Below are positions 1-64,000 of a stretch of DNA of 64,000 nt, one piece after another. This stretch comes from Syntrophobacterales bacterium (lineage in GTDB: Bacteria > Desulfobacterota > Desulfobaccia > Desulfobaccales > 0-14-0-80-60-11), in the NCBI GenBank assembly GCA_037388025.1, contig JARRKO010000009.1:25647-89646 (forward strand), written 5' to 3'. The translations under genes and the position numbers were made by a program. Positions within the stretch are counted from its first letter, which is position 1, and every line of letters starts with the position of its first letter. The notes under the pieces are model-generated. The model had not been told where the DNA came from. It was given only the letters and a program-made list of their open reading frames with translations, and ran no database searches.

Positions 1-1
1 T

Positions 2-754
2 GGCTTTAAGACTCTGCTGTTGGTGTCCGGAGATGCGCCCCGGCTGGTGCCGGTGAGCTACCTGGCCCAGGCCGTGGACATCGCCCGGGACTACTTCCCC
101 TCTGTGGCGGTGGAGGTTTATGCCCTGGAGGAGGACGGCTACCGGGAACTGGTGGAGCACGGTCTGGAGGGCGTCACCCTCTACATGGAGACCTATCACC
201 GCCCCACCTACGCCCAGGTGCATCCCTCCGGCAAGAAACGGGATTACCACTATCGCCTGGGGGCCATCGAGCGGGCCGGCCGGGCCGGGGTGAGGAAGCT
301 CAGCATCGGGGCTCTCTTGGGTCTGGCCGACTGGCGCCTGGATGGTTTCTGGTTGGGCCTGCACGCCAGATATCTCCAGAAAGAATGCTGGCAGAGCGCC
401 ATTGGCATTTCCTTTCCCCGTCTGTTGCATGCCCCACCGCGGCACCCGGTGCATCACCCTTTAAGCGATAAAGACCTGGTCCAACTGATGTTGGCTTTAC
501 GAATTTTTTTGCCGGAGGTGGGATTCAACTTATCCACCCGGGAACCGGCCGCTTTACGGGACCGGTTGATTCCCCTGGGCGTCACCATGATGAGTGCCGG
601 CTCCTCCACACGGCCCGGCGGCTATTCTCATCGCGATGATGACGTCCTGGCCCAGTTCGAGGTGGAAGACCGGCGGAGCCCGGCGGAAGTGGTCGAGGCC
701 ATTCGCCGGGCCGGCTACGATCCGGTGTGGAAAGATTTTGACCTGGCTTTTTGA
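2..754 (+). CDS. thiH: 2-iminoacetate synthase ThiH (radical SAM tyrosine lyase), 5'-truncated at window edge
   Basis: Frame is open from nt 2 (GFKTLLLVSGDAP...). The 244-aa track protein has the ThiH C-terminal core (YMETYH, ISFPRL, LSTRE, MSAGSST) and sits directly upstream of thiS-thiE. Confidence 0.8.
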   Translation, partial: GFKTLLLVSGDAPRLVPVSYLAQAVDIARDYFPSVAVEVYALEEDGYRELVEHGLEGVTLYMETYHRPTYAQVHPSGKKRDYHYRLGAIERAGRAGVRKLSIGALLGLADWRLDGFWLGLHARYLQKECWQSAIGISFPRLLHAPPRHPVHHPLSDKDLVQLMLALRIFLPEVGFNLSTREPAALRDRLIPLGVTMMSAGSSTRPGGYSHRDDDVLAQFEVEDRRSPAEVVEAIRRAGYDPVWKDFDLAF

Positions 755-831
755 AAGGGATAACTTGGGGGAGGGTGGAAACAGGCAAGTTTCTGTCCTC
801 CCCTTGAATTATCAATCATGCCACTGAGGAA

Positions 832-1035
832 ATGGGCCTGAAGATTACGATTAACGGTGAACCACGGGAAGTGGCGAGTGGGACGGTCCTCGATCTCCTG
901 GAAGAACTGCGCCTCCAACCGAAGCGCATGGTGGTGGAGCAAAACGGCGTCATCATCCAGCGCGAGACTTATGGGGAGGCACCACTAGGGGAGGGGGACG
1001 TGCTGGAGTTGGTGCGTATCGTGGGGGGAGGCTGA
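832..1035 (+). CDS. thiS: Thiamine-biosynthesis sulfur carrier protein ThiS
   Basis: 67 aa ending in GG (RIVGGG), ubiquitin-like ThiS length. GAGGAA RBS before the ATG. Stop overlaps the thiE start (ATGA). Confidence 0.85.
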   Translation: MGLKITINGEPREVASGTVLDLLEELRLQPKRMVVEQNGVIIQRETYGEAPLGEGDVLELVRIVGGG

Positions 1036-1694
1036 TGACGCACGAGGAGCGGCTGCGGGTTTTTCAGGAGGCCGATCTTTACGTGGTCATCACCGAAGCC
1101 CTGTGCGCCGGCAGAACCGCCCTGGAAATTTTGGGGATGACCCTCGCGGCCGGTGTACGCCTGGTGCAGCTGCGGGAAAAGGACCTGAACGGTCGCCCTC
1201 TTTATGAGTTGGCCGTGGAGTTCCGGCGTCAGATCGAGGCCGCCGGGGCGTTGCTTATGATTAACGACCGGTTGGACATAGCCTTGGCCGCCGGCGCCGA
1301 CGGCGTGCATTTGGGTCAGGACGACCTGCCTCTCAGCGCGGCCCGGCGCCTGGGGCCGGAGCTGATTATCGGCGCCTCCACCCACTCCCCGGAGGAAGCC
1401 CTGGCCGCCGAGAAAGCGGGAGCCAGTTATGTCAACATCGGTCCCATATTTGCCACCTTAACCAAGGAAGCCGCTACGCCGCTGGGGCCGGAGATGATTG
1501 ACCGGATTGCGCCCCAGCTCCGCATTCCCTGGACCACCATGGGCGGCATCAAGAAAACTAACATTGACCAGGTGGTTTCTCGAGGCGCCAGACATCCGGC
1601 GGTCATCACCGCGGTGACCGCGGCTCCTGATCCCACCGCCGCGGCCCGAGAATTGCGCCGAAAAATTGCCCAAGGTCTTTCGACCCACGGTTAG
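1035..1694 (+). CDS. thiE: Thiamine-phosphate synthase ThiE
   Basis: 219 aa with the ThiE/TMP-TENI pattern (LVQLREKD, INDRLDIALAAGADGVHLGQDD, GASTHS, YVNIGPIF). Confidence 0.85.
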   Translation: MTHEERLRVFQEADLYVVITEALCAGRTALEILGMTLAAGVRLVQLREKDLNGRPLYELAVEFRRQIEAAGALLMINDRLDIALAAGADGVHLGQDDLPLSAARRLGPELIIGASTHSPEEALAAEKAGASYVNIGPIFATLTKEAATPLGPEMIDRIAPQLRIPWTTMGGIKKTNIDQVVSRGARHPAVITAVTAAPDPTAAARELRRKIAQGLSTHG

Positions 1695-1728
1695 ATTTGC
1701 ATAAGATGACATTGGAGATGAAGCCCTC

Positions 1729-3156
1729 ATGGAATATGAAGCGGTTATAGGCCTGGAAGTTCACGCCCAACTCCTCACCCAAAGCAAGATCTTTTGTACC
1801 TGCCCCACCACCTTCGGGGCGTCCCCCAATACCCAGATCTGCCCGGTATGTCTGGGCATGCCGGGAGTGCTGCCGGTGCTCAACCGCCGGGCCGTGGAGT
1901 TCGCCCTCAAAATGGCCCTGGCCACCGATTGCCGCATCGCCCCGGAGTCCGTGTTTGCGCGCAAAAATTACTTTTATCCGGACCTGCCCAAGGGCTACCA
2001 GATTTCCCAGTACGAATTGCCCCTGGCGGAGCACGGCTTCCTGGAAATCCAGGTCAACGGCCAGCGGAAAAAAATCGGCATCACCCGCATCCACCTGGAA
2101 GAGGACGCTGGCAAACTCATCCACAGCGAGTCCCGGCCGGTGAGCTTCGTGGATTTCAATCGCACCGGCGTGCCCCTCATTGAGATCGTCAGCGAACCTG
2201 ACCTGCGCACCCCGGATGAAGCCGTAGAGTATGTCAAAGGCCTGCGCAATATTTTGCTGTATCTGGAGATTTGCGACGGCAACATGGAAGAGGGGTCGCT
2301 GCGGTGTGACGCCAATATTTCCCTCAGGCCCCGGGGTGCGACTGAGCTCAGTACCAAGACTGAACTCAAGAACATGAATTCCTTCCGCTTTGTGCGCCAG
2401 GCCCTGGAGTATGAAATCCGCCGGCAACGGGCCCTGCTATCCGAAGGCCGGCAGATCATCCAGGAAACCCGCCTGTGGGACGACCACCAGGGCCAGACCA
2501 TTTCCATGCGGGGCAAGGAAGAGGCCCATGACTACCGCTATTTTCCGGACCCCGACCTGATGCCGGTGAGGATCGAGCCGGAGTGGCTGGAGGAGTTGCG
2601 CCGCAGCCTGCCGGAACTCCCCACCGCCCGGGCCGAGCGCTTTCAAACCGAGTACGGTCTGCCGGCCTACGACGCCGAGGTGCTCACCGGCGACAAGGCC
2701 CTGGCCGACTATTTCGAGGAGTGCCTTAAGGAGTTCCCCCAGGCCAAACAGGTGAGCAACTGGATCATGTCCGAAGTTATGCGGGAGCTGAAAAAGCAGG
2801 AAGCGGGCATCTCCGCCCTCAAGGTCAGCCCCCGCCAGCTGGGGCATCTCCTGGCCCTGGTGGATCAGGGCACCATCAGCGGCAAGATCGCCAAAGCGGT
2901 CTTTGAGGAGATGATCCACACCGGCCGGGACCCCGAGACCATCATCCAGGAAAAGGGGCTGGCCCAGATCAGCGACGCTGGGGAGTTGGAGACCCAGGCC
3001 CGGGAAATCCTGGCGGCCCACCCCAAGGAAGTGGCGGACTATCAGGCCGGCAAGACCAAAGTCCTGGGCTTTTTCGTGGGCCAATTGATGCGGCAGACCA
3101 AAGGCCAGGCCAATCCCCAGTTGGCCAACGAAATCTTTCGTAAATTGCTGTCGTAA
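1729..3156 (+). CDS. gatB: Asp-tRNA(Asn)/Glu-tRNA(Gln) amidotransferase subunit B
   Basis: 475 aa. Canonical GatB N-terminus ([42 protein letters not shown]) and a YqeY-like C-terminal tail. Confidence 0.95.
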
Positions 3157-3185
3157 AACTTGGGCCCGCGGTTTTGAAAGTATAA

Positions 3186-3490
3186 GCTCAATGTAGCCGC
3201 AGGCTTCAGCCTGCGTCCGCACAGGTTGAAAACCTGTGCCACCAAAACTTTACATCCTGATATTAATCTAACCGGACGACACAGGGTTTTTGGTCCGCAA
3301 AATTTCGGTGGGCAGTGCCCACCCTACATCTTCTGGTCGGGAGAACAGGCATCTTGCATGTTTTGTTCACAGGCTGGAAGCCTGTGCTCCCGCTTTATTG
3401 TGAGAGCTGCCGTGCCAGTAGCCCAGGCTTCATACCCTGTAATCGATGCAAGAGGCGGGATGCGCTTCACTTTCCCGCCCTACGCACTAC
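3186..3490. repeat. Cluster of GC-rich hairpin modules with GTAG/CTAC heads (REP-like)
   Basis: Hairpins include gcaggcttcagcctgc, gcacaggttgaaaacctgtgccacc (3219-3243), ggtgggcagtgcccaccctaca (3308-3329), cacaggctggaagcctgtgctcccgc (3368-3393) and ggcgggatgcgc..tcccgccctacg. The same modules recur in other intergenic regions of the window. Confidence 0.7.
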
Positions 3491-3591
3491 GCACACTGTA
3501 AGAGAGGTTTAACAAGAGGGGGCCAGGGTTGGCGACACCTGCCCCCTCTCGCCTAACAACAATTTTTGTTACTTCACACCGGAGAAACCAT

Positions 3592-4641
3592 ATGATCCCC
3601 TATTGCAGTATCTGTTGGGAGGACAACAAGGTGCGCCTCCTGGACCAGCGTCTTTTGCCCCGGGAAGAGCATTACTTGGAAACCACGGACTACCGGGACG
3701 TCATCGAGGCCATCCGCACCCTGGCTATTAGGGGAGCCCCGGCCATCGGGGTGGCCGCGGCCATGGCCGCGGCCCTGGGGGCCCTGGCGTTAACCACCGA
3801 GGACCCCAGAGAATTCCAAATTCAGTTCACCTATATCTGCCGGGAAATCGCCGCGGCCCGACCTACGGCAGTGAACCTCTTCTGGGCCTTGGACCGCATG
3901 CAGCACGTGGTTCAAGAACACGCTGCCGAACCCGTGGCGGAGCTGAAAAAGCGGCTGGTGGCGGAAGCCCAAACCATGCTCAAGGAGGACGACACCACCA
4001 ACCGGCACCTGGCCCACCACGGCCAAATGGTCATCCATGAAGGCAACCGGGTGCTGACGCACTGCAACACTGGGGCCCTGGCCACCGGGGCCTATGGCAC
4101 CGCGCTGGGGGTGATGCGAGCGGCCTGGGAAGCGGGCAAGCGCTTTTCAGTGTGGGTGGATGAAACCCGGCCCCTCCTGCAGGGAGCCCGCCTTACCACC
4201 TGGGAATTGGGGAAGTTGGGCATCCCCTACACCCTGATCCCGGACGGTGCCGCGGCCACCCTGATGCATCAGGGCCGGGTGGATCTGATCATCGTGGGCG
4301 CCGACCGCATTGCCGGGAACGGCGATACCGCCAATAAAATCGGTACCTACAGCGTGGCGGTGCTGGCCCGGCACCACGGCATCCCCTTTTATGTGGCCGC
4401 GCCCCTGTCCACCTTTGATTTCACCCTGACCGACGGCAGCCAAATTCCCGTGGAAGAGCGGAACCCGGAGGAAGTGACCGGGCTTTATGGGCAAAAGGTG
4501 GCGCCCCAGGAGGCCCCAGCCCTGAATCTGGCCTTTGACGTCACTCCCAACGAACTCATAGCAGGGATCATCACGGAAAAGGGGATCGCCCAGCCCCCTT
4601 ACGCCACCAGTCTCAAACCCTGGAAGCGAAAAGCGGAGTAG
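3592..4641 (+). CDS. mtnA: S-methyl-5-thioribose-1-phosphate isomerase (eIF-2B-like)
   Basis: MtnA pattern: LLDQRLLP, IRGAPAIGVAAA, THCNTGALAT, GADRIAGNGDTANKIGTY. Start moved to ATG 3592, which has GGAG 7 nt upstream; the track ORF starts at 3529. Confidence 0.85.
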   Translation: MIPYCSICWEDNKVRLLDQRLLPREEHYLETTDYRDVIEAIRTLAIRGAPAIGVAAAMAAALGALALTTEDPREFQIQFTYICREIAAARPTAVNLFWALDRMQHVVQEHAAEPVAELKKRLVAEAQTMLKEDDTTNRHLAHHGQMVIHEGNRVLTHCNTGALATGAYGTALGVMRAAWEAGKRFSVWVDETRPLLQGARLTTWELGKLGIPYTLIPDGAAATLMHQGRVDLIIVGADRIAGNGDTANKIGTYSVAVLARHHGIPFYVAAPLSTFDFTLTDGSQIPVEERNPEEVTGLYGQKVAPQEAPALNLAFDVTPNELIAGIITEKGIAQPPYATSLKPWKRKAE

Positions 4642-4644
4642 CCT

Positions 4645-5577
4645 ATGCGAATCATTGCCCTAATTCTGGCCTTGCTGTTGATGGCAGCTGCGGCTGTGCC
4701 GGCGTTGGCCGCCGGCCCCTATCATGTAAAGTTTCCCACGACTAAAACCGGCATCGACCCGTCGGCAGTGACTGTGGTGGGCGCGCTGCAGCACTATGTC
4801 ATCCAAAAAGGAGATGACCTTCTGGAAATCGCCCGCGATTACGGCTTGGGCTACAACTCCATCGGGGTGATGCACCGGGATTGGGACCCCTTCATCCCGC
4901 CGGTGGGCACCGAAATCGTCATTCCCACCCTGTGGATCGTGCCGAACCCCGAGGGTCGCCAACTCATCGTCAATACCGGGGCCATGCGCCTCTATTACTT
5001 CGTGAAAAACGGCACCGAGGTATACACCTTTCCCATCGGCATGGGCGTTCTGGACTTCAAGACCCCTTCCGGCGATTTCAAGGTGGTGGGGAAAAAGGTG
5101 AAGCCCGCCTGGCATATCCCCAAAGCTCTACGAGGTAAGTATGGCATGGCGGTTATGCCTGCGGGACCGGACAACCCCTTAGGAGACTATAAACTCACCT
5201 TGTCCTGGGGAGACTATGGCATTCACGGGACATCCATGCCCTGGGGGGTAGGCCGCCTGGTGAGCCATGGCTGCACCCGCATGTATCCCGAACATATCAA
5301 GAAACTTTTCCCCCTGGTGCCGGTGGGGACCACGGTGGAATATACCTATGAACCGGCCCTGGTGGGTTTCCGGGACGGGCGGATCTATCTCTCGGTGCAC
5401 GAGGATTATTATTACCGGATTCGCTCCATGATCTTTCATGTCCTGAGCCTGCTGGAAAGCCGCGGACTGACGGGTCTGGTAAATATGCAACGGGTCATGC
5501 AGACCGTGGAGGAACGAACCGGCATGCCCATAGACATCAGCCGGGGGGAGGGCGAGGGCATGATGAGCCGACGCTAA
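4645..5577 (+). CDS. L,D-transpeptidase (YkuD domain) with LysM domain, secreted
   Basis: Signal peptide (LLMAAAAVPALAA), a LysM-like segment (YVIQKGDDLLEIARDYG) and the YkuD catalytic motif (HGTSMPWGVGRLVSHGCTRM). Confidence 0.85.
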   Translation: MRIIALILALLLMAAAAVPALAAGPYHVKFPTTKTGIDPSAVTVVGALQHYVIQKGDDLLEIARDYGLGYNSIGVMHRDWDPFIPPVGTEIVIPTLWIVPNPEGRQLIVNTGAMRLYYFVKNGTEVYTFPIGMGVLDFKTPSGDFKVVGKKVKPAWHIPKALRGKYGMAVMPAGPDNPLGDYKLTLSWGDYGIHGTSMPWGVGRLVSHGCTRMYPEHIKKLFPLVPVGTTVEYTYEPALVGFRDGRIYLSVHEDYYYRIRSMIFHVLSLLESRGLTGLVNMQRVMQTVEERTGMPIDISRGEGEGMMSRR

Positions 5578-5581
5578 AAAA

Positions 5582-5625
5582 CCAGAGGGTGTGGCAAACT
5601 AATATTAGCTTACCACACCCTCTGG
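5582..5625. terminator. Bidirectional intrinsic terminator between convergent genes
   Basis: Perfect 13-bp stem ccagagggtgtgg (5582-5594) / ccacaccctctgg (5613-5625), flanked by A-runs on both sides. Confidence 0.6.
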
Positions 5626-5663
5626 CAAAAAGCGCGCTCGGGCTTAAGCCCAAATTAACGTTG

Positions 5664-5960
5664 CTATCTTCTTTTAACCATCGCGCAAACCTTAGCGGCC
5701 GCGTCTTCTGCCCGGGCAGCCGCAGCTTCAGCCTTGTTAGCCGCAGCGGCAGCTCTCGGAACAGGTACCTTGGCGTCTTGGGCAGCTGCATCCGCCTTAA
5801 TGGCAGAGGCTTGTGCCCGTTCGAAAGAGGCTTTGGATTGATTCTTGTACAGGTTGCACTGATCAATCCACTTTTGGCAGCAGCCAGTGCCTCCCAGCAC
5901 CAGGGCAAAGACCGCGAGGAGCGCGATTGCAAAGCCTTTTTTCATTAACGGCTTCCTCAT
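5664..5960 (-). CDS. Alanine-rich coiled-coil lipoprotein (Braun lipoprotein/Lpp-like), paralog 1
   Basis: 98 aa. Signal peptide plus lipobox (LVLGGTGC), then an Ala/Lys/Glu/Asp heptad-like region. Basic C-terminus (MVKRR). Confidence 0.6.
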   Translation of the reverse strand: MRKPLMKKGFAIALLAVFALVLGGTGCCQKWIDQCNLYKNQSKASFERAQASAIKADAAAQDAKVPVPRAAAAANKAEAAAARAEDAAAKVCAMVKRR

Positions 5961-6019
5961 CGATTACCCCCTTTCAGAGAGAGATTTGGATCTCTGCTCT
6001 ATTCTTTGGCTCCAGGTGC

Positions 6020-6313
6020 TTACTTCCGCATTTTCTTCATCAAGCAGGCTTCGGCCTTAGCCGCCGCCGCTTCAGCCCGATCAGCCGCCGCTTCAGCCTT
6101 GTCAGCCGAAGCTTTAGCATCCGCAGCTGCCATCTCCGCGTTCCGCGCCGCCTGGTCGGCCTTGGCAGCCGCAGCAGCTGCCTGGTCGGCGAAGGATTTA
6201 GCCTCTTCCGCGTACTTCTTGCAGGTGCCGCAGCAGCCTGCTCCCAAGGCGATCACAAACGCCAAGAGAATCGCCAGAGCAAAACCCTTCTTTACCAAAG
6301 CTTTCCTCATCAT
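6020..6313 (-). CDS. Alanine-rich coiled-coil lipoprotein (Braun lipoprotein/Lpp-like), paralog 2
   Basis: 97 aa. Lipobox (IALGAGC) and an Ala-zipper-like repeat (AKADQAARNAEMAAADAKASADKAEAAADRAEAAAAKAE). C-terminal ...MRK, as in the E. coli Lpp YRK end. Confidence 0.6.
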   Translation of the reverse strand: MMRKALVKKGFALAILLAFVIALGAGCCGTCKKYAEEAKSFADQAAAAAAKADQAARNAEMAAADAKASADKAEAAADRAEAAAAKAEACLMKKMRK

Positions 6314-6399
6314 TTATCCCCCCTTTTCGTAAGGAATGGTTTAAGGGTTCATAAAGCTGCACTAATTTAATATCACGGGAACCAAAATATCAAGAAAAA

Positions 6400-9024
6400 T
6401 TATAGCCTCCCACTTAGGTCGATAACCAGAGGAATTTTAAGACTTACCACTCCTTCCATGACCTGCCGCACCACTTTGGTAGTGGCGTCCAGTTCTTTCT
6501 GGGGTAACTCTAACAATAATTCATCATGAATTTGGAGGAGCATTCGAGCAGACAGGCCGGCCTGGGATAATGCTTCCTCCACTTCCAACATGGCCTTCTT
6601 AATAATGTCCGCGGCTGAACCCTGCAAGGGAGTGTTTACCGCGCTCCTCTCCGCCTCCTGGCGCACCAGCCGGTTGCTGCTGTTAATTTGGGGAAAGTGA
6701 CGGCGGCGACCCAACAAGGTGGTGACCCACCCCCGCTGCCGGGCCTCCTCCAGGGTGTTATCCAGGTAGGCTTTGACCTGGGGATGGCGGGCAAAGTAGC
6801 GCTGGATGAATTCTTGGGAGAGGCGGTTGCCGACTCCCAACTGTTTGGCCAGGCCAAAGGCGCTCATGCCGTAAATAATACCGAAATTGATGACCTTGGC
6901 CTGGCGCCGCATGTCCGGGGAGACCAATTCCGGATGGATGTTAAAAACCGCGGCCGCGGTCTGCCGGTGAATGTCCATGCCCTCCTGGAAGGCCTGCAGG
7001 AGAACTGCATCTTTGGAAAAGTGGGCCAACAGCCGCAACTCCATCTGGGAATAGTCGGCGCTCAGAAAAATGTGTCCCGGGTCGGCTACGAAGGCCTGGC
7101 GCAGCTGCGCCCCCATTTCGCCCCGGATGGGAATGTTTTGAAGGTTGGGGTCCCGGCTGGACAGGCGGCCGGTGGCCGCGGCGGATTGGACAAAGGTGGT
7201 GTGCACCCGTCTGGTGGCCGGATTGATCAGTTTCAGCAGCGCATCCACATAGGTGGCTTTGAGCTTGCCTAAACTGCGGTAGGAGATCACCTTGGCGGCG
7301 ATGGGGGCTTCCTCGGACAGGCTTTGCAAGACCTCCATGTCCGTGGAATAAGCGGTCTTGCCCTTGGTTTTCTTCTGGGGGGTTAGTTTGAGTTTGTCAA
7401 AGAGGATGCGGCCCAGCTGCTGGGGCGATTGAATGAGAAAGGTCTCCCCGGCCTCGGCGTAAATCTCTTGTTCCAGGCGCTGCATTTCGCTTTCCAGTTC
7501 CTGGCCGAAGTGGGTTAGAAAATCTCGGTCCACTCCGATGCCCCGGGCCTCCATGTGGGCCAGCACCGCCAGCAAAGGCAATTCCAGGTCCTCATAGAGG
7601 GGGCTGAGCCCTTCCTGGACCAGTTCCTCCTCGAGGCGGGGCCAGACCTCCAGGATGGCGGCAGCCCGCTGACAGGCATACTGAACCGCCAGGTCCTGGG
7701 GGAGAGCCGGGGGGGCCGTAGGTCGGCCGGCCAGTTCCCGGGAGCCGGGAAGGTTCACCTCCAGGTAGTGCAGGGCCACGTTTTCCAGGGTTTGATCATA
7801 CCGGGCCGGATTGAGGAGATAAGAGGCCAACAAAATGTCCCCTCGGGCCCCGGCCAGTTTCTGACCGAAACGACTGCAAACCTGGAGCGCGGCCTTTAAA
7901 TCGGAGCCCACCTTCATAATGTCGGGGTTCTGGAGCATTGGCGCTAGGGCCTGCCAGATCAGGTCGGGCTTCAGCTCGCCGTCAATGGGGAGATAGGCCC
8001 CGACCCCCGGCGCCCAGGCCAAGGCCAGTCCGGCCACCGGCGCCATGACGGGGTGTTGCTCGCCCAGGAGGAAAAACAGGCTCACAGCCTCGGCGTCCTG
8101 CACGGCCGCGGCCACCTGTTCCAGAGCCGTCTGGTCTTGAACGAGCTGAAAATCTCCGGGCGGGGGCGCATCGAAGCCCAGTTCCTGGGTGAATTTGGTA
8201 AATTCGAGCTCCTGGAACAGGGGGCGCAGGGCCTCCCGGTCCCACGGGCCGGGGCGCAGGTCCTCCAGGTCTACCTGGAGAGGTACCTCATCCTCCAGCA
8301 GCACCAGCCGGTGGCTGAGGCGGGCCTGCTCGGCATGTTCGGCCAGCTTGCTGCGCACCCCTTTTTCTTTAATATCCTCTAGATGAGACAAAAGATTATC
8401 CACGCTGTGGAACCGGGCGATGAGCTTGAGCGCGGTCTTCTCCCCGATACCCGGCACTCCGGGGATATTGTCGCTGGCGTCGCCGGCCAGGGCCTTGACC
8501 TCCACCAATTCCTCCGGGGAAACGCCATATTTTTCCCTGATGGTGGCCGGGTCAAAGCGCACGTCCTTCATGGGGTCCCACATGGCGACCCCCTCCTGGA
8601 CCAGAGGCAGGAGGTCTTTGTCCCCCGACAGGATCACCACTTCAAAGCCCTGGGCGCGAGCCTGCCGCACCAGGGTGGCGATTAGGTCGTCGGCTTCGAA
8701 CCCCTCCATGGCCAGTTGGGGCAGGTTTAAGCCCTGGGTGATTTTCTGGATGTAAGGGAGCTGCAGACCCAGCTCCTCGGGCATGGGGGGCCGGTGGACC
8801 TTGTACTCCGGATACTCCCGGTGTCGGAAGGTGGGGGCCTTGGAGTCGAAAGCCAGGGCCAGATATTGCGGCTGGCGCTCTCGGAGGACCTTGAGGAGCA
8901 TATTGGTGACCCCGAACGCGGCATTGGTGGGAAAGCCCTGGGACGTGGCCAGGCCCCGGATGGCGTGGAAGGCCCGGTAGATGTAGGAACTGAAGTCCAG
9001 GAGATAGAGAACCCTGGAGGGCAT
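6400..9024 (-). CDS. polA: DNA polymerase I
   Basis: 5'-nuclease N-terminus (LLDFSSYIYRAFHA), a 3'-5' exonuclease-like middle, and polymerase motifs (ADYSQMELRLLAH, QIHDELLLE). Start set to ATG 9024 with AGGAGG 10 nt upstream. Confidence 0.95.
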   Translation of the reverse strand: MPSRVLYLLDFSSYIYRAFHAIRGLATSQGFPTNAAFGVTNMLLKVLRERQPQYLALAFDSKAPTFRHREYPEYKVHRPPMPEELGLQLPYIQKITQGLNLPQLAMEGFEADDLIATLVRQARAQGFEVVILSGDKDLLPLVQEGVAMWDPMKDVRFDPATIREKYGVSPEELVEVKALAGDASDNIPGVPGIGEKTALKLIARFHSVDNLLSHLEDIKEKGVRSKLAEHAEQARLSHRLVLLEDEVPLQVDLEDLRPGPWDREALRPLFQELEFTKFTQELGFDAPPPGDFQLVQDQTALEQVAAAVQDAEAVSLFFLLGEQHPVMAPVAGLALAWAPGVGAYLPIDGELKPDLIWQALAPMLQNPDIMKVGSDLKAALQVCSRFGQKLAGARGDILLASYLLNPARYDQTLENVALHYLEVNLPGSRELAGRPTAPPALPQDLAVQYACQRAAAILEVWPRLEEELVQEGLSPLYEDLELPLLAVLAHMEARGIGVDRDFLTHFGQELESEMQRLEQEIYAEAGETFLIQSPQQLGRILFDKLKLTPQKKTKGKTAYSTDMEVLQSLSEEAPIAAKVISYRSLGKLKATYVDALLKLINPATRRVHTTFVQSAAATGRLSSRDPNLQNIPIRGEMGAQLRQAFVADPGHIFLSADYSQMELRLLAHFSKDAVLLQAFQEGMDIHRQTAAAVFNIHPELVSPDMRRQAKVINFGIIYGMSAFGLAKQLGVGNRLSQEFIQRYFARHPQVKAYLDNTLEEARQRGWVTTLLGRRRHFPQINSSNRLVRQEAERSAVNTPLQGSAADIIKKAMLEVEEALSQAGLSARMLLQIHDELLLELPQKELDATTKVVRQVMEGVVSLKIPLVIDLSGRL

Positions 9025-9126
9025 AAAGCTCAATCCTCCTGGTCCCTTATATCCGCTCCGCCGGGAAGGTGTCAAGGGGAGGGCTCGAATGAGGGTTGTG
9101 CAAATACTATTTGGAAAAGGGGGGTT

Positions 9127-9251
9127 CCCAAGGGCTGGAAGCCCGTGCTACCGGGGTCGCGGACCCCCGCCCCCTCTCCCCTAACCCCTTACATAAAACG
9201 GGAGCACAGGCTTCCAGCCTGTGCAGGAACAGGCAGGATATCTGTTCTCCC
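9127..9251. repeat. REP-like hairpin modules
   Basis: agggctggaagcccgtgct, then cgggagcacaggcttccagcctgtg...ctgttctccc (9199-9251). The latter is the reverse-oriented relative of 3339-3393. Confidence 0.65.
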
Positions 9252-9620
9252 GGTAAAAGACATGGTGGGATTAATTTAAAGGATGCGATAGGGCCCAGGT
9301 CCCTTGGCTAGTTCTTCATGATTGTCGCCAAGGCTGCCAAAGGGAGTTCGGGGGAGGGGACAAGAGGAGGGTTCTTGAGACCTCCCCGAACTCTGGTTAG
9401 GGGGTTAGGAGGGCGGGTGAAGAAAACTCAGTGAAAGGTGTCCCAGTGCTGGCAATTCGTGGTCTTACGCACCTCCTTTGAAAGGGAGAGCAGGTGCCTG
9501 TTCCTTCTCAGACTGGCAACCTGCCTCCCGCTTCATCTTAGGGGTTGAAGGAGAGGGTTGAGAGTAAGGCCAGGAGCCCGCCACCCCTGGACTCCTCTCA
9601 AAAAATTCTTACACCATACC

Positions 9621-10913
9621 TCACCGATACTCCGACCTTAGGCCGCGGGGCAACTCCGAGGATTGCAAGAAAACATTCGCAGCCCGACCGGTTTTGAAAT
9701 ACTCGGCCGCGATTCGAAGACTAGCCAGGCGTTCCAGGGGCGCGGGATGGTTGTGCAAAAATTCCGTAGTTTCAAAAGGATCGTGGCTGATGGCCCCCAG
9801 GCGCTCCCACACGGCCAGCCCCCGCTCGATGTCGTAACCCGCCTGGTAAGCGAACCACATACCGTAAAGATCGGCCTCCCGTTCGTCCTCCCGAGAAAAG
9901 GTGCTCACCACCGCGTCCCGCACTGAGGGGGGCGCCGACTCTTTGAGCCAATAAGTGGTCCCCAAATTCGACAATCTTCCTATGGTTTGGGTGGCAAAGA
10001 GCCCCACCAAACTCCAGACTTTGCCGGCCACGCCCCCTAAACGGCGGTGTCCGGCGCCCCTGACCAGATGACCGTGGACCTGATGCGCCAATTCATGGCC
10101 CACCACCAGGGCCAGTTCGTCCTCATTCAAACAAAAAGATACCAACCGGGAAGTAAGGATAATGCGGCCGGGAGCCGCAAAGGCATTAATTGACCGGTCA
10201 CTGGTATCCACCAGGATGGCGTATTCCGCGGGCAGGTGCTGAGGATAGAGTGTCACTGAAAACTTCTTCCCTTCCCTGTCGATGAGCAACTCCACCGGAC
10301 CCGACAGGTACCGCCCCCGCGCTTCCATCATCACATGACGGACGTCCAGCATTAAGGCCACCAGAATCTCTCCCGGCAAGGCCAGGAGATTGAAACTCTC
10401 GGTGTAGTACCGCACGGTATAGCTGCTGCGCCGATGCCCCCAGAACAGGTCCCGGGAGAATTCCCGAACCACCCGAATTTTGCGATCCCATTCGGCCACC
10501 CAGGGATGAATAGGCCAGTTGTTCACGCCGATGATCAGGTCCCCCTGCCGGAGGCCGACATCATAGGCCGTAGAGGGCCGCCAGACATTGTCGATGACAA
10601 TCCGGTCGCTTTCGGTAATCCACCAGTTGAACCCCAAAAAGGGATAGGTCTGGCCCTGGGATTGGGGCACCGTGGCCAAGAGGCGGATGAAAACCTGAGA
10701 AGCCCGGGACAAAGAGCCGGTTTTATAAGGGTGCCGGCGGCTGGCGGTGAGTTGGGCCTCTTCCACCTCCGCCACGGTGGGGTTGGGGCGCGTGATTTTG
10801 GCGCACCCCGCTCCCCAGAGCAGGGCCAGCCCCAGCACGAGCGCCACCCCCTGCCTTAAAAGACGTAGCGCAGGGAGAGGCCCATTACAAAGATGTGATA
10901 GTCGTCCACCCAT
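9621..10913 (-). CDS. M48-family zinc metalloprotease lipoprotein with PDZ-like segment
   Basis: HELAHQVHGH (HExxH) with a downstream E (READLYG), lipobox LLWGAGC, and the PDZ-like GDLIIGVNNWPI. Start is uncertain; ATG 10913 overlaps the upstream gene by 57 nt. Confidence 0.7.
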   Translation of the reverse strand: MGGRLSHLCNGPLPALRLLRQGVALVLGLALLWGAGCAKITRPNPTVAEVEEAQLTASRRHPYKTGSLSRASQVFIRLLATVPQSQGQTYPFLGFNWWITESDRIVIDNVWRPSTAYDVGLRQGDLIIGVNNWPIHPWVAEWDRKIRVVREFSRDLFWGHRRSSYTVRYYTESFNLLALPGEILVALMLDVRHVMMEARGRYLSGPVELLIDREGKKFSVTLYPQHLPAEYAILVDTSDRSINAFAAPGRIILTSRLVSFCLNEDELALVVGHELAHQVHGHLVRGAGHRRLGGVAGKVWSLVGLFATQTIGRLSNLGTTYWLKESAPPSVRDAVVSTFSREDEREADLYGMWFAYQAGYDIERGLAVWERLGAISHDPFETTEFLHNHPAPLERLASLRIAAEYFKTGRAANVFLQSSELPRGLRSEYR

Positions 10914-13900
10914 TCTCGGAAATAGAACACATGCGGATAAATGAAAAAGTTTTTCACCGGCTCCATTTCTAAAGCTGCCATGCCGTGAAATCCCGGCCCC
11001 CAATCACCGTGTTGGTTAACCCCCTGGATCGAGGCCTGGAGAATTATGCTGGGGAGCCGGTAGACCTGACGGTAAAAATCCAGAGTCAGACCGATGGCCT
11101 GATAGGTTTTCGGGCTGAAATAGCTGGCATGTTCCTGGTTGTATTTGGTCAAGTAATAATGAGGCGTCAGACCCAACTGCATACGGGACGTCTTGATGGG
11201 CAGCCAGGTCAAACCCTGATACATGGCAAAGCGGGTGTTGTCATCCGTGAACACAGCCCCGGACACAGTTCCTTGCCAGGTCAGATTGGGGTTGAAGTGA
11301 TGGGTAAAGTTGAATTCCAGCTGGTTCAGCATGATCAACGGTACGTCCCCCAAATTGTTAATTGACTGATACAAACGGGGGAAAAGTGCCGGGTCCACAT
11401 CGTAAAGATCCCGGCGGGCAAAGCGCAAACTGGCATCGGTTTTGAGCCCCAGCGGAAAATCCAAACGGAGGCTGCCCAGCAGGCGGTCATGGTTTTCCTG
11501 TTGCGTGGTTTTAATGATCAGAAATTCGTCAATCAGATGTGGGGGCGGCGGAAACTGATACCATTTGGCTCCCTTCTGGACAATTTCCCGGTCCACCCGC
11601 TTCCAATAACGACGGAAGATAAGTTCACCGCTCAGTTTAAGGCGGTCAGCCAGATGCAGGGGGCCCACGCCCACAGAAACATCGGCCAAACGGACCCGGC
11701 TGCGGTTGGTGGTCACCTGCCCGTCTACCCGATCTAGTTGAGTATTTACCGGACCTTGCTCTTGAGACTTGCTTATCTGGCGGTACCCCCGGTACTCCAC
11801 CGCCAGCTGCATGGGCACGACCTTGGCCACCCAAAAACCCGCCGTGGCCCTCAGGAACCAGCCATAGAGGTGATTGCTGTCCCGAAACCACATGGTTTCC
11901 GGTTGGATCACCGGAATCGCTCCGGGGCTGGGCAACCCCCCATAGACCTCCCGGTCAGGGCGGGAGAATTGCCACGGCCGCATACTTTCTTCGGCGCGAG
12001 ATGCTCCGTGGGCATAGGCAAAGGCCCGGGAGGCCAGTTCGGGCCGCTGGCGTTGCCGCACGTCCTCGAGTTCGTTCAACAGTTCCACGTTTTGGGGGTC
12101 ATCCTGCAGGGCCCGGGCAAAAGCCAGCGTCGCGCCCCCCAGGTTGCCGGTGGCCCGGGCCCGGCGCGCCTCGGCCACCCGGGCCTGCTGTGAGTCGGGG
12201 GAGGTTTTCATAATCTCGGCATAGCAGGCGACGGCCCGCCGGTCGCCCATGCCCTCCAGGATGCGAGCTTTTTCCATGAGAATCTGCTCCCGGGGCAGGG
12301 TACCGGCCAGACCCTCCAACGTCCTCAGGGCTTCCGGGTAGCTTTTCTGGAGACGGCAGGCCTGGACCAGGAGAAGCTGCACCTGGGGGTAATCCGCATG
12401 CTCAGGGGGCACCTTGGCCGCCGCAGCCTTGACCCCTTCATACTGTCCCCTAAGCAAGTAAAGGCGGGCTATTTCCAGGGCGCGGTCCGTGGTGATGGGT
12501 TTGTTGTTGAGGGTGGACAGGACCTTGCCCCAGTCCTTCTGGACCATCTGGCATTGGACCAACAGACTGGCCAAGTGCTGGTCCTGGGGCCATATACTAT
12601 GGGCTCGGCGGTAGTATCTCTCCGCGGCCTTCCGGTCGCCCAACTCCATGGCCAGGTCGGCCAGGGCCAGCATCTCCCCGGGGCTGTCGGGCCAGCGGCG
12701 GCGGTATTGCTTGAGCACGTGGAGAAGATAGTCCAGCCTACCGCCGTGGCGCCCCAGCTTTGAGTTGAAAAAAGCTATGGCGGCCACGTATTCCGGGCTG
12801 TCCACCTTGATGCCGGGAATGCGATAAATCAGCCGGGATAGATCCTGGTAGCGGGACAACTGCGGCAGTAGGTACGAGAGGATCAGCAGGCTGGCATGGT
12901 GGCGCCGATTTTCCCACAGGTTGTCCACCATGAGATCCGTGGCCAACCGGCAAGCCTCCGGGTCCGCCACGTGGCACAAGGCTCGGGCCACCCAGGTGCG
13001 CTCTTCCAGGCTCAGCCGGTCCCGGTCCCATTTGGGGGGGCGCTGCTGGCGGGCCTCCTGCCAGCTCCGGGGCCGCGCCTGGTTTCCCGGAAAACCCAAA
13101 CAGTACAGGCGCAGGGCCCAGTGGGAGGCTTCCTGCCAGTCTTTCCGGGCCAGAGCTGCCTGGATGAAGGCCACCAGCACGGCCCGGCCTTCGGGTTGAT
13201 CCAGGCGGGCGCCGTTCTCCCCTGCCTTCAGACGCCGCAGGATTTCCTCGGCCTCCGTGGCGCGACCCAGGTAGATCAAGACCCGGGCTTTTTCGATGAG
13301 GGCCTCCTGATCACGTGGATCAAGTTTCAGAAAGCGTTCGTATCGATCCAGGGCCCCTTCCAGGTCCCCGGACCACAACAGCAGGCGGGCTTGCTCCTTA
13401 ATGAGCTGCGGCTCCTGGGGCACGGGGCACTCCTGCAGTTCCTGTTTGGCCTCCTCCCAGCGCTTGGCCTTCAAAAGCAAAGTTATGCGACGCAGCCGCA
13501 AACCCACGTCATTGGTACGTTTGGTTAAATCTCCGTAGGCCTCCAGGGCTTCACCCTGGGCCTTGGGCTGGAAGGCCAGGGCCTCGGCCAAAAGCTGCCG
13601 CGTCGTCACGTCATCAGGGTTATTTTCCAGGTAGCGCCGGAAGTAATGGGCCGCCTGACCCCAGTGCTTTTGGTAAAAATGCATCTGGCCCAGAAACAGC
13701 AGCAAGCGGGGATACTTGGGATTGTCCCGCTCCACCGGCTTCAGAATGGCTATGGCGTCCGCGAAGCGCCGCCCATAGGAATAGGTGAGCGCCGCTTCCC
13801 AGCGCAAGTCCCCTTTGATGAGCTGGCGCCGTTTGGCCTCTTCCCACATGGCCGCCGCCTTGGAAAACTGACGTTGGCGGGCATACAGCCGAGCCAGATT

Positions 13901-14932
13901 GATGATGGTTTCCTGGTGGGAGTCTCCTTTTTCCCAGGCATTTTTATACACCTGGCGAGCCTTATCCATCTTGCCGGTCAGGAGGAGTTCCAGCGCGTAC
14001 CAGCGCACCGTGTCCGGGGCCGGCTGGTCAGCCATCAGGGGGGCCAGCGCCGCCGCGGCTTCCGCGTGGTTGCCCTTCTGCGACCAGAGGCGGGCCAGTG
14101 GCAGGGCGTGCTCCTTTTTGCCGTTGGAGTGGGAGTAAAGCCACAGGTAATGCTTCAGGGCCTCGTCCGGGTCTTGAGCCGCCTCCGCGGCTTGAGCCGC
14201 TTCCTGGCGGTAGGTGGCGTTTTCAGCCGCCTGCTCCAGGAGGCGTTGATAAACCAGGGTGGAAGCCTCGTAGTCCCGGCTCCAGTAGTGCAGGAGAGCC
14301 AACTGATGCAGGGCCTCAGGCTGGTCGGGATTTTGGGCCGCCACCTCCTCCTGAAGCGGAATGGCCTCCCTATAGCGCTGGGACGCAGTCAACAGCGCCA
14401 CCAGGGTGCGGCGCACCTCAGGGGTCGGCTGGACGCGGTAATGTTGCTGGTAATACTTTAGGGCCAGGTCCTTATCCTTATCCTGCTGGCCGGCTAACTG
14501 AGCCGCAAAGAGCAGAACTTCCGCATCTTGGGGATTATCTTTCAGGTAATCTCCCAGAAGTTTTAAAGCCTGCGGCCTCTTGTCCGTCTTATTCAGGATC
14601 TGGGCCAGTCCTTTAAGAGCCCCGGTGGCCTTGGAATCCTTCTCCCAAACCTGACCCAGGATTTCCCCGGCCGGCTCGAGTTGTCTTTGCTTCAGGTAAA
14701 GCCATCCCAGAAAGGTGCCGCAATCGGACAGGTCGGGTTGACGTTGCCACGCTTTGGTCGCCAGCTCTAGGGCCGTTTTGAGGTCTCCCTGTTGTTCCGC
14801 TTCCTGGGCCCGGCAAAACAAGGCTTCGGAACTCCAATAAAAGTAGGGGTCGTGGAACCAGACGTAAACCAAAATCACCCCGAAAAAAGCTACGGACAGG
14901 AGAACGGCCAGCCAGCGGAGCCTAAAAGCCAT
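10856..14932 (-). CDS. TPR-repeat protein with C-terminal outer-membrane beta-barrel-like domain (BcsC/PgaA/PelB-type export scaffold-porin)
   Basis: 1358 aa. N-terminal TM/signal anchor and about 900 aa of TPR-like helical repeats. The last ~400 aa have alternating-pattern strands ending in ...GLSLRYVF, a C-terminal aromatic typical of OMPs. Immediately downstream of a processive GT2. Confidence 0.7.
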   Translation of the reverse strand: MAFRLRWLAVLLSVAFFGVILVYVWFHDPYFYWSSEALFCRAQEAEQQGDLKTALELATKAWQRQPDLSDCGTFLGWLYLKQRQLEPAGEILGQVWEKDSKATGALKGLAQILNKTDKRPQALKLLGDYLKDNPQDAEVLLFAAQLAGQQDKDKDLALKYYQQHYRVQPTPEVRRTLVALLTASQRYREAIPLQEEVAAQNPDQPEALHQLALLHYWSRDYEASTLVYQRLLEQAAENATYRQEAAQAAEAAQDPDEALKHYLWLYSHSNGKKEHALPLARLWSQKGNHAEAAAALAPLMADQPAPDTVRWYALELLLTGKMDKARQVYKNAWEKGDSHQETIINLARLYARQRQFSKAAAMWEEAKRRQLIKGDLRWEAALTYSYGRRFADAIAILKPVERDNPKYPRLLLFLGQMHFYQKHWGQAAHYFRRYLENNPDDVTTRQLLAEALAFQPKAQGEALEAYGDLTKRTNDVGLRLRRITLLLKAKRWEEAKQELQECPVPQEPQLIKEQARLLLWSGDLEGALDRYERFLKLDPRDQEALIEKARVLIYLGRATEAEEILRRLKAGENGARLDQPEGRAVLVAFIQAALARKDWQEASHWALRLYCLGFPGNQARPRSWQEARQQRPPKWDRDRLSLEERTWVARALCHVADPEACRLATDLMVDNLWENRRHHASLLILSYLLPQLSRYQDLSRLIYRIPGIKVDSPEYVAAIAFFNSKLGRHGGRLDYLLHVLKQYRRRWPDSPGEMLALADLAMELGDRKAAERYYRRAHSIWPQDQHLASLLVQCQMVQKDWGKVLSTLNNKPITTDRALEIARLYLLRGQYEGVKAAAAKVPPEHADYPQVQLLLVQACRLQKSYPEALRTLEGLAGTLPREQILMEKARILEGMGDRRAVACYAEIMKTSPDSQQARVAEARRARATGNLGGATLAFARALQDDPQNVELLNELEDVRQRQRPELASRAFAYAHGASRAEESMRPWQFSRPDREVYGGLPSPGAIPVIQPETMWFRDSNHLYGWFLRATAGFWVAKVVPMQLAVEYRGYRQISKSQEQGPVNTQLDRVDGQVTTNRSRVRLADVSVGVGPLHLADRLKLSGELIFRRYWKRVDREIVQKGAKWYQFPPPPHLIDEFLIIKTTQQENHDRLLGSLRLDFPLGLKTDASLRFARRDLYDVDPALFPRLYQSINNLGDVPLIMLNQLEFNFTHHFNPNLTWQGTVSGAVFTDDNTRFAMYQGLTWLPIKTSRMQLGLTPHYYLTKYNQEHASYFSPKTYQAIGLTLDFYRQVYRLPSIILQASIQGVNQHGDWGPGFHGMAALEMEPVKNFFIYPHVFYFREWVDDYHIFVMGLSLRYVF

Positions 14933-15290
14933 AAACCTGCCTCGGGTCCATGGCCGGCTGCCACTGGGGTTTTTTCAGACCGGCCAGCACCAGGTCCACC
15001 AATACCCAGAAAATAAAGGCGGAGAAGAAACCGTTCAGCACAATGAGATGAGGCGGGGCCCAGCCCAGTTGCAAGGAAAGCAGGGGCAAAATGAGGTGTA
15101 GGGCCACGATGCTCAGTTGAGGCATCAGCAGCAAATAACCGCTGGCCGCGCTAAAGGGGTTCCGGTTATTGACCCGATAGGCCGGTTTGCGGCCCGGAGG
15201 ATAGACCAGGGCCGCCAAGATGGCGGCGGCGTAAACCGGTGAGAGTCCGCAGAGGATCTTGAATTGTTTCAGGGCGTCCAGTACAGCTCC
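14922..15290 (-). CDS. C-terminal transmembrane portion of the GT2 synthase, in a different frame (apparent frameshift)
   Basis: It encodes three hydrophobic helices (LSPVYAAAILAALVY, YLLLMPQLSIVALHLILPLLSL, LIVLNGFFSAFIFWVLVDLVLAGL). There is no ATG/GTG/TTG near where it leaves the synthase frame. Its stop overlaps the next gene's ATG by 11 nt. Confidence 0.5.
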   Translation of the reverse strand, partial: GAVLDALKQFKILCGLSPVYAAAILAALVYPPGRKPAYRVNNRNPFSAASGYLLLMPQLSIVALHLILPLLSLQLGWAPPHLIVLNGFFSAFIFWVLVDLVLAGLKKPQWQPAMDPRQVYGF

Positions 15291-16432
15291 TGGTCCTGAA
15301 AACAGGAATACCCTTCCCAGTAGCCCAACAGGGGTAGAAAATAGAAGGCCGGGAAGATCAGGCCGCTGATGAGGTAATTCACCATGATGAGCAGGAAATG
15401 GAGACGTTGCTCCCAGGAAAGGCCCCGTTTCCCAAGGGGGTTGTCCCAGAAAAACAGCCGCATGGTGTCCAGACACCATTGAAATCGCTGGCGATAAACT
15501 CCGGCCAGATTCAAGGGAGCCAGCCCCCGAGACAGGGCATAGGGGAAATAAATGCCCTTCCAACCATGGCTCAAGAGCTCATAGGAAGTGGTGCTATCCT
15601 CCAAAATGTTCCAGGTGGCAAAACCGCCGATTTCCTCCAAAGCCGCCCGGCGATACAGCACCCCTGAGCCGCAGGAAATCACCGCGTTGGCCCGGTCGTT
15701 GTTGGGCTGGACCACCTCGTAAAAAATTTCATCCCGGTTAAAAAAGGGGTCGCCTTCAGGGAGATGAAAAGACTGTTTGGATTGGACGTAGGCGACGTGG
15801 GGCAAGCGGAAAAAGCCCACCAGCCGCGTGAGGATGTCGGGCGCCGGCACCTGGTCGGCGTCCAGAACCAAAATAAGCTCTCCCTGGCTCAAGCCCAGGC
15901 CGAAGTTGAGATTGCCGCTTTTGGCGTCCCGGCGGGGAGCCCCCGCGGCCACCCGGGAATGATAATGAAAGCCCAGGGTCTGGGCCATGGCGGCCACCTG
16001 GGCCGAACCATAATCATCCAATACATACACCTGGACGGGCTGGTAGATGATCTGGCTCACCGCCCTCAGGGTGGTGTGGATGACCTCCAGAGGCTCGCCG
16101 CAGTAAGTGACCAAAATATCCACTGGCGGGTGGGATTCGAGCTCCAGGCCCTCAGGACGATGATAGCGGGGGGTGCCCAGATCCCAGGCCAGGAAGACCA
16201 GCATGACATAAGCTAGGGTTTCGGCGCCAAAAAAGAGAATGCTCTGGTCATTGGGGGCGCGCCACATCAGGCGGCCCAGCCAGTAAAGATAGAGGGCGCC
16301 CAACAAGAGAGTCAGCCAGGAGAGAGATTGGGCCGCCAAGCGCCGGGGCCGGTCTTCCAGGTCGCGGTAGCGCCGATAGGGAAGGCGGCGGCGGCAATCG
16401 GCCCAAAAGGTGGTAAAAATATTCAGGCCCAT
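15269..16432 (-). CDS. Processive family-2 glycosyltransferase (cellulose synthase/PgaC-like polysaccharide synthase), catalytic part
   Basis: N-terminal TMs, then motifs LDDYGS, VLDADQVP (DxD), CGSGVLYRR and QRFQW (QxxRW). Start set to ATG 16432 with AGGAGGGG 8 nt upstream. Confidence 0.8.
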   Translation of the reverse strand: MGLNIFTTFWADCRRRLPYRRYRDLEDRPRRLAAQSLSWLTLLLGALYLYWLGRLMWRAPNDQSILFFGAETLAYVMLVFLAWDLGTPRYHRPEGLELESHPPVDILVTYCGEPLEVIHTTLRAVSQIIYQPVQVYVLDDYGSAQVAAMAQTLGFHYHSRVAAGAPRRDAKSGNLNFGLGLSQGELILVLDADQVPAPDILTRLVGFFRLPHVAYVQSKQSFHLPEGDPFFNRDEIFYEVVQPNNDRANAVISCGSGVLYRRAALEEIGGFATWNILEDSTTSYELLSHGWKGIYFPYALSRGLAPLNLAGVYRQRFQWCLDTMRLFFWDNPLGKRGLSWEQRLHFLLIMVNYLISGLIFPAFYFLPLLGYWEGYSCFQDQELYWTP

Positions 16433-16791
16433 CCTACCATCCCCTCCTGGGAGTTCACGGGCCGGAAAAGTCGGTTGGCCGAAACCGAACGAGACATGAC
16501 CTTTCCCTTCATGGAATGTGGCCAAATACCAACAGGGCTACCAGACTTGAGCAAGGAGTAAGGTTATACCTGATTACTAAGTAAGTTTTTAACCATTGAT
16601 ATACAGGGTTTTTTCTTAAGGAATACTATTTAGTTGTCCAAAAATATCTTTTTGTCAACAAAAAAATTGCAAAATAATTTTTTAACTAGGTACCCTGAGA
16701 CAAACGTCTTGTTTTCCGGCAATTTGAGTGTGGCCTACCGTTACCTCTGGATAACTGGTTGAGTTTGTTCGGACTCCGTCCCTTTTCTCCC

Positions 16792-16819
16792 TTGACAGCC
16801 CCGACGGAATTACTAAAAT
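16792..16819 (+). promoter_or_regulatory. Sigma-70-type promoter for the riboswitch-tonB transcript
   Basis: TTGACA (16792-16797), 16-nt spacer, TAAAAT (16814-16819). The predicted TSS lies just before riboswitch stem P1. Confidence 0.5.
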
Positions 16820-16827
16820 AAAATTGT

Positions 16828-16987
16828 TTACAGGTGCTGCAAGCTTAATAGGGAAGCCGGTGCGAAGCCGGCACGGTCCCGCCGCTGTAACCGGGGACGA
16901 ACCCTGCCACAAGCCACTCTCACCAGCGGTTTTGGGGGGAAGGCGCAGGGCGTAGAAGGATCCGGGAGTCAGAAGACCTGCCTGTAA
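16828..16987 (+). promoter_or_regulatory. Cobalamin (B12) riboswitch aptamer
   Basis: P1 is ttacagg (16828-16834) / cctgtaa (16981-16987). Conserved core: aatagggaagccggtgcgaagccggcacggtcccgccgctgtaa, gccactc...gggaaggcg, and the B12 box gagtcagaagacctgcc. Confidence 0.85.
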
Positions 16988-17066
16988 GCCGGCCTAAACC
17001 CGCGCGGTCCGGGGTGTCGGCCCCCGGGGTCTTAAGCCCCGGAGCAGGGATGAAGAAGACGGGTGC

Positions 17067-17103
17067 AATCCCTGGGCGATTTGAGCCCAGGGATTTTTTA
17101 TTG
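17067..17103 (+). terminator. Intrinsic terminator (riboswitch expression platform)
   Basis: Perfect 10-bp stem aatccctggg (17067-17076) / cccagggatt (17086-17095) followed by a T-run. It lies 8 nt before the tonB ATG. Confidence 0.7.
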
Positions 17104-17110
17104 TGGAAAC

Positions 17111-17992
17111 ATGAGCCTACTGCCATCAGCCACTGAGCGGGGCCTTTTTTCCGGGAGCCTGCTCATTTCTCTAGGGCTGCACCTGGTCCTGGCGACTCTG
17201 GTGCTGTTCGGGGGCGGTTTGTCGAAGCCCGGGCCGCCGCCGGTCTTGACCGTGAGCCTGGTGGCTCCTGGGTCCGCCCTGCCCGGCCCCGGAGGCTTTC
17301 CGGCCCTGGCTGGAGCCCCGGGGGCCCAAGCCAAGTCCCCGGGCGCGCCTTCGGCCGCGGTCCACCCGGCCCCCCCGCCCCCCAAGATTAAGAAGAAGCC
17401 GAAAAAGCGTCAGGCCAAGCCCATCCCCCGGCCCCGGCCGCAAAGGGCCTTGCCTGAAATTCCGGCCCGACCGACGCCGCCGCCGGTGGTTCAGGCCCCT
17501 ACGCCTCCGAAGCCCGCGGCCCTGCACCCAGCCATCCCCCCTACGCCTGCGGCTGCTACCGCAGGTTCGTCCCGGGCCGGGTCGGGTGGGACCGCGGGTA
17601 CGGGCCGGGCCAGGGTCGGCTCCGGCGCGCCCAGCAGCGCGGTCCTGGGCTATGGTCAGGGCGGCAAAGGCGGCGGCAGTCCGGCCACCGCCCAGCGCCA
17701 CTACTTGAAGCTCATCCGGGCTCGCATCCTGGCCCAGCGGAAATATCCCTATATGGCGCGCCAGCGCCACCAGGAAGGGGTGGTGCGCCTGCGCTTCACG
17801 CTGTGTCCGGCGGGGACCCTGTCCCAGAGCGTGGAGGTGGTCAAGCCGTCCGGCTTCGACCTGCTGGATAAACAAGCCCGGCAATGTGTCCTGGCCGCCG
17901 CGCCCTTCCCCCCCTTCCCCCTTGACCTCAAGCGGGAGCGCCTCATCATAGACCTGCCCATCATCTACAAAATATCCGAATTGGAAAGGTAA
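17111..17992 (+). CDS. tonB: TonB-family energy transducer
   Basis: N-terminal TM anchor (LLISLGLHLVLATLVLF), a long Pro/Lys-rich spacer, and a TonB C-terminal domain (YPYMARQRHQEGVVRLRFTL...VKPSGFDLLDKQARQCV). Start is ATG 17111, downstream of the terminator. Confidence 0.8.
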   Translation: MSLLPSATERGLFSGSLLISLGLHLVLATLVLFGGGLSKPGPPPVLTVSLVAPGSALPGPGGFPALAGAPGAQAKSPGAPSAAVHPAPPPPKIKKKPKKRQAKPIPRPRPQRALPEIPARPTPPPVVQAPTPPKPAALHPAIPPTPAAATAGSSRAGSGGTAGTGRARVGSGAPSSAVLGYGQGGKGGGSPATAQRHYLKLIRARILAQRKYPYMARQRHQEGVVRLRFTLCPAGTLSQSVEVVKPSGFDLLDKQARQCVLAAAPFPPFPLDLKRERLIIDLPIIYKISELER

Positions 17993-18349
17993 CCTGGAGC
18001 TCGGAACGGCTGTTCCAGCCCAGCTTTTCTCAACGATCTGTCAAATTCCCATATCATGGTTGTCATGAGGCCTGCTGGTGCTTGATTGTGAAAGTCAGCG
18101 TCCGATGATTAACAGGGTCCTTCCGAAGTAGGAGTGACTAAAGTCCCCCTTTGAAAAAGGGGGATTTCAAGAGATTATTCCAAATCCACCCCAACCCCAA
18201 AGCTGGCTTAGGTCATAATCCCTGGTTTTTCAGGTGCCAGGTATACGTGAACTTTAAGGATCTTCCGTAGATGGGCCTGCCACCATGAATCTCAAGACAA
18301 AAAAATCTTTTCCTTTTCAAATAGATTTTTTCGTTTAAGGGAAAGCTTT

Positions 18350-18500
18350 GGTGGCACAGGTGTCCTCACCTGTGCATCTGGAATTTTTGGAACCGGGGAA
18401 TGAGGGATTGCCGTTATAGGGCGTGCCGTGCACGCCAGGTGGCGTGGGGGATAGGGTTTGGGAGAGGGGGCAGGGGTTTGCGACCCCTGGTCCCCCCTCC
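18350..18500. repeat. REP-like hairpin modules
   Basis: ggtggcacaggtgtcctcacctgtgc (18350-18375), ttatagggcgtgccgtgcacgccaggtggcg (18414-18444) and gggcaggggtttgcgacccctg. Near-identical modules occur at 40067-40092 and 40161-40209. Confidence 0.7.
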
Positions 18501-18520
18501 CAAAATCTTTCGGTAATAAC

Positions 18521-20785
18521 CTAAAACAAATTCGCCGGGTCGATATCCAGGGTGAGGTCGATTTTGCTTTTGGGGGGAGGGGACCAGGTCTGGCGCAGGT
18601 GGTCCAGGACCGCCAGCAGGGGAGGGCGGCCGTAGCTTTTCACCAGAATCTGCCAACGCCAGCGGCCCTTGAGCTTGGCCAGGCCGGCCGGGGCCGGACC
18701 CAGCAACCGCAGGCGGGTGGCCAGGTCGTGGTGGCCCCGCACAGTGCGGCGCAGCGCCTCCGCCAGTTTTTTGGCCTGTTGGGCCACCTTGTCCTCCGGC
18801 ATGCCGCTCAAACGCACCAGGGCTAGCCGGGTAAAAGGAGGATAGCCCAGCTCCCGCCGGGATTCCAGCTCTCGCGTATAAAACTTTTGATAGTCTAATT
18901 CTTTCAAAGTTTGAAAAACGTAATGATCCGGCTGGTAGGTCTGGATAAGCACCTTGCCAGGGACCCCGCCCCGGCCGGCCCGCCCCGCCACTTGGGCCAA
19001 AAGCTGGAAGGTGCGCTCCCCTGCGTGATACTCCGGGAAAAACAGGCTTTGGTCCGCGGCAATGACCCCCACCAGAGTCACCCCGGGGAAATGATGTCCC
19101 TTGGTGATCATCTGGGTGCCCACCAGGAGGTCCAGGTCTCCGGCGGCAAAGTCCTGCAGCACTTTCAGGGCCCGGCCGCTGGTGGGCGCGGTGTCCCGGT
19201 CTAAGCGGGCCACCCGGGCTTCGGGCCACAAGCGGCGCACCTCGCCCTCCACCCTTTCGGTGCCCACCCCGTGCTTTTTTATGGCAGTGGATTGACACGT
19301 GGGGCAGCGTTCGGGAATATGGGTGTCATAGCCGCAGTAATGGCAGACGAGCCGGTTCCGGGAATGGTGCTGGGTTAGGGCCACGCTGCAGTGCTCGCAC
19401 TGGAGGATGTGGCCACAGAACAGACAGAACATCACGGTGGCATAGCCCCGGCGGTTCAGAAACAGGAGGGCCTGTTCTCCCCGCTTTAAGGCTTCAGACA
19501 CCGCGGTGACCAGGGGTGGGGAGATTATTTTCAGGCTGGCGCCCCCGCGCTGCTGCTTGAGGTTGATAAGCTCTACCTGTGGCAGGGCTTGGGGGGTGAC
19601 CCGCCGGGATAAATGTAGGTAGCGGTAACGCCCTTCCTGGGCCCGGAAAAAGGTGCTCACCGCCGGGGTGGCCGAAACCAACACCACTGCGGCTCCCGCC
19701 AGCTTCCCCCGGAACAGGGCCACGTCCCGGGCCTGGTAGGGGAGGCCCCCTTCGTGCTTGTAAGCCGGGTCATGTTCCTCGTCCACCACGATGAGGCCGA
19801 CTCGCGGCAAGGGCGCAAACACCGCAGAGCGGGCCCCCACCGCCACCTGGGCCCGGCCGGCCGCCAGGCGCCGCCACTGGTCCAGGCGTTGGCTGTCGGT
19901 CAAACCGCTGTGCAACAGGGCCACCCGTTTCCCGAAACGCCGACGGAACTCCAGGGCCACGGGATGGGTGAGAGCAATCTCCGGGAGCAGTACCAGCACC
20001 TGGCGCTCCTGGGTCAGGGCCTCCTGGGCTGCGGCCAGATAGACCTCGGTTTTGCCGCTGGCCGTCACCCCGTGGAGGAGATAGGGCGCAAATTCCCCTC
20101 GCTTGAGGCCCTCGGCCAGCGCCTGCACCGCGGCTTCCTGCTCAGGGACCAGGGTGAGTTGCGGCTCCACCAGGGTGTGGGTTTGACCCTTGAGGGGATC
20201 TGCAAAGGACAGGCGTTCCTCCCAGGAAACCAACCCCTGATTGGCCAGGCGCTTGAGGACCGGGACACAGGTGGGAAAGGTCTGACGGAGTTCCCGGACG
20301 GCCACCGGCTCTCCGGTCTCCCGGAGATAATTCAAGATTTCCCGGGCCCTGGGTCCCAGGCGTCTGGGGGGCGCCGAGTCAGATTCCTGAGGCTTAAGGG
20401 CCACCCAGCGCTCCCGTTTGGGCCCGGAGGGCCGGGAACTGCCGGGAATTAGATGTCTTAAAGCTTCCCCCAGTGGGTATTGATAATACTCCGCCGCCCA
20501 GCGCCACAAAGGGACGAGTTCCGGCCCGAAGCGGGGCAGGGGGTCCAGCACGGCCAGGACCTCCCGGATAGCCGCGTCGGGAACCTCCTGAGCCGGACCC
20601 AAAAGATACCCCGTTACCTGGCGCCGCCCCACCGGCACTTGCACCAGGCAGCCTACCCGGGCCGTGGGTTGCAGCTCGGGGGACAGTCGATAGGTGAGAG
20701 TTTGGAAGAGGGGGAGGGCCACCGCTACTTCCCATAGGTTAGGGAAATCCCCAGAGGAGACCACGACTTCCTCTACTTCGTGCAT
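18521..20785 (-). CDS. priA: Primosomal protein N' (replication restart helicase PriA)
   Basis: 754 aa. Walker A GVTASGKTEVYL, VVDEEHD, and a Cys-rich zinc-binding insert (CLFCGHILQCEHCSVALTQH...CHYCGY...CPTC). Confidence 0.93.
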   Translation of the reverse strand: MHEVEEVVVSSGDFPNLWEVAVALPLFQTLTYRLSPELQPTARVGCLVQVPVGRRQVTGYLLGPAQEVPDAAIREVLAVLDPLPRFGPELVPLWRWAAEYYQYPLGEALRHLIPGSSRPSGPKRERWVALKPQESDSAPPRRLGPRAREILNYLRETGEPVAVRELRQTFPTCVPVLKRLANQGLVSWEERLSFADPLKGQTHTLVEPQLTLVPEQEAAVQALAEGLKRGEFAPYLLHGVTASGKTEVYLAAAQEALTQERQVLVLLPEIALTHPVALEFRRRFGKRVALLHSGLTDSQRLDQWRRLAAGRAQVAVGARSAVFAPLPRVGLIVVDEEHDPAYKHEGGLPYQARDVALFRGKLAGAAVVLVSATPAVSTFFRAQEGRYRYLHLSRRVTPQALPQVELINLKQQRGGASLKIISPPLVTAVSEALKRGEQALLFLNRRGYATVMFCLFCGHILQCEHCSVALTQHHSRNRLVCHYCGYDTHIPERCPTCQSTAIKKHGVGTERVEGEVRRLWPEARVARLDRDTAPTSGRALKVLQDFAAGDLDLLVGTQMITKGHHFPGVTLVGVIAADQSLFFPEYHAGERTFQLLAQVAGRAGRGGVPGKVLIQTYQPDHYVFQTLKELDYQKFYTRELESRRELGYPPFTRLALVRLSGMPEDKVAQQAKKLAEALRRTVRGHHDLATRLRLLGPAPAGLAKLKGRWRWQILVKSYGRPPLLAVLDHLRQTWSPPPKSKIDLTLDIDPANLF

Positions 20786-20936
20786 GTCAACCCGGCTAGT
20801 TTGGTTTGCCTGACCATTAATCTATTATGCCCTGTGCCCGGCAAAAATACAAAAGGCATAATTATAGCCAGAAGATCTTGCCAAAATGATGTCTTGTAGA
20901 GGTAAGCCATTGCCATATTGAACTGGCTCAGATTGT

Positions 20937-20998
20937 GTAGAGACGGACCCCGTGTCCGCCTGTCAATTCGGGCTGACACCCGGGTCGGTCCCTACAAG
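20937..20998. repeat. REP-like GTAG...CTAC hairpin
   Basis: tgtagagacggacc...ggtcggtccctacaag is an imperfect long hairpin bounded by GTAG and CTAC. Confidence 0.5.
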
Positions 20999-21108
20999 TG
21001 TTTTATTTCAAAGGGAAAATTGTATCAGATGGGGGATGGGCCGGCTAAAGTAGTCCCGCCCCAGTGATTTGAAGGGGAAGGCCGGGGCTGGGCTCCGGCC
21101 TTCTCCGG

Positions 21109-21843
21109 CTATTGACGCATGGAAATGGTGTACGCGGATTCGATACCGAAAATATCGGCGTAGGCCACGGTGAGAATGCAGTGGGTGAGAGGTACGGAAA
21201 CCAGCAGCCCCACTACCACAAGCAAGAGGCCGGCCAGATTGAGCAAGAGCAAAAGCAAAAAGAGGATAAAGAACTTAAACCAGACGGGTTGCACGGCCCG
21301 CCGACTTGTTTCCATGGCTGGCCAGAAGTCGAGCCCCCGGTCCACCACAAACATGATGGCAAAGAGGTAGCTTACTATCAGATAAATCCCAGGAGCAATA
21401 AGCAGGACGAGGCCGATGGTGATGAGGATACTGCTCACCACTCCCAATAACGCGAGCTGCACGAAAAGTTTAAAGCCGCCAAAAAAATCAACAAATTCCG
21501 GAGTTTGGTTTTTCAAGAGTTTGGCGCCCATAATAAAAAAGCCGGCATTCAAAGGGCTGATCAGGGCAAAACCGACCAACCAACCGATAACCGGCACCAA
21601 GTTGAGAGCGAGAGAAATTACTATAGTTATTATGAAATATCCGACAAACCCGGCAGGATACTTTTTTAATAATTCCCATCCCGCTTTAAAATAGTCACCA
21701 ACCTTCACTTCCGTGATTTGTGGCTGTTCCAGCGCCACAGGGGGAACCACAGGTTCTTCGGGCGGGGTTAGACTTTGGCCACAAGCGCTACAAGATTCAC
21801 TGCCGAGCTCCACTTCCTGGCCGCAGTGAGGACAATTTGGCAT
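21109..21843 (-). CDS. Zinc-ribbon-containing polytopic membrane protein, function unknown
   Basis: N-terminal CPHCGQ...CSACGQ zinc ribbon, then about 5 hydrophobic helices. ATG 21843 is preceded by AGGAGG. Confidence 0.6.
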   Translation of the reverse strand: MPNCPHCGQEVELGSESCSACGQSLTPPEEPVVPPVALEQPQITEVKVGDYFKAGWELLKKYPAGFVGYFIITIVISLALNLVPVIGWLVGFALISPLNAGFFIMGAKLLKNQTPEFVDFFGGFKLFVQLALLGVVSSILITIGLVLLIAPGIYLIVSYLFAIMFVVDRGLDFWPAMETSRRAVQPVWFKFFILFLLLLLLNLAGLLLVVVGLLVSVPLTHCILTVAYADIFGIESAYTISMRQ

Positions 21844-21939
21844 GGACTCCTCCTTTCCAGCAGGTTCGAAGAAAATCACCCATGCACTGAACCCGGCAAG
21901 GGGGGGTAGGGGTTAAAATATCCCCGCCCTCCCTTCCTG

Positions 21940-23106
21940 TCATTGCTGGCGTCGTTTTTGGAACTGGCGCACCTGGTACATAAAGGCTTCCAGGCGGGTC
22001 AGAGTGTGGGTCTGCTCCTGGCCGTCATAAGCCAGAGCCAGGAAGGGAATGTTGTCGTGCTCCTCCCGGAATCGGTTGAACAGGGAATTCACCACCGTGC
22101 CCGGCATGCAGGTAAAGGGCATGATGTTCACCAGCCCGGAAACACCCTTCTGCACGAAGTCCCGGGACTTGCCGATACTCAGGATGGCTTCGCCTTCAAA
22201 AGAATCATGGAGATACCCCTGAGCCAGAGCCAGGGTTTCCGGAATGGCGGGTTCGTGGAGGTTTTTAATGCAACCCTCGAAGAGATGAATAAGGTGGTGT
22301 TCGTCCTTTCTCTGCACCCATTCCTTAATGAGGATTTGCAAAAGATGACGGTAGCGCCGGAAGGTCCGGGCCTGGCGCTTGGAGGTGAAGTTGACGTAAA
22401 GCAGCCACTCCGAAATAGGCGGCAACCAGGCTTCGGCCCCCAGAGCCTCGATATGCCGCACCGTGTTCTCATTGGAAAACCGGTTGGAGCGTACATAAAT
22501 CTCGCCCACCACCCCCACGATGGGCTTGTCACCACGGCCATTTAAGGCCACGTCATCAAAGGTGCTCCGGGCCTCTCGAAGTACCCTGTCCAAGTCCCCG
22601 CGCTCCCGCAGGGTTTCATGCACCTTATGGAGGAAATGCCAGTAAACTTCGTCGGCGCTGCCCTGGTGGCGCTCATAGGCACGGGTTTCCAGGAGCTTTT
22701 TCTCCAAAAGGTCAATGGCCACAACGCCCCGCCAGGCGATGCGGTCAAAGTCTTCGCCCACCATGCCGATTTCATCATACATATCGGCGCTCTGGTCCGG
22801 GGCGAAAACCGGCACTTCCTGATAGCCCAGTTCATCCAGGACTAGGCGATGGTAGCGGTGATATTGACCGAAGCGGCAGGGACCATCCCCTGAAGGCATG
22901 AAGAAGGCGCTCTTGTCCGGAATAAAATCGGGCCGCCGGACCATTTTAGCCAGGTCCCCGGTGGTGAGGATAAGAGGATAGCATTCCTTTCCGGAGGTGA
23001 GGCGACGGCCCAGCTCCAGGGTTTCCTCATCCGACTCGGGCAGGGACTCCGCCTCCGCGCCGCAGGCCTCGAACGCGGCCACCAAAGCCAACGCATGGTC
23101 GGTCAT
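21940..23106 (-). CDS. 2-hydroxyacyl-CoA dehydratase-like (HgdB/BcrC-family) domain protein; probably the detached C-terminal third of the upstream activase gene
   Basis: 388 aa (GKECYPLILTTGDL, GDGPCRFGQY, IVGVVGEIYVRSN, IMPFTCMPG). Its ATG lies directly after the inserted inverted repeat. Confidence 0.7.
   Translation of the reverse strand: MTDHALALVAAFEACGAEAESLPESDEETLELGRRLTSGKECYPLILTTGDLAKMVRRPDFIPDKSAFFMPSGDGPCRFGQYHRYHRLVLDELGYQEVPVFAPDQSADMYDEIGMVGEDFDRIAWRGVVAIDLLEKKLLETRAYERHQGSADEVYWHFLHKVHETLRERGDLDRVLREARSTFDDVALNGRGDKPIVGVVGEIYVRSNRFSNENTVRHIEALGAEAWLPPISEWLLYVNFTSKRQARTFRRYRHLLQILIKEWVQRKDEHHLIHLFEGCIKNLHEPAIPETLALAQGYLHDSFEGEAILSIGKSRDFVQKGVSGLVNIMPFTCMPGTVVNSLFNRFREEHDNIPFLALAYDGQEQTHTLTRLEAFMYQVRQFQKRRQQ
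22407..22517. repeat. Source arm of a perfect inverted repeat (inside the coding sequence)
   Basis: Checked base by base: the reverse complement of 22408-22516 equals 23107-23215 (109/109). The match extends one base on each side, giving 111 bp. Confidence 0.95.
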
Positions 23107-23216
23107 GGGGGTGGTGGGCGAGATTTATGTACGCTCCAACCGGTTTTCCAATGAGAACACGGTGCGGCATATCGAGGCTCTGGGGGCCGAAGCCTGGTTG
23201 CCGCCTATTTCGGAGT
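23106..23216. repeat. Inserted inverted copy of 22407-22517, at the junction of two ORFs
   Basis: Identical to the reverse complement of the internal coding segment. Flanked, in gene orientation, by a direct ATGA...ATGA. It supplies the premature TAG of the 947-aa ORF. Confidence 0.95.
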
Positions 23217-26048
23217 CATTTTTTCCTTGAAAAAGTGCTGGATAAAGGAGTCGGGGCCGCAGCCGAAATTGGTGATGTATACCCCGAAAAGTCGCGGGTC
23301 CTTGCGGATGAGCTCCGCCGCGCCCAGGATTTTCTGACCGAAGCGCCAGTACATGGGCTTGATCTCGAACAGCTCCTCCGCCTGGTCCACCGGCAAAAAG
23401 TCCATGGGAATTGCCAGGACACCCAGTTGCCTGAGTTTGCGGTGGAGGTTCAGGTTCATACCCGGATCGAAGGCATTATAAGGCCGGCCCACCAGCACCA
23501 TGAGGCGTTCATCCGGTGCCAGGGAGTCCAGGATTTCCCGACCCCGGTCCGCCAGGCGCTGATAATAAGCCTGCTGGGCTTCTTCGGCCCGGCGCGCCGC
23601 CCGCCCCACCAGGAAGGGGGAAACCCCCAACTGCCCGGCCAGTTCCCGCAAATTCCGACGCAGGACTTTGGGTCCCCGGCCGAAATAGAGGACGGCTGAG
23701 AGCAGCTTGGCCCCGTATGGGCTGAAATCGATGGCAGGGGGTACCGTATAGGCCAAGGTTTGGGCCAAGGGGCACACCACCCCCCGCTGGATTTCGGGGT
23801 GGGGATGGGGCATATCAATGATACTGGGAAGAAAGATGTTTTTGACCCCGGCTTCCAGCAAATCCAGGATGTGGCCGTGGGCCACCTTGATGGGGAAGCA
23901 AGGCTCCGCGGCCAGGCACTCCACCCCCTGGTGGATCACCTTGTTGTTGGTCTTCTGGGAATACACCACCGAGAAGCCCAATTCCTCGAAAAAGGCACGG
24001 AAGAACGGCATGAGTTCCTGGAAGAACATGGTACGGGGGATGCCGATGATGCCGCGTTTGCCCTCCGGCACTTCTTCGGGTTCGGGTCCGTAAAGCCAAG
24101 CCTCCCGTTCCTGGAGGAGATCCGGCAAATCTACCGGCGCCGCGGCCCGGCCCACTTCATACTTTTCGCAGCGGCTGCCGTAAAACAAGGGCTTTTCCCC
24201 GGCAATCTCCACCCGGCGAATCTCACAGGTGTTGGCGCACCCCTGGCACTCGAAGGAAGTGATTTGATATTCCCGTTCCGCTAGGTCAAAGCTTTTGAAG
24301 CTGGATTCCTCCCAGGTGCGTTCCCGCAAAGCCAGCAAAGCCGCGCCGATGGCCCCGGTGACGTCGTGGTGGGGTGGCACCGTGATTTGCTTCCCGAGCA
24401 CCTTTTCAAAGGCCGCCACAATGCCCCGGTTGGCCGCCGTGGCCCCCTGGTAGAAAATGGTGTCGCCGATGGGACGATCTTCCGCCACTTTGTTCAAGTA
24501 GTTATGCACTATGGAATATGACAGGCCGGCCACCAGGTCTTCCTTGACGGCCCCCCGCTGCTGGTGGTGCACGATATCGGATTCCATGAACACGGTGCAG
24601 CGCTCGCCCATGCGCACCGGATTTTTGGCTTCCAGGGCCAGGCGGCCGAATTCCTCCTTGATGGAAATGCCCAACTTTTCGGCCTGTTCCTCCAGGTAGG
24701 AACCCGTTCCCGCGGCGCACACTTTGTTCATCATAAAATCCACAATCGCGCCGTTTTTCAGACTGATAAACTTGGAGTCCTGGCCGCCGATCTCCAAAAT
24801 GGTATCCACCGCGGGGTTGATGGCCGCAGCCGCGGTGGCTTGGGCGGTGATTTCATTCCTGACCACATCGGCCCCGATAAAATCCCCGGTGAGATAACGC
24901 CCGGAGCCGGTAGTGGCCGCGCCCATGATTTTCACCCGCCCGGCCAGTTTCTTCCCCACCCGGCGCAGGCCCTCGGTGATGGCTTCCAGGGGCCGCCCCG
25001 CGGTCATGAGATATTCCCGGGCCAGGACTTTCATGTCCCGGTCGATAACCACCACGTTAGTGCTGATGGAGCCCACGTCGACGCCAAGGTAGCCCTCGGT
25101 GACCTCCCCTTCGGGGAGCTCCACGACTTCGTAATGCTCCGGTCCCAAAACTGGCGGCGGGCTGAGAGGCAGCAGTCTCCGGGTGGGCTCCGCCTCCCGG
25201 GCCAGGTGGGCCTTTAAAGGCTCGAGGTTCAGGGTGAACTGCTCGGAAACCTGCTCCCGCGCGGTCAGCACAGCCCCCACGGCTCCCAGGGCGCAAAAAT
25301 GAGGCGGAATAATCAGGGTGTCATCGTCCAGATCCAGGACCTCCCGAAAGGCCCGGCGCACGCCTAAATTGTGGGCCACGCCCCCCTGGAAGGCCACCGG
25401 CGGGGTCACTTCCTTCCCCTTGGCGATGTTGCTTTTTAGATTTCGGGCCATGGCCAGGCACAACCCGAAAATAATCTCGTAATCCGGGGTGGCCCCCTGT
25501 TGCAGGTGGATCATGTCCGTCTTGGCAAAGACGCTGCAGCGGCCGGCGATGCGGGGTGGGGTGGTGGACTTGAGGGCCAACTCGCTGAAGCCCTCGATGG
25601 AATACCCCAGGCGGTGGGCTTGCTGGTCCAGAAAAGACCCGGTGCCCGCGGCGCACATGGTGTTCATGGCGAAATCCCGGATAACCAAGTCACCCTCTTC
25701 TTGATCCACCATGATGAGCTTGGCGTCTTCCCCGCCCATATCGATAATGGCCCGGGTTTCGGGATGGAAGTGATACGTGCCCCGGGCCAGGGCAATGACT
25801 TCGTTGACAAAGGTGCCGTCCAAAACTTCCGCCAGCGCCTTGCCTCCCATGCCGGTGAACGCGGCCAGACGGCAGCGGTCCAGGGGAAACTGTGGGGGCA
25901 GCTCCTCCAGGAGCACTAGGGCCACCCGGTAGGGCTCCCCCAGGTGGCGGCGGTACTCTTCCCGGAGCACCTCCCCTTGCTCATTCATGACTACCAGCTT
26001 AACGCTCACCGAGCCTATATCCAGGCCCACGTCGAATTGTGCTTGCAT
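23205..26048 (-). CDS. CoA-substrate-specific enzyme activase-like protein (two BcrAD/BadFG ATPase modules plus a DUF2229-like region), truncated by the insertion
   Basis: Two ASKHA ATPase starts (GLDIGSVSVKLVV, GVDVGSISTNVVVI), CAAGTGSFLD/CAAGTGSYLE, and IGGQDSK. The last three codons (TPK-stop) read into the inserted repeat. Confidence 0.85.
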   Translation of the reverse strand: MQAQFDVGLDIGSVSVKLVVMNEQGEVLREEYRRHLGEPYRVALVLLEELPPQFPLDRCRLAAFTGMGGKALAEVLDGTFVNEVIALARGTYHFHPETRAIIDMGGEDAKLIMVDQEEGDLVIRDFAMNTMCAAGTGSFLDQQAHRLGYSIEGFSELALKSTTPPRIAGRCSVFAKTDMIHLQQGATPDYEIIFGLCLAMARNLKSNIAKGKEVTPPVAFQGGVAHNLGVRRAFREVLDLDDDTLIIPPHFCALGAVGAVLTAREQVSEQFTLNLEPLKAHLAREAEPTRRLLPLSPPPVLGPEHYEVVELPEGEVTEGYLGVDVGSISTNVVVIDRDMKVLAREYLMTAGRPLEAITEGLRRVGKKLAGRVKIMGAATTGSGRYLTGDFIGADVVRNEITAQATAAAAINPAVDTILEIGGQDSKFISLKNGAIVDFMMNKVCAAGTGSYLEEQAEKLGISIKEEFGRLALEAKNPVRMGERCTVFMESDIVHHQQRGAVKEDLVAGLSYSIVHNYLNKVAEDRPIGDTIFYQGATAANRGIVAAFEKVLGKQITVPPHHDVTGAIGAALLALRERTWEESSFKSFDLAEREYQITSFECQGCANTCEIRRVEIAGEKPLFYGSRCEKYEVGRAAAPVDLPDLLQEREAWLYGPEPEEVPEGKRGIIGIPRTMFFQELMPFFRAFFEELGFSVVYSQKTNNKVIHQGVECLAAEPCFPIKVAHGHILDLLEAGVKNIFLPSIIDMPHPHPEIQRGVVCPLAQTLAYTVPPAIDFSPYGAKLLSAVLYFGRGPKVLRRNLRELAGQLGVSPFLVGRAARRAEEAQQAYYQRLADRGREILDSLAPDERLMVLVGRPYNAFDPGMNLNLHRKLRQLGVLAIPMDFLPVDQAEELFEIKPMYWRFGQKILGAAELIRKDPRLFGVYITNFGCGPDSFIQHFFKEKMTPK

Positions 26049-26207
26049 GGCTGCTGTTCCTCGATGTTCCGGAATACGATAGTTGGTGCGATATGTTCGG
26101 TGCTCGGCAGGTGGTCAGGCCGATTGTTGACGGGCCTCCCGGCCGCGAGTCTTCACCCCTCCTGGTGACAGCCGTTTAAGCCTTTATGAACAAGAAAACG
26201 ATGCCAA

Positions 26208-26229
26208 TGTAGGGTGGGCACCGCCCACC
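26208..26229. repeat. REP-like hairpin (gtagggtgggca..gcccacc family)
   Basis: tgtagggtgggcaccgcccacc. This is the reverse-oriented relative of 3308-3329. Confidence 0.6.
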
Positions 26230-26290
26230 AATTATTCTTTAAAACCGCTTAGACAAGAGATAAAGTCAATTATCTCAGATAGTTGTTGCC

Positions 26291-27223
26291 TCACGGTGAA
26301 GAGGTCATGAGGCTGCGGTAAAAATCCTGTTCCCGGTGCATATCCCGGGAGACCAGGCCGGCCTTGAGCAGTCGCCCCAGGCGCTCCCGCACCTGGGCCA
26401 AAGATATTCCCAGGGCTTGAGCTAGGTCGCCGGCCGTCATGGGTCGCCGGGCCAGCATATCAAGCACGTCGCGATCCTTGATGGCCAAACGTTCCGGCGA
26501 TATTTGCCGGGACGCAGCCACCACCTCGGTCCCTTCTCCCAAAAACCGGGCCACCGCCTCCATTTCCTCCTGGGTCAGCGGTTGGGCATCTCTATCCGCC
26601 ACGGGCCGCACTGCGGTGTTCAACTGCACTTTATCCGGAGCCAGTTCTCGAAGCAGGGCCTTCAACGCGCTCAATTCCTCTTCCTGGTCGTTCAGATGCT
26701 TGAGTACCATGATCTCGACCCAGATCTGCCCAGTATATTCCCGGCGTAAGGCTTTGAGCCCCGAAACCACCAGGTCCAGAGAAAGGCCCGGATGAGGCCG
26801 GTTGATCCGCCGAAAAGTCTCCTCCCGCCCGGCGTCCAGGGATGGCAGGATGACATCCGCGCCGGCCACATCGGCCCGCACCTCCGGCAAGTAAAACAGG
26901 GAGCCGTTGGAAAGGACCGCCACCGGGGTGTCGGTGAGGCTTTTGACCGCGGCGATGATTTCCCGGATACCCAGGTTCAAGGTGGGCTCTCCGGACCCGG
27001 CCATAGTAACGTAATCCAAAGCCGCCGGCGGGCTGGCCAGGTAGTCCTCCAATTCCCCAATAATTTCCTTCACTCGGTAGGGCTGACGCCGGCGGGTCAG
27101 ATGCGTGGTCCGGCCGACTTCACAGTACAGACAGTCAAACGTGCAGGTTTTGGGAGGAACAAGATCCACTCCCAAAGAAAGCCCCAAACGGCGGGACGGC
27201 ACCGGACCGAACAGATGAGACAT
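26291..27223 (-). CDS. Radical SAM protein with C-terminal winged-helix domain
   Basis: CTFDCLYC (CxxxCxxC) near the N-terminus (GPVPSRRLGLSLGVDL), MAGSGEPTL, and a C-terminal HTH-like MTAGDLAQALGISLAQVRERL. Confidence 0.8.
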   Translation of the reverse strand: MSHLFGPVPSRRLGLSLGVDLVPPKTCTFDCLYCEVGRTTHLTRRRQPYRVKEIIGELEDYLASPPAALDYVTMAGSGEPTLNLGIREIIAAVKSLTDTPVAVLSNGSLFYLPEVRADVAGADVILPSLDAGREETFRRINRPHPGLSLDLVVSGLKALRREYTGQIWVEIMVLKHLNDQEEELSALKALLRELAPDKVQLNTAVRPVADRDAQPLTQEEMEAVARFLGEGTEVVAASRQISPERLAIKDRDVLDMLARRPMTAGDLAQALGISLAQVRERLGRLLKAGLVSRDMHREQDFYRSLMTSSP

Positions 27224-27224
27224 C

Positions 27225-27401
27225 TCAGAAACAACCCAGTTGGCACTGGATTATTTTTATGCGCAGTTCATTTAACAGATTTCCCAGTTCTTTCCGGGGA
27301 ATCCCTAATTCCTCAGCCAACTTGAAGGCTACGGCACAGGGAATTCTACCCTCCGGGGCCGCAGCTCGAATCCTGCTTTTCAACTCTTCTTGACTCGTCA
27401 T
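27225..27401 (-). CDS. Small Cys-containing protein (58 aa), below the ORF-track cutoff
   Basis: Hand-translated: MTSQEELKSRIRAAAPEGRIPCAVAFKLAEELGIPRKELGNLLNELRIKIIQCQLGCF. Its stop is 1 nt from the radical SAM ATG, suggesting coupling. Confidence 0.45.
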   Translation of the reverse strand: MTSQEELKSRIRAAAPEGRIPCAVAFKLAEELGIPRKELGNLLNELRIKIIQCQLGCF

Positions 27402-27497
27402 TTTGCCAACCTTGATCTTTAAAATTAGCTCAGCAACCCTGAAAATGCAAGTGAAACCCTCTATCCATGGGAATGTTAATAAAAAATTAATTACAAA

Positions 27498-28100
27498 TTA
27501 ATCCGGCGTGTTCAGCACCCGGAGACAAGCAGCGATCAGGGTATCTGAGACGCTGGTCAGGCTGGTGGTAATTCGTCCGTATATTTTGAACACCGCGGCC
27601 TGGAGCACGATGCCCAGAACCATGGCCGTTGCCGTGGCCGAATCTCCGGGCAGAAGCTCGCCTTCGCTCATAGCTCGCCAAATAACCTGATGCACCACAT
27701 CCACCGGGTTGGGCATGTCGGGAGGCACCCGCTTGAGGTAATTATGTTGACTCAACAGGAGATAGCTGAACAGCACCGGGTCCTGGTCAAAAAACCTACA
27801 GAAGTGATGCACCATGGCCGCGGTCTTGGCAGGTAAGGTGGTCTCCCGGGCCTGGCACCGGTCCAGGTTGTTGGCGAACGCAGCGAAATTGGAAGCAAAA
27901 AGTTCCCAGCCCAACTCATCTTTCCCGGCAAAATGACGGTAGAGAGTCCCTTCCGCCACCCCGGCGGCCGCGGCGATATCCCGCACAGTGGTCTCCGTTA
28001 CACCCCGTTCGACGAAGAGGGTTAAAGCAGCCCGAGAAATTTTGGATCTGGTGGCCTTGCCGTCCCGCATGGCTGAAATAAATAGTGAACGTTCACTCAC
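27498..28100 (-). CDS. TetR/AcrR-family transcriptional regulator
   Basis: N-terminal HTH: RAALTLFVERGVTETTVRDIAAAAGVAEGTLYRHF. Confidence 0.9.
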   Translation of the reverse strand: MSERSLFISAMRDGKATRSKISRAALTLFVERGVTETTVRDIAAAAGVAEGTLYRHFAGKDELGWELFASNFAAFANNLDRCQARETTLPAKTAAMVHHFCRFFDQDPVLFSYLLLSQHNYLKRVPPDMPNPVDVVHQVIWRAMSEGELLPGDSATATAMVLGIVLQAAVFKIYGRITTSLTSVSDTLIAACLRVLNTPD

Positions 28101-28177
28101 ATGTCAAGCTTTTTTTCCCGGCTCAGACGTGATAAGTTCCCAAGGTTGGAGGTTCCGATGAAAGGAGGCCTAGTTTT

Positions 28178-28744
28178 ATGAAGATCATTGCCATCAGCGG
28201 CTCACCCCGGCCCCGGGGGAACACCTGGCATTTATTGCAAGAGGCCATCAAGGTCCTGGAACAACAGGGCATTGACACGGAATATGTCTCCTTACACGAC
28301 AAGGACATCCGTCCCTGCCTGGCCTGTATGAAATGCGCCAAAGAAAAGAACCGCTGCTCCCAGGAAGACGATTTCAACGCCCTGTACGAAGTCCTGGCCC
28401 AGGCCGACGGTCTCATCGTGGGCAGCCCGGTGTACTTCGGTTCGGCCACCCCCAACCTTATGGCTTTGCTCGACCGGGCCGGGTTTGTGGCCCGCATGGG
28501 CGACAACGTCTTCCATCGCAAGGTGGGCAGCCCCATCGTGGTGGCCCGCCGGGCCGGGGTCAACTTCACTTACGCCCAGCTCCTCTACTTTTTCATGATC
28601 ATGGGTATGGTGGTGCCTGGCTCCACCTACTGGCCCATTGCCTTCGGCCTAAACCCCGGGGAAGTGACCAAAGACGAGGAAGGCATGAAAACCATCGCCA
28701 CCCTGGCCGAAAATATCGCCTGGCTGTTGAAGAAGCTGCGGTAG
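28178..28744 (+). CDS. Flavodoxin-like NAD(P)H-dependent FMN reductase / iron-sulfur flavoprotein-like
   Basis: MKIIAISGSPRPRGNT, GLIVGSPVYFGS. Divergent from the TetR gene. AAAGGAGG RBS. Confidence 0.8.
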   Translation: MKIIAISGSPRPRGNTWHLLQEAIKVLEQQGIDTEYVSLHDKDIRPCLACMKCAKEKNRCSQEDDFNALYEVLAQADGLIVGSPVYFGSATPNLMALLDRAGFVARMGDNVFHRKVGSPIVVARRAGVNFTYAQLLYFFMIMGMVVPGSTYWPIAFGLNPGEVTKDEEGMKTIATLAENIAWLLKKLR

Positions 28745-28806
28745 GTTTTGGGGGGAGGGGGTAAGGGCCCACGGTCCTTAGCCCCCTCCCCCGGAACATC
28801 TTTCCC

Positions 28807-30735
28807 CTAAGCGCTCCGCAGGCGTTCGGTGATGGTGGGGAAGTATTCTTCCTGGGTATGGGGCAGGAAGAGGGCGGCGATGTAGTGATCCATGAAGCCG
28901 GGGGTTTCGGAGAGTTCAAAGTTGGTCATCATGTCCGCCACCCGGCGTTCCTCTTCCAGAAGCTCCCGGGAAAAGGCCAGCAGGGTGGCGCCCGTAAGGG
29001 AGCCGTTGCCCACAAACTGAAAGCGCTCCCGGGGCAAATCGGGCATCAGGCCGATGGCGATGGCGTTCTCCAGGTTGATGAAGTTACCGAACGCGCCGGC
29101 CAGGATGACCTGTTCGATGTCTTGCAGTTTCAGTCCCACATTATCCAGCAGGGTGACGTAGCCGGCAAACATGGCAGCTTTGGCCCGCATGAGATTGTCG
29201 ATATCCACCTCGCTGATGGTGAGGTCCTCGCCGCTCGCCGTCTCATTGGCCCAGGCCAGCACATATTCCCGCCCTTCCTCGCACTCCCGGATGCGGGGGG
29301 TATCCAGGTCTTCCCGAAAGCGGCCATTGGGGGCCAGAATATTCCCCTCCATGAGGACGGCCAATAAATTGATCAAACCGGAGCCACAGATGCCCTTGGG
29401 CTTCACCATGTCAATGGTCACAAACATGGGTTCCGCGGTTTCCGGGTTGACGCTCACTTCTTCGATGGCGCCCTTGGCCGCGCGCATGCCGAAGCGGATG
29501 CCGCCCCCCTCGAAGGCCGGCCCGGCGGAACAGGCGGCGCAGGCCAGCCACTCCTGGTTGCCGATAACGATCTCCCCGTTGGTGCCGATATCGATATATA
29601 GAGTAAGTTTGGGCTCTTTGTAGATCCCCGAGGCCAGAACTCCGGAGACAATATCGCCCCCCACATAGCTGGACACGGAGCTCACGCTGTAAATGAAGAC
29701 ATACTCCGGTAATTCCAGCCCCAAATGGCGGGCTCGCACCGGAGGAACATGACAGGCCGTGGGGGTATACGGGGCCAGACGGATGTGTTTGGGGTCGATA
29801 CTGTAAAAGAGGTGGGTCATGGTGGTGTTGCCGGCCACGGTGAGGTGTGAAATCTCGTCCACCGTGAGGCGGTGTCGTTTGAGCAGGCCGTGAATGACTT
29901 TGTTGATGGTGGTGACCACCGCCTTCTGGAGAGTCTCCAGGCCACCTTCTTTCTGGCAGTAAACCATGCGGGAAATGACATCGTCGCCATAGCTCAACTG
30001 GCCGTTGTAATCCGCCGCCTGCCCGACAATCTCGCCCTGGGCCAGATCCAGAAGTTGTACCCAGACAGTGGTGGTGCCGATATCCACTGCCAAAGCGAAA
30101 TGTCGGCCGGTGGTGTCCCCGGGTTCGATGTTGACGAGACGGGGATTGCGGGAACGCCGCTGGGCGAAATCCAGGGTGGTGGACACCTGGAAGTCCTCCT
30201 GGCGCATGATCCTGGCCAGTTTGCGGGTCAGCAGAAAATCCAGCGTCAGATTTTTCAGGCCAAGCTGGCGGTTCAGGCCTTGTTCCAGGCGGGACAGGTC
30301 ACAGACATTGTCACTTAGGGTGGCGGGAGAGAGCTTGAGGAATTTTTTCTGGAAAGCGGGATCGTATAACCCTTCTTCTTTAAGGACCGCCACATCTATG
30401 GGGCTGGGGCGGAGAGCAACGCCGGCCCGCCGGCGGGTGATGGTCTTTTTATCCAGCAGGGACTCGGGTGGGATGCGCACCACGATATCGGATACCACCC
30501 GACATTGGCAGGCCTGGCGGTACCCCAGGCTCAGCTCGTCCCGACTGAGGAGGGTGCTGTCAGGACATTCGGTCTCCCCCTCCTCCAGAATAACCCGGCA
30601 TTTGCCGCAGACACCCTCACCCCCGCAAGAGGCGTTGATATGCACCCCGGCCCGTAACGCGGCTCTGAGCAGGTTTTCCCCTTCTTCGACTTCAATGGTG
30701 ATGTCGTATGGCTGAAAAGTGACTTTTTTGCCCAA
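28807..30735 (-). CDS. RACo-like protein: plant-type [2Fe-2S] ferredoxin domain plus ASKHA ATPase (DUF4445)
   Basis: CGGEGVCGKCRV 2Fe-2S motif; DIGTTTVWV and DIGTNGEIV phosphate-binding motifs. The maximal ORF reaches 30879. The likely start is TTG 30735 (MGKKVTFQPY), with AGGA 7 nt upstream. Confidence 0.75.
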   Translation of the reverse strand: MGKKVTFQPYDITIEVEEGENLLRAALRAGVHINASCGGEGVCGKCRVILEEGETECPDSTLLSRDELSLGYRQACQCRVVSDIVVRIPPESLLDKKTITRRRAGVALRPSPIDVAVLKEEGLYDPAFQKKFLKLSPATLSDNVCDLSRLEQGLNRQLGLKNLTLDFLLTRKLARIMRQEDFQVSTTLDFAQRRSRNPRLVNIEPGDTTGRHFALAVDIGTTTVWVQLLDLAQGEIVGQAADYNGQLSYGDDVISRMVYCQKEGGLETLQKAVVTTINKVIHGLLKRHRLTVDEISHLTVAGNTTMTHLFYSIDPKHIRLAPYTPTACHVPPVRARHLGLELPEYVFIYSVSSVSSYVGGDIVSGVLASGIYKEPKLTLYIDIGTNGEIVIGNQEWLACAACSAGPAFEGGGIRFGMRAAKGAIEEVSVNPETAEPMFVTIDMVKPKGICGSGLINLLAVLMEGNILAPNGRFREDLDTPRIRECEEGREYVLAWANETASGEDLTISEVDIDNLMRAKAAMFAGYVTLLDNVGLKLQDIEQVILAGAFGNFINLENAIAIGLMPDLPRERFQFVGNGSLTGATLLAFSRELLEEERRVADMMTNFELSETPGFMDHYIAALFLPHTQEEYFPTITERLRSA

Positions 30736-31084
30736 GGTCGGATCCTGATGGCGCTGTGATGTGTCACCGGGGGTCAGGGCGATTAAATCATTAGTGCGCC
30801 ATTCTATCACAAGGGCCGGAGTAAAAAAATGGTTAAAGCGCTCCCAGACCCAAAAAGGTCCTTTTTGTAAAGAGATCATTAAGATCCCTTGCGCCTGGCT
30901 GCCTTTCTCCCAAACTCACCATTTTTCCGGAAAGCCAGTATAATGGGGCATTGATTATTCTCTTTGCTCTGAAACATAGCTTCAATTTTATCCTGCACCG
31001 TACCTCGAGGGATTGGCCTAGGGGTTTTAAAAAGCCCCCTCCCTTTGATGGGAGGGGGTCTGGGGGAGGGTGGATTGTAGAGTT

Positions 31085-31750
31085 ATGGCAGCATCACTCT
31101 TAATAGACCGATTGCTGGCGCTATATCGTCAGTTATTTGACACGTTTGGCCCCCAGGGCTGGTGGCCGGGGGATACCCCTTTTGAGGTGGCCTTGGGGGC
31201 AATTCTCACTCAGAACACCAACTGGCAGAATGTCGCCCGGGTCATGGCGGCGCTGAAAACTGAGGGCATTCTTGACGCCGACCTGCTGGGGCAGCTTCCC
31301 GAAGCCGAGCTGGCTCACCGGTTCCGGCCCGCCGGTTACTACAACCTCAAGGCTCGCAGGGTGAAAAATTTTTTGGATTTTTTCGCGGCTCACTTTGAGA
31401 ATTCCATGGACAAAATGGCCCTAGAGGAATTAGAGCCCCTGCGGGCCGAATTGCTCGGCCTCCACGGCATCGGCCCGGAAACCGCGGACAGCATCCTGTT
31501 GTATGCCCTCCATAAACCCACCTTCGTGGTGGATGCTTATACTTTTCGGATTTTAAGCCGCCATGGTTTGGTGGCGGAGCCTTGTTCCTACGAGGAACTT
31601 CGCCGGCTGTTCATGGACCGCCTCCCCGCGGATGTGCCCCTGTACCAGGAATTTCACGCCCTGCTGGTGCGCTGTGCCAAAGAGTTTTGCCGCCCCCAAC
31701 CCCGTTGCGCCGGTTGTCCCCTGGAAGACTGGCTTAAGAACGACGTTTAG
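31085..31750 (+). CDS. Endonuclease III-related HhH-GPD base-excision repair protein
   Basis: GWWPGDTPFEVALGAILTQNTNW, the HhH motif LLGLHGIGPETADSILLYAL, and C-terminal Cys cluster CRPQPRCAGCPL. Confidence 0.8.
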   Translation: MAASLLIDRLLALYRQLFDTFGPQGWWPGDTPFEVALGAILTQNTNWQNVARVMAALKTEGILDADLLGQLPEAELAHRFRPAGYYNLKARRVKNFLDFFAAHFENSMDKMALEELEPLRAELLGLHGIGPETADSILLYALHKPTFVVDAYTFRILSRHGLVAEPCSYEELRRLFMDRLPADVPLYQEFHALLVRCAKEFCRPQPRCAGCPLEDWLKNDV

Positions 31751-31805
31751 CTGCCCCTTCCTAAACTGGAACGCTTATTGCAACCCCAATGGTCAGGATG
31801 GAACC

Positions 31806-32027
31806 ATGGCATACATAGGTGATGACGGATTTTTTGCTGCGTGGGCGGCTGGCAATTTGACCGGGGACAAGCTCTCCCAGACCTCGGTGCTGCTCCTGGG
31901 AGAATCGGCTGAACAGGGGGAACAGGAAAGCATATCTACCGAACCCACCCGCGGTTTTATCATCCAGGATTGGTTCGGCCCCTTTCTTCTGGGACCTGCC
32001 AGCCGCTTTGTCCGAGGACGCTGTTAA
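31806..32027 (+). CDS. Hypothetical 73-aa protein (weak call)
   Basis: ATG 31806 has AGGA 7 nt upstream and shares a frame with track ORF 31563..32027. A terminator follows. No recognisable motif. Confidence 0.25.
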   Translation: MAYIGDDGFFAAWAAGNLTGDKLSQTSVLLLGESAEQGEQESISTEPTRGFIIQDWFGPFLLGPASRFVRGRC

Positions 32028-32042
32028 CAGCTCTGGTAAGCT

Positions 32043-32087
32043 GCGGCGGCTGCCATGACCAGCAGCTGCCGCCCTTTCCTTTTTTCT
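32043..32087 (+). terminator. Intrinsic terminator
   Basis: 10-bp stem gcggcggctg (32043-32052) / cagctgccgc (32063-32072) with one G-U pair, followed by cctttccttttttctc. Confidence 0.55.
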
Positions 32088-32263
32088 CGATTATTGGTTT
32101 TCTGCTCCACCCCTCTTTCTCAATTTGAGATTGTTGCCAAACACCCTCTCCAGATGTTTTCCAGGAACTCGTTGTTTTTCTCCGTGGCATTCCCCAAAAT
32201 CATGATATATTGTGCCGAATTATTCAAAAGTTGAAAAATTTGGCACTGTAATTGTCAAGAGAT

Positions 32264-32890
32264 ATGGACATTATCGAGCTGACCCGGCACTCTCCCCAGG
32301 AACTCTTGGACCGTCTCCGCCAGGTGCCTTTGTTACATCAACCCGAGATTCAAATTTATGCTGAGGCCCTCCTCAGCCTGGAGCGCCTGCACACCGATCA
32401 TCTGGCCCCCACCCAGAATTACGTCTGGTTGGCTGAGCTCAGAAAAGTTCAAGAGCTGCGCTGGAGCCTGGCCGAGCATGGTGTGGACTTGTTCGGCTTG
32501 GACGGCTTTGTAACCTATACGGTCAGGGGGGCGGACGGTGTTGAGGAGCGCTACGATGTCTATCCCCCCGTGGTGGAGGAATCAATCGAGGCGGACGGGA
32601 GGGTGGCGCTCCTTATCAATGACGGCATGCATCGCTTGTATTTGGCCAGACTGGAGTGGGTGGTGCCCCAGGTGATTTATGTCCGGGGTGTTCCCAAACA
32701 ATATCCTTATTATGCCTATCCCCGTCCCGGAGGCTGGGAGGGCATCGATTTACTTCCGGAGAACCCGGACCCCAAGACCTACCTCAAGAAATGCCATCGC
32801 CGCCGGGACAACAAGCGTCTTTACCGGGACTTCCAGGCGGTGTTCGCCAACGTCGGCCGGTCCCGCAGTCAGCTTCTTAATCCCCGTTAA
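32264..32890 (+). CDS. Hypothetical protein with ParB/sulfiredoxin-like nuclease-fold motif
   Basis: The track ORF starts at TTG 32252; the first ATG is 32264 (MDIIELTRH). VALLINDGMHRLYLAR resembles the DGxHR core of ParB-N/Srx-fold proteins. No other motif recognised. Confidence 0.5.
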   Translation: MDIIELTRHSPQELLDRLRQVPLLHQPEIQIYAEALLSLERLHTDHLAPTQNYVWLAELRKVQELRWSLAEHGVDLFGLDGFVTYTVRGADGVEERYDVYPPVVEESIEADGRVALLINDGMHRLYLARLEWVVPQVIYVRGVPKQYPYYAYPRPGGWEGIDLLPENPDPKTYLKKCHRRRDNKRLYRDFQAVFANVGRSRSQLLNPR

Positions 32891-33560
32891 ATTTAGGAAA
32901 CACAGACGCCAGTCCGGTGGGTGGCGGTGGCGGCCCTCCCCGTTCCAGGGTCTCGGCCATTTTGGCGGCCAGGCGCGCGGCCAGGACTCCCATGGGCGGG
33001 GTGGGGTAGGGTCGGGTTTCCACTACCCAAAGGTCAATGATGGGCCGGCGTACGGCTTTGATGCTGCCCGAGATACTCCACAACAGTTGACCACTTTTGG
33101 CATCAATTACTTTCAGGTCTACCTGCAGGCCGGAATTGGCCACCGTGCCGCCGTCCAGGTAGTAGGGCACCTCTCCCAGCACTAACAGGTCCAGGTTATG
33201 GCGTTTGGCCAAGGACATGGCATCTTCCTTGGTGCTATAGATCTCCGGAATGTACACCACTTCGGCAAAGGTCCGCTTGGCCTGTAGTTCCTGGTGAAAA
33301 ATCCTGGTAAAAGCCGGCCCCACCTCCGCAAAGTCTGGCGCGGTCCGAAATATCAACACTCCGGCCCGGCTCATCCGCAGGTTGGCGCTATGGGGGTGGA
33401 CGAAAATATTGTCCGCGGTGATGATTCGAGGGGTGGCGAGCCCCGTGGGATTCCAGGAGGGAGCCGGATCAAGATCATATTGCCAATGGACACAGCCCAA
33501 CCCTCCTGCCAGAATGCCAATGAGCCAAAGGATTCCCAGGGTTTTCACTGCCGGACTCAT
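32877..33560 (-). CDS. Lipoprotein, function unknown
   Basis: ATG 33560 (MSPAVKTLGILWLIGILAGGLGC) gives a signal peptide plus lipobox. A poly-Pro tract lies near the C-terminus. The 3' end overlaps the convergent gene by 14 nt. Confidence 0.6.
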   Translation of the reverse strand: MSPAVKTLGILWLIGILAGGLGCVHWQYDLDPAPSWNPTGLATPRIITADNIFVHPHSANLRMSRAGVLIFRTAPDFAEVGPAFTRIFHQELQAKRTFAEVVYIPEIYSTKEDAMSLAKRHNLDLLVLGEVPYYLDGGTVANSGLQVDLKVIDAKSGQLLWSISGSIKAVRRPIIDLWVVETRPYPTPPMGVLAARLAAKMAETLERGGPPPPPTGLASVFPKFNGD

Positions 33561-33766
33561 GTGACCTCTTCCTTCAGTAAAGTTTATATTGGCCTCTGCT
33601 TCCGGGTTGCCGAATTTCCTCCCTGGCTGCAAGGCAGGGCTCTTCTTGCCCATGAGAATTGCAAGAAGTGCGCCCCGCAAGGGCGGCCGCCTTTTGGCCT
33701 TGGCAACCCCCGGCCCATCAGCTATTTTAAAGAGTAGCAGCAAGAACGGGAAGGAAGAGATAACTT

Positions 33767-34164
33767 ATGTCATTTATCCTCATCGGCATTTTTGTCGCCT
33801 TAGCCCTGATCATCCTTGGGCAAAAATTTCCCCAAATCCAACCTTACCGCGCATCCAGTTGCCTGCCTCGGTGGTGGAGGCCATCAACTCCAAACTGGCG
33901 GCGGAACAGGAGGCCCAGAGGATGCGTTTTGTGTTAGCCAAGGAAAAACAGGAGGCCGAACGCAAGTGCATCGAAGCTCAGGGGATTCAGAACTTCCAGC
34001 GCATCGTTTCCCAGGGAATTTCCGACCAGCTCCTGCGTTGGAAGGGCATCGAAGCCACCTCTCATCTCGCCGAGTCCACCAATGCCAAAGTGGTAATCAT
34101 CGGCGGCAAGGATGGTCTGCCTTTGATTTTCAACGTGGGGGAGGAACCCAAGTCCTTGAAATAA
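33767..34164 (+). pseudogene. SPFH/prohibitin (band 7) family remnant: TM anchor and C-terminal half in different frames, core missing
   Basis: ATG 33767 with a GGAAGGAAG RBS encodes MSFILIGIFVALALIILGQKF, then runs to a stop after 56 codons. Another frame encodes only the prohibitin C-terminal half (VVEAINSKLAAEQEAQRMRFVLAKEKQEAERK...LRWKGIEAT...NAKVVIIGG). Confidence 0.5.
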
Positions 34165-34243
34165 GATTGACCGGAAGGGGACGACTGCAGGATCAGGCAG
34201 GAAAGGGTGGTCCCTTGTTCGTCAACGGCCTGACAGGGAGGAG

Positions 34244-34657
34244 TTGGCCATGAATTATGGAGAAAAGGTGCCAAGTGTGCTGTGTTGTCTGCTGCTAAGT
34301 CTGATTATGGGCTGCAACCTGCCCTTTTCCCCCGCCCCGCCCCTGACTACGGCGGAAGCCCGCCACACCTTGGACCATTGGAACCCCAATTATTGCCAGG
34401 TCAAAGAGTTCTACGGCTGGTACCAGCCGGCTGCGCCCGATACCCGGTTGGCCTATGTGCTCCTTATCAACCCCAAAGACCCGGCGGCCAAACCGGTCCT
34501 CTCCGTGGCCCGGTTCCAGCTCTTAACCCGGCCCGACGGCAGCCAGGAGTGGTTTCTTACCAGTTTGCTGAGCCACTCGCAGGGCCTCAGCCTTCGACAA
34601 GGTTGGGACAATTTGCTCATACCGGTGAAAATCGAGACCCCCAAGGTGGTCGAATAA
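34244..34657 (+). CDS. Lipoprotein, function unknown
   Basis: Signal peptide and lipobox (LLLSLIMGC). Followed by a strong terminator. Confidence 0.55.
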   Translation: MAMNYGEKVPSVLCCLLLSLIMGCNLPFSPAPPLTTAEARHTLDHWNPNYCQVKEFYGWYQPAAPDTRLAYVLLINPKDPAAKPVLSVARFQLLTRPDGSQEWFLTSLLSHSQGLSLRQGWDNLLIPVKIETPKVVE

Positions 34658-34661
34658 AAAA

Positions 34662-34690
34662 GCCCTCAAATCAGATTTGAGGGCTTTATA
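34662..34690. terminator. Intrinsic terminator between convergent genes
   Basis: gccctcaaa (34662-34670) / tttgagggc (34676-34684), a 9-bp perfect stem with a 5-nt loop. A-run before it, T-rich after it. Confidence 0.7.
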
Positions 34691-34738
34691 TGTGTCCGAA
34701 TTTGTTTTCGGGTCTTGCTCTTGCAATGTGCAAAAGAC

Positions 34739-35056
34739 TTAGGGCTCGGGAATTCTTGGCATAGGCGGAATCGGAGGAGCCTCTGCCTGATACTTGAGGC
34801 CAAACGCCCGAGCTTGAAAAGCTTTCGGATTAAAGGCTTTGGTCAAGGCCACTTCTTCCGGAGTCAAGATGCGGACAAGACCATAGTCATCCACAACCGC
34901 AAACTTCTCCCCTTTGGCCAAGCAGGAAGCTACGGTATCTTGCCCTTTGAGATTTTTGTCGGATACGCATAACAGTTTCGCAGCCATGGCCCCGGAAGCA
35001 AGAAACATCAATGCAACCACAACCAGGATGAAACCAACCACCAGTTTCGACCGCAT
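34739..35056 (-). CDS. Small secreted protein, function unknown
   Basis: ATG 35056 is preceded by AGGAGGAGG. Signal peptide MRSKLVVGFILVVVALMFLASGAMA. Pro-rich C-terminus. Confidence 0.5.
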   Translation of the reverse strand: MRSKLVVGFILVVVALMFLASGAMAAKLLCVSDKNLKGQDTVASCLAKGEKFAVVDDYGLVRILTPEEVALTKAFNPKAFQARAFGLKYQAEAPPIPPMPRIPEP

Positions 35057-35438
35057 ATTTTTCCTCCTCCTTTTTGAAGTTAATCCTCGGCTTTCCACTT
35101 TATTCAGGACTGATGGAAAAAGCCGCTTGTGCAATAAATTTACTCTAAGTATAAGGACCTCTGAGGTAAAGTCAACTTAATTTATCAGTGACCGAAGAAA
35201 AATCTTACTCTACTGTTAAACCAATGTTAAACAAAAAGGAAACCCTCCGGAGAATTTCACTCTAACCCGGATTATCCGTCATATTGCCAAGAATTTGGTG
35301 GCACAGGCTTTCCAGCCCGTGTAAAAAACACTCTGTGTTTTTATGCTTTTTATTTTACTGTTATATTTCAATAAGTTGGCGTATATTTTGAAAAGTTCAT
35401 GAAGCAAAAAGGCTAATACCCACGCCGCCGATTTTTTC

Positions 35439-35468
35439 TTGACGCTTTGGCCCCCCATGCTCTATAAA
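35439..35468 (+). promoter_or_regulatory. Candidate sigma-70 promoter of the hdrA operon
   Basis: TTGACG (35439-35444), 18-nt spacer, TATAAA (35463-35468). About 100 nt upstream of the hdrA ATG. Confidence 0.4.
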
Positions 35469-35575
35469 GGGGTTTATGAGCTTTTGAGCATAACAGAGAT
35501 GCGCCGAAGATTGTTGAAATATTCACAAACCATGGTTATAATTAGGTGTAGATAATCCTTTGAGGTGGAGCTCTT

Positions 35576-38500
35576 ATGACAAATGAAAGATTCAAAGGCC
35601 AGCAAGTAGGAGCCGTAATGGTGGTCGGTGGTGGCATCGCCGGTATGCAGGCCGCCTTGGATCTTGCCAATGCTGGATATTTCGTGCACCTGGTTGAGGA
35701 AAAGCCGGCCATTGGTGGGGTTATGTCGCAGCTCGACAAGACCTTCCCCACCAATGACTGTGCCATGTGAATTATCTCGCCCAAGCTGGTCGAGGTCGGC
35801 CGGCACATCAACATAGAAATTCATGCCCCGGCTCAGGTGGTGGGCATCAGCGGCGAACCGGGCAATTTCTCCGTCAGCGTGCGCGAGATGGCGCGCTATA
35901 TTGACATGGAAAAGTGCATTGCCTGCGGGGTTTGTGCCGAAAAATGCCCGAAGAAGGTCCCGGATGCATTCAATGAGGGGTTGGGCACTCGCAAGGCCGC
36001 CCATCTGAGTTATTCCCAAGCAGTGCCTCCGAAGTACTCCATTGACAAGGCTCAGTGCCTCTATTTTTTGAAGGGTGGCAAGTGTAAAGCGTGCGAAAAG
36101 TTCTGCCCCACCGGCGCCGTGGATTTCTCCCAAGCGGATCAAGACCGGGACATCCCGGTTGGTGCGGTGATTTTGGCTCCAGGCTTTAAAGCCTTTGATC
36201 CCACACAATACAGCGCCTATCACTACGCTAACTACCCCAATGTCATCACCGGCATGGAGTTTGAGCGGATTCTGGCTGCCGCCGGTCCGTTCCAGGGCCA
36301 TCTGGTCCGTCCTTCGGACCATAGAGAGCCCACCAAGATTGCCTGGCTCCAATGCGTGGGCTCCAGGGACTTGAACCACTGTGACAACAGCTACTGCTCA
36401 GCCGTGTGTTGCATGTACGCCATCAAGGAGGCGGTGATCGCCAAGGAGCACAGTCACGACCCCTTGGACGCCGCCATTTTCTACATGGACATGCGCACCC
36501 ATGGCAAAGAATTCGAAAAATACTACTGGCGCGCCCAGGATGAGCAGGGAATACGCTTCATCCGCTCCCGGGTGCACACCGTGGACCCGGTGCCGGGAAC
36601 TGATGATCTGGCCATTACCTACATCCGGGAAGACGGTGCCATTAACACCGAGATCTTTGATTTGGTGGTGCTGTCCGTGGGCCTGGAGACCTCACCCGGG
36701 GCCATGAAACTTGCCGGTACCCTGGGCATCGACATAAATTCTGATCGCTTTGCTCAAACCAGTTCCTTCACCCCGGTAACTACCAGCAAACCGGGCATCT
36801 ATGTCTGCGGCGCCTTCCAGGGACCCAAGGATATTCCCCAGTCGGTCATGGAGGCCTCGGCGGCCTCAGCCGCGGCCAGCGAATTGCTTGCCCCGGTGCG
36901 TTTCTCTCTGGCCCGGAAGAAACCCGTGTTCGAAGAGCGGGATGTTTCCCAGGAAGAACCCCGCATCGGCGTTTTTGTCTGTCATTGTGGCATCAACATT
37001 GCCGGCACGGTGAACGTGCCAGCGGTCCGGGATTATGCCCAGACTCTTCCCCATGTGGAGTTTGTCGAGGATACCCTGTTCGCTTGCTCCCAGGATGCCC
37101 AGGGACTGATCAAGGATCGCATCAGGGAGCACAATCTGAACCGGGTGGTGGTGGCCTCCTGCACCCCCCGCACTCATGAACCCACCTTCCAGGAGACCAT
37201 TAAAGAGGCCGGCCTGAACAAGTATCTTTTCCAAATGGCCAACATCCGTGACCAGGGCGCCTGGGTGCATATGAACGAACCTGAAGCCGCCACCCAGCGG
37301 GCCAAGGACCAGGTGCGCATGGCCATTGCTTCCGCTGCCTTCCAGCCGCCGTTGCGGGAGTTTGATCTTCCGGTGACCAAGGCCGGTCTGGTTGTCGGGG
37401 GCGGGGTGGCCGGCATGGAAGCCGCTCTCGGTTTGGCCGATCAGGGCTACCAGGTGCATCTGGTGGAAAAGAAGGACTTTTTGGGCGGCCATGCCCGGAA
37501 ACTCAACCAAACCTGGCTGGGCGAGCCCATCAAACCATACCTGGATGACTTGGTGGAGAAGGTGCAAAACCACTCCCTCATCGAAGTCCATCTCAATTCC
37601 GGCGTTACTAATGTCAAAGGCTTTGTGGGCAACTTCACCTCCACCATCGCCACCGAAGGCCGGGAAGTGGATGTGGATCATGGCGCCGTCATCATCGCCA
37701 TCGGGGCCCATTCTTATAAACCGCAGGAATATTTCTACGGCGAAAATCCACGAGTAATGCTTTCCCTGGAATTGGACCAGGCTTTCCGGGAGAAAAACCC
37801 CTTATTAACCGAGGCCAAAACTGTGGTTTTCATTCAGTGCGTAGGTTCCCGCATCCCGGAGCGGCCCTACTGCAGCCGGGTCTGCTGCACCCACTCGGTG
37901 GAAAATGCCATTCAACTCAAAGAGATGAACCCGGACATGGATGTCTTCATTCTTTACCGAGATCTGCGGACCTATGGCTCGCGGGAAAACCTCTACAAAA
38001 AGGCCCGGGAAAAAGGCGTTATCTTTATCCGCTTTGATCTGGAGAACGCCCCGCAAGTGGAGCAGCTTGCCGATGGCCGGCTTAAGGTGATGGTACGCGA
38101 TCCCATCTTGGGCTTCCCGATAACCCTGGAAGCCGATATCTTGGGTTTGGCCTCGGCCATCATTGTCAAAGAGCAAGAGAGACTGGCCCAGTTGTTCAAG
38201 GTGCCCTTGACCAATGACGGCTTTTTCCTGGAAGCCCATATGAAACTCCGGCCGGTGGACTTTGCCACTGACGGGGTTTTTATTGCTGGCTTGGCCCACT
38301 TTCCCAAGCCCATTGACGAAGCCATTGCCCAGGCCAAAGCGGCTGCGGGACGGGCTTCGGTGGTGCTGGCCCAGGATGCCATCCGGGCCGGTGGGGTGGT
38401 GGCCGAGATCGATGCCGATACCTGTGTGGGCTGTCAGGCTTGTGTGGGAGTCTGTCCCTTCGGCGCCATTGAATATGTACCGGATGAGGATGTGTGCGAG

Positions 38501-38659
38501 GTTAACCAGGCCTTGTGTAAAGGTTGTGGCACCTGTGCGGCCAATTGTCCTTCTGAATGCATCACCTTGTTCGGCTTCAGCCATAAGCAGATCTACTCCC
38601 AAGTGGACGAGGCCCTCAAAGAACTGGAAGAGGAAATGGAGGAGGCCGCGGGAGCGTAA
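35576..38659 (+). CDS. hdrA: HdrA-like FAD/FeS heterodisulfide reductase subunit A, double-length, with in-frame UGA (selenocysteine) at 35768-35770
   Basis: Track ORFs 35576..35770 and 35837..38659 share one frame. Read-through gives [19 protein letters not shown], the position that is Cys or Sec in HdrA. Two FAD motifs ([31 protein letters not shown]) and several CxxCxxCxxxCP ferredoxin motifs. Confidence 0.85.
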
Positions 38660-38693
38660 GTTCAGTTAAACCGAGGAAAAACAGGAAACCGCT

Positions 38694-39125
38694 ATGTCTG
38701 AGAAGAAGTTCGAACCGAAAATTCTGGGGTTTTTCTGTAACTGGTGCACCTACGCCGGGGCCGACCTGGCGGGGGTGAGCCGTTTGCAATACCCGCCCAA
38801 CATCCGAGTTATCCGGGTGATGTGCTCCGGTACGGTTTCGCCTCATCATGTGCTGCGGGCTTTTCAAAAGGGGGCCGACGGCGTCCTCATCGGCGGCTGC
38901 CACATTGGGGACTGCCATTATCTCCGGGGCAATTACATGACCATCAAGCGCATCAGCTTTCTCCAGGAGCTTCTGAAGTTCACTGGGGTTGAGCCGGGTC
39001 GCCTCCACCTGGAATGGATTTCCGCCGCGGAAGGCCCCAAGTTGGCGCAAACTGTGCGGGACTTTACTGAAAAAATCAGGAAAATGGGACCTTCTCCCCT
39101 CAAACCTGCCAAACAGGCCGCTTGA
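38694..39125 (+). CDS. mvhD: MvhD-like (methyl-viologen-reducing hydrogenase delta subunit) iron-sulfur protein
   Basis: ILGFFCNWCTYAGADLAG, VMCSGTVSPHHVLRAFQKGADGVLIGGCHIGDCHY. Confidence 0.85.
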   Translation: MSEKKFEPKILGFFCNWCTYAGADLAGVSRLQYPPNIRVIRVMCSGTVSPHHVLRAFQKGADGVLIGGCHIGDCHYLRGNYMTIKRISFLQELLKFTGVEPGRLHLEWISAAEGPKLAQTVRDFTEKIRKMGPSPLKPAKQAA

Positions 39126-39153
39126 GTTGAGAATCAGTTAGAGGAATGACTCG

Positions 39154-39963
39154 ATGGACAATATCCGGAAAAAAGTCGAAAAACTATTTAAAGAAGGAAA
39201 GGTGGCGGGTTATCTGGGATACAAAATGGTGGAAGGACACTCGTTACCCTACCTTTTCACCCCGGACAATCCGGAGGAATTGGCGGAGTCCGTGGTGGCG
39301 CCAGGGAACGCCCGCTATCCTTTGGATAAATTGCTGCAGGTGTTAGCGGTTAATGACCCTGATGCCACCTTTGCAATCCAGGTGAGGGGCTGTGACGAAC
39401 GGGGCTTGAATGAGCTCTACAAATGGGGCCAGCTCGATCCGGAAAAAGTGGTGCTTGTGGGCATCGCCTGCCCCCAGGAGCAAGCGGATTATTGTGAATG
39501 CTTCGGGCCTTGGGCTTCGGTGATCGACTACGGTGAAAAATGTCAGCCGGTGGAAAAAAGCCTGCGGGTTTCCCGGGTGGAAGATCTAACCTCCACCGAC
39601 GCCTTGCAGGAGTGGTTGGGTCACTTCGCCCGCTGTGTCAAGTGCTACGGCTGCCGGGATGTCTGTCCCATGTGCTTCTGCAAGGAATGCAGTCTGGAAC
39701 ACCCCGAACTCATGAGTACCGGCAAAGTGCCCCCTGATTGCATTTTTCAGTTGGTGCGGGCCATTCACATGGCCGGGCGTTGCATCGATTGCGGCCTCTG
39801 TGAAGAAGCCTGCCCGGCGGATATTCCGCTAAGGGTTCTTTATAAGAAGGGCAACGCGCTGGTGAAAGAGTTTTTTGAATATGATACCGGCTCTCCGGTG
39901 GCCAGCCTTTCACCATGGAAATTTTTGGGTGATGAGGTCACCCTGGAGACTAAGCCGATGTAA
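39154..39963 (+). CDS. 4Fe-4S dicluster protein (FrhB/AsrA-like electron-transfer partner)
   Basis: CVKCYGCRDVCPMCFCKEC and CIDCGLCEEACP cluster motifs. Last gene of the hdrA-mvhD unit. Confidence 0.7.
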   Translation: MDNIRKKVEKLFKEGKVAGYLGYKMVEGHSLPYLFTPDNPEELAESVVAPGNARYPLDKLLQVLAVNDPDATFAIQVRGCDERGLNELYKWGQLDPEKVVLVGIACPQEQADYCECFGPWASVIDYGEKCQPVEKSLRVSRVEDLTSTDALQEWLGHFARCVKCYGCRDVCPMCFCKECSLEHPELMSTGKVPPDCIFQLVRAIHMAGRCIDCGLCEEACPADIPLRVLYKKGNALVKEFFEYDTGSPVASLSPWKFLGDEVTLETKPM

Positions 39964-39985
39964 TGACTTTTCTCCTTCTCCTCTG

Positions 39986-40012
39986 GGCGGTCCTCCTGGG
40001 ACCGCCTTTTTT
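39986..40012 (+). terminator. Intrinsic terminator of the hdrA operon
   Basis: ggcggtcc (39986-39993) / ggaccgcc (39999-40006), followed by tttttt. Confidence 0.8.
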
Positions 40013-40014
40013 AT

Positions 40015-40600
40015 TGAGGGCAGTCACTCATGAGCCAGTAGCTCTCTCAAAACCATGAAAAGACCTGGTGGCACAGGTGGACTCACCTGTGCTTGGTCGT
40101 GGTAGGGGCTGTCCCCCGACTGAAGGGTAACTTCTCGCAGGATCAACTCATGGTGCGCAGTTATAGGGCGTGCCGTGCACACCAGGCGGCGCCACGGGCC
40201 GCCCTATAAAAAACAGGGCGGGTTTGAAACCCGCCCCTACGTGTTTAGTGCCGCAGGGCCGTAGGACGATAAAGCGCAGCGCATCCCGCCTTTTACATTT
40301 TTTCAAGCGGTCAGTCATGAGCCGGCGGCTCTCCCAAAATCATTAATTCCAAGTTGCCATCAAACAGGTAGGGGCGGGGTCACCCCGCCCGAAAAAAAGG
40401 TTGCCTCACCAATGCCGGGCGGGGAGACCCCGCCCCTACGGGACCACGTTTCAAATTTTACAGGTTTGATGGCAACTTGGTATAAAAGGTTGGTAGGGCA
40501 GGCGTGCCGCCTGCCATCATGGTACGAAAAGCGCATCCTATATTCACTTTACACCCGAACTTTGAACTTTGAACTTATCCGGGCAGCACTCGGTGCTTGT
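40015..40600. repeat. ~590-bp mosaic of REP-like hairpin modules and short direct/inverted repeats
   Basis: At least 8 GTAG/CTAC-headed hairpins (40067-40092, 40161-40209, 40216-40240, 40369-40392, 40416-40440, 40492-40515). Direct repeat 40021-40056 vs 40309-40343. 17-bp inverted repeats at 40349-40365 / 40464-40480. Tandem ctttgaac at 40557-40576. Confidence 0.8.
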
Positions 40601-40604
40601 GGCT

Positions 40605-41045
40605 TTAGTGGGTATCTTCCAAAATCAATTGCCTGCCCTGGCGGGTCCTTAGATTAATAACCACCGGCCCCATCAAGTTGGCCGTCATTTCCTGAGGCTT
40701 GCCCGGGGGGATGGTCAAGATCACTAAAATCTTAAAATCTTCGGGACGTTCCACCTCCAGCTCCTGCATAACTTTGGTAAGGAGGGTAGGTTGAAAGTCA
40801 GACAGGAGACAGCGGGGGTCGATGACCACAAAGGCCAGGTCCGGTTTGTCCAGGCACTGCAGCCACAGAAAAGGGGCTTCTCGATGATGCTCAATCAGGA
40901 CATAGCGGTGATACCGGGAAAAACCCAAGAGGCCTGGCTGCAGGAAAATGATCTGGTCCGGCCGCACGTTTATGGAACCGAAATTTCGGATCTTGACAGG
41001 GAAGCCACCCGGGTCAGGAGATGTGGTCTGCAGATTGGAGGCCAT
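40605..41045 (-). CDS. fliW: Flagellar assembly factor FliW
   Basis: FGSINVRPDQIIFLQPGLLGF, FLWLQCLD, FVVIDP, MTANLMGPVVIN. Start at ATG 41045. Confidence 0.85.
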   Translation of the reverse strand: MASNLQTTSPDPGGFPVKIRNFGSINVRPDQIIFLQPGLLGFSRYHRYVLIEHHREAPFLWLQCLDKPDLAFVVIDPRCLLSDFQPTLLTKVMQELEVERPEDFKILVILTIPPGKPQEMTANLMGPVVINLRTRQGRQLILEDTH

Positions 41046-41050
41046 GATTC

Positions 41051-41281
41051 TTATTCCCGTTTCCACAGCTGGGCGACCTCTGTGACGTCTATATCCCGAG
41101 TCCCCGCAGCCTGAAGGTTCTCTTCTTGAATGCGTCGATAGATTTCTTCCCGGAGGACGACCACGCTGGTAGGGGCCTCGATGCCCAGCCTGATTTGCTT
41201 ACCGCGAATCTCAAGGATCGTTATGCGGATGTCATCTCCGATGAAGAGGCCTTCGCCGGATTTTCTGGTTAAAATCAGCAA
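41051..41281 (-). CDS. csrA: Carbon storage regulator CsrA
   Basis: (TTG)[36 protein letters not shown]...VLREEIY. AGGAAGG RBS. Confidence 0.9.
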
Positions 41282-41414
41282 GGTTACCTTCCTGGTTCCC
41301 GATGGGTTGGATTAAAAGACCGTACCCCCAGCCTCAGCCAATCAGTAAAAAAACCTCCTTATCCTCAAGATGGCGGCCTTCACATTTCCGCCAGGCCGGA
41401 TTTCTGTCAAATTT

Positions 41415-42584
41415 TTATAAATAGTCCATTAGGCTCATCTCCATGACCTTGGAGGATGAGAGGAGCGCCGCCTGGTAGGCCGTCTCTTTGGCCGACAAGA
41501 GATTGGCTGCGGCCACCAGGTCAGTATCGCCCCGGTCGCTGATTTGCTTGGTGAGTTCATCCTTAAGATAGCCAGAAATGTTCTCTTTCATGGCGACTCT
41601 ATCCAAAGAAGCCCCCAGGCCGGCCAAAATTGAGGTGATATGCGACTCGTAAGCGCGCAATCTTTCCAAGGAGGCCCCCACCTCTTCGGAATCATTAGCC
41701 TCCAGGCTGCCTTTGAGTTGTGCCAGGATTTGGAAAAGATCATTACTTCCCAGATCGCCACCTATGGCTTCACTGCCGATTTCATTGACCACTAGGCGAC
41801 TTTGCGATCCTATGGCGATTTCAATGTCGTGGGTATCCCCCTGATATTCAATCGGCCGATAAACCGAAATACTAAAAATGTCCCCTGCCACCCAGGTGCC
41901 CCCCATGGTCACTTCCACCCCGTCCCCTAAAGCCACCGGACCGGCTGGGATGACGGCCGGGGTGGTCCAGGTTTGGCCGCCATTAACCGAAACCCGATAC
42001 GTGCCCACCCCGGTTCCGCCTCCGGATACCACCTCCACCAGATAGGTGCGGCTGGCGTCACCGGTATAGGTCCCTCCGGGCATGGCGGTCCCGGTAGAGC
42101 CGGACTGTAAATACATTACCGGGGACTGCACCGCCCAGGCTCCCTCCACAAAGGGAGGACTATCGGTGGAATAACCCGCCAGGATATGTTGTCCCTCCAG
42201 TTCGGTGTTCCCCACTTGCATGATTTCCTCGATACATCCCTGAATCTGCTGGGCCGCAGCCTGGCGCTGAGAGGCGTTATACGTCCCCGTGGCCATCTGA
42301 TTGGCCAAAGCCATACTGGTCTGGACCATGTCAGTAATATTCTGTAACGCTGACAGGGTTGTGCTCAACCAGCTCTTGGCGGTATCAAGGTTCCTGTCAT
42401 ACTGCACCATCTGGCTTTCTTCCTGCGTCAATCCCAGGATGGCCCCCACGTCCACGGGACTGTCGTTGATACTCTGATATTTCTTGCCAGAGGCCATGCT
42501 TGCATTTATCATTTGCAAATCCTCTGCCAAACGCTGTAAGTTACTTTGAATACTGGTATAAATGGTGGACATGGTCACTCGCAC
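41415..42584 (-). CDS. flgL: Flagellar hook-associated protein 3 FlgL
   Basis: Flagellin-like N-terminus (STIYTSIQSNLQRLAEDLQ) and C-terminus (AYQAALLSSSKVMEMSLMDYL). GTG start 8 nt after AAGGAG. Confidence 0.85.
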   Translation of the reverse strand: MRVTMSTIYTSIQSNLQRLAEDLQMINASMASGKKYQSINDSPVDVGAILGLTQEESQMVQYDRNLDTAKSWLSTTLSALQNITDMVQTSMALANQMATGTYNASQRQAAAQQIQGCIEEIMQVGNTELEGQHILAGYSTDSPPFVEGAWAVQSPVMYLQSGSTGTAMPGGTYTGDASRTYLVEVVSGGGTGVGTYRVSVNGGQTWTTPAVIPAGPVALGDGVEVTMGGTWVAGDIFSISVYRPIEYQGDTHDIEIAIGSQSRLVVNEIGSEAIGGDLGSNDLFQILAQLKGSLEANDSEEVGASLERLRAYESHITSILAGLGASLDRVAMKENISGYLKDELTKQISDRGDTDLVAAANLLSAKETAYQAALLSSSKVMEMSLMDYL

Positions 42585-42596
42585 GGCAGGGACTCC

Positions 42597-44312
42597 TTAT
42601 TTCTTTATAGATAACAGGGTTTGATAGAGCTCATCCGCCACACTCACCAGCCGGGCTGCGGCCTGATAGGCTCGCTGGAATTTCACCAGGTTGGTCAATT
42701 CCTCGTCCAGAGATACTCCCGAGAACGCATCCCGCATTTGGGAGAGTTGCTCCACCAAACCTTGATAAAAAGTTTCCTGGTTTCCCGCTTCCTGGGCCTC
42801 TAAACCCAAAGACATAACCAGGCTCTGATATGCTTCCCCCAAGGTCAGACCGCCCGTCCCCACTGGTGTGTCTTCCAGGTCCGCCAGGGCCAGGGCATTG
42901 CGGTTATCCCCCACGGCGTGCTCTCCGGTGGCGTCAATTTGTCCCGCCGCCACCAGATCCGGATCGTTTAATACCCAAGCATTGACTCCTAAAGTATAGG
43001 CTTTATCGCCGGTGAAATAGGTGTTGACTCCCAAGGCTGTGAGGACATGGCTGTCGTCCCCGGCGAAGCCGAAGATGTCAGAAGCTAAATTAGTTTCTAT
43101 TTTTAAGGAGTTATCTTCAACAGAGGCGGTGAGGTAGGTGCTCAAAATCGGATGGGTGTTGATGCTCACCACCAGGTCGTTCAGGGATAAGCTTGGGTCT
43201 ATGGCAATGGTGTCCATCACCAGGGGCTCGCCGTCCCGGTCCACGGATATTTGTAAAGTGCCCACGACGATCTGGTTACCCAAGGGAAGGGAAGTGGACA
43301 TAGCCACAGCCGGATCGCTGACCTGGTAGGTGCCCTTAGTCTGGGAAAATAACTCCAGGCCCACCCCCTGGCTGTGCTGGTCGTTGACGGCGATGATGAG
43401 ATTTTTGGCCAGTTGGTCCAATTCTTGCTGATACCTGTGAATAACTTCATCCCGGGTTTGGATGAGCGCGGTAAGTTCGCCGCTGCTGAGGATACTGGTA
43501 TCAATTTGTTCGGTGATTCCCCCCGGTCCTTGCCAGATCAATTCCACGGTATCGGGCGCGCTTATTTGGTAAGTCAGGTCAAAGGAAACCACTCCCTGAA
43601 CCAGGGGGAGCCCGTTGGGCAAGGCGACACTCAGAGTGCCGTCGCCGGTGGTATAGGTTTGTACGTCGATGAGCTCGGACAGCCGGGAAACCTCCAATTC
43701 TCGCTGGTCCCTTAAATCATTGGCGTTTTGCCCATCCGCTTCTGATTCCACAATCTCCCGGGTAAGTTGAGCAATGTTCGCCGCATAGCTGTTAATTTCT
43801 TCGATGGTGGGGCTGATTTGCTGGAGGAGATTAGCCCGCTCCTGAACCAGTTGGTTGGCCCGGGAGTTAAAGGCGTCACATAAGCTCAGGCTTTGGTAGA
43901 GCAGGGCTTGACGTTCTCCGGCCCCGGTGGGATTGTCCGCCAGGTCGTTTAAGGCCGCAAAGAATTGGGAAAACAGCTCGTTCAGGCCCCCGTCCTGGGT
44001 CTCGTTGAAGTAGGTGGCTATTTGCTCCAACACGTCCGAGCGGGTCTGGTAATAGGACAGTACCGAGTTTTTATCATTCAAGCGGGCGGTGACAAAAGGA
44101 TCAAAGGCCCGCTCGATCCCTCGGACGTCGACCCCCGTGCCCAGGGGACCATAGGAAGAGGGCACCGGTGTGGCCGTGACCAAATTGACCCGTTGGCGGG
44201 AATAGCCCTCCGTATTGACATTGGCTATATTGTGGCCGGTGACTTCCACTCCCAACTGCTCGGCCAGCAAAGCCTTGGTGGCGATTTGTAGAATACTGGA
44301 TATGCCTGACAT
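42597..44312 (-). CDS. flgK: Flagellar hook-associated protein 1 FlgK
   Basis: MSGISSILQIATKALLAEQLGVEVTGHNIANVNTEGYSRQ at the N-terminus. C-terminus: LTNLVKFQRAYQAAARLVSVADELYQTLL. Confidence 0.9.
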   Translation of the reverse strand: MSGISSILQIATKALLAEQLGVEVTGHNIANVNTEGYSRQRVNLVTATPVPSSYGPLGTGVDVRGIERAFDPFVTARLNDKNSVLSYYQTRSDVLEQIATYFNETQDGGLNELFSQFFAALNDLADNPTGAGERQALLYQSLSLCDAFNSRANQLVQERANLLQQISPTIEEINSYAANIAQLTREIVESEADGQNANDLRDQRELEVSRLSELIDVQTYTTGDGTLSVALPNGLPLVQGVVSFDLTYQISAPDTVELIWQGPGGITEQIDTSILSSGELTALIQTRDEVIHRYQQELDQLAKNLIIAVNDQHSQGVGLELFSQTKGTYQVSDPAVAMSTSLPLGNQIVVGTLQISVDRDGEPLVMDTIAIDPSLSLNDLVVSINTHPILSTYLTASVEDNSLKIETNLASDIFGFAGDDSHVLTALGVNTYFTGDKAYTLGVNAWVLNDPDLVAAGQIDATGEHAVGDNRNALALADLEDTPVGTGGLTLGEAYQSLVMSLGLEAQEAGNQETFYQGLVEQLSQMRDAFSGVSLDEELTNLVKFQRAYQAAARLVSVADELYQTLLSIKK

Positions 44313-44345
44313 TCAATCCGCTCGTGGTTGGTGGCTTTTGCCTCT

Positions 44346-44741
44346 TTAAGCCTGTCGATGAAAAAATGAGTTTCCCGGGGTGGCTTCCACCTTACCGGCC
44401 GCGTGATAGATTCCCGGAGGGGCGGACTGCAGGTACCTCAAGAAATCCTGGATCGTTTCCAGCGCCGCCACAATGAGGCGTTGGTTGCGGGATTGAGCGT
44501 CGGCCACCTGATGGCGCCAGCGCTGCAACTCCTCGGCTTCCGGCCCGCTGGGCTGGATTGGGTTCCCCCCGGCGATTTTTTCCAGGATGTGCTCTTTTTC
44601 GGCGGCCAGTGTCAGAATGGCATCTTCTTGGGAGGTGATTAGGGCCTGCCATTCTTTTTCCAAGCAATCAAAGAGTTTTTGATACAGCTGGATCAGCTCC
44701 TGGGGGGTCAGTCCCCCCAGGCTTGAGGAGATTTCCTGCAT
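44346..44741 (-). CDS. flgN: FlgN-family flagellar chaperone
   Basis: 131-aa helical protein directly upstream of flgK (LIQLYQKLFDCLEKEWQALITSQEDAI). AAGGAG RBS. Confidence 0.55.
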   Translation of the reverse strand: MQEISSSLGGLTPQELIQLYQKLFDCLEKEWQALITSQEDAILTLAAEKEHILEKIAGGNPIQPSGPEAEELQRWRHQVADAQSRNQRLIVAALETIQDFLRYLQSAPPGIYHAAGKVEATPGNSFFHRQA

Positions 44742-45519
44742 GGTGATTCTCCTTTTGAGATGGAGACTCCAAAGGGGCCAGATTCTGGAGTATTTCGGAG
44801 GCCAGCCCCAGTCCGCCGCCGGCGGCCAAAGCCCGTGCCAGCTGCTGGTTGGCTATACTTAAATAACCTTTGAGACCCTTGGGGCTGGAGCCGACGGAAT
44901 CAACCATGGACCGCCGCATTATCTCCAAGAGCTGCCCCAGGAAAATGGCTTCCACTTCAATAGCGGCCTGGAGGCGGCGATGCTCATCGGTGGCTCCCCC
45001 TTTGTTCAAGCCATACTGCTGCAGCAGACTCAAGGGCTCGGACAGTTGGGTTTGTTGTTTTAATGGCTCAGTCCTTAAAGACCTTGGAGAAGATGGCCTT
45101 AAACCGGCAAATGATCTGAATTTTGGTTCAATGTGCCAGGTTTCCCCTTTGGATAACGCCGGTAAATGCAGTCCATTTTCATCCAGCATCTCTGGGGTTA
45201 TTTTCTCGGCTTGCTTCTGATCCACATCCACGGCAAGTCCTCGGGGATGCATGGCATGCGAGTGATTTGCCGGCAAGGCCAAATCAGGTTTTTCCAGATG
45301 TGCCTGAGCTTGTTCAGCTTTGGTTCTGTAAGTATCGGTTAATATCAAGGGTGTCTGGTAGGTCTCATAGAAATCCTCAGCCAATTCCTTGAGTTGTTTC
45401 TGGAAGGCAGGTTGCAATCGGTTAAATCTGCCGCTTTTATCAATAAGGGTATTATCCGAACTCACTCCTTGGGAGTGGGTTGAGGTTAAAGGGTGCTGAG
45501 GCATTAGGTTCGATATCAT
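44668..45519 (-). CDS. FlgJ-like protein: N-terminal M15 (LAS-family) peptidoglycan peptidase plus C-terminal rod-binding domain
   Basis: M15 zinc motifs HPRGLAVD (HxxGxAxD) and ETWHIE. Rod-binding-like segment at the C-terminus (AAIEVEAIFLGQLLEIMRRSM). Located between flgI and flgN. Confidence 0.7.
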   Translation of the reverse strand: MISNLMPQHPLTSTHSQGVSSDNTLIDKSGRFNRLQPAFQKQLKELAEDFYETYQTPLILTDTYRTKAEQAQAHLEKPDLALPANHSHAMHPRGLAVDVDQKQAEKITPEMLDENGLHLPALSKGETWHIEPKFRSFAGLRPSSPRSLRTEPLKQQTQLSEPLSLLQQYGLNKGGATDEHRRLQAAIEVEAIFLGQLLEIMRRSMVDSVGSSPKGLKGYLSIANQQLARALAAGGGLGLASEILQNLAPLESPSQKENHHAGNLLKPGGTDPPGADPAVSKTL

Positions 45520-45528
45520 GAGCCGTTC

Positions 45529-46686
45529 CTAGATAATCTCCAATTCCGCCTGCAGGGCCCCGGCCGCCTTGATGGCCTGCAGGATGGTGATGAGGTCCCG
45601 GGGCGTTACGCCGATGGCGTTGAGGGCCTGCACCACCTGGCCGATGCTCACCCCTTCCGGCATTACCATGAGGCGGTTTTCCCCTTCCCTGACTGTGACG
45701 GTGCTGTCCGGGACCACGGCGGTCTGCCCCTCGGAGAAGGGCAAGGGCTGTGAAATCCGGGGTTTTTCCTTGATCCGCACCATAAGGTTGCCGTGGGCAA
45801 TGGCCACCGTGGAAATCCTGACATTGGACCCCATGACCACGGTGCCGTTGCGTTCGTCCATGATCACTTTGGCTACACTGTCGGGGATGACCTCTAAGTT
45901 TTCCAAAGAGGCCAATAGCGGTACCACCCGACCTTTGTAAAGGGGGGGCAATTTAACGTTTATAGTACCCTCGTCCCGGGACAGGGCGTAATTCCCCCCC
46001 AGGGCCTTGTTGATCGCGGCCACGGCCCGCTGGGCCGTGGTGAAATCCGCTTCATGCAGGGAAAGGGTGAAATTGTCTTTGTCCAGGAGATCCAGAGAAA
46101 TTTCTTTTTCCACCGTGGCCCCGCAGGCGATGCGTCCCGCGGTGGGATGATTCTTGGTGACCCCGCCCCCGGCCTGGCCGCTGGCGGCAAAGCCGCCCAC
46201 CACCACCGGCCCCTGGGCCAGGGCATACACCTGGCTATCCACCCCTTTGAGGGGAGTCAGCAGCAGGGTCCCACCTTGCAGGCTCTTGGCGTCTCCCATG
46301 GAGGACACCACCACGTCAATTTTGGAGCCCACCCGGGCGAAGGGCGGGAGCAGGGCGGTTACTGCTACGGCTGCTATATTTTTGACTTTGATCTTGTCCC
46401 GAGCGGAGTTGATACCCAGGCGGGAGAGCATGTTAGCCAATTCCTGGGTATTGAAATCCACATTGTTGCCGTCGCCAGTGCCGTTCAGGCCCACCACCAG
46501 ACCATTGCCGATGAGCTGATTGGGTCTTACCCCTTTAAAATTGGCGATGTCCTTCAAGCGAATGGCTGCGGCCGACTGCGCCAGTGGCCCCAAAATCAGG
46601 ATCAGGGCCGCCAGCAGGCTGAGACCCTGGCGGAGCCACACCCCTGGATAAAGATCAAGAGAATTTAAGTGGCGCTTAGGTTCCAT
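45529..46686 (-). CDS. flgI: Flagellar P-ring protein FlgI
   Basis: IRLKDIANFKGVRPNQLIGNGLVVGLNGTGD...ALNAIGVTPRDLITILQAIKAAGALQAELEII. Confidence 0.93.
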   Translation of the reverse strand: MEPKRHLNSLDLYPGVWLRQGLSLLAALILILGPLAQSAAAIRLKDIANFKGVRPNQLIGNGLVVGLNGTGDGNNVDFNTQELANMLSRLGINSARDKIKVKNIAAVAVTALLPPFARVGSKIDVVVSSMGDAKSLQGGTLLLTPLKGVDSQVYALAQGPVVVGGFAASGQAGGGVTKNHPTAGRIACGATVEKEISLDLLDKDNFTLSLHEADFTTAQRAVAAINKALGGNYALSRDEGTINVKLPPLYKGRVVPLLASLENLEVIPDSVAKVIMDERNGTVVMGSNVRISTVAIAHGNLMVRIKEKPRISQPLPFSEGQTAVVPDSTVTVREGENRLMVMPEGVSIGQVVQALNAIGVTPRDLITILQAIKAAGALQAELEII

Positions 46687-46701
46687 CCCTTACCCATCCG
46701 C

Positions 46702-47403
46702 TTAAAACGGCCAGACGTGATCAAGTATGCGCTGGCCCCATCCCACTCGCTGCTTGTCGGACACCACCCCGGCGCCGGAAATCATCACCCGCGCGTCCGC
46801 CACTTTGGTGGAGGGCACCATATTATTGCGGTCGATGTCATCAGGCCGGACTATGCCGGTTAGGGTCACTATTTCGGTCTCATTATTGATGCGCATGTTC
46901 CGGCGTCCCTGGATGGCGAGGTTCTTATTGGGAAGCACCTGGATCACCCGGGCCGTCAGATAGGAGGTGAAACTGCTTTGCCGTTCCGTCTTACCCTCAC
47001 CTTGCGCAACGTTGCCCACCGTGCCTTCTAAAGCGGTGTCCACAACCACATCTTTGTTGGTAAAGGCTTTCATGGGAAAGCTGAGGCCTAGCAGGGAGGT
47101 AATACCTACTTTGACACCGGAATCCCTACTGGTATTGGTATTGGCGATTTCACTGGCCTTGGAGGTTTCCGTGATGCTGATGGTGACCAGATCGCCCACA
47201 CTGGACGCCCGGTTATCCGCTGACAGCCCGTTGGTTTGAGTGCCGTTCCACAACGAGCCTTCCTGAACCACGGCCGTAGGCGGCAAGGGTTGGCTGTCTA
47301 TCGGCACCTCCGGAGCATATTTGGCCATGGACAGATGACCGCAGCCGGCCAGGACCAGAACTAACCACGCCGGAAGCCAAACGCGACAGGAATACCTTTT
47401 CAT
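46702..47403 (-). CDS. flgH: Flagellar L-ring lipoprotein FlgH
   Basis: Lipobox VLAGC; GDLVTISITE; LTGIVRPDDI. Confidence 0.9.
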   Translation of the reverse strand: MKRYSCRVWLPAWLVLVLAGCGHLSMAKYAPEVPIDSQPLPPTAVVQEGSLWNGTQTNGLSADNRASSVGDLVTISITETSKASEIANTNTSRDSGVKVGITSLLGLSFPMKAFTNKDVVVDTALEGTVGNVAQGEGKTERQSSFTSYLTARVIQVLPNKNLAIQGRRNMRINNETEIVTLTGIVRPDDIDRNNMVPSTKVADARVMISGAGVVSDKQRVGWGQRILDHVWPF

Positions 47404-48080
47404 ATCTGCACCTTAACGGTCTTGGCGTTGACCACCTTCCCCTGAAACTCCTTTTTGCTTTTCGGGTTTTGCAGGCGGATGGATTTCCCTAAATATCCCT
47501 GTTCCTGGGCCACCCCTTTGGTGGAAATTTCCAGGCCGTCCTGATCCAGGACCACAGTCACCTCATCACCCCGTTTAATAAGAGGTTGGTTGCTCAGATG
47601 CCGGCTGGTGACGATCTCCTGGGGGCCCACACTGCGGGAAAGGATGTGGCCCAGCACCTGCTCGGCAGAGGTGAAAAAATCCTCCACGTTCAATCCCGTC
47701 ACCTCCCGGGGCAAGAGCTGGATATCCTTCGGGCCGATGGTTTCCTGAGCTCGCAGGGGCCGCGTGGCGCAGACCACGGAGCGCTTCAGCCGCACCATCC
47801 CGTTCACCTTGAGGCGCTTGAGGGGCTGGCTTTGATATAAAACCACTATTTCCAGGGTGACCTCACCCAAGAGTTTGTCATTGCGGGGCGGCAAAGGCTT
47901 GAGGGTCACCTGGGGATCCGGGAGGATAACCGGCTCTTTCAGGGGGAAAACCTCGATGTGCAGGTTGTTGGGCGGATAGGGATTGTGCTGTTGGACATAG
48001 CGGCAAAACGCGGCCGCCACCTCATCCCCTTTTAACAACACCCCGGTCTGCCGCACCTGAATGGCCGCGGGCAGGACCAC
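47400..48080 (-). CDS. flgA: Flagellar P-ring assembly protein FlgA (main part, lacks a signal peptide in this frame)
   Basis: SAF/FlgA-like C-terminal pattern (IKRGDEVTVVLDQDGLEISTKGVAQEQGYLGKSIRLQNPKSKKEFQGKVV). The ORF begins at a GTG with no export signal. Confidence 0.7.
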   Translation of the reverse strand: MVLPAAIQVRQTGVLLKGDEVAAAFCRYVQQHNPYPPNNLHIEVFPLKEPVILPDPQVTLKPLPPRNDKLLGEVTLEIVVLYQSQPLKRLKVNGMVRLKRSVVCATRPLRAQETIGPKDIQLLPREVTGLNVEDFFTSAEQVLGHILSRSVGPQEIVTSRHLSNQPLIKRGDEVTVVLDQDGLEISTKGVAQEQGYLGKSIRLQNPKSKKEFQGKVVNAKTVKVQI

Positions 48081-48231
48081 CTTCGAAAAAATCCGCCAGG
48101 TGAGCCAGGGTGATATATTCCCCGGCCACCTGGGCCTCGCTCTTAAAGGTAAGAGCGCCGTGGGCCAGTTCCGCTTTGAGGAGAAGTCCCAGCAGAATCA
48201 GCCAGATAAGACCCATGCGCCGGCTGCGCAT
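48022..48231 (-). CDS. flgA: Probable FlgA N-terminal fragment (signal peptide) in a different frame
   Basis: MRSRRMGLIWLILLGLLLKAELAHG is a signal peptide, followed by ...GEYITLAHLADFFEG. The frame diverges at or after the A6 run at 48086-48091. Confidence 0.45.
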   Translation of the reverse strand: MRSRRMGLIWLILLGLLLKAELAHGALTFKSEAQVAGEYITLAHLADFFEGGPARGHSGAADRGVVKRG

Positions 48232-48243
48232 AGTCAGCCCTCC

Positions 48244-49026
48244 TTACGACTTCAGGTGGTAGGCCCTCTCCATCATGGCATCCGCCGTTTGGATGGCCTT
48301 GGAATTCAGTTCATAGGCCCGCTGGGCGATGATCATGTTGACCATCTCCTCCACCACGTTGACATTGGAGATCTCCAGGTAGCCCTGGGCCAAAGTTCCC
48401 ACCCCGTCGACCCCCGGCTGGCCTTCCAGGGAGTCACCGGAGGCTTCGGTGGTCTGAAAAAGATTGCGCCCCACGCTGTAGAGACCGGCCTGGTTGGGAA
48501 AGGTGTACAGGGGAATCTGTCCGGTGGACAACTGCTCGCCGTCCGGGCCGAAAGCGGTGATATTCCCGTAGTTGTCCACGGTGACGTACACCGTCTCCGG
48601 GGGTACGCTGAACTCCGGTTGCAGCCGGTCGCCGTTGGGAGTGGTGAGGAAGCCGTCTTTGTCCATTTTGAAGGAGCCCGCCCGGGTGTAATACTCGATG
48701 CCGTTGCTCATGATCTTGAAAAAGCCCTTGCCTTCAATGGCCAGGTCCAGTTCATTTTCGGTGTGAACGTAGTCTCCCTGGGCAAAGACCTTGGAAATCC
48801 CCACCGGCCGTACCCCCAGACCGATCTGCTGACCGACGGGGACACTGCCGCCCCCGGGAAGCTCCCCCCCTGCCGGCTTGATCGTCTGATACATCAGGTC
48901 TTCAAAGTCGCCTCGGTTCTTCTTAAAACCGGTGGTGTTGACGTTGGCCAAATTGTTAGCGATGATGTCCAGCCGCAACTGCTGGGCTCCCATTCCGGTG
49001 GCCGCGGAAAACATCCCTCGAAACAT
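48244..49026 (-). CDS. flgG: Flagellar distal rod protein FlgG
   Basis: SAATGMGAQQLRLDIIANNLANVNTTGFKK...YLEISNVNVVEEMVNMIIAQRAYE. Confidence 0.93.
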   Translation of the reverse strand: MFRGMFSAATGMGAQQLRLDIIANNLANVNTTGFKKNRGDFEDLMYQTIKPAGGELPGGGSVPVGQQIGLGVRPVGISKVFAQGDYVHTENELDLAIEGKGFFKIMSNGIEYYTRAGSFKMDKDGFLTTPNGDRLQPEFSVPPETVYVTVDNYGNITAFGPDGEQLSTGQIPLYTFPNQAGLYSVGRNLFQTTEASGDSLEGQPGVDGVGTLAQGYLEISNVNVVEEMVNMIIAQRAYELNSKAIQTADAMMERAYHLKS

Positions 49027-49046
49027 AGTTTATTCCTCGATCCTTC

Positions 49047-49778
49047 TTAGGCTTGCTGCCCGATTTCCTCCACGACTTTTTTGTCTTGAGCCGTGAAGGT
49101 CTCCAACACTTTCATGTAAGCTTCATACCGCCGATGAATGTCCACCAGGTCTATGGACTCTTTCACCAGGGCCACGTTGCTTTCCTCGATGGCTCCCTGG
49201 ACCAGCCGAAAACCCTCAGCCACCTTTTCCTCGCCGGCGGCAGGGTCGGCCGCGAAATAGGTCCGGCCCAGGGGACGGAGCTCCTGGGGGTAAGGAAAAT
49301 CCACTATCAACATTTCCTCGGAGAGGCTCTTGTCCATATGGATGCCCCCCTCGCCGTCAAAAGCAAAAGATTTGTCCCGGGAATCGAGGTTTAAGGGGCC
49401 ATTTTTTCCGAGTACGGCATAGCCTTCTTTGGTCACCAGTTGATAGTCGGGGGAGAGGTAAAAGTTGCCGTTGCGGGTGTAGCGAATGCCCTGGGGAGTC
49501 TCAATCTTGAAATATCCGGGTCCCTGAATAGCTAGATCTGTTTCACTGCCGGTTTCGTGAATACTGCCCTGGGACAAATCCCGGCTGCGCACGTCTACAT
49601 AATTGGCTGCCTCAGGCTGGCCCGCCCCCAGAAGGTGGGGGTTGGTGACCTCCCAATTGTCGAGCAATACCCGCTTGAACCCCACTGTGCTGGCATTGGC
49701 CAAATTGTGGCTGGCCACTTCCAGCTCCCGCAAAGCCCTTACTCCCATGTAGGCTGCCATATCCCAACCAATGTCCAT
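49047..49778 (-). CDS. flgF: Flagellar proximal rod protein FlgF
   Basis: EVASHNLANASTVGFKR...GAIEESNVALVKESIDLVDIHRRYEAYMKV. 243 aa, directly upstream of flgG. Confidence 0.85.
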   Translation of the reverse strand: MDIGWDMAAYMGVRALRELEVASHNLANASTVGFKRVLLDNWEVTNPHLLGAGQPEAANYVDVRSRDLSQGSIHETGSETDLAIQGPGYFKIETPQGIRYTRNGNFYLSPDYQLVTKEGYAVLGKNGPLNLDSRDKSFAFDGEGGIHMDKSLSEEMLIVDFPYPQELRPLGRTYFAADPAAGEEKVAEGFRLVQGAIEESNVALVKESIDLVDIHRRYEAYMKVLETFTAQDKKVVEEIGQQA

Positions 49779-49828
49779 GTCCTATCTCCTGGGCCCCGAA
49801 AAGGTCCGGTGTGCTTGACCCCATGGTC

Positions 49829-49844
49829 TGCAAAGGAAGTGCCA
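49829..49844 (-). promoter_or_regulatory. Sigma-54 (RpoN) -24/-12 promoter of the flg operon
   Basis: The minus strand reads TGGCAC-ttcct-TTGCA, an exact match to TGGCAC-N5-TTGCW. It lies about 50 nt upstream of the flgF ATG. Confidence 0.65.
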
Positions 49845-50012
49845 TTATTTAATATATTGAAATAACTATTAAATTTAAGCAAAGCTGGCGCCCGTACCGG
49901 AAAAAGTTGCCTATGCTCCTGGCCGGCCCGCCCCTGGCAAATCCTCTAACCTAGGTTTTGAAATAGGTTATAATAAATAGATTTATAAAGACTTCTGACT
50001 TCAACGTCCCTT

Positions 50013-53000
50013 ATGGAATACGGCAAATTCTCCAGCTTCAGGTGGCAAGACGTGGCCGAGGCTTTGGGCCGGGGAGACCGGGACATGCATCTTTTCGGTC
50101 TTAACCCGGTGGCCGGGGCCTATGTTTTAAGCCGTCTGGGCCATACTCTCCGCTGTCCCATCCTCCTGATCACCCCTAACGGGGCCTCGGCTGAGGTGTT
50201 TCTCAAAGATCTGACTTTTTTCGACGCTGCTGTCTCCGAACCCCCGGGACCCTGGCCCCTGCTGGGCGGGTTTCCGGCCCACGAAATTCTGACTTTTCGG
50301 CCCCTGGGTCTGGATGCCGAGGTTAGCGCCGCCCGCCTGGCTGGGGCCTATCTGGCCCTAACCGCCCGGGAACCCTTTTTTCTGGTGGCTCCCGCCGTGG
50401 CCCTGCGGGAAAAATTACCCCCCCAAAACCGTCTCCAAGACGCCTGGACCTATCTGGTCATCGGGGAAGAGATCCCTCGGCAGGAATTCCTCCAAAGGCT
50501 GCAACAGGGCGGCTACGAACGCCGGCCCCTGGTGGAGGACCGGGGGGAATTCAGCGTCCGGGGTGGCATCATTGACCTCTTTCCGCCCCTGTACGACCGC
50601 CCGGTGCGTCTAGAGTTTTGGGGAGACGTGCTGGAGTCCTTGCGTTTCTTTGACCCGGCCAGCCAACGCTCCCAAAATTCCCTGGAAGACCTGGTGGTAT
50701 TGCCAGCCAGCGAAGTCATTCTGAACGATGCGGCTCGGGAGCAGGCCTTGCAAGGTAGGAGCAAACGCCGGGACCCCCGGTTTTGGCACCACGTCCAGGA
50801 GGGCATCCACTTCTCCGGCATCGAGCGGCACCTGGCGGAATTCTACCCCGAGACCCAAACCTTATGGGACTACCTGCCCCCGGAAACCCTCATCGTGGAG
50901 TGGGACCCCCTGAACCTGGCCCAGTCCCTGGAAAAACTGGCTGCCGATGCTGCGGGCGAACCCTCCGAGTGGCTGGACAACGTCCCCTGGGAAAAAAGAC
51001 GGGCCCCCTTCGCCACCCTTTCGTGCCACGTCCTTCCCCTGGGCGAAACCGAGGGGCCGGGCCGCTTTGTTATTCAAACGGAGAAAAACGAGGGTCTGGC
51101 CCAGGAACTGGCCGAGGCCGGGGGTGAAGACGGCCGCCTGGTGCCGGCCCTGGCCCAACGCCTGGCGGATTGGCAGGACCACGGTAATCATGTGGTCCTG
51201 GTCTCCTTGAATCAGCACCGGGCCAAGCGCCTGGCCCAACTGTTGGCGGGAGAGGGCCTGAGCTGCGAGGTCAACCCCCTGCCGGACTGGGAAGCCCCCC
51301 GCCTAGTGGAAATCACCGTGGGAGAAGTGTCCGGCGGTTTCCGCCTCCTAGCAAGCGGGCTCATCGTCCTCACCGAAGATGAGGCCCTGGGATACCGGCC
51401 CGAGGGCCGCCGCCGCCGGGAAACCCACCCGCCCCAGTACCTTACTTCCCTGGGGGATCTCCAGGAGGGCGATTTTGTGGTCCATGTGGACCACGGCATC
51501 GGTATTTACCGCGGCCTGGTAAAATTGGAAGCCGGCGCCGGCGTCAACGATTTTTTGGAGCTGGCCTATCAAAATGGCGATCGTCTCTTCCTCCCGGTGG
51601 ACCGCCTCCACTTGGTGCAGAAATATCTGGGGGTGGAAGGGGTGGCCCCCAGGGTGGACAGACTGGGGGGCAAGGCCTGGGAGCGGTCCAAAGCCAAGGT
51701 CAAAAAGGCGGTGGAAAAAATCGCCCGGGAACTGGTGGAGCTTTATGCCGCCCGCCGGGTCCTGCCCGGGCACACCTTCACTCCTCCCGACCCGACATTC
51801 CGGGAATTTGAAGCCACATTCCCCTTCGAGGAAACCCGGGACCAACTCCAGGCCATTCAGGATGTCCTGGAGGACATGCGTACCGACAAGCCCATGGACC
51901 GCCTCATCTGCGGCGATGTGGGCTACGGCAAGACCGAAGTGGCCCTGCGCGCGGCCTTCAAAGCCGCCATGGATGGTTTCCAGGTGGCTTTACTAGTCCC
52001 CACCACCGTTTTGGCCGAGCAGCATTACGACACCTTTGCCCGACGTCTGGCCCCTTATCCCCTGGAAGTCAGGACCTTGAGTCGCTTCAAACCGCCGGCG
52101 GAGCAGAAGCGCATCCTCAGCGACTTGGCCCAAGGGAAAGTGGACATTGTCATCGGCACCCATCGTCTCCTGTCCCGGGACCTGACCTTTCGTAATTTGG
52201 GGCTCCTTATTATTGATGAAGAACAACGGTTCGGGGTGAAGCAGAAGGAAAAACTCAAGGAGTGGCGCCGCACGGTGGACGTCCTCACCCTGACCGCTAC
52301 TCCTATTCCCCGCACCTTGCAGCTCTCCCTGACGGGCCTGCGGGAACTGAGCCTCATCAACACCCCGCCCGAAAACCGTCGGTCCATCCGTACCTACCTA
52401 TGCAAGCCCGAAAAGGCGGTGATTCAGGCGGCCATCCGTCGGGAATTGGCCCGTCAGGGCCAGATCTTTTTTGTCCACAACCGGGTCCGCAATCTGGGCA
52501 CCTGGGTCCGCTACGTCCAGGAAATGGTGCCCGAAGCCAGGGTGGCCATGGCCCACGGCCAGATGCCGGAGCGCCAACTCGAGCAGGTCATGGTGCGGTT
52601 CTGGCGGGGCGAGATAGACGTGCTGGTCTGCACCGCCATCATCGAAGCTGGCCTTGATATCCCGGCCGCCAATACCATTGTGATTAATCGGGCCCACACC
52701 ATGGGGTTGGCTCAGCTTTACCAACTGCGGGGTAGGGTGGGCCGCAGCCAGGCCCAGGCCTATGCCTACCTCCTGGTGCCGGAAGAAGCGGCGCTGCCCT
52801 CGGAGGCCCAAAAGCGCTTAAAGGCCCTCATGGAATTTACCGAGCTGGGAAGCGGCTTCAAGATCGCGCTCCACGACCTGCAAATCAGAGGGGCCGGCAA
52901 CCTCCTGGGCCAGGCCCAGTCAGGTCATCTGGCTGAGGTAGGCTATGAGCTTTACCTGCAACTTCTGGAGGAGGCCATCCGGCATTTCAAAGGCGAGGCC

Positions 53001-53462
53001 CCCGAAGAGTTGGTTCCCGAGCCGGAAATTCGCCTGCCGGTAGCGGCCTATCTCCCCGAAGACTACGTGCCGGACATTCAGCAGCGCCTGGCCCTGTACC
53101 GGCGACTCTCCGGCCGCCTGAGCCCCGCCATGATTGATGAACTGGAGGAGGAGTTGCAGGACCGCTTCGGACCCATCCCGGTGGAAGGACAGGAGCTGCT
53201 CTGGGTGGTGCGCACCAAGGAACGGCTCCGGCAAATGGGGGTCAGCCGCCTGGAGGTTCAAAACGGCTTTGTCGTTTTTCAGTTGGCGGTACCGGAACGC
53301 CTCGACCTGGCCCGTCTTTTGGCCATCCTAAAAAAGCGGCCGGAAAAATGGCGGCTGAGCCCCGACCAGACCCTGCGGCTGAGGCTTCCGGAGGACGGGC
53401 CTTCCTGGAGCGGTCTGGAAAACTGCTTGAAAGAAATGGAAACATTTGTTAAGGGGGAATGA
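50013..53462 (+). CDS. mfd: Transcription-repair coupling factor Mfd
   Basis: 1149 aa. CarD/RNAP-interaction segment (GDFVVHVDHGIGIY) and helicase motifs (GDVGYGKTEVALRAAF, IIDEEQRFG, TATPIPRT). Confidence 0.95.
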   Translation: MEYGKFSSFRWQDVAEALGRGDRDMHLFGLNPVAGAYVLSRLGHTLRCPILLITPNGASAEVFLKDLTFFDAAVSEPPGPWPLLGGFPAHEILTFRPLGLDAEVSAARLAGAYLALTAREPFFLVAPAVALREKLPPQNRLQDAWTYLVIGEEIPRQEFLQRLQQGGYERRPLVEDRGEFSVRGGIIDLFPPLYDRPVRLEFWGDVLESLRFFDPASQRSQNSLEDLVVLPASEVILNDAAREQALQGRSKRRDPRFWHHVQEGIHFSGIERHLAEFYPETQTLWDYLPPETLIVEWDPLNLAQSLEKLAADAAGEPSEWLDNVPWEKRRAPFATLSCHVLPLGETEGPGRFVIQTEKNEGLAQELAEAGGEDGRLVPALAQRLADWQDHGNHVVLVSLNQHRAKRLAQLLAGEGLSCEVNPLPDWEAPRLVEITVGEVSGGFRLLASGLIVLTEDEALGYRPEGRRRRETHPPQYLTSLGDLQEGDFVVHVDHGIGIYRGLVKLEAGAGVNDFLELAYQNGDRLFLPVDRLHLVQKYLGVEGVAPRVDRLGGKAWERSKAKVKKAVEKIARELVELYAARRVLPGHTFTPPDPTFREFEATFPFEETRDQLQAIQDVLEDMRTDKPMDRLICGDVGYGKTEVALRAAFKAAMDGFQVALLVPTTVLAEQHYDTFARRLAPYPLEVRTLSRFKPPAEQKRILSDLAQGKVDIVIGTHRLLSRDLTFRNLGLLIIDEEQRFGVKQKEKLKEWRRTVDVLTLTATPIPRTLQLSLTGLRELSLINTPPENRRSIRTYLCKPEKAVIQAAIRRELARQGQIFFVHNRVRNLGTWVRYVQEMVPEARVAMAHGQMPERQLEQVMVRFWRGEIDVLVCTAIIEAGLDIPAANTIVINRAHTMGLAQLYQLRGRVGRSQAQAYAYLLVPEEAALPSEAQKRLKALMEFTELGSGFKIALHDLQIRGAGNLLGQAQSGHLAEVGYELYLQLLEEAIRHFKGEAPEELVPEPEIRLPVAAYLPEDYVPDIQQRLALYRRLSGRLSPAMIDELEEELQDRFGPIPVEGQELLWVVRTKERLRQMGVSRLEVQNGFVVFQLAVPERLDLARLLAILKKRPEKWRLSPDQTLRLRLPEDGPSWSGLENCLKEMETFVKGE

Positions 53463-53473
53463 GAGGAAAAGTT

Positions 53474-54328
53474 ATGTCCGCAAGAAGTAAGCGCTGGGGG
53501 AAAATAGTATTTCTCCTGGGAGTTTGGTTATGCTTTTTCTGGTCCGCCGCAGCCGCCAAAGTGGTGGAACGTATCGTGGCGGTGGTCAATGACGAGGTCA
53601 TCAGTCAGTCCGAAGTGGACCAAATGGCCAAGGCCATTGAATCCCAGCCCGGTGCGAAACTGCCTCCCGGCAGCGGCAAAAAATTGGAGCGGCGACTCCT
53701 GGACGCTCTCATCATGCAGAAGTTGGCCAAGGCGGAGGCCAAACGTCGGGGTATCACCGTTTCCGACAAGGAAGTGGAGAAGGCCTTGGAACAGTTCAAG
53801 AAACGGAACGGCATCCAGGATGACGAAACCTTAAGCCGGATGTTGGCCAAAAACGGCATGACTCTCAAAAGCTTTAAGCAACAATTGGCCGATCAGATGA
53901 CCCAGGAACGCCTGTTGGCCGTGGTGGCGGGGTCCAAGGTAGTGGTGACCGACAACGAGGTGCGCCAGTTCTATGAACAGGAATATCCCAAGACCAGCGG
54001 CAAGATGCTCCATTTGAGAATGTTGAATATGCCTTTGCCTGCGGGTGCCACCGAGACTCAGAGACTGGGATTTGTGGCCGAGCGGGATCTGGATCCTGAA
54101 CTGGCCCAATTCCTCTCTAAAGTCAAACCCGGGGAAACAGCCCCCGTCGAGACCCTGCAAGGCTTTCGCTTGGTGGAGGTGGTGGCCCGCCGGGAAGGCC
54201 GAGCTCGCTCCTTCGAAGATGTGGCCCCGGAAATCCGCGCCTTCTTGCAGCGCCGGGAGATGGAAAAAACCTTTCAAGACTGGATTAAGAGCCAGAAGGA
54301 CAGAGCTCACATCAAAATCATGATGTAG
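53474..54328 (+). CDS. SurA-like periplasmic chaperone / parvulin-type PPIase-related protein
   Basis: Signal peptide, SurA N-domain (VERIVAVVNDEVISQSEVD) and a short parvulin-like C-terminal segment. Confidence 0.65.
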   Translation: MSARSKRWGKIVFLLGVWLCFFWSAAAAKVVERIVAVVNDEVISQSEVDQMAKAIESQPGAKLPPGSGKKLERRLLDALIMQKLAKAEAKRRGITVSDKEVEKALEQFKKRNGIQDDETLSRMLAKNGMTLKSFKQQLADQMTQERLLAVVAGSKVVVTDNEVRQFYEQEYPKTSGKMLHLRMLNMPLPAGATETQRLGFVAERDLDPELAQFLSKVKPGETAPVETLQGFRLVEVVARREGRARSFEDVAPEIRAFLQRREMEKTFQDWIKSQKDRAHIKIMM

Positions 54329-54355
54329 TCCCCTCCGGCGCCTTCCTGCCTGAAA

Positions 54356-55684
54356 ATGCCGATGCCTCCTGAGTCCCACAGCTCCCCTCCCCCTTGCACC
54401 GTTCATGCCCTCAGTCAATATGTGGGAGAATTGGTGACCCTGAGGGGCTGGGTCACACATTTGCGCTCCAGCGGTAAAGTGCGGTTTGTCGTCCTCCGGG
54501 ATGGCACCGGCCTGGCCCAGGGAGTCCTGGTGCGGGGCCGGCTGCCGGACGCGGATTTTGCCGCGTTCGATAGCCTGACTCTGGAATCCTCCCTGACGGT
54601 AAGCGGCCTGGTAAAGAGCGAGCCCCGGGCTCCGGGGGGCTTTGAGTTGGAAGTGACCGGCCTCACCCCGCTTTTTCCTTCCCAGGACTATCCCATCGCC
54701 CCCAAGGAACACGGCGTGGGCTTCCTCATGGACCATCGCCATTTATGGCTGCGCTCTCCCCGCCAGCAGGCCATTCTTCGCATCCGGGATGAAGTGTCCC
54801 GGGCCTGCCGGGACTTTTTCCAGGAACAGGGCTTCATCTTGGTGGACACCCCCATTCTCACCCCCACCGCCTGCGAAGGCACCACCACCCTGTTCGAGAC
54901 CAACTACCTGGACCGGGGCAAGGCCTTTCTCTCCCAAAGCGGTCAGCTTTATCTCGAGGCCGCGGCCATGGCCCTGGGCAAGGTCTATTGCTTCGGGCCG
55001 ACTTTTCGGGCGGAGAAGTCCAAAACCAGACGCCACCTCACGGAATTCTGGATGGTGGAGGCCGAAGCGGCCTTTGCCACCCTCGAAGACGTCCTGAAAA
55101 CCGCCGAGGCTCTGGTGCGCACCGTGGTCCTCCGAGTGTTGGACCACCGCCGGCCGGAACTGGCCATCCTCGAGCGGGACCTCCAACCTCTGGAGGCAGT
55201 CGTCGCCGGCTCCTTCCCCCGCTTGAGCTATGCCGAAGCCCTGGAACGCCTAAAAGAAAAGGGGATGGAGGTGCCTTGGGGGGAGGATTTCGGGGGTGAT
55301 GAAGAGACCGTGCTGTCCCAGCTCTTTGAGCGGCCGGTCATCCTCCACCGCTATCCTTTAAGTTGCAAGGCCTTCTACATGGAGGCCGACCCCGAAGACC
55401 CTCGCCTCGCCCTGTGCGTGGATATGCTGGCTCCGGAGGGCTATGGCGAGATCATCGGCGGCTCTCAACGGGTAGCGGACCTGGAGGTTCTCTTGAACCG
55501 CATAGAGGAGCACCACCTTCCCCAGGAGTCCCTGGAGTGGTATCTGGACCTCAGGCGCTACGGCAGCGTGCCCCACGCCGGCTTCGGCATGGGCATCGAG
55601 CGGGTAGTGGGTTGGCTCTGCGGCTTAAAACACGTCCGGGAGGCCATCCCCTTCCCGCGGCTCCTGGACCGGCTGTATCCTTGA
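54356..55684 (+). CDS. asnS: Asparagine--tRNA ligase
   Basis: OB-fold N-terminus (LRGWVTHLRSSGKVRFVVLRDGTG). Class II motifs: EGTTTLF, LSQSGQLY, FRAEKSKTRRHLTEFWMVE, GFGMGIERV. Confidence 0.85.
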   Translation: MPMPPESHSSPPPCTVHALSQYVGELVTLRGWVTHLRSSGKVRFVVLRDGTGLAQGVLVRGRLPDADFAAFDSLTLESSLTVSGLVKSEPRAPGGFELEVTGLTPLFPSQDYPIAPKEHGVGFLMDHRHLWLRSPRQQAILRIRDEVSRACRDFFQEQGFILVDTPILTPTACEGTTTLFETNYLDRGKAFLSQSGQLYLEAAAMALGKVYCFGPTFRAEKSKTRRHLTEFWMVEAEAAFATLEDVLKTAEALVRTVVLRVLDHRRPELAILERDLQPLEAVVAGSFPRLSYAEALERLKEKGMEVPWGEDFGGDEETVLSQLFERPVILHRYPLSCKAFYMEADPEDPRLALCVDMLAPEGYGEIIGGSQRVADLEVLLNRIEEHHLPQESLEWYLDLRRYGSVPHAGFGMGIERVVGWLCGLKHVREAIPFPRLLDRLYP

Positions 55685-55898
55685 TGGCCAGGAGGGCAGG
55701 CATTGCGGACCTTGCCCCTCTCCCACGCCCTCTTCCCCAATCCTTTAAGTCGGTAACCAGAAATCGGGCGCCTTGTACTGATTACTGATTACTAAGCACT
55801 GAATAAAGGGGGGGTTGTGGAGGGGAGATTGACGGAATGGCGAAGGGCCTGCGGTCCCCCGGCCCGCCCCTCAAAAATTTTTTCCATCATAGACCCCC

Positions 55899-57074
55899 AT
55901 GAGCGAAAACAACTTCTTCCGCCTACAGGCCCTGATCTTCACCCTGGTGGCCGGGGCCATCAGCAATATTTACCTCACCCAGCCGGTACTGCCGGTCATC
56001 CAGCAGGAATTCGCGGTGAGCGCGGCCACTGCCTCCCTGACGGTCTCAATGGTGATCCTGGGGATTGCCCTGGCAAACCTGCCCTTCGGGTGGCTGGCCG
56101 ACCGGTATCCGATTAAGTGGCTTATCGGGGTGGGGGCCGTGGCGGTGGGGGCAGCGGGCCTGGTGTGCGCCGCCACCCCTTATTTTTCGGTACTGGTGAG
56201 CGTCCGTTTTCTCCAGGGTCTGTTCATCCCGGCCCTCACCACCTGTGTGGCTGCCTATCTTTCCCGAACCCTCCCCCTGGAACGGCTGAACGTGGCCATG
56301 GGCTCCTACGTGTCCGCCACGGTGGCCGGGGGCTTGGGGGGGCGACTCTTGGGGGGCTGGATCCATCCGCCCCTGCATTGGCGCTACGCCTTTGTGACCA
56401 CCGCCATATTCCTGCTGGCCAGCGCCGGGGCTGCAGTCCGCTGGCTGCCCGCCAGTGGACCCCCGGCGCAGGCAGCCGCGGACCCCGAGGGTTTCCTGGC
56501 CATCCTCGGCAGACGGGAACTGCGCCGCAATTTTCTGGTGGCCTTCGGGGCCTTTTTCGTTTTTTCCTCCGGGTTCAATTACCTGCCTTTCTACTTATCC
56601 GGGCCGCCTTTTTCATTGTCGGTGCATGTGATCACCTTTTTGTACCTATCATACATTGTAGGCATCATCATCGGGCCCATTGCCGGCGGCATCAGCAATC
56701 GGGTGGGCAATGGGGCCGCCATGATGGGGGGCGCGCTGGTTTTCGCCCTGGCCTTGCTCATCACCCTGATCAAGTCCCTGGTGGTGATCGCGGTGGCCCT
56801 CTTGCTGGTCTGTGCCGGCTTTTTCACCATTCACTCAGCCGCCGCGGGTTCCCTGAACCGGCGTCTCACCGGCAGCCGGGGTAAAGCCAACTCCCTATAT
56901 GTCTTGTTCTACTACCTGGGCGGGGCCTGCGGCATCACCCTGAGCGGCTGGGCCTTCAGCCTGGCTGGCTGGCATGGGGTGGTGACTTTGGGGCTCCTGG
57001 TGCTCACCGTGCCCCTGGTAGCCGGTTATAAAGATCACCGGGAGGACAATCAGGGGCCGGTTCCAGGGGATTAA
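55899..57074 (+). CDS. MFS transporter
   Basis: 391 aa, about 12 hydrophobic helices, GWLADRYP-type loop between TM2 and TM3. Confidence 0.85.
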   Translation: MSENNFFRLQALIFTLVAGAISNIYLTQPVLPVIQQEFAVSAATASLTVSMVILGIALANLPFGWLADRYPIKWLIGVGAVAVGAAGLVCAATPYFSVLVSVRFLQGLFIPALTTCVAAYLSRTLPLERLNVAMGSYVSATVAGGLGGRLLGGWIHPPLHWRYAFVTTAIFLLASAGAAVRWLPASGPPAQAAADPEGFLAILGRRELRRNFLVAFGAFFVFSSGFNYLPFYLSGPPFSLSVHVITFLYLSYIVGIIIGPIAGGISNRVGNGAAMMGGALVFALALLITLIKSLVVIAVALLLVCAGFFTIHSAAAGSLNRRLTGSRGKANSLYVLFYYLGGACGITLSGWAFSLAGWHGVVTLGLLVLTVPLVAGYKDHREDNQGPVPGD

Positions 57075-57205
57075 GCTCTTTCCCCCCGGCCAGATGAAGC
57101 ATTCAGGTAAGATTTTTGCATAGTATTAATAAGTGCAAGGAAAGGGAACCGATAGCGTGCACCCAACGTTCCCTAACGACACCTCCGCTGAGCTTCTAAT
57201 ATTAA

Positions 57206-57320
57206 GCGGGAGCACAGGCTTCCAACCTGTGCCCAGCCCGCCTAAAGAGATTAACCGACCCTGATAACGAACTTTTCGAACCAGCGCACCTTATAATCTT
57301 TGAACCTTGAACTTTGAACC
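57206..57320. repeat. REP-like hairpin plus tandem ctttgaac repeats
   Basis: gcgggagcacaggcttccaacctgtg (57206-57231), same family as 3368-3393 and 9199-9223. ctttgaaccttgaactttgaacc (57298-57320), related to 40557-40576. Confidence 0.65.
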
Positions 57321-57499
57321 ACGCATCTGCTTGACCCACCTCTAAACTATGGAGATATAGCGCCGCCGCCCCCGGTGGCGCCTGAATCCGGTCTCAGACT
57401 GAAAAAAGATTTTATAATCATTTATCAATTTGAGAAATTAACCTTTAACATTTGCTTCTCTTAATGGTCTAATTAAGTGAAGCCGGGTGAGGATAACAC

Positions 57500-58084
57500 A
57501 TGACTGAACCTCACCTCGTGGCCCGGGCGCAAGAAGGTGACCTCCCGGCCTTCGAGGAACTTGTCAGGAATTACCAGCGGGAGATTTACCATTTGGCTTG
57601 CCGCATGGTACGCGACCCTGAAGAAGCCAAGGATATGGCCCAGCAGACTTTTATGCAGGCCTATATTCATATCCGGAAGTTTCGGCACCAGTCGCAGTTC
57701 CGCACCTGGCTGTTCCGGATTGCCATCAACCAATGCTACAATTTTTTGAAAAGCAAAAAGAAGTTCGGCGACCCGGTGGACAGTCAGGAATTGACCCTGG
57801 CAGGGGAGGGCGACCCCCAGGCAGGCCTCATGGCCGCAGAAGACCGCAGCCGTTTGTACGCCGCCCTGGAGCGCCTGCCCGCCAAGCAGCGGGCAGTGCT
57901 GACCCTGAAACTGGAACGGGGCCTCTCTTATCAGGAGATTAGCCGGGAGTTGGGAGGAACCGCCGGGGCCGCTCGGGTCAATTACTGTCAAGCGGTGAAG
58001 GCCTTGAAAAAATATTTAGTGGTTGAGGAAAACCATGAAGTGGCGGTGCGCTCTTATTCAACGAAAACTGCCGGATTATCCTGA
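57500..58084 (+). CDS. ECF-type RNA polymerase sigma-70 family factor
   Basis: Region 2 (AFEELVRNYQREIYHLACRM...FRTWLFRIAINQCYN) and region 4 (LSYQEISRELGGTAGAARVNYCQAVKAL). Confidence 0.9.
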   Translation: MTEPHLVARAQEGDLPAFEELVRNYQREIYHLACRMVRDPEEAKDMAQQTFMQAYIHIRKFRHQSQFRTWLFRIAINQCYNFLKSKKKFGDPVDSQELTLAGEGDPQAGLMAAEDRSRLYAALERLPAKQRAVLTLKLERGLSYQEISRELGGTAGAARVNYCQAVKALKKYLVVEENHEVAVRSYSTKTAGLS

Positions 58085-58808
58085 CGGCGAGTTGAGCCCC
58101 TTCTGGAAACGTCGGGTGGCGGCGCATGTGGAGATCTGCCCCGAGTGCCGCCTGGAGTTGGAAGAGTTGTCCGCCGTGGTGCGCCTGTATCAGGACCATC
58201 CCCTGCCCGATCCCGGACCGGCGTTCTGGCAGGAGTTTGAACAGGAGCTTCACCTCAAGCTGGCCCAGTTAAACCAAAGCCCGGAGCCGGCGGCTCGGTA
58301 CCGCTATTTGCCGCACTACCTGCTGGGGGCCACGGCGCTGGCAGGAATTCTGGCTTTGGCCGTGTATCTGGGCCCCTTTTCCCGTACGAAGCCGGCGCCG
58401 CAGCTGGCCCATCGTCTGGAAAAATCCCCGGCCCCGGCCGCTCCCCTGGCCGCCAGAACTCCCCGGGCCCACCCCACCGCGCCCCTGGCCACCAGAGCTC
58501 CTCAGGCTCCCCCGGTAACCGCTGGTTTCACGGCGTCGCAACCTCGCGTCAAAGCTCGCCCCCGCGTGTTGGGCTCCACCCTCACCGCCAAACCCCGGGC
58601 GGTTCGGGTCGCCCAGCCTGAGCTTCCCCCGGCTGAGGCCAAATTCAGCCTGGCTGCTAAACTCGAAGCCGCGCCCCGCCCGGTCTTGGGTGGAGAAGGG
58701 CTCTGGCCGGATGACGATTTCCCCAGTTGGGATGTGAGTGGCGTGGCGACGGATTTGTCCCGGCAACAACGGGAAGACCTGAAGAAAAGACTTGAGTCAC
58801 GGAGATAA
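58035..58808 (+). CDS. Anti-sigma factor (zf-HC2) with single TM and Pro/Ala-rich periplasmic region
   Basis: HVEICPECRLELE (Hx3Cx2C) and a TM helix (YLLGATALAGILALAVYL). ATG 58035 is preceded by GAGGAA and overlaps the sigma gene by 50 nt. Confidence 0.7.
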   Translation: MKWRCALIQRKLPDYPDGELSPFWKRRVAAHVEICPECRLELEELSAVVRLYQDHPLPDPGPAFWQEFEQELHLKLAQLNQSPEPAARYRYLPHYLLGATALAGILALAVYLGPFSRTKPAPQLAHRLEKSPAPAAPLAARTPRAHPTAPLATRAPQAPPVTAGFTASQPRVKARPRVLGSTLTAKPRAVRVAQPELPPAEAKFSLAAKLEAAPRPVLGGEGLWPDDDFPSWDVSGVATDLSRQQREDLKKRLESRR

Positions 58809-58814
58809 CCTGCC

Positions 58815-59390
58815 ATGCTGCGCTATGTTATATTCGCGGCCGTGCTGCTGGTTTACTGCGCCGCCCCTTGGTCGGCCGCGGCCCTCGACCCCGGCCACTC
58901 CAGCGACCCCATAGACCAATATCAGCTGGACTACAAGCGGAAAAACCTAGGTGCCGCCTTGGGCATTAACCAGGCCAAAGTGGAGCGCTTACTGCAAATT
59001 GATCGGAAATATCTGTCACAGAAAAGACAAACCATTCACGACGCCAAGTCGGCGCTTTTACAACTCAAACAGTTGATGCAGCAGCCTCAACCCTCGGAAC
59101 CGGAGGTGGCGGCCATCCTGGACCGGATGATGAAACTGCGCCAGCAGAAGCTGTCCCTGGAGCAGAGGCAGCTCCAGGAGGAAAAACATATTCTGACGCC
59201 GGTGCAGCAGGCCCGCTATATTCTCTTGCTCATGAACATGCGCCAGCAGGTTGCCCGAGAAGCGCAAAAAATGCGGTCTGCGCCCCAGGGCGCGCCGTTG
59301 AGGCCCCAACCAAAACCCCAGGAGGTGCCCGTCTCCCGGCCCGGGGGCACCGTACCTCAGCCTGGAGGAGGTTATTGGCAACAGAAATAG
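58815..59390 (+). CDS. Periplasmic Spy/CpxP-family (LTxxQ) protein
   Basis: Signal peptide, a helical Gln/Lys-rich body, and ILTPVQQARY (LTxxQ motif). Confidence 0.6.
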   Translation: MLRYVIFAAVLLVYCAAPWSAAALDPGHSSDPIDQYQLDYKRKNLGAALGINQAKVERLLQIDRKYLSQKRQTIHDAKSALLQLKQLMQQPQPSEPEVAAILDRMMKLRQQKLSLEQRQLQEEKHILTPVQQARYILLLMNMRQQVAREAQKMRSAPQGAPLRPQPKPQEVPVSRPGGTVPQPGGGYWQQK

Positions 59391-59436
59391 CCAAGTGGAT
59401 TGAAGGTTAGTCCCGGGCTGACAGGAATATAAGGAT

Positions 59437-59467
59437 TATAGGGCGGGAAAGCGAAGCGCCTCCCGCC
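59437..59467. repeat. REP-like hairpin
   Basis: tatagggcgggaaagcgaagcgcctcccgcc. Related to 3459-3489 and 40271-40300. Confidence 0.55.
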
Positions 59468-59579
59468 TTTGGCATCTTGGCCGGTGCAAACTTTGACTTC
59501 AGGATTTCTTGAAAAAATCATAATTTTACTGCTATAATAATATTTTAAATTTTTCTTATACTTTAGGATTAAGACCAAT

Positions 59580-60575
59580 ATGCAAACTGTTCCCGCGTTA
59601 CAGGCCGAAGCTGCCTCCCTGGAAGACGTTTATCTCTCGGTGGTCCTCCCGGTTTTCAATGAACTGGAGAATCTCGGCATTTTGCATGAACAGCTTAGAG
59701 CGGTCCTTACCAGCCTGGGACGCACCTTCGAGATCATCTATGTGGATGACGGCAGCACCGACGGCAGTTCCGCCAAACTCCAGGAACTGGCGGAAGCAGA
59801 CCACACGGTGACCGTCATTCAGCTGAGGCGCAACTTCGGCCAGACCGCTGCCCTGTCCGCCGGCATTGATTCCTCTCGGGGAGAGGTAGTGGTGTGCGCG
59901 GACGCGGATTTGCAAAACGACCCGGAAGACATCCCCCGCCTGTTGGATAAGCTGGACGAAGGCTATGACCTGGTCAGCGGCTGGCGCAAAGACCGGCAGG
60001 ATCACTGGCTCTGGCGCAAAACCACCTCAGCCCTGGCCAACTGGATCATTTCCCGGGTGGTGGATTTTAAGCTCCATGACATCGGCTGCACCCTGAAGGC
60101 CTATCGCCGGGAACTTCTCAACCACATCCGCTTATATGGCGAGATGCACAGATTTATTCCGGCCCTGGCCCTACAAGTGGGGGCCAAAGTGGCCGAGATC
60201 CCGGTCAATCACAAGCCTCGCCTCCACGGTCGCTCCAAATACGGCCTCAGCCGGACTTTCAGCGTTATCCTGGACCTCCTCACCATCAAGTTTCTCGGAA
60301 ATTTTCTTTCCAAACCGCTGAGGGTTTTTGGGGGCTTTGGCCTGGGTCTCATCGGGCTCAGCTTCCTGAGCGGCCTTTTCATGCTTTTCCACAAATTCTA
60401 TTATAATGTGTCCCTGATCCAGACCCCCTTGTTGCTCTTGTCCGCCATGCTCTTTATTCTCGGGTTTTTCTGTGTCCTCCAGGGATTCACCGCGGAACTG
60501 CTGATCCGCACTTACCACGAATCCCAGGGCAAGCCCACGTATATCATCCGCCGAATTTATCGTTCTTCCCGGTAA
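59580..60575 (+). CDS. Family-2 glycosyltransferase, polyprenyl-phosphate sugar transferase-like (ArnC/DPM1-type)
   Basis: VVLPVFNE, IYVDDGSTDGS, CADADLQNDPED (DxD), two C-terminal TM helices. Confidence 0.88.
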   Translation: MQTVPALQAEAASLEDVYLSVVLPVFNELENLGILHEQLRAVLTSLGRTFEIIYVDDGSTDGSSAKLQELAEADHTVTVIQLRRNFGQTAALSAGIDSSRGEVVVCADADLQNDPEDIPRLLDKLDEGYDLVSGWRKDRQDHWLWRKTTSALANWIISRVVDFKLHDIGCTLKAYRRELLNHIRLYGEMHRFIPALALQVGAKVAEIPVNHKPRLHGRSKYGLSRTFSVILDLLTIKFLGNFLSKPLRVFGGFGLGLIGLSFLSGLFMLFHKFYYNVSLIQTPLLLLSAMLFILGFFCVLQGFTAELLIRTYHESQGKPTYIIRRIYRSSR

Positions 60576-60584
60576 GAGTTCCGA

Positions 60585-62483
60585 ATGTGCGGGTTTTGCG
60601 GAGTTCTGAACTTTGACGGGCAAGCCCCGGTGAGCCAGAAAGTGCTGGCGGCCATGACCGCCACCCTCCAACACCGGGGACCCGACGACCTGGGCTCTTA
60701 TGTGACGGGTCCCGTGGGGTTGGGTCACCGGCGTCTGTCCATCATCGACCTGGAGACCGGCCATCAGCCCCTCAGCAATGAGGACGGCAGCGTTTGGATC
60801 GTCTATAATGGGGAACTCTACAATTATCAGGAAATTCGCGCCAACCTGGAGAAGGCTGGGCATCGGTTCGCCACCCTGAGCGATACCGAGGTGATCGTCC
60901 ATGCCTACGAGGAATACGGGACGGACAGTCTCAAGGTGATGAACGGCATGTTCGCCTTCGCGCTGTGGGACAGCCACCGGCAACGCCTGCTCTTGGCTCG
61001 GGATCGGGTGGGAATCAAACCCCTGTATTACGCCCGGCTTCCTCGCTGCTTGGTGTTCGGCTCGGAGGTGAAGGCTCTTTTGGCTCATCCCCAACTGGAG
61101 CGCCGCCTGGACCTCACCGCCCTGAATCTTTACCTCTCCCTGGAATATGTACCCTCGCCCTACAGCATTTTCGCCGGGATCAGCAAACTCCCCCCCGGCC
61201 ATTTTCTCATGGTGGAGGGTTCGGCTTCTCATCTCGAGGGCTACTGGGACTTGGAGTTGGCCCACAGTGAGCCCTTTGCCCCCAGAAGTCTCAGCGAGTG
61301 CACCGCGGAAGTGCGCCGCCTTCTCCATGACGTCGTGAAAATGGAACTGGTCGCCGACGTGCCGGTGGGCGTTTTGTTAAGCGGGGGCATCGACTCCAGC
61401 GCGGTGGCGGCCATGATGACCCAGACCTCCAGTCGCCCGGTGCCCAGCTTTTCTGTGGCCTTCGATGATCCTTCCTTTGACGAGTCAGCCCACGCCCGGC
61501 TGGTGGCCCGGCACCTCGGCACCGAACATCATGAGTTTCCCCTGTCCGCGGACACCGCCCTTAAAACCCTGCCCGAAATCACCGCGGGGTTGGACGAGCC
61601 CCTGGGCGATTCCTCCATCATCCCCACCTATTGCCTGTCCCGCTTCACCAAGGAACACGTCAAGGTGGCCTTGGGCGGAGACGGGGGGGACGAACTGTTC
61701 GGCGGGTATTCCACCTTGCAGGCCCACCGCTTGGCCAATTATTACCAGCGCCTGGCCCCCGGTTGGCTGCGGCGTCTGGTGGAGCCCTGGGTGCTGGACA
61801 AGCTGCCCGTCTCTTTTGACAATCTCAGTTTTGATTTCAAACTGCGCCGCTTCCTGCGCGATTACTCCCTGCCGCCGGTGGTGCGACACCACCGCTGGCT
61901 GGGATCATTTACCTCCGAGGAAAAGGCTGGGCTTTTGGGGCCCCTGGTCAAGGATTGCCGGGAAAAAGTGGAGGATCTGGTGGAACACCATGCCCATCAA
62001 GCTCGAACTCAGGATCCCTTGAATCAGGTCCTTTACTGTGACCTGAAACTATACCTGGAAGGGGACATCCTGGTGAAGGTGGACCGGGCCAGCATGGCCA
62101 ATTCCCTGGAGGTGCGGGTGCCCCTGCTCAACCGCCTCCTGGTGGAATATGCCGCGCATTTGCCCCACTCCTTCAAGCTACACGGATTGACCACCAAATT
62201 TCTGTTGCGGCAGGCCCTCAAGGGGCTCCTGCCGGACTCCATCCTGAACCGGGCGAAAAAGGGTTTTAACGTTCCCGTGGCCAAGTGGTTCGCGGGCCCC
62301 CTGAAACCCCTGTTGGAAGAAGTGCTGTCCCCCCGCCATTTGAAACAACAAGGCCTTTTTCAACCGGACTATGTGGCCGCCTTGATCAAGGAGCACCAGG
62401 CGCGGCAGCGGGATCATCGCAAACTCCTCTGGACCCTGCTGGCCTTTCAGTTGTGGCACCAGCGCTGGCTTGACCAAAGCTAG
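60585..62483 (+). CDS. asnB: Asparagine synthase (glutamine-hydrolysing) family amidotransferase
   Basis: N-terminal MCGF nucleophile, RGPDD, and the PP-loop motif LLSGGIDSS. Confidence 0.92.
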   Translation: MCGFCGVLNFDGQAPVSQKVLAAMTATLQHRGPDDLGSYVTGPVGLGHRRLSIIDLETGHQPLSNEDGSVWIVYNGELYNYQEIRANLEKAGHRFATLSDTEVIVHAYEEYGTDSLKVMNGMFAFALWDSHRQRLLLARDRVGIKPLYYARLPRCLVFGSEVKALLAHPQLERRLDLTALNLYLSLEYVPSPYSIFAGISKLPPGHFLMVEGSASHLEGYWDLELAHSEPFAPRSLSECTAEVRRLLHDVVKMELVADVPVGVLLSGGIDSSAVAAMMTQTSSRPVPSFSVAFDDPSFDESAHARLVARHLGTEHHEFPLSADTALKTLPEITAGLDEPLGDSSIIPTYCLSRFTKEHVKVALGGDGGDELFGGYSTLQAHRLANYYQRLAPGWLRRLVEPWVLDKLPVSFDNLSFDFKLRRFLRDYSLPPVVRHHRWLGSFTSEEKAGLLGPLVKDCREKVEDLVEHHAHQARTQDPLNQVLYCDLKLYLEGDILVKVDRASMANSLEVRVPLLNRLLVEYAAHLPHSFKLHGLTTKFLLRQALKGLLPDSILNRAKKGFNVPVAKWFAGPLKPLLEEVLSPRHLKQQGLFQPDYVAALIKEHQARQRDHRKLLWTLLAFQLWHQRWLDQS

Positions 62484-62492
62484 GGAGCCGGT

Positions 62493-64000
62493 ATGTCACC
62501 GGAAATTTCCAGCCCCAATAACGCCAGCACATTTCCCGAGACCACCCGACCCACTCCCCGAGGCGCCTGGGTGCTTTTGCTGTTGGGTCTCCTGCTGTAC
62601 GTGGGAGTGCAGGGGTACCTGACCGTATCCCCCCTATGGAACTGGAACCTGACCCCCGAAGTGGACGACACCCTGACCTACGTGCTGAAGTCCCGGCAAA
62701 TGCAGGAATGCTTCGATCAGACCTGCCCTGCACTGAACGACCTGCGCCAACAACTGCATGCCAAAGGCGGAGACCACCAGGACCCGGAGCTCCTTAAACA
62801 GCAGGTGCTGGCCATTTCTCGGGTTTTTCCCGTATATCATCCGCTCTTTTCGGTGTTGCTCATAGGTTTGAGCAAATTCGGCCTGAGTCTCATGGAGGCT
62901 TACCGACTACTTTGGACCCTGGCCCCTCTGATATTTGGGTTGGCTTTTGCTTACTGGCTGGCCGCTTTATTCGGTCCCGGTGTCGCCGGGGTGGCCCTGA
63001 TGCTCCTGGCCTTCAAGGTTTTCCCCGATACCGGCCTGCATCATCTGGTGCCCTCCAATCTGACCATGGCCCTGGCTGTGGTACTTTGGGCCCGGATAAT
63101 CTCGTGTCGGGGCTGGGCCCCCTGGTCACTGGTTTTCGGTTCCCTGGTTTTGGTGACCATGCATCTCATCGGGGCCATTTATGCGGTCATGGCGGTCATC
63201 CTGGCCCTCATGCTGGCCGGCAAGGAGGACCGTAAACGCCTCCTGGTGGCTGTGGGGGTTGTGGGGGCCTGCCTCCTCATCGTCATCTTAGTGGCCCACT
63301 TCGTTAAGAGACCAGCCTTTGTCCTGCCTTCTCTGCTCCCTTATGGGAATCACCCTTTTTGGCAGCTTTTAGTGGGTGCCGGCCAAAATATCCTTCAGGT
63401 CATAGTGGAAAACGTCAGGTTGGCCGAGGGGCTGTGGGGTTCACCGGCACTGTTCTGCGGCGCTCTGGTTTTGGGATGGTGGACCCTGAAGCCGGCCTCT
63501 CGCCAGGTAGTCCTGAGAATTCTCCTCCTCTATGGCGTCATCCTTGGATTATTCTTGTTTTATGTCTCCAATCACCCTGCAGACGTGCTGCTGCGGCTAT
63601 GGATTCCCCTGGTGGTGCTGCTCTTCGGTCTGGTGGCTCAGGCGATTTGCTTCACCATGGACCTGGCCCAGAAGTGGTGGCGGGAAAGGAGAGCGGCTCC
63701 CTCCCGGGAGGGCTCCCTGGATATTCGCCGATTTTGGCCCATGATCGCCGTGGCGGTCTTACTGGGCTACGCCGCGCAGATGAGCTTCAGGGGCGGGGAG
63801 CAAATCCAAGCCATGGCCAAATTTCTCAGAGAAAAGGAGCCCTTGGCCCTCTACCCGTCCCAGCCGGAAGCATTAATGGCCCACGCCAAGCCCGGTGACC
63901 GGGTCCTCTATACGAGCTTCATTCTGATGGATTATTATCTGATTAACGGCGCCCTGAGACTGGGGGCGGTCTACTATCTACCGATATTTAGAGAAATTCC
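62493..64000 (+). CDS. Polytopic membrane protein, 3'-truncated by window edge (not in the ORF track because it has no stop)
   Basis: Hand translation from ATG 62493 (MSPEISSPNNAST...GAWVLLLLGLLLYVGV...) stays open to nt 64000, over 500 codons. It contains at least 8 hydrophobic helices. The track ORFs at 62912 and 63359 are off-frame. Confidence 0.65.
   Translation, partial: MSPEISSPNNASTFPETTRPTPRGAWVLLLLGLLLYVGVQGYLTVSPLWNWNLTPEVDDTLTYVLKSRQMQECFDQTCPALNDLRQQLHAKGGDHQDPELLKQQVLAISRVFPVYHPLFSVLLIGLSKFGLSLMEAYRLLWTLAPLIFGLAFAYWLAALFGPGVAGVALMLLAFKVFPDTGLHHLVPSNLTMALAVVLWARIISCRGWAPWSLVFGSLVLVTMHLIGAIYAVMAVILALMLAGKEDRKRLLVAVGVVGACLLIVILVAHFVKRPAFVLPSLLPYGNHPFWQLLVGAGQNILQVIVENVRLAEGLWGSPALFCGALVLGWWTLKPASRQVVLRILLLYGVILGLFLFYVSNHPADVLLRLWIPLVVLLFGLVAQAICFTMDLAQKWWRERRAAPSREGSLDIRRFWPMIAVAVLLGYAAQMSFRGGEQIQAMAKFLREKEPLALYPSQPEALMAHAKPGDRVLYTSFILMDYYLINGALRLGAVYYLPIFREI

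Follow-up and report, generated by a model that had tools for sequence, protein, structure and literature searches.

The disruption of an activase/reductase fusion gene in the window, which is the whole 64-kb stretch of DNA analysed here, is probably an artefact of MAG reconstruction, a local assembly or gap-closure error, and the organism most likely has an intact gene. Judged from sequence comparisons, this reading is given a probability of roughly 0.65. A tract about one read long, with its source about 590 bp downstream, would have been placed as a reverse complement over a poorly resolved stretch, possibly seeded by chimeric reads, and would thereby have taken the place of 186 bp in a normal activase/reductase fusion gene that encodes 1393 aa. 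The two open reading frames (ORFs) and the 111-bp inverted repeat that result from this arrangement most likely have no biological role.

As deposited, the locus contains two arms, 22407-22517 and 23106-23216, which base-by-base comparison in the window identifies as exact reverse complements (111/111), so that the first-pass annotation was accurate in its coordinates and in its description of an exact inverted copy within the gene. The first mismatch after the 111 nt stands at 22518 and is followed by two matches, and a repeat finder accordingly returns 114 nt at 99%. The repeat cannot be put down to chance, because no second inverted repeat in the 64-kb window exceeds 39 nt. The source arm (22407-22517, minus strand) is native coding sequence of the fusion gene (GVVGEIYVRSNRFSNENTVRHIEALGAEAWLPPISE) and is found with the same sequence and in a colinear position in two intact same-strain contigs (L005 and L016). 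The 588-bp spacer between the arms (22518-23105, minus strand) is likewise native coding sequence in its normal orientation (MTDHALALV...GDKPIV), colinear with and identical to these two contigs. The inverted copy of the source arm (23106-23216, minus strand), on the other hand, sits where 186 bp of native sequence belongs. It fills the gap between the 947-aa and 388-aa ORFs and brings the premature TAG (+ strand, 23205-23207), both as previously claimed.

The truncated 947-aa ORF (23205-26048, minus strand; NCBI MEJ2091259.1) carries two BcrAD_BadFG ATPase domains and DUF2229. The conserved block at the C-terminus of its reductase-like module is missing, and the ORF ends in ...HFFKEKMTPK with its TAG stop codon within the second arm. 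The 388-aa ORF (21940-23106, minus strand; NCBI MEJ2091258.1) corresponds to residues 1006-1393 of the intact protein, which is its last module, and begins with MTDHALALV... directly past the inverted arm. No Shine-Dalgarno sequence was found ahead of its ATG, and RNA folding prediction places this ATG at the base of a 111-bp stem with a minimum free energy of -495 kcal/mol (z = -16 against shuffled sequences). Otherwise, both ORFs are undamaged; they lie on a contig of 103,010 bp and have locus tags of the series P8X65_*.

The intact gene is 4182 bp long and encodes a single polypeptide of 1393 aa. When a reconstructed protein of 1331 aa was used as the query of a protein search, more than 100 relatives of 1390-1411 aa were retrieved, and the best local alignment of most of these relatives ends at 71% of the query, which is exactly the junction. 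The nearest intact proteins read ...HFFKEKM-(62 aa)-MTDHALALV..., and in the same strain the missing 62 aa start with QGKPFLEIEIDEHSADVGAITRLEAFLDSLKNV and end with KIFLPP. DNA alignments to the intact alleles agree with this, as the window is devoid of 186 bp of native sequence, CAGGGG...CTGCCTCCC (ends CAGGGGAAACC...TTTTTCTGCCTCCC), and has the inverted tract of about 111 nt in its place. The lesion is accordingly no insertion but a deletion whose gap is filled by the inverted tract.

Several claims of the first-pass annotation have to be read in this light. That the gene is broken was borne out, and close relatives encode one polypeptide of 1390-1393 aa at this point, not two separate genes, the arrangement that had been named as refuting. 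By contrast, the inverted copy does not split an otherwise complete gene, since it replaces 62 aa of conserved coding sequence. Taking out 113 bp in silico fuses the ORFs in frame to give 1331 aa, but this does not restore the gene; the in-frame KEK-M-TDH join is a coincidence, because two distinct native Met codons lie 62 codons apart. The colinearity with homologues expected through this join fails in the alignment, in which the 62 aa are absent from the joined protein. Finally, the ATGA...ATGA bracket is no target-site duplication; the two motifs are separate native sites, Met944 and Met1006, at a distance of 186 bp.

The lost segment includes the block KPxLEIEIDEHSxDxGxxTRLEAFLDSL with about 25 invariant residues. 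In 14 homologues, down to 62% identity, G946, K947, P948, L950, E951, I952, E953, I954, D955, E956, H957 and S958 are invariant, as are T965, R966, L967, E968, A969, F970, L971, D972, S973 and L974. With the loss of this invariant block, the allele as written is therefore null. The activase ATPase domains of the protein are recognised twice each by Pfam PF01869 and TIGR00241 and match the 2-hydroxyacyl-CoA dehydratase activators of PDB entries 4eht and 1hux; DUF2229 covers residues 668-884, and PF06050 is precomputed in most homologues. The relatives bear only the NCBI name “acyl-CoA dehydratase activase”. In size and layout, with two activase ATPases followed by two reductase/dehydratase-like modules, the intact gene resembles the single-gene plasmalogen synthase plsA, which is 4.25-4.3 kb long and arranged as Act1-Act2-Red1-Red2 (PMC12838417), a comparison of architecture based on the description of PlsA which implies neither PlsA/PlsR orthology nor a plasmalogen function here.

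The strain itself provides the reference for the intact allele. Native sequence is present in five independent same-strain assemblies (two from JGI, one from ENA, one from Logan and one NCBI MAG) at 99.9-100% nucleotide identity and with an identical protein, each judged over the part of the locus that it covers. A 90.8-kb contig of JGI 3300057030 (L005) has the native allele, with the 186 bp at its positions 12834-13019, ENA ERZ27284291 (L017) has both native junctions, 182 nt apart, and the Logan assembly of SRR13768071 (L016) combines a native right junction with window-type SNPs and has no duplication. The left side is native in JGI 3300057004 (L013), and the NCBI MAG GCA_037387945.1 (L004) is native as well, matching the window with 100% identity along the 2865 bp that lie upstream of the junction. 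Among the assemblies examined, the variant right junction is confined to the window and one sibling contig, JARRKN010000014.1 of GCA_037388145.1; it gave 0 matches in 241 M JGI metagenome records and the GTDB representative genomes, and no JGI, ENA or Logan assembly that was examined has the variant allele. Look-ups for exact copies of the two ORFs of the window retrieved no DNA record. A 388-aa protein from JGI (P0125, locus L003) was considered as an independent split and rejected, as it lies at a contig end with native sequence upstream. Strain mixing could account for broken contigs and mosaics of SNPs close to the site (L004 versus L005; the ends of L003, L013 and L016) but was rejected as the sole cause, since it cannot account for the inverted copy.

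The two assemblies that share the variant agree at one junction and disagree at the other. At the right, gene-proximal junction (23106-23109) the microhomology is 4 nt long, CCCA when read in gene orientation, and the junction reads ...CCCACCACCCCCA/TGACCGACC (the slash marking the join) in the same orientation. Its native counterpart is ...CTGCCTCCCA/TGACC (...CTCCCA/TGACC), and the inverted strand would continue as ...CCCCCA/CGATGG. This junction is identical in the sibling contig. The left junction (23216-23217), AAAAAATG/ACTCCG (in longer form AAAAAATG/ACTCCGAAATAGG), is blunt, with no microhomology found at the window's join, and is unique to the window. The sibling retains 25 nt of native sequence and has the left join ...GGAAATCG/GCGGCAACC (in longer form ...CTGGAAATCG/GCGGCAACC), with 1 nt of microhomology and the near-homology GAAAT(C/A)G.

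Apart from this locus, the sibling contig differs from the window by one 2-nt substitution in 15.5 kb. Its exact repeat measures 100 nt versus 111 nt in the window, and it has an extra 24-bp tandem duplication, GGGGGTGGTGGGCGAGATTTATGT twice over, whose position coincides exactly with the inner edge of the source arm. The sibling ORFs accordingly measure 978 aa and 396 aa. If the lesion had been inherited by descent, both MAGs would have the same version, so the difference between the two versions counts against an inherited mutation; the other same-strain assemblies are intact. The repeat lengths of 111 and 100 nt are a possible hint of a k-mer or read-length signature. Over its last 1.1 kb, the sibling contig also follows neither the window nor the synteny of a 92%-identical relative (L001).

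The locus is not the only one in this contig and series to be affected. In the window, a 128-bp frameshifting deletion splits the 319-aa flgA gene into pieces of 69 aa and 226 aa, and FlgA is intact in the JGI and ENA assemblies (L006 and L008). A surA-like gene has a 99-bp deletion relative to the JGI same-strain contig, and a glycosyltransferase gene has a 67-bp deletion relative to the Logan same-strain contig and L001. These lesions are located at 48091/48092, about 54062 and about 15279 of the window. At the same spot of the glycosyltransferase gene, the deletion in the sibling MAG is a different one, of 59 bp, and in a third MAG of the series 158 bp of the leader of the activase/reductase gene are missing. 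None of the 128-, 99-, 67-, 59- and 158-bp deletions is present in the JGI, ENA and Logan same-strain assemblies. Each of the three deletions of the window ends at or includes a T8 run, and these other lesions are deletions flanked by the microhomologies GGA, GTCT and TA. Over 21 kb, the window and the JGI same-strain contig differ by 7 mismatches but by 2 large deletions. Two unrelated loci with differing boundaries in sibling MAGs, both intact elsewhere, together with this high ratio of structural changes to SNPs, therefore point towards project-specific local assembly errors.

The ratio of structural changes to SNPs is too high for real divergence and points to an assembly error, an explanation which was already among the options listed in the first-pass annotation as an “assembly chimera” and is the one favoured by the evidence. 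Local errors which are backed by no read are common in metagenome assemblies, with 13 found in one genome of 1.13 Mb, and the documented types include duplicated overlaps at joins (Chen et al. 2020, PMC7111523). The present case resembles these errors in being confined to certain assemblies, in the differences between siblings at the same site, in sharing its contig with further local lesions of about 60-190 bp, and in the 24-bp duplicated overlap of the sibling, but the published errors (PMC7111523) do not include a reverse-complement replacement from about 590 bp away. On the same sequence comparisons, the junctions would be expected to lack read support. Several points stand against an assembly error. 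A de Bruijn-graph assembler should not make up junction k-mers, and the pair of junctions, with CCCA at one, has the look of a true double template switch. The right junction is identical in two assemblies, and the assemblies from other samples may represent other sub-populations.

Template switching is known from quasipalindromes and from complex indels of the MMBIR/FoSTeS type, and one rival, which we regard as doubtful, is that a sub-population underwent a real loss-of-function mutation very recently, through MMBIR/FoSTeS or a snap-back templated inverted insertion. In such a process, a 3' end ...CATGGG at a stalled fork or resected break would snap back onto CCCA about 590 nt behind, copy about 100-111 nt of its own strand and be rejoined upstream with the deletion of 161-186 bp; the resulting inverted repeat would be unstable and give rise to secondary variants. 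As in known template-switch insertions, the copy is the exact reverse complement of a nearby sequence, is accompanied by a deletion and has the 4-nt microhomology at its right junction. Two assemblies with the same right junction would also fit a real mutation, as would the otherwise undamaged ORFs, which suit a recent event, and the 24-bp duplication of the sibling at the stem base, a place at which a polymerase would be expected to stall. However, by the standard of bacterial quasipalindrome events, both the copy (100-111 nt) and its distance from the source (about 590 nt) are large, the left junction is blunt and shows no microhomology, and the event is here a candidate drawn from assemblies. 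A difficulty for a real mutation lies in the near-clonal state of the two MAGs: with 2 nt of difference in 15.5 kb, their non-identical versions and different left junctions would require at least two to three structural events with almost no point divergence. The same pattern, one site with different boundaries, recurs at the unrelated glycosyltransferase gene, the three other lesions of the contig are missing from the same-strain assemblies, and the allele itself was found in no examined assembly from JGI, ENA or Logan. A real lesion would serve as a clean example, from nature, of a large bacterial snap-back templated insertion, of modest interest and without regulatory meaning.

Chimeric molecules could also have been made in vitro, by template switching during whole-genome or PCR amplification, and then been assembled faithfully, which is considered unlikely. 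Lasken and Stockwell are said to have found in 2007 that chimeras from multiple displacement amplification (MDA) are mostly inverted, with partners nearby and short microhomology. The inverted partner at only about 590 bp, the microhomology and the accompanying, intervening deletion are the points of likeness with MDA and library chimeras, of which those from library preparation are documented to contain inverted repeats (PMC10908179); the microhomologies GGA, GTCT and TA at the other lesions of the contig would fit as well. Such chimeras are usually of low frequency and have a single junction, whereas here two junctions are required inside a 103-kb contig. A single chimera is normally rare at any one site and would be outcompeted by the native path during assembly, and it would be hard for random chimeras to hit the same sites in two assemblies.

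Less probable still is an in vivo hotspot in a near-clonal population in nature, at which CCCA at the G-rich edge GGGGGTGGTGGG would repeatedly prime inverted synthesis and thereby create at least two independent knock-out alleles of the PlsA-like gene beside the intact one. If this were true, the other lesions of the contig would be real microhomology-mediated deletions in a rearrangement-prone lineage.

A functional on/off switch, in which the 588 bp between the arms invert or form a cruciform, is essentially excluded, and the related proposal of a natural split into subunits after the manner of plsA/plsR is as improbable. The perfect 111-bp inverted repeat around 588 bp recalls invertons of the fim/hin type and shufflons, where inverted repeats surround a segment of a few hundred bp. 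A split would find a precedent in the benzoyl-CoA reductase/2-hydroxyacyl-CoA dehydratase-like (BCR/HAD-like) family, which is known as one gene in some bacteria and as two in others, with plsA and plsR separate in Clostridium perfringens (PMC12838417), and the 388-aa ORF does start at a native Met at a domain boundary. Yet the arms copy the gene's own coding sequence, and inversion of the spacer, which had been proposed as a deliberate on/off structure, cannot restore the gene, since the missing 186 bp with their roughly 25 invariant residues would not be brought back. A second orientation of 22518-23105 was not found, the segment being native in every contig that covers the spacer, and no invertase, integrase or other recombinase gene is present among the neighbours (radical SAM, TetR, flavodoxin-like, RACo, HhH-GPD, a Zn-ribbon membrane protein and PriA). 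The downstream ATG, devoid of a Shine-Dalgarno sequence, would in addition be buried in the predicted 111-bp stem. The arrangement is not conserved, and because the same-strain alleles are intact, the switch and split readings are effectively refuted. A mobile element with a target-site duplication was rejected, as the insert is the gene's own sequence and the ATGA sites are native, and so was a diversity-generating retroelement or retro-copy, as the arms are inverted and 111/111 identical and no reverse transcriptase gene is found among the neighbours.

With a local assembly error as the preferred explanation, the consequences concern the way in which this genome is read. MEJ2091259.1 (947 aa) and MEJ2091258.1 (388 aa, annotated as “hypothetical protein”) are most likely pieces of one 1393-aa gene and should not be taken as a natural split or as a pseudogene; the database records are probably wrong, and the same caution applies to their counterparts of 978 aa and 396 aa in GCA_037388145.1. 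The contig apparently has about one lesion of 60-190 bp per 10-15 kb, and other “broken” genes in this MAG merit the same scepticism.

Relative to L006, a JGI contig of the same strain, the surA-like peptidyl-prolyl isomerase gene of the window (53459-54328, plus strand) carries an in-frame deletion of 99 bp at about 54062-54065, with the junction reading CCCAG|TCTCTGAG. The gene in L006 encodes 317 aa and the deletion maps there to 2400-2493, with a T8 run lying inside the lost segment. A frameshifting deletion of 128 bp at 48091/48092 splits flgA into pieces of 69 aa and 226 aa (ORFs at 48022-48231 and 47400-48080, minus strand), and its junction reads GGCGGA|TTTTTTCGAAGG. The 319-aa FlgA is whole in L006, in which the missing bases occupy 8468-8595, and in the ENA contig L008; here a T8 run stands at the end of the lost segment. 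The family-2 glycosyltransferase gene (15269-16525, minus strand) lacks 67 bp at about 15279 when compared with the same-strain Logan contig L011, which encodes 525 aa, and with L001, an ENA contig from a 92%-identical relative. The lost segment ends in CCTTTTTTTTCAAAA, and the sibling MAG GCA_037388145.1 has another deletion, of 59 bp, at the same site (contig L010, about 3290).

A cobalamin riboswitch (RF00174) lies at 16815-16999 on the plus strand, flanked by this glycosyltransferase gene and a TonB-like gene; this full-length match of 119 bits is the only one in the whole window to exceed the Rfam gathering score. Short intergenic repeats with palindromes are dispersed in both orientations at 18342-18444, 35289-35322, 40059-40191, 3368-3398, 9188-9224 and 57196-57232. 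They form two families that look like REP elements, exemplified by GGTGGCACAGGTG...CACCTGTGC and GGGAGCACAGGCTTCCAGCCTGTGC. Contig L002 of the sibling MAG parts from the window directly past the priA stop codon (about 18533), at a point adjoining REP-like elements, and its last 1.1 kb (15553-16665) enters a GGDEF gene. Either the end of this contig is chimeric or the region has been rearranged; the relative L001 backs the gene order of the window.

The 243-bp 5' leader of the activase/reductase-like fusion gene contains a GGTGGGCGGTGCCCACC hairpin and has no Rfam match. In another sibling MAG, GCA_037387945.1 (L004, about 4577), 158 bp of this leader are gone, which are kept in the window (26082-26239) and in contigs L001, L002, L005 and L014.

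Within the fusion gene, SNPs between otherwise identical same-strain assemblies bunch at the site of the 186-bp native segment. Three fall within 30 nt directly past the right junction, the edge of the inverted copy (window 23077-23092; L004 7638-7653), and two within the 186-bp segment itself (L004 versus the JGI contig L005). At the clustered positions, L004 shares its alleles with the relative L001. Contigs L003, L013 and L016 likewise terminate within this segment. Together, the SNP cluster and the contig ends suggest that strain mixing or local recombination breaks assemblies at this site.
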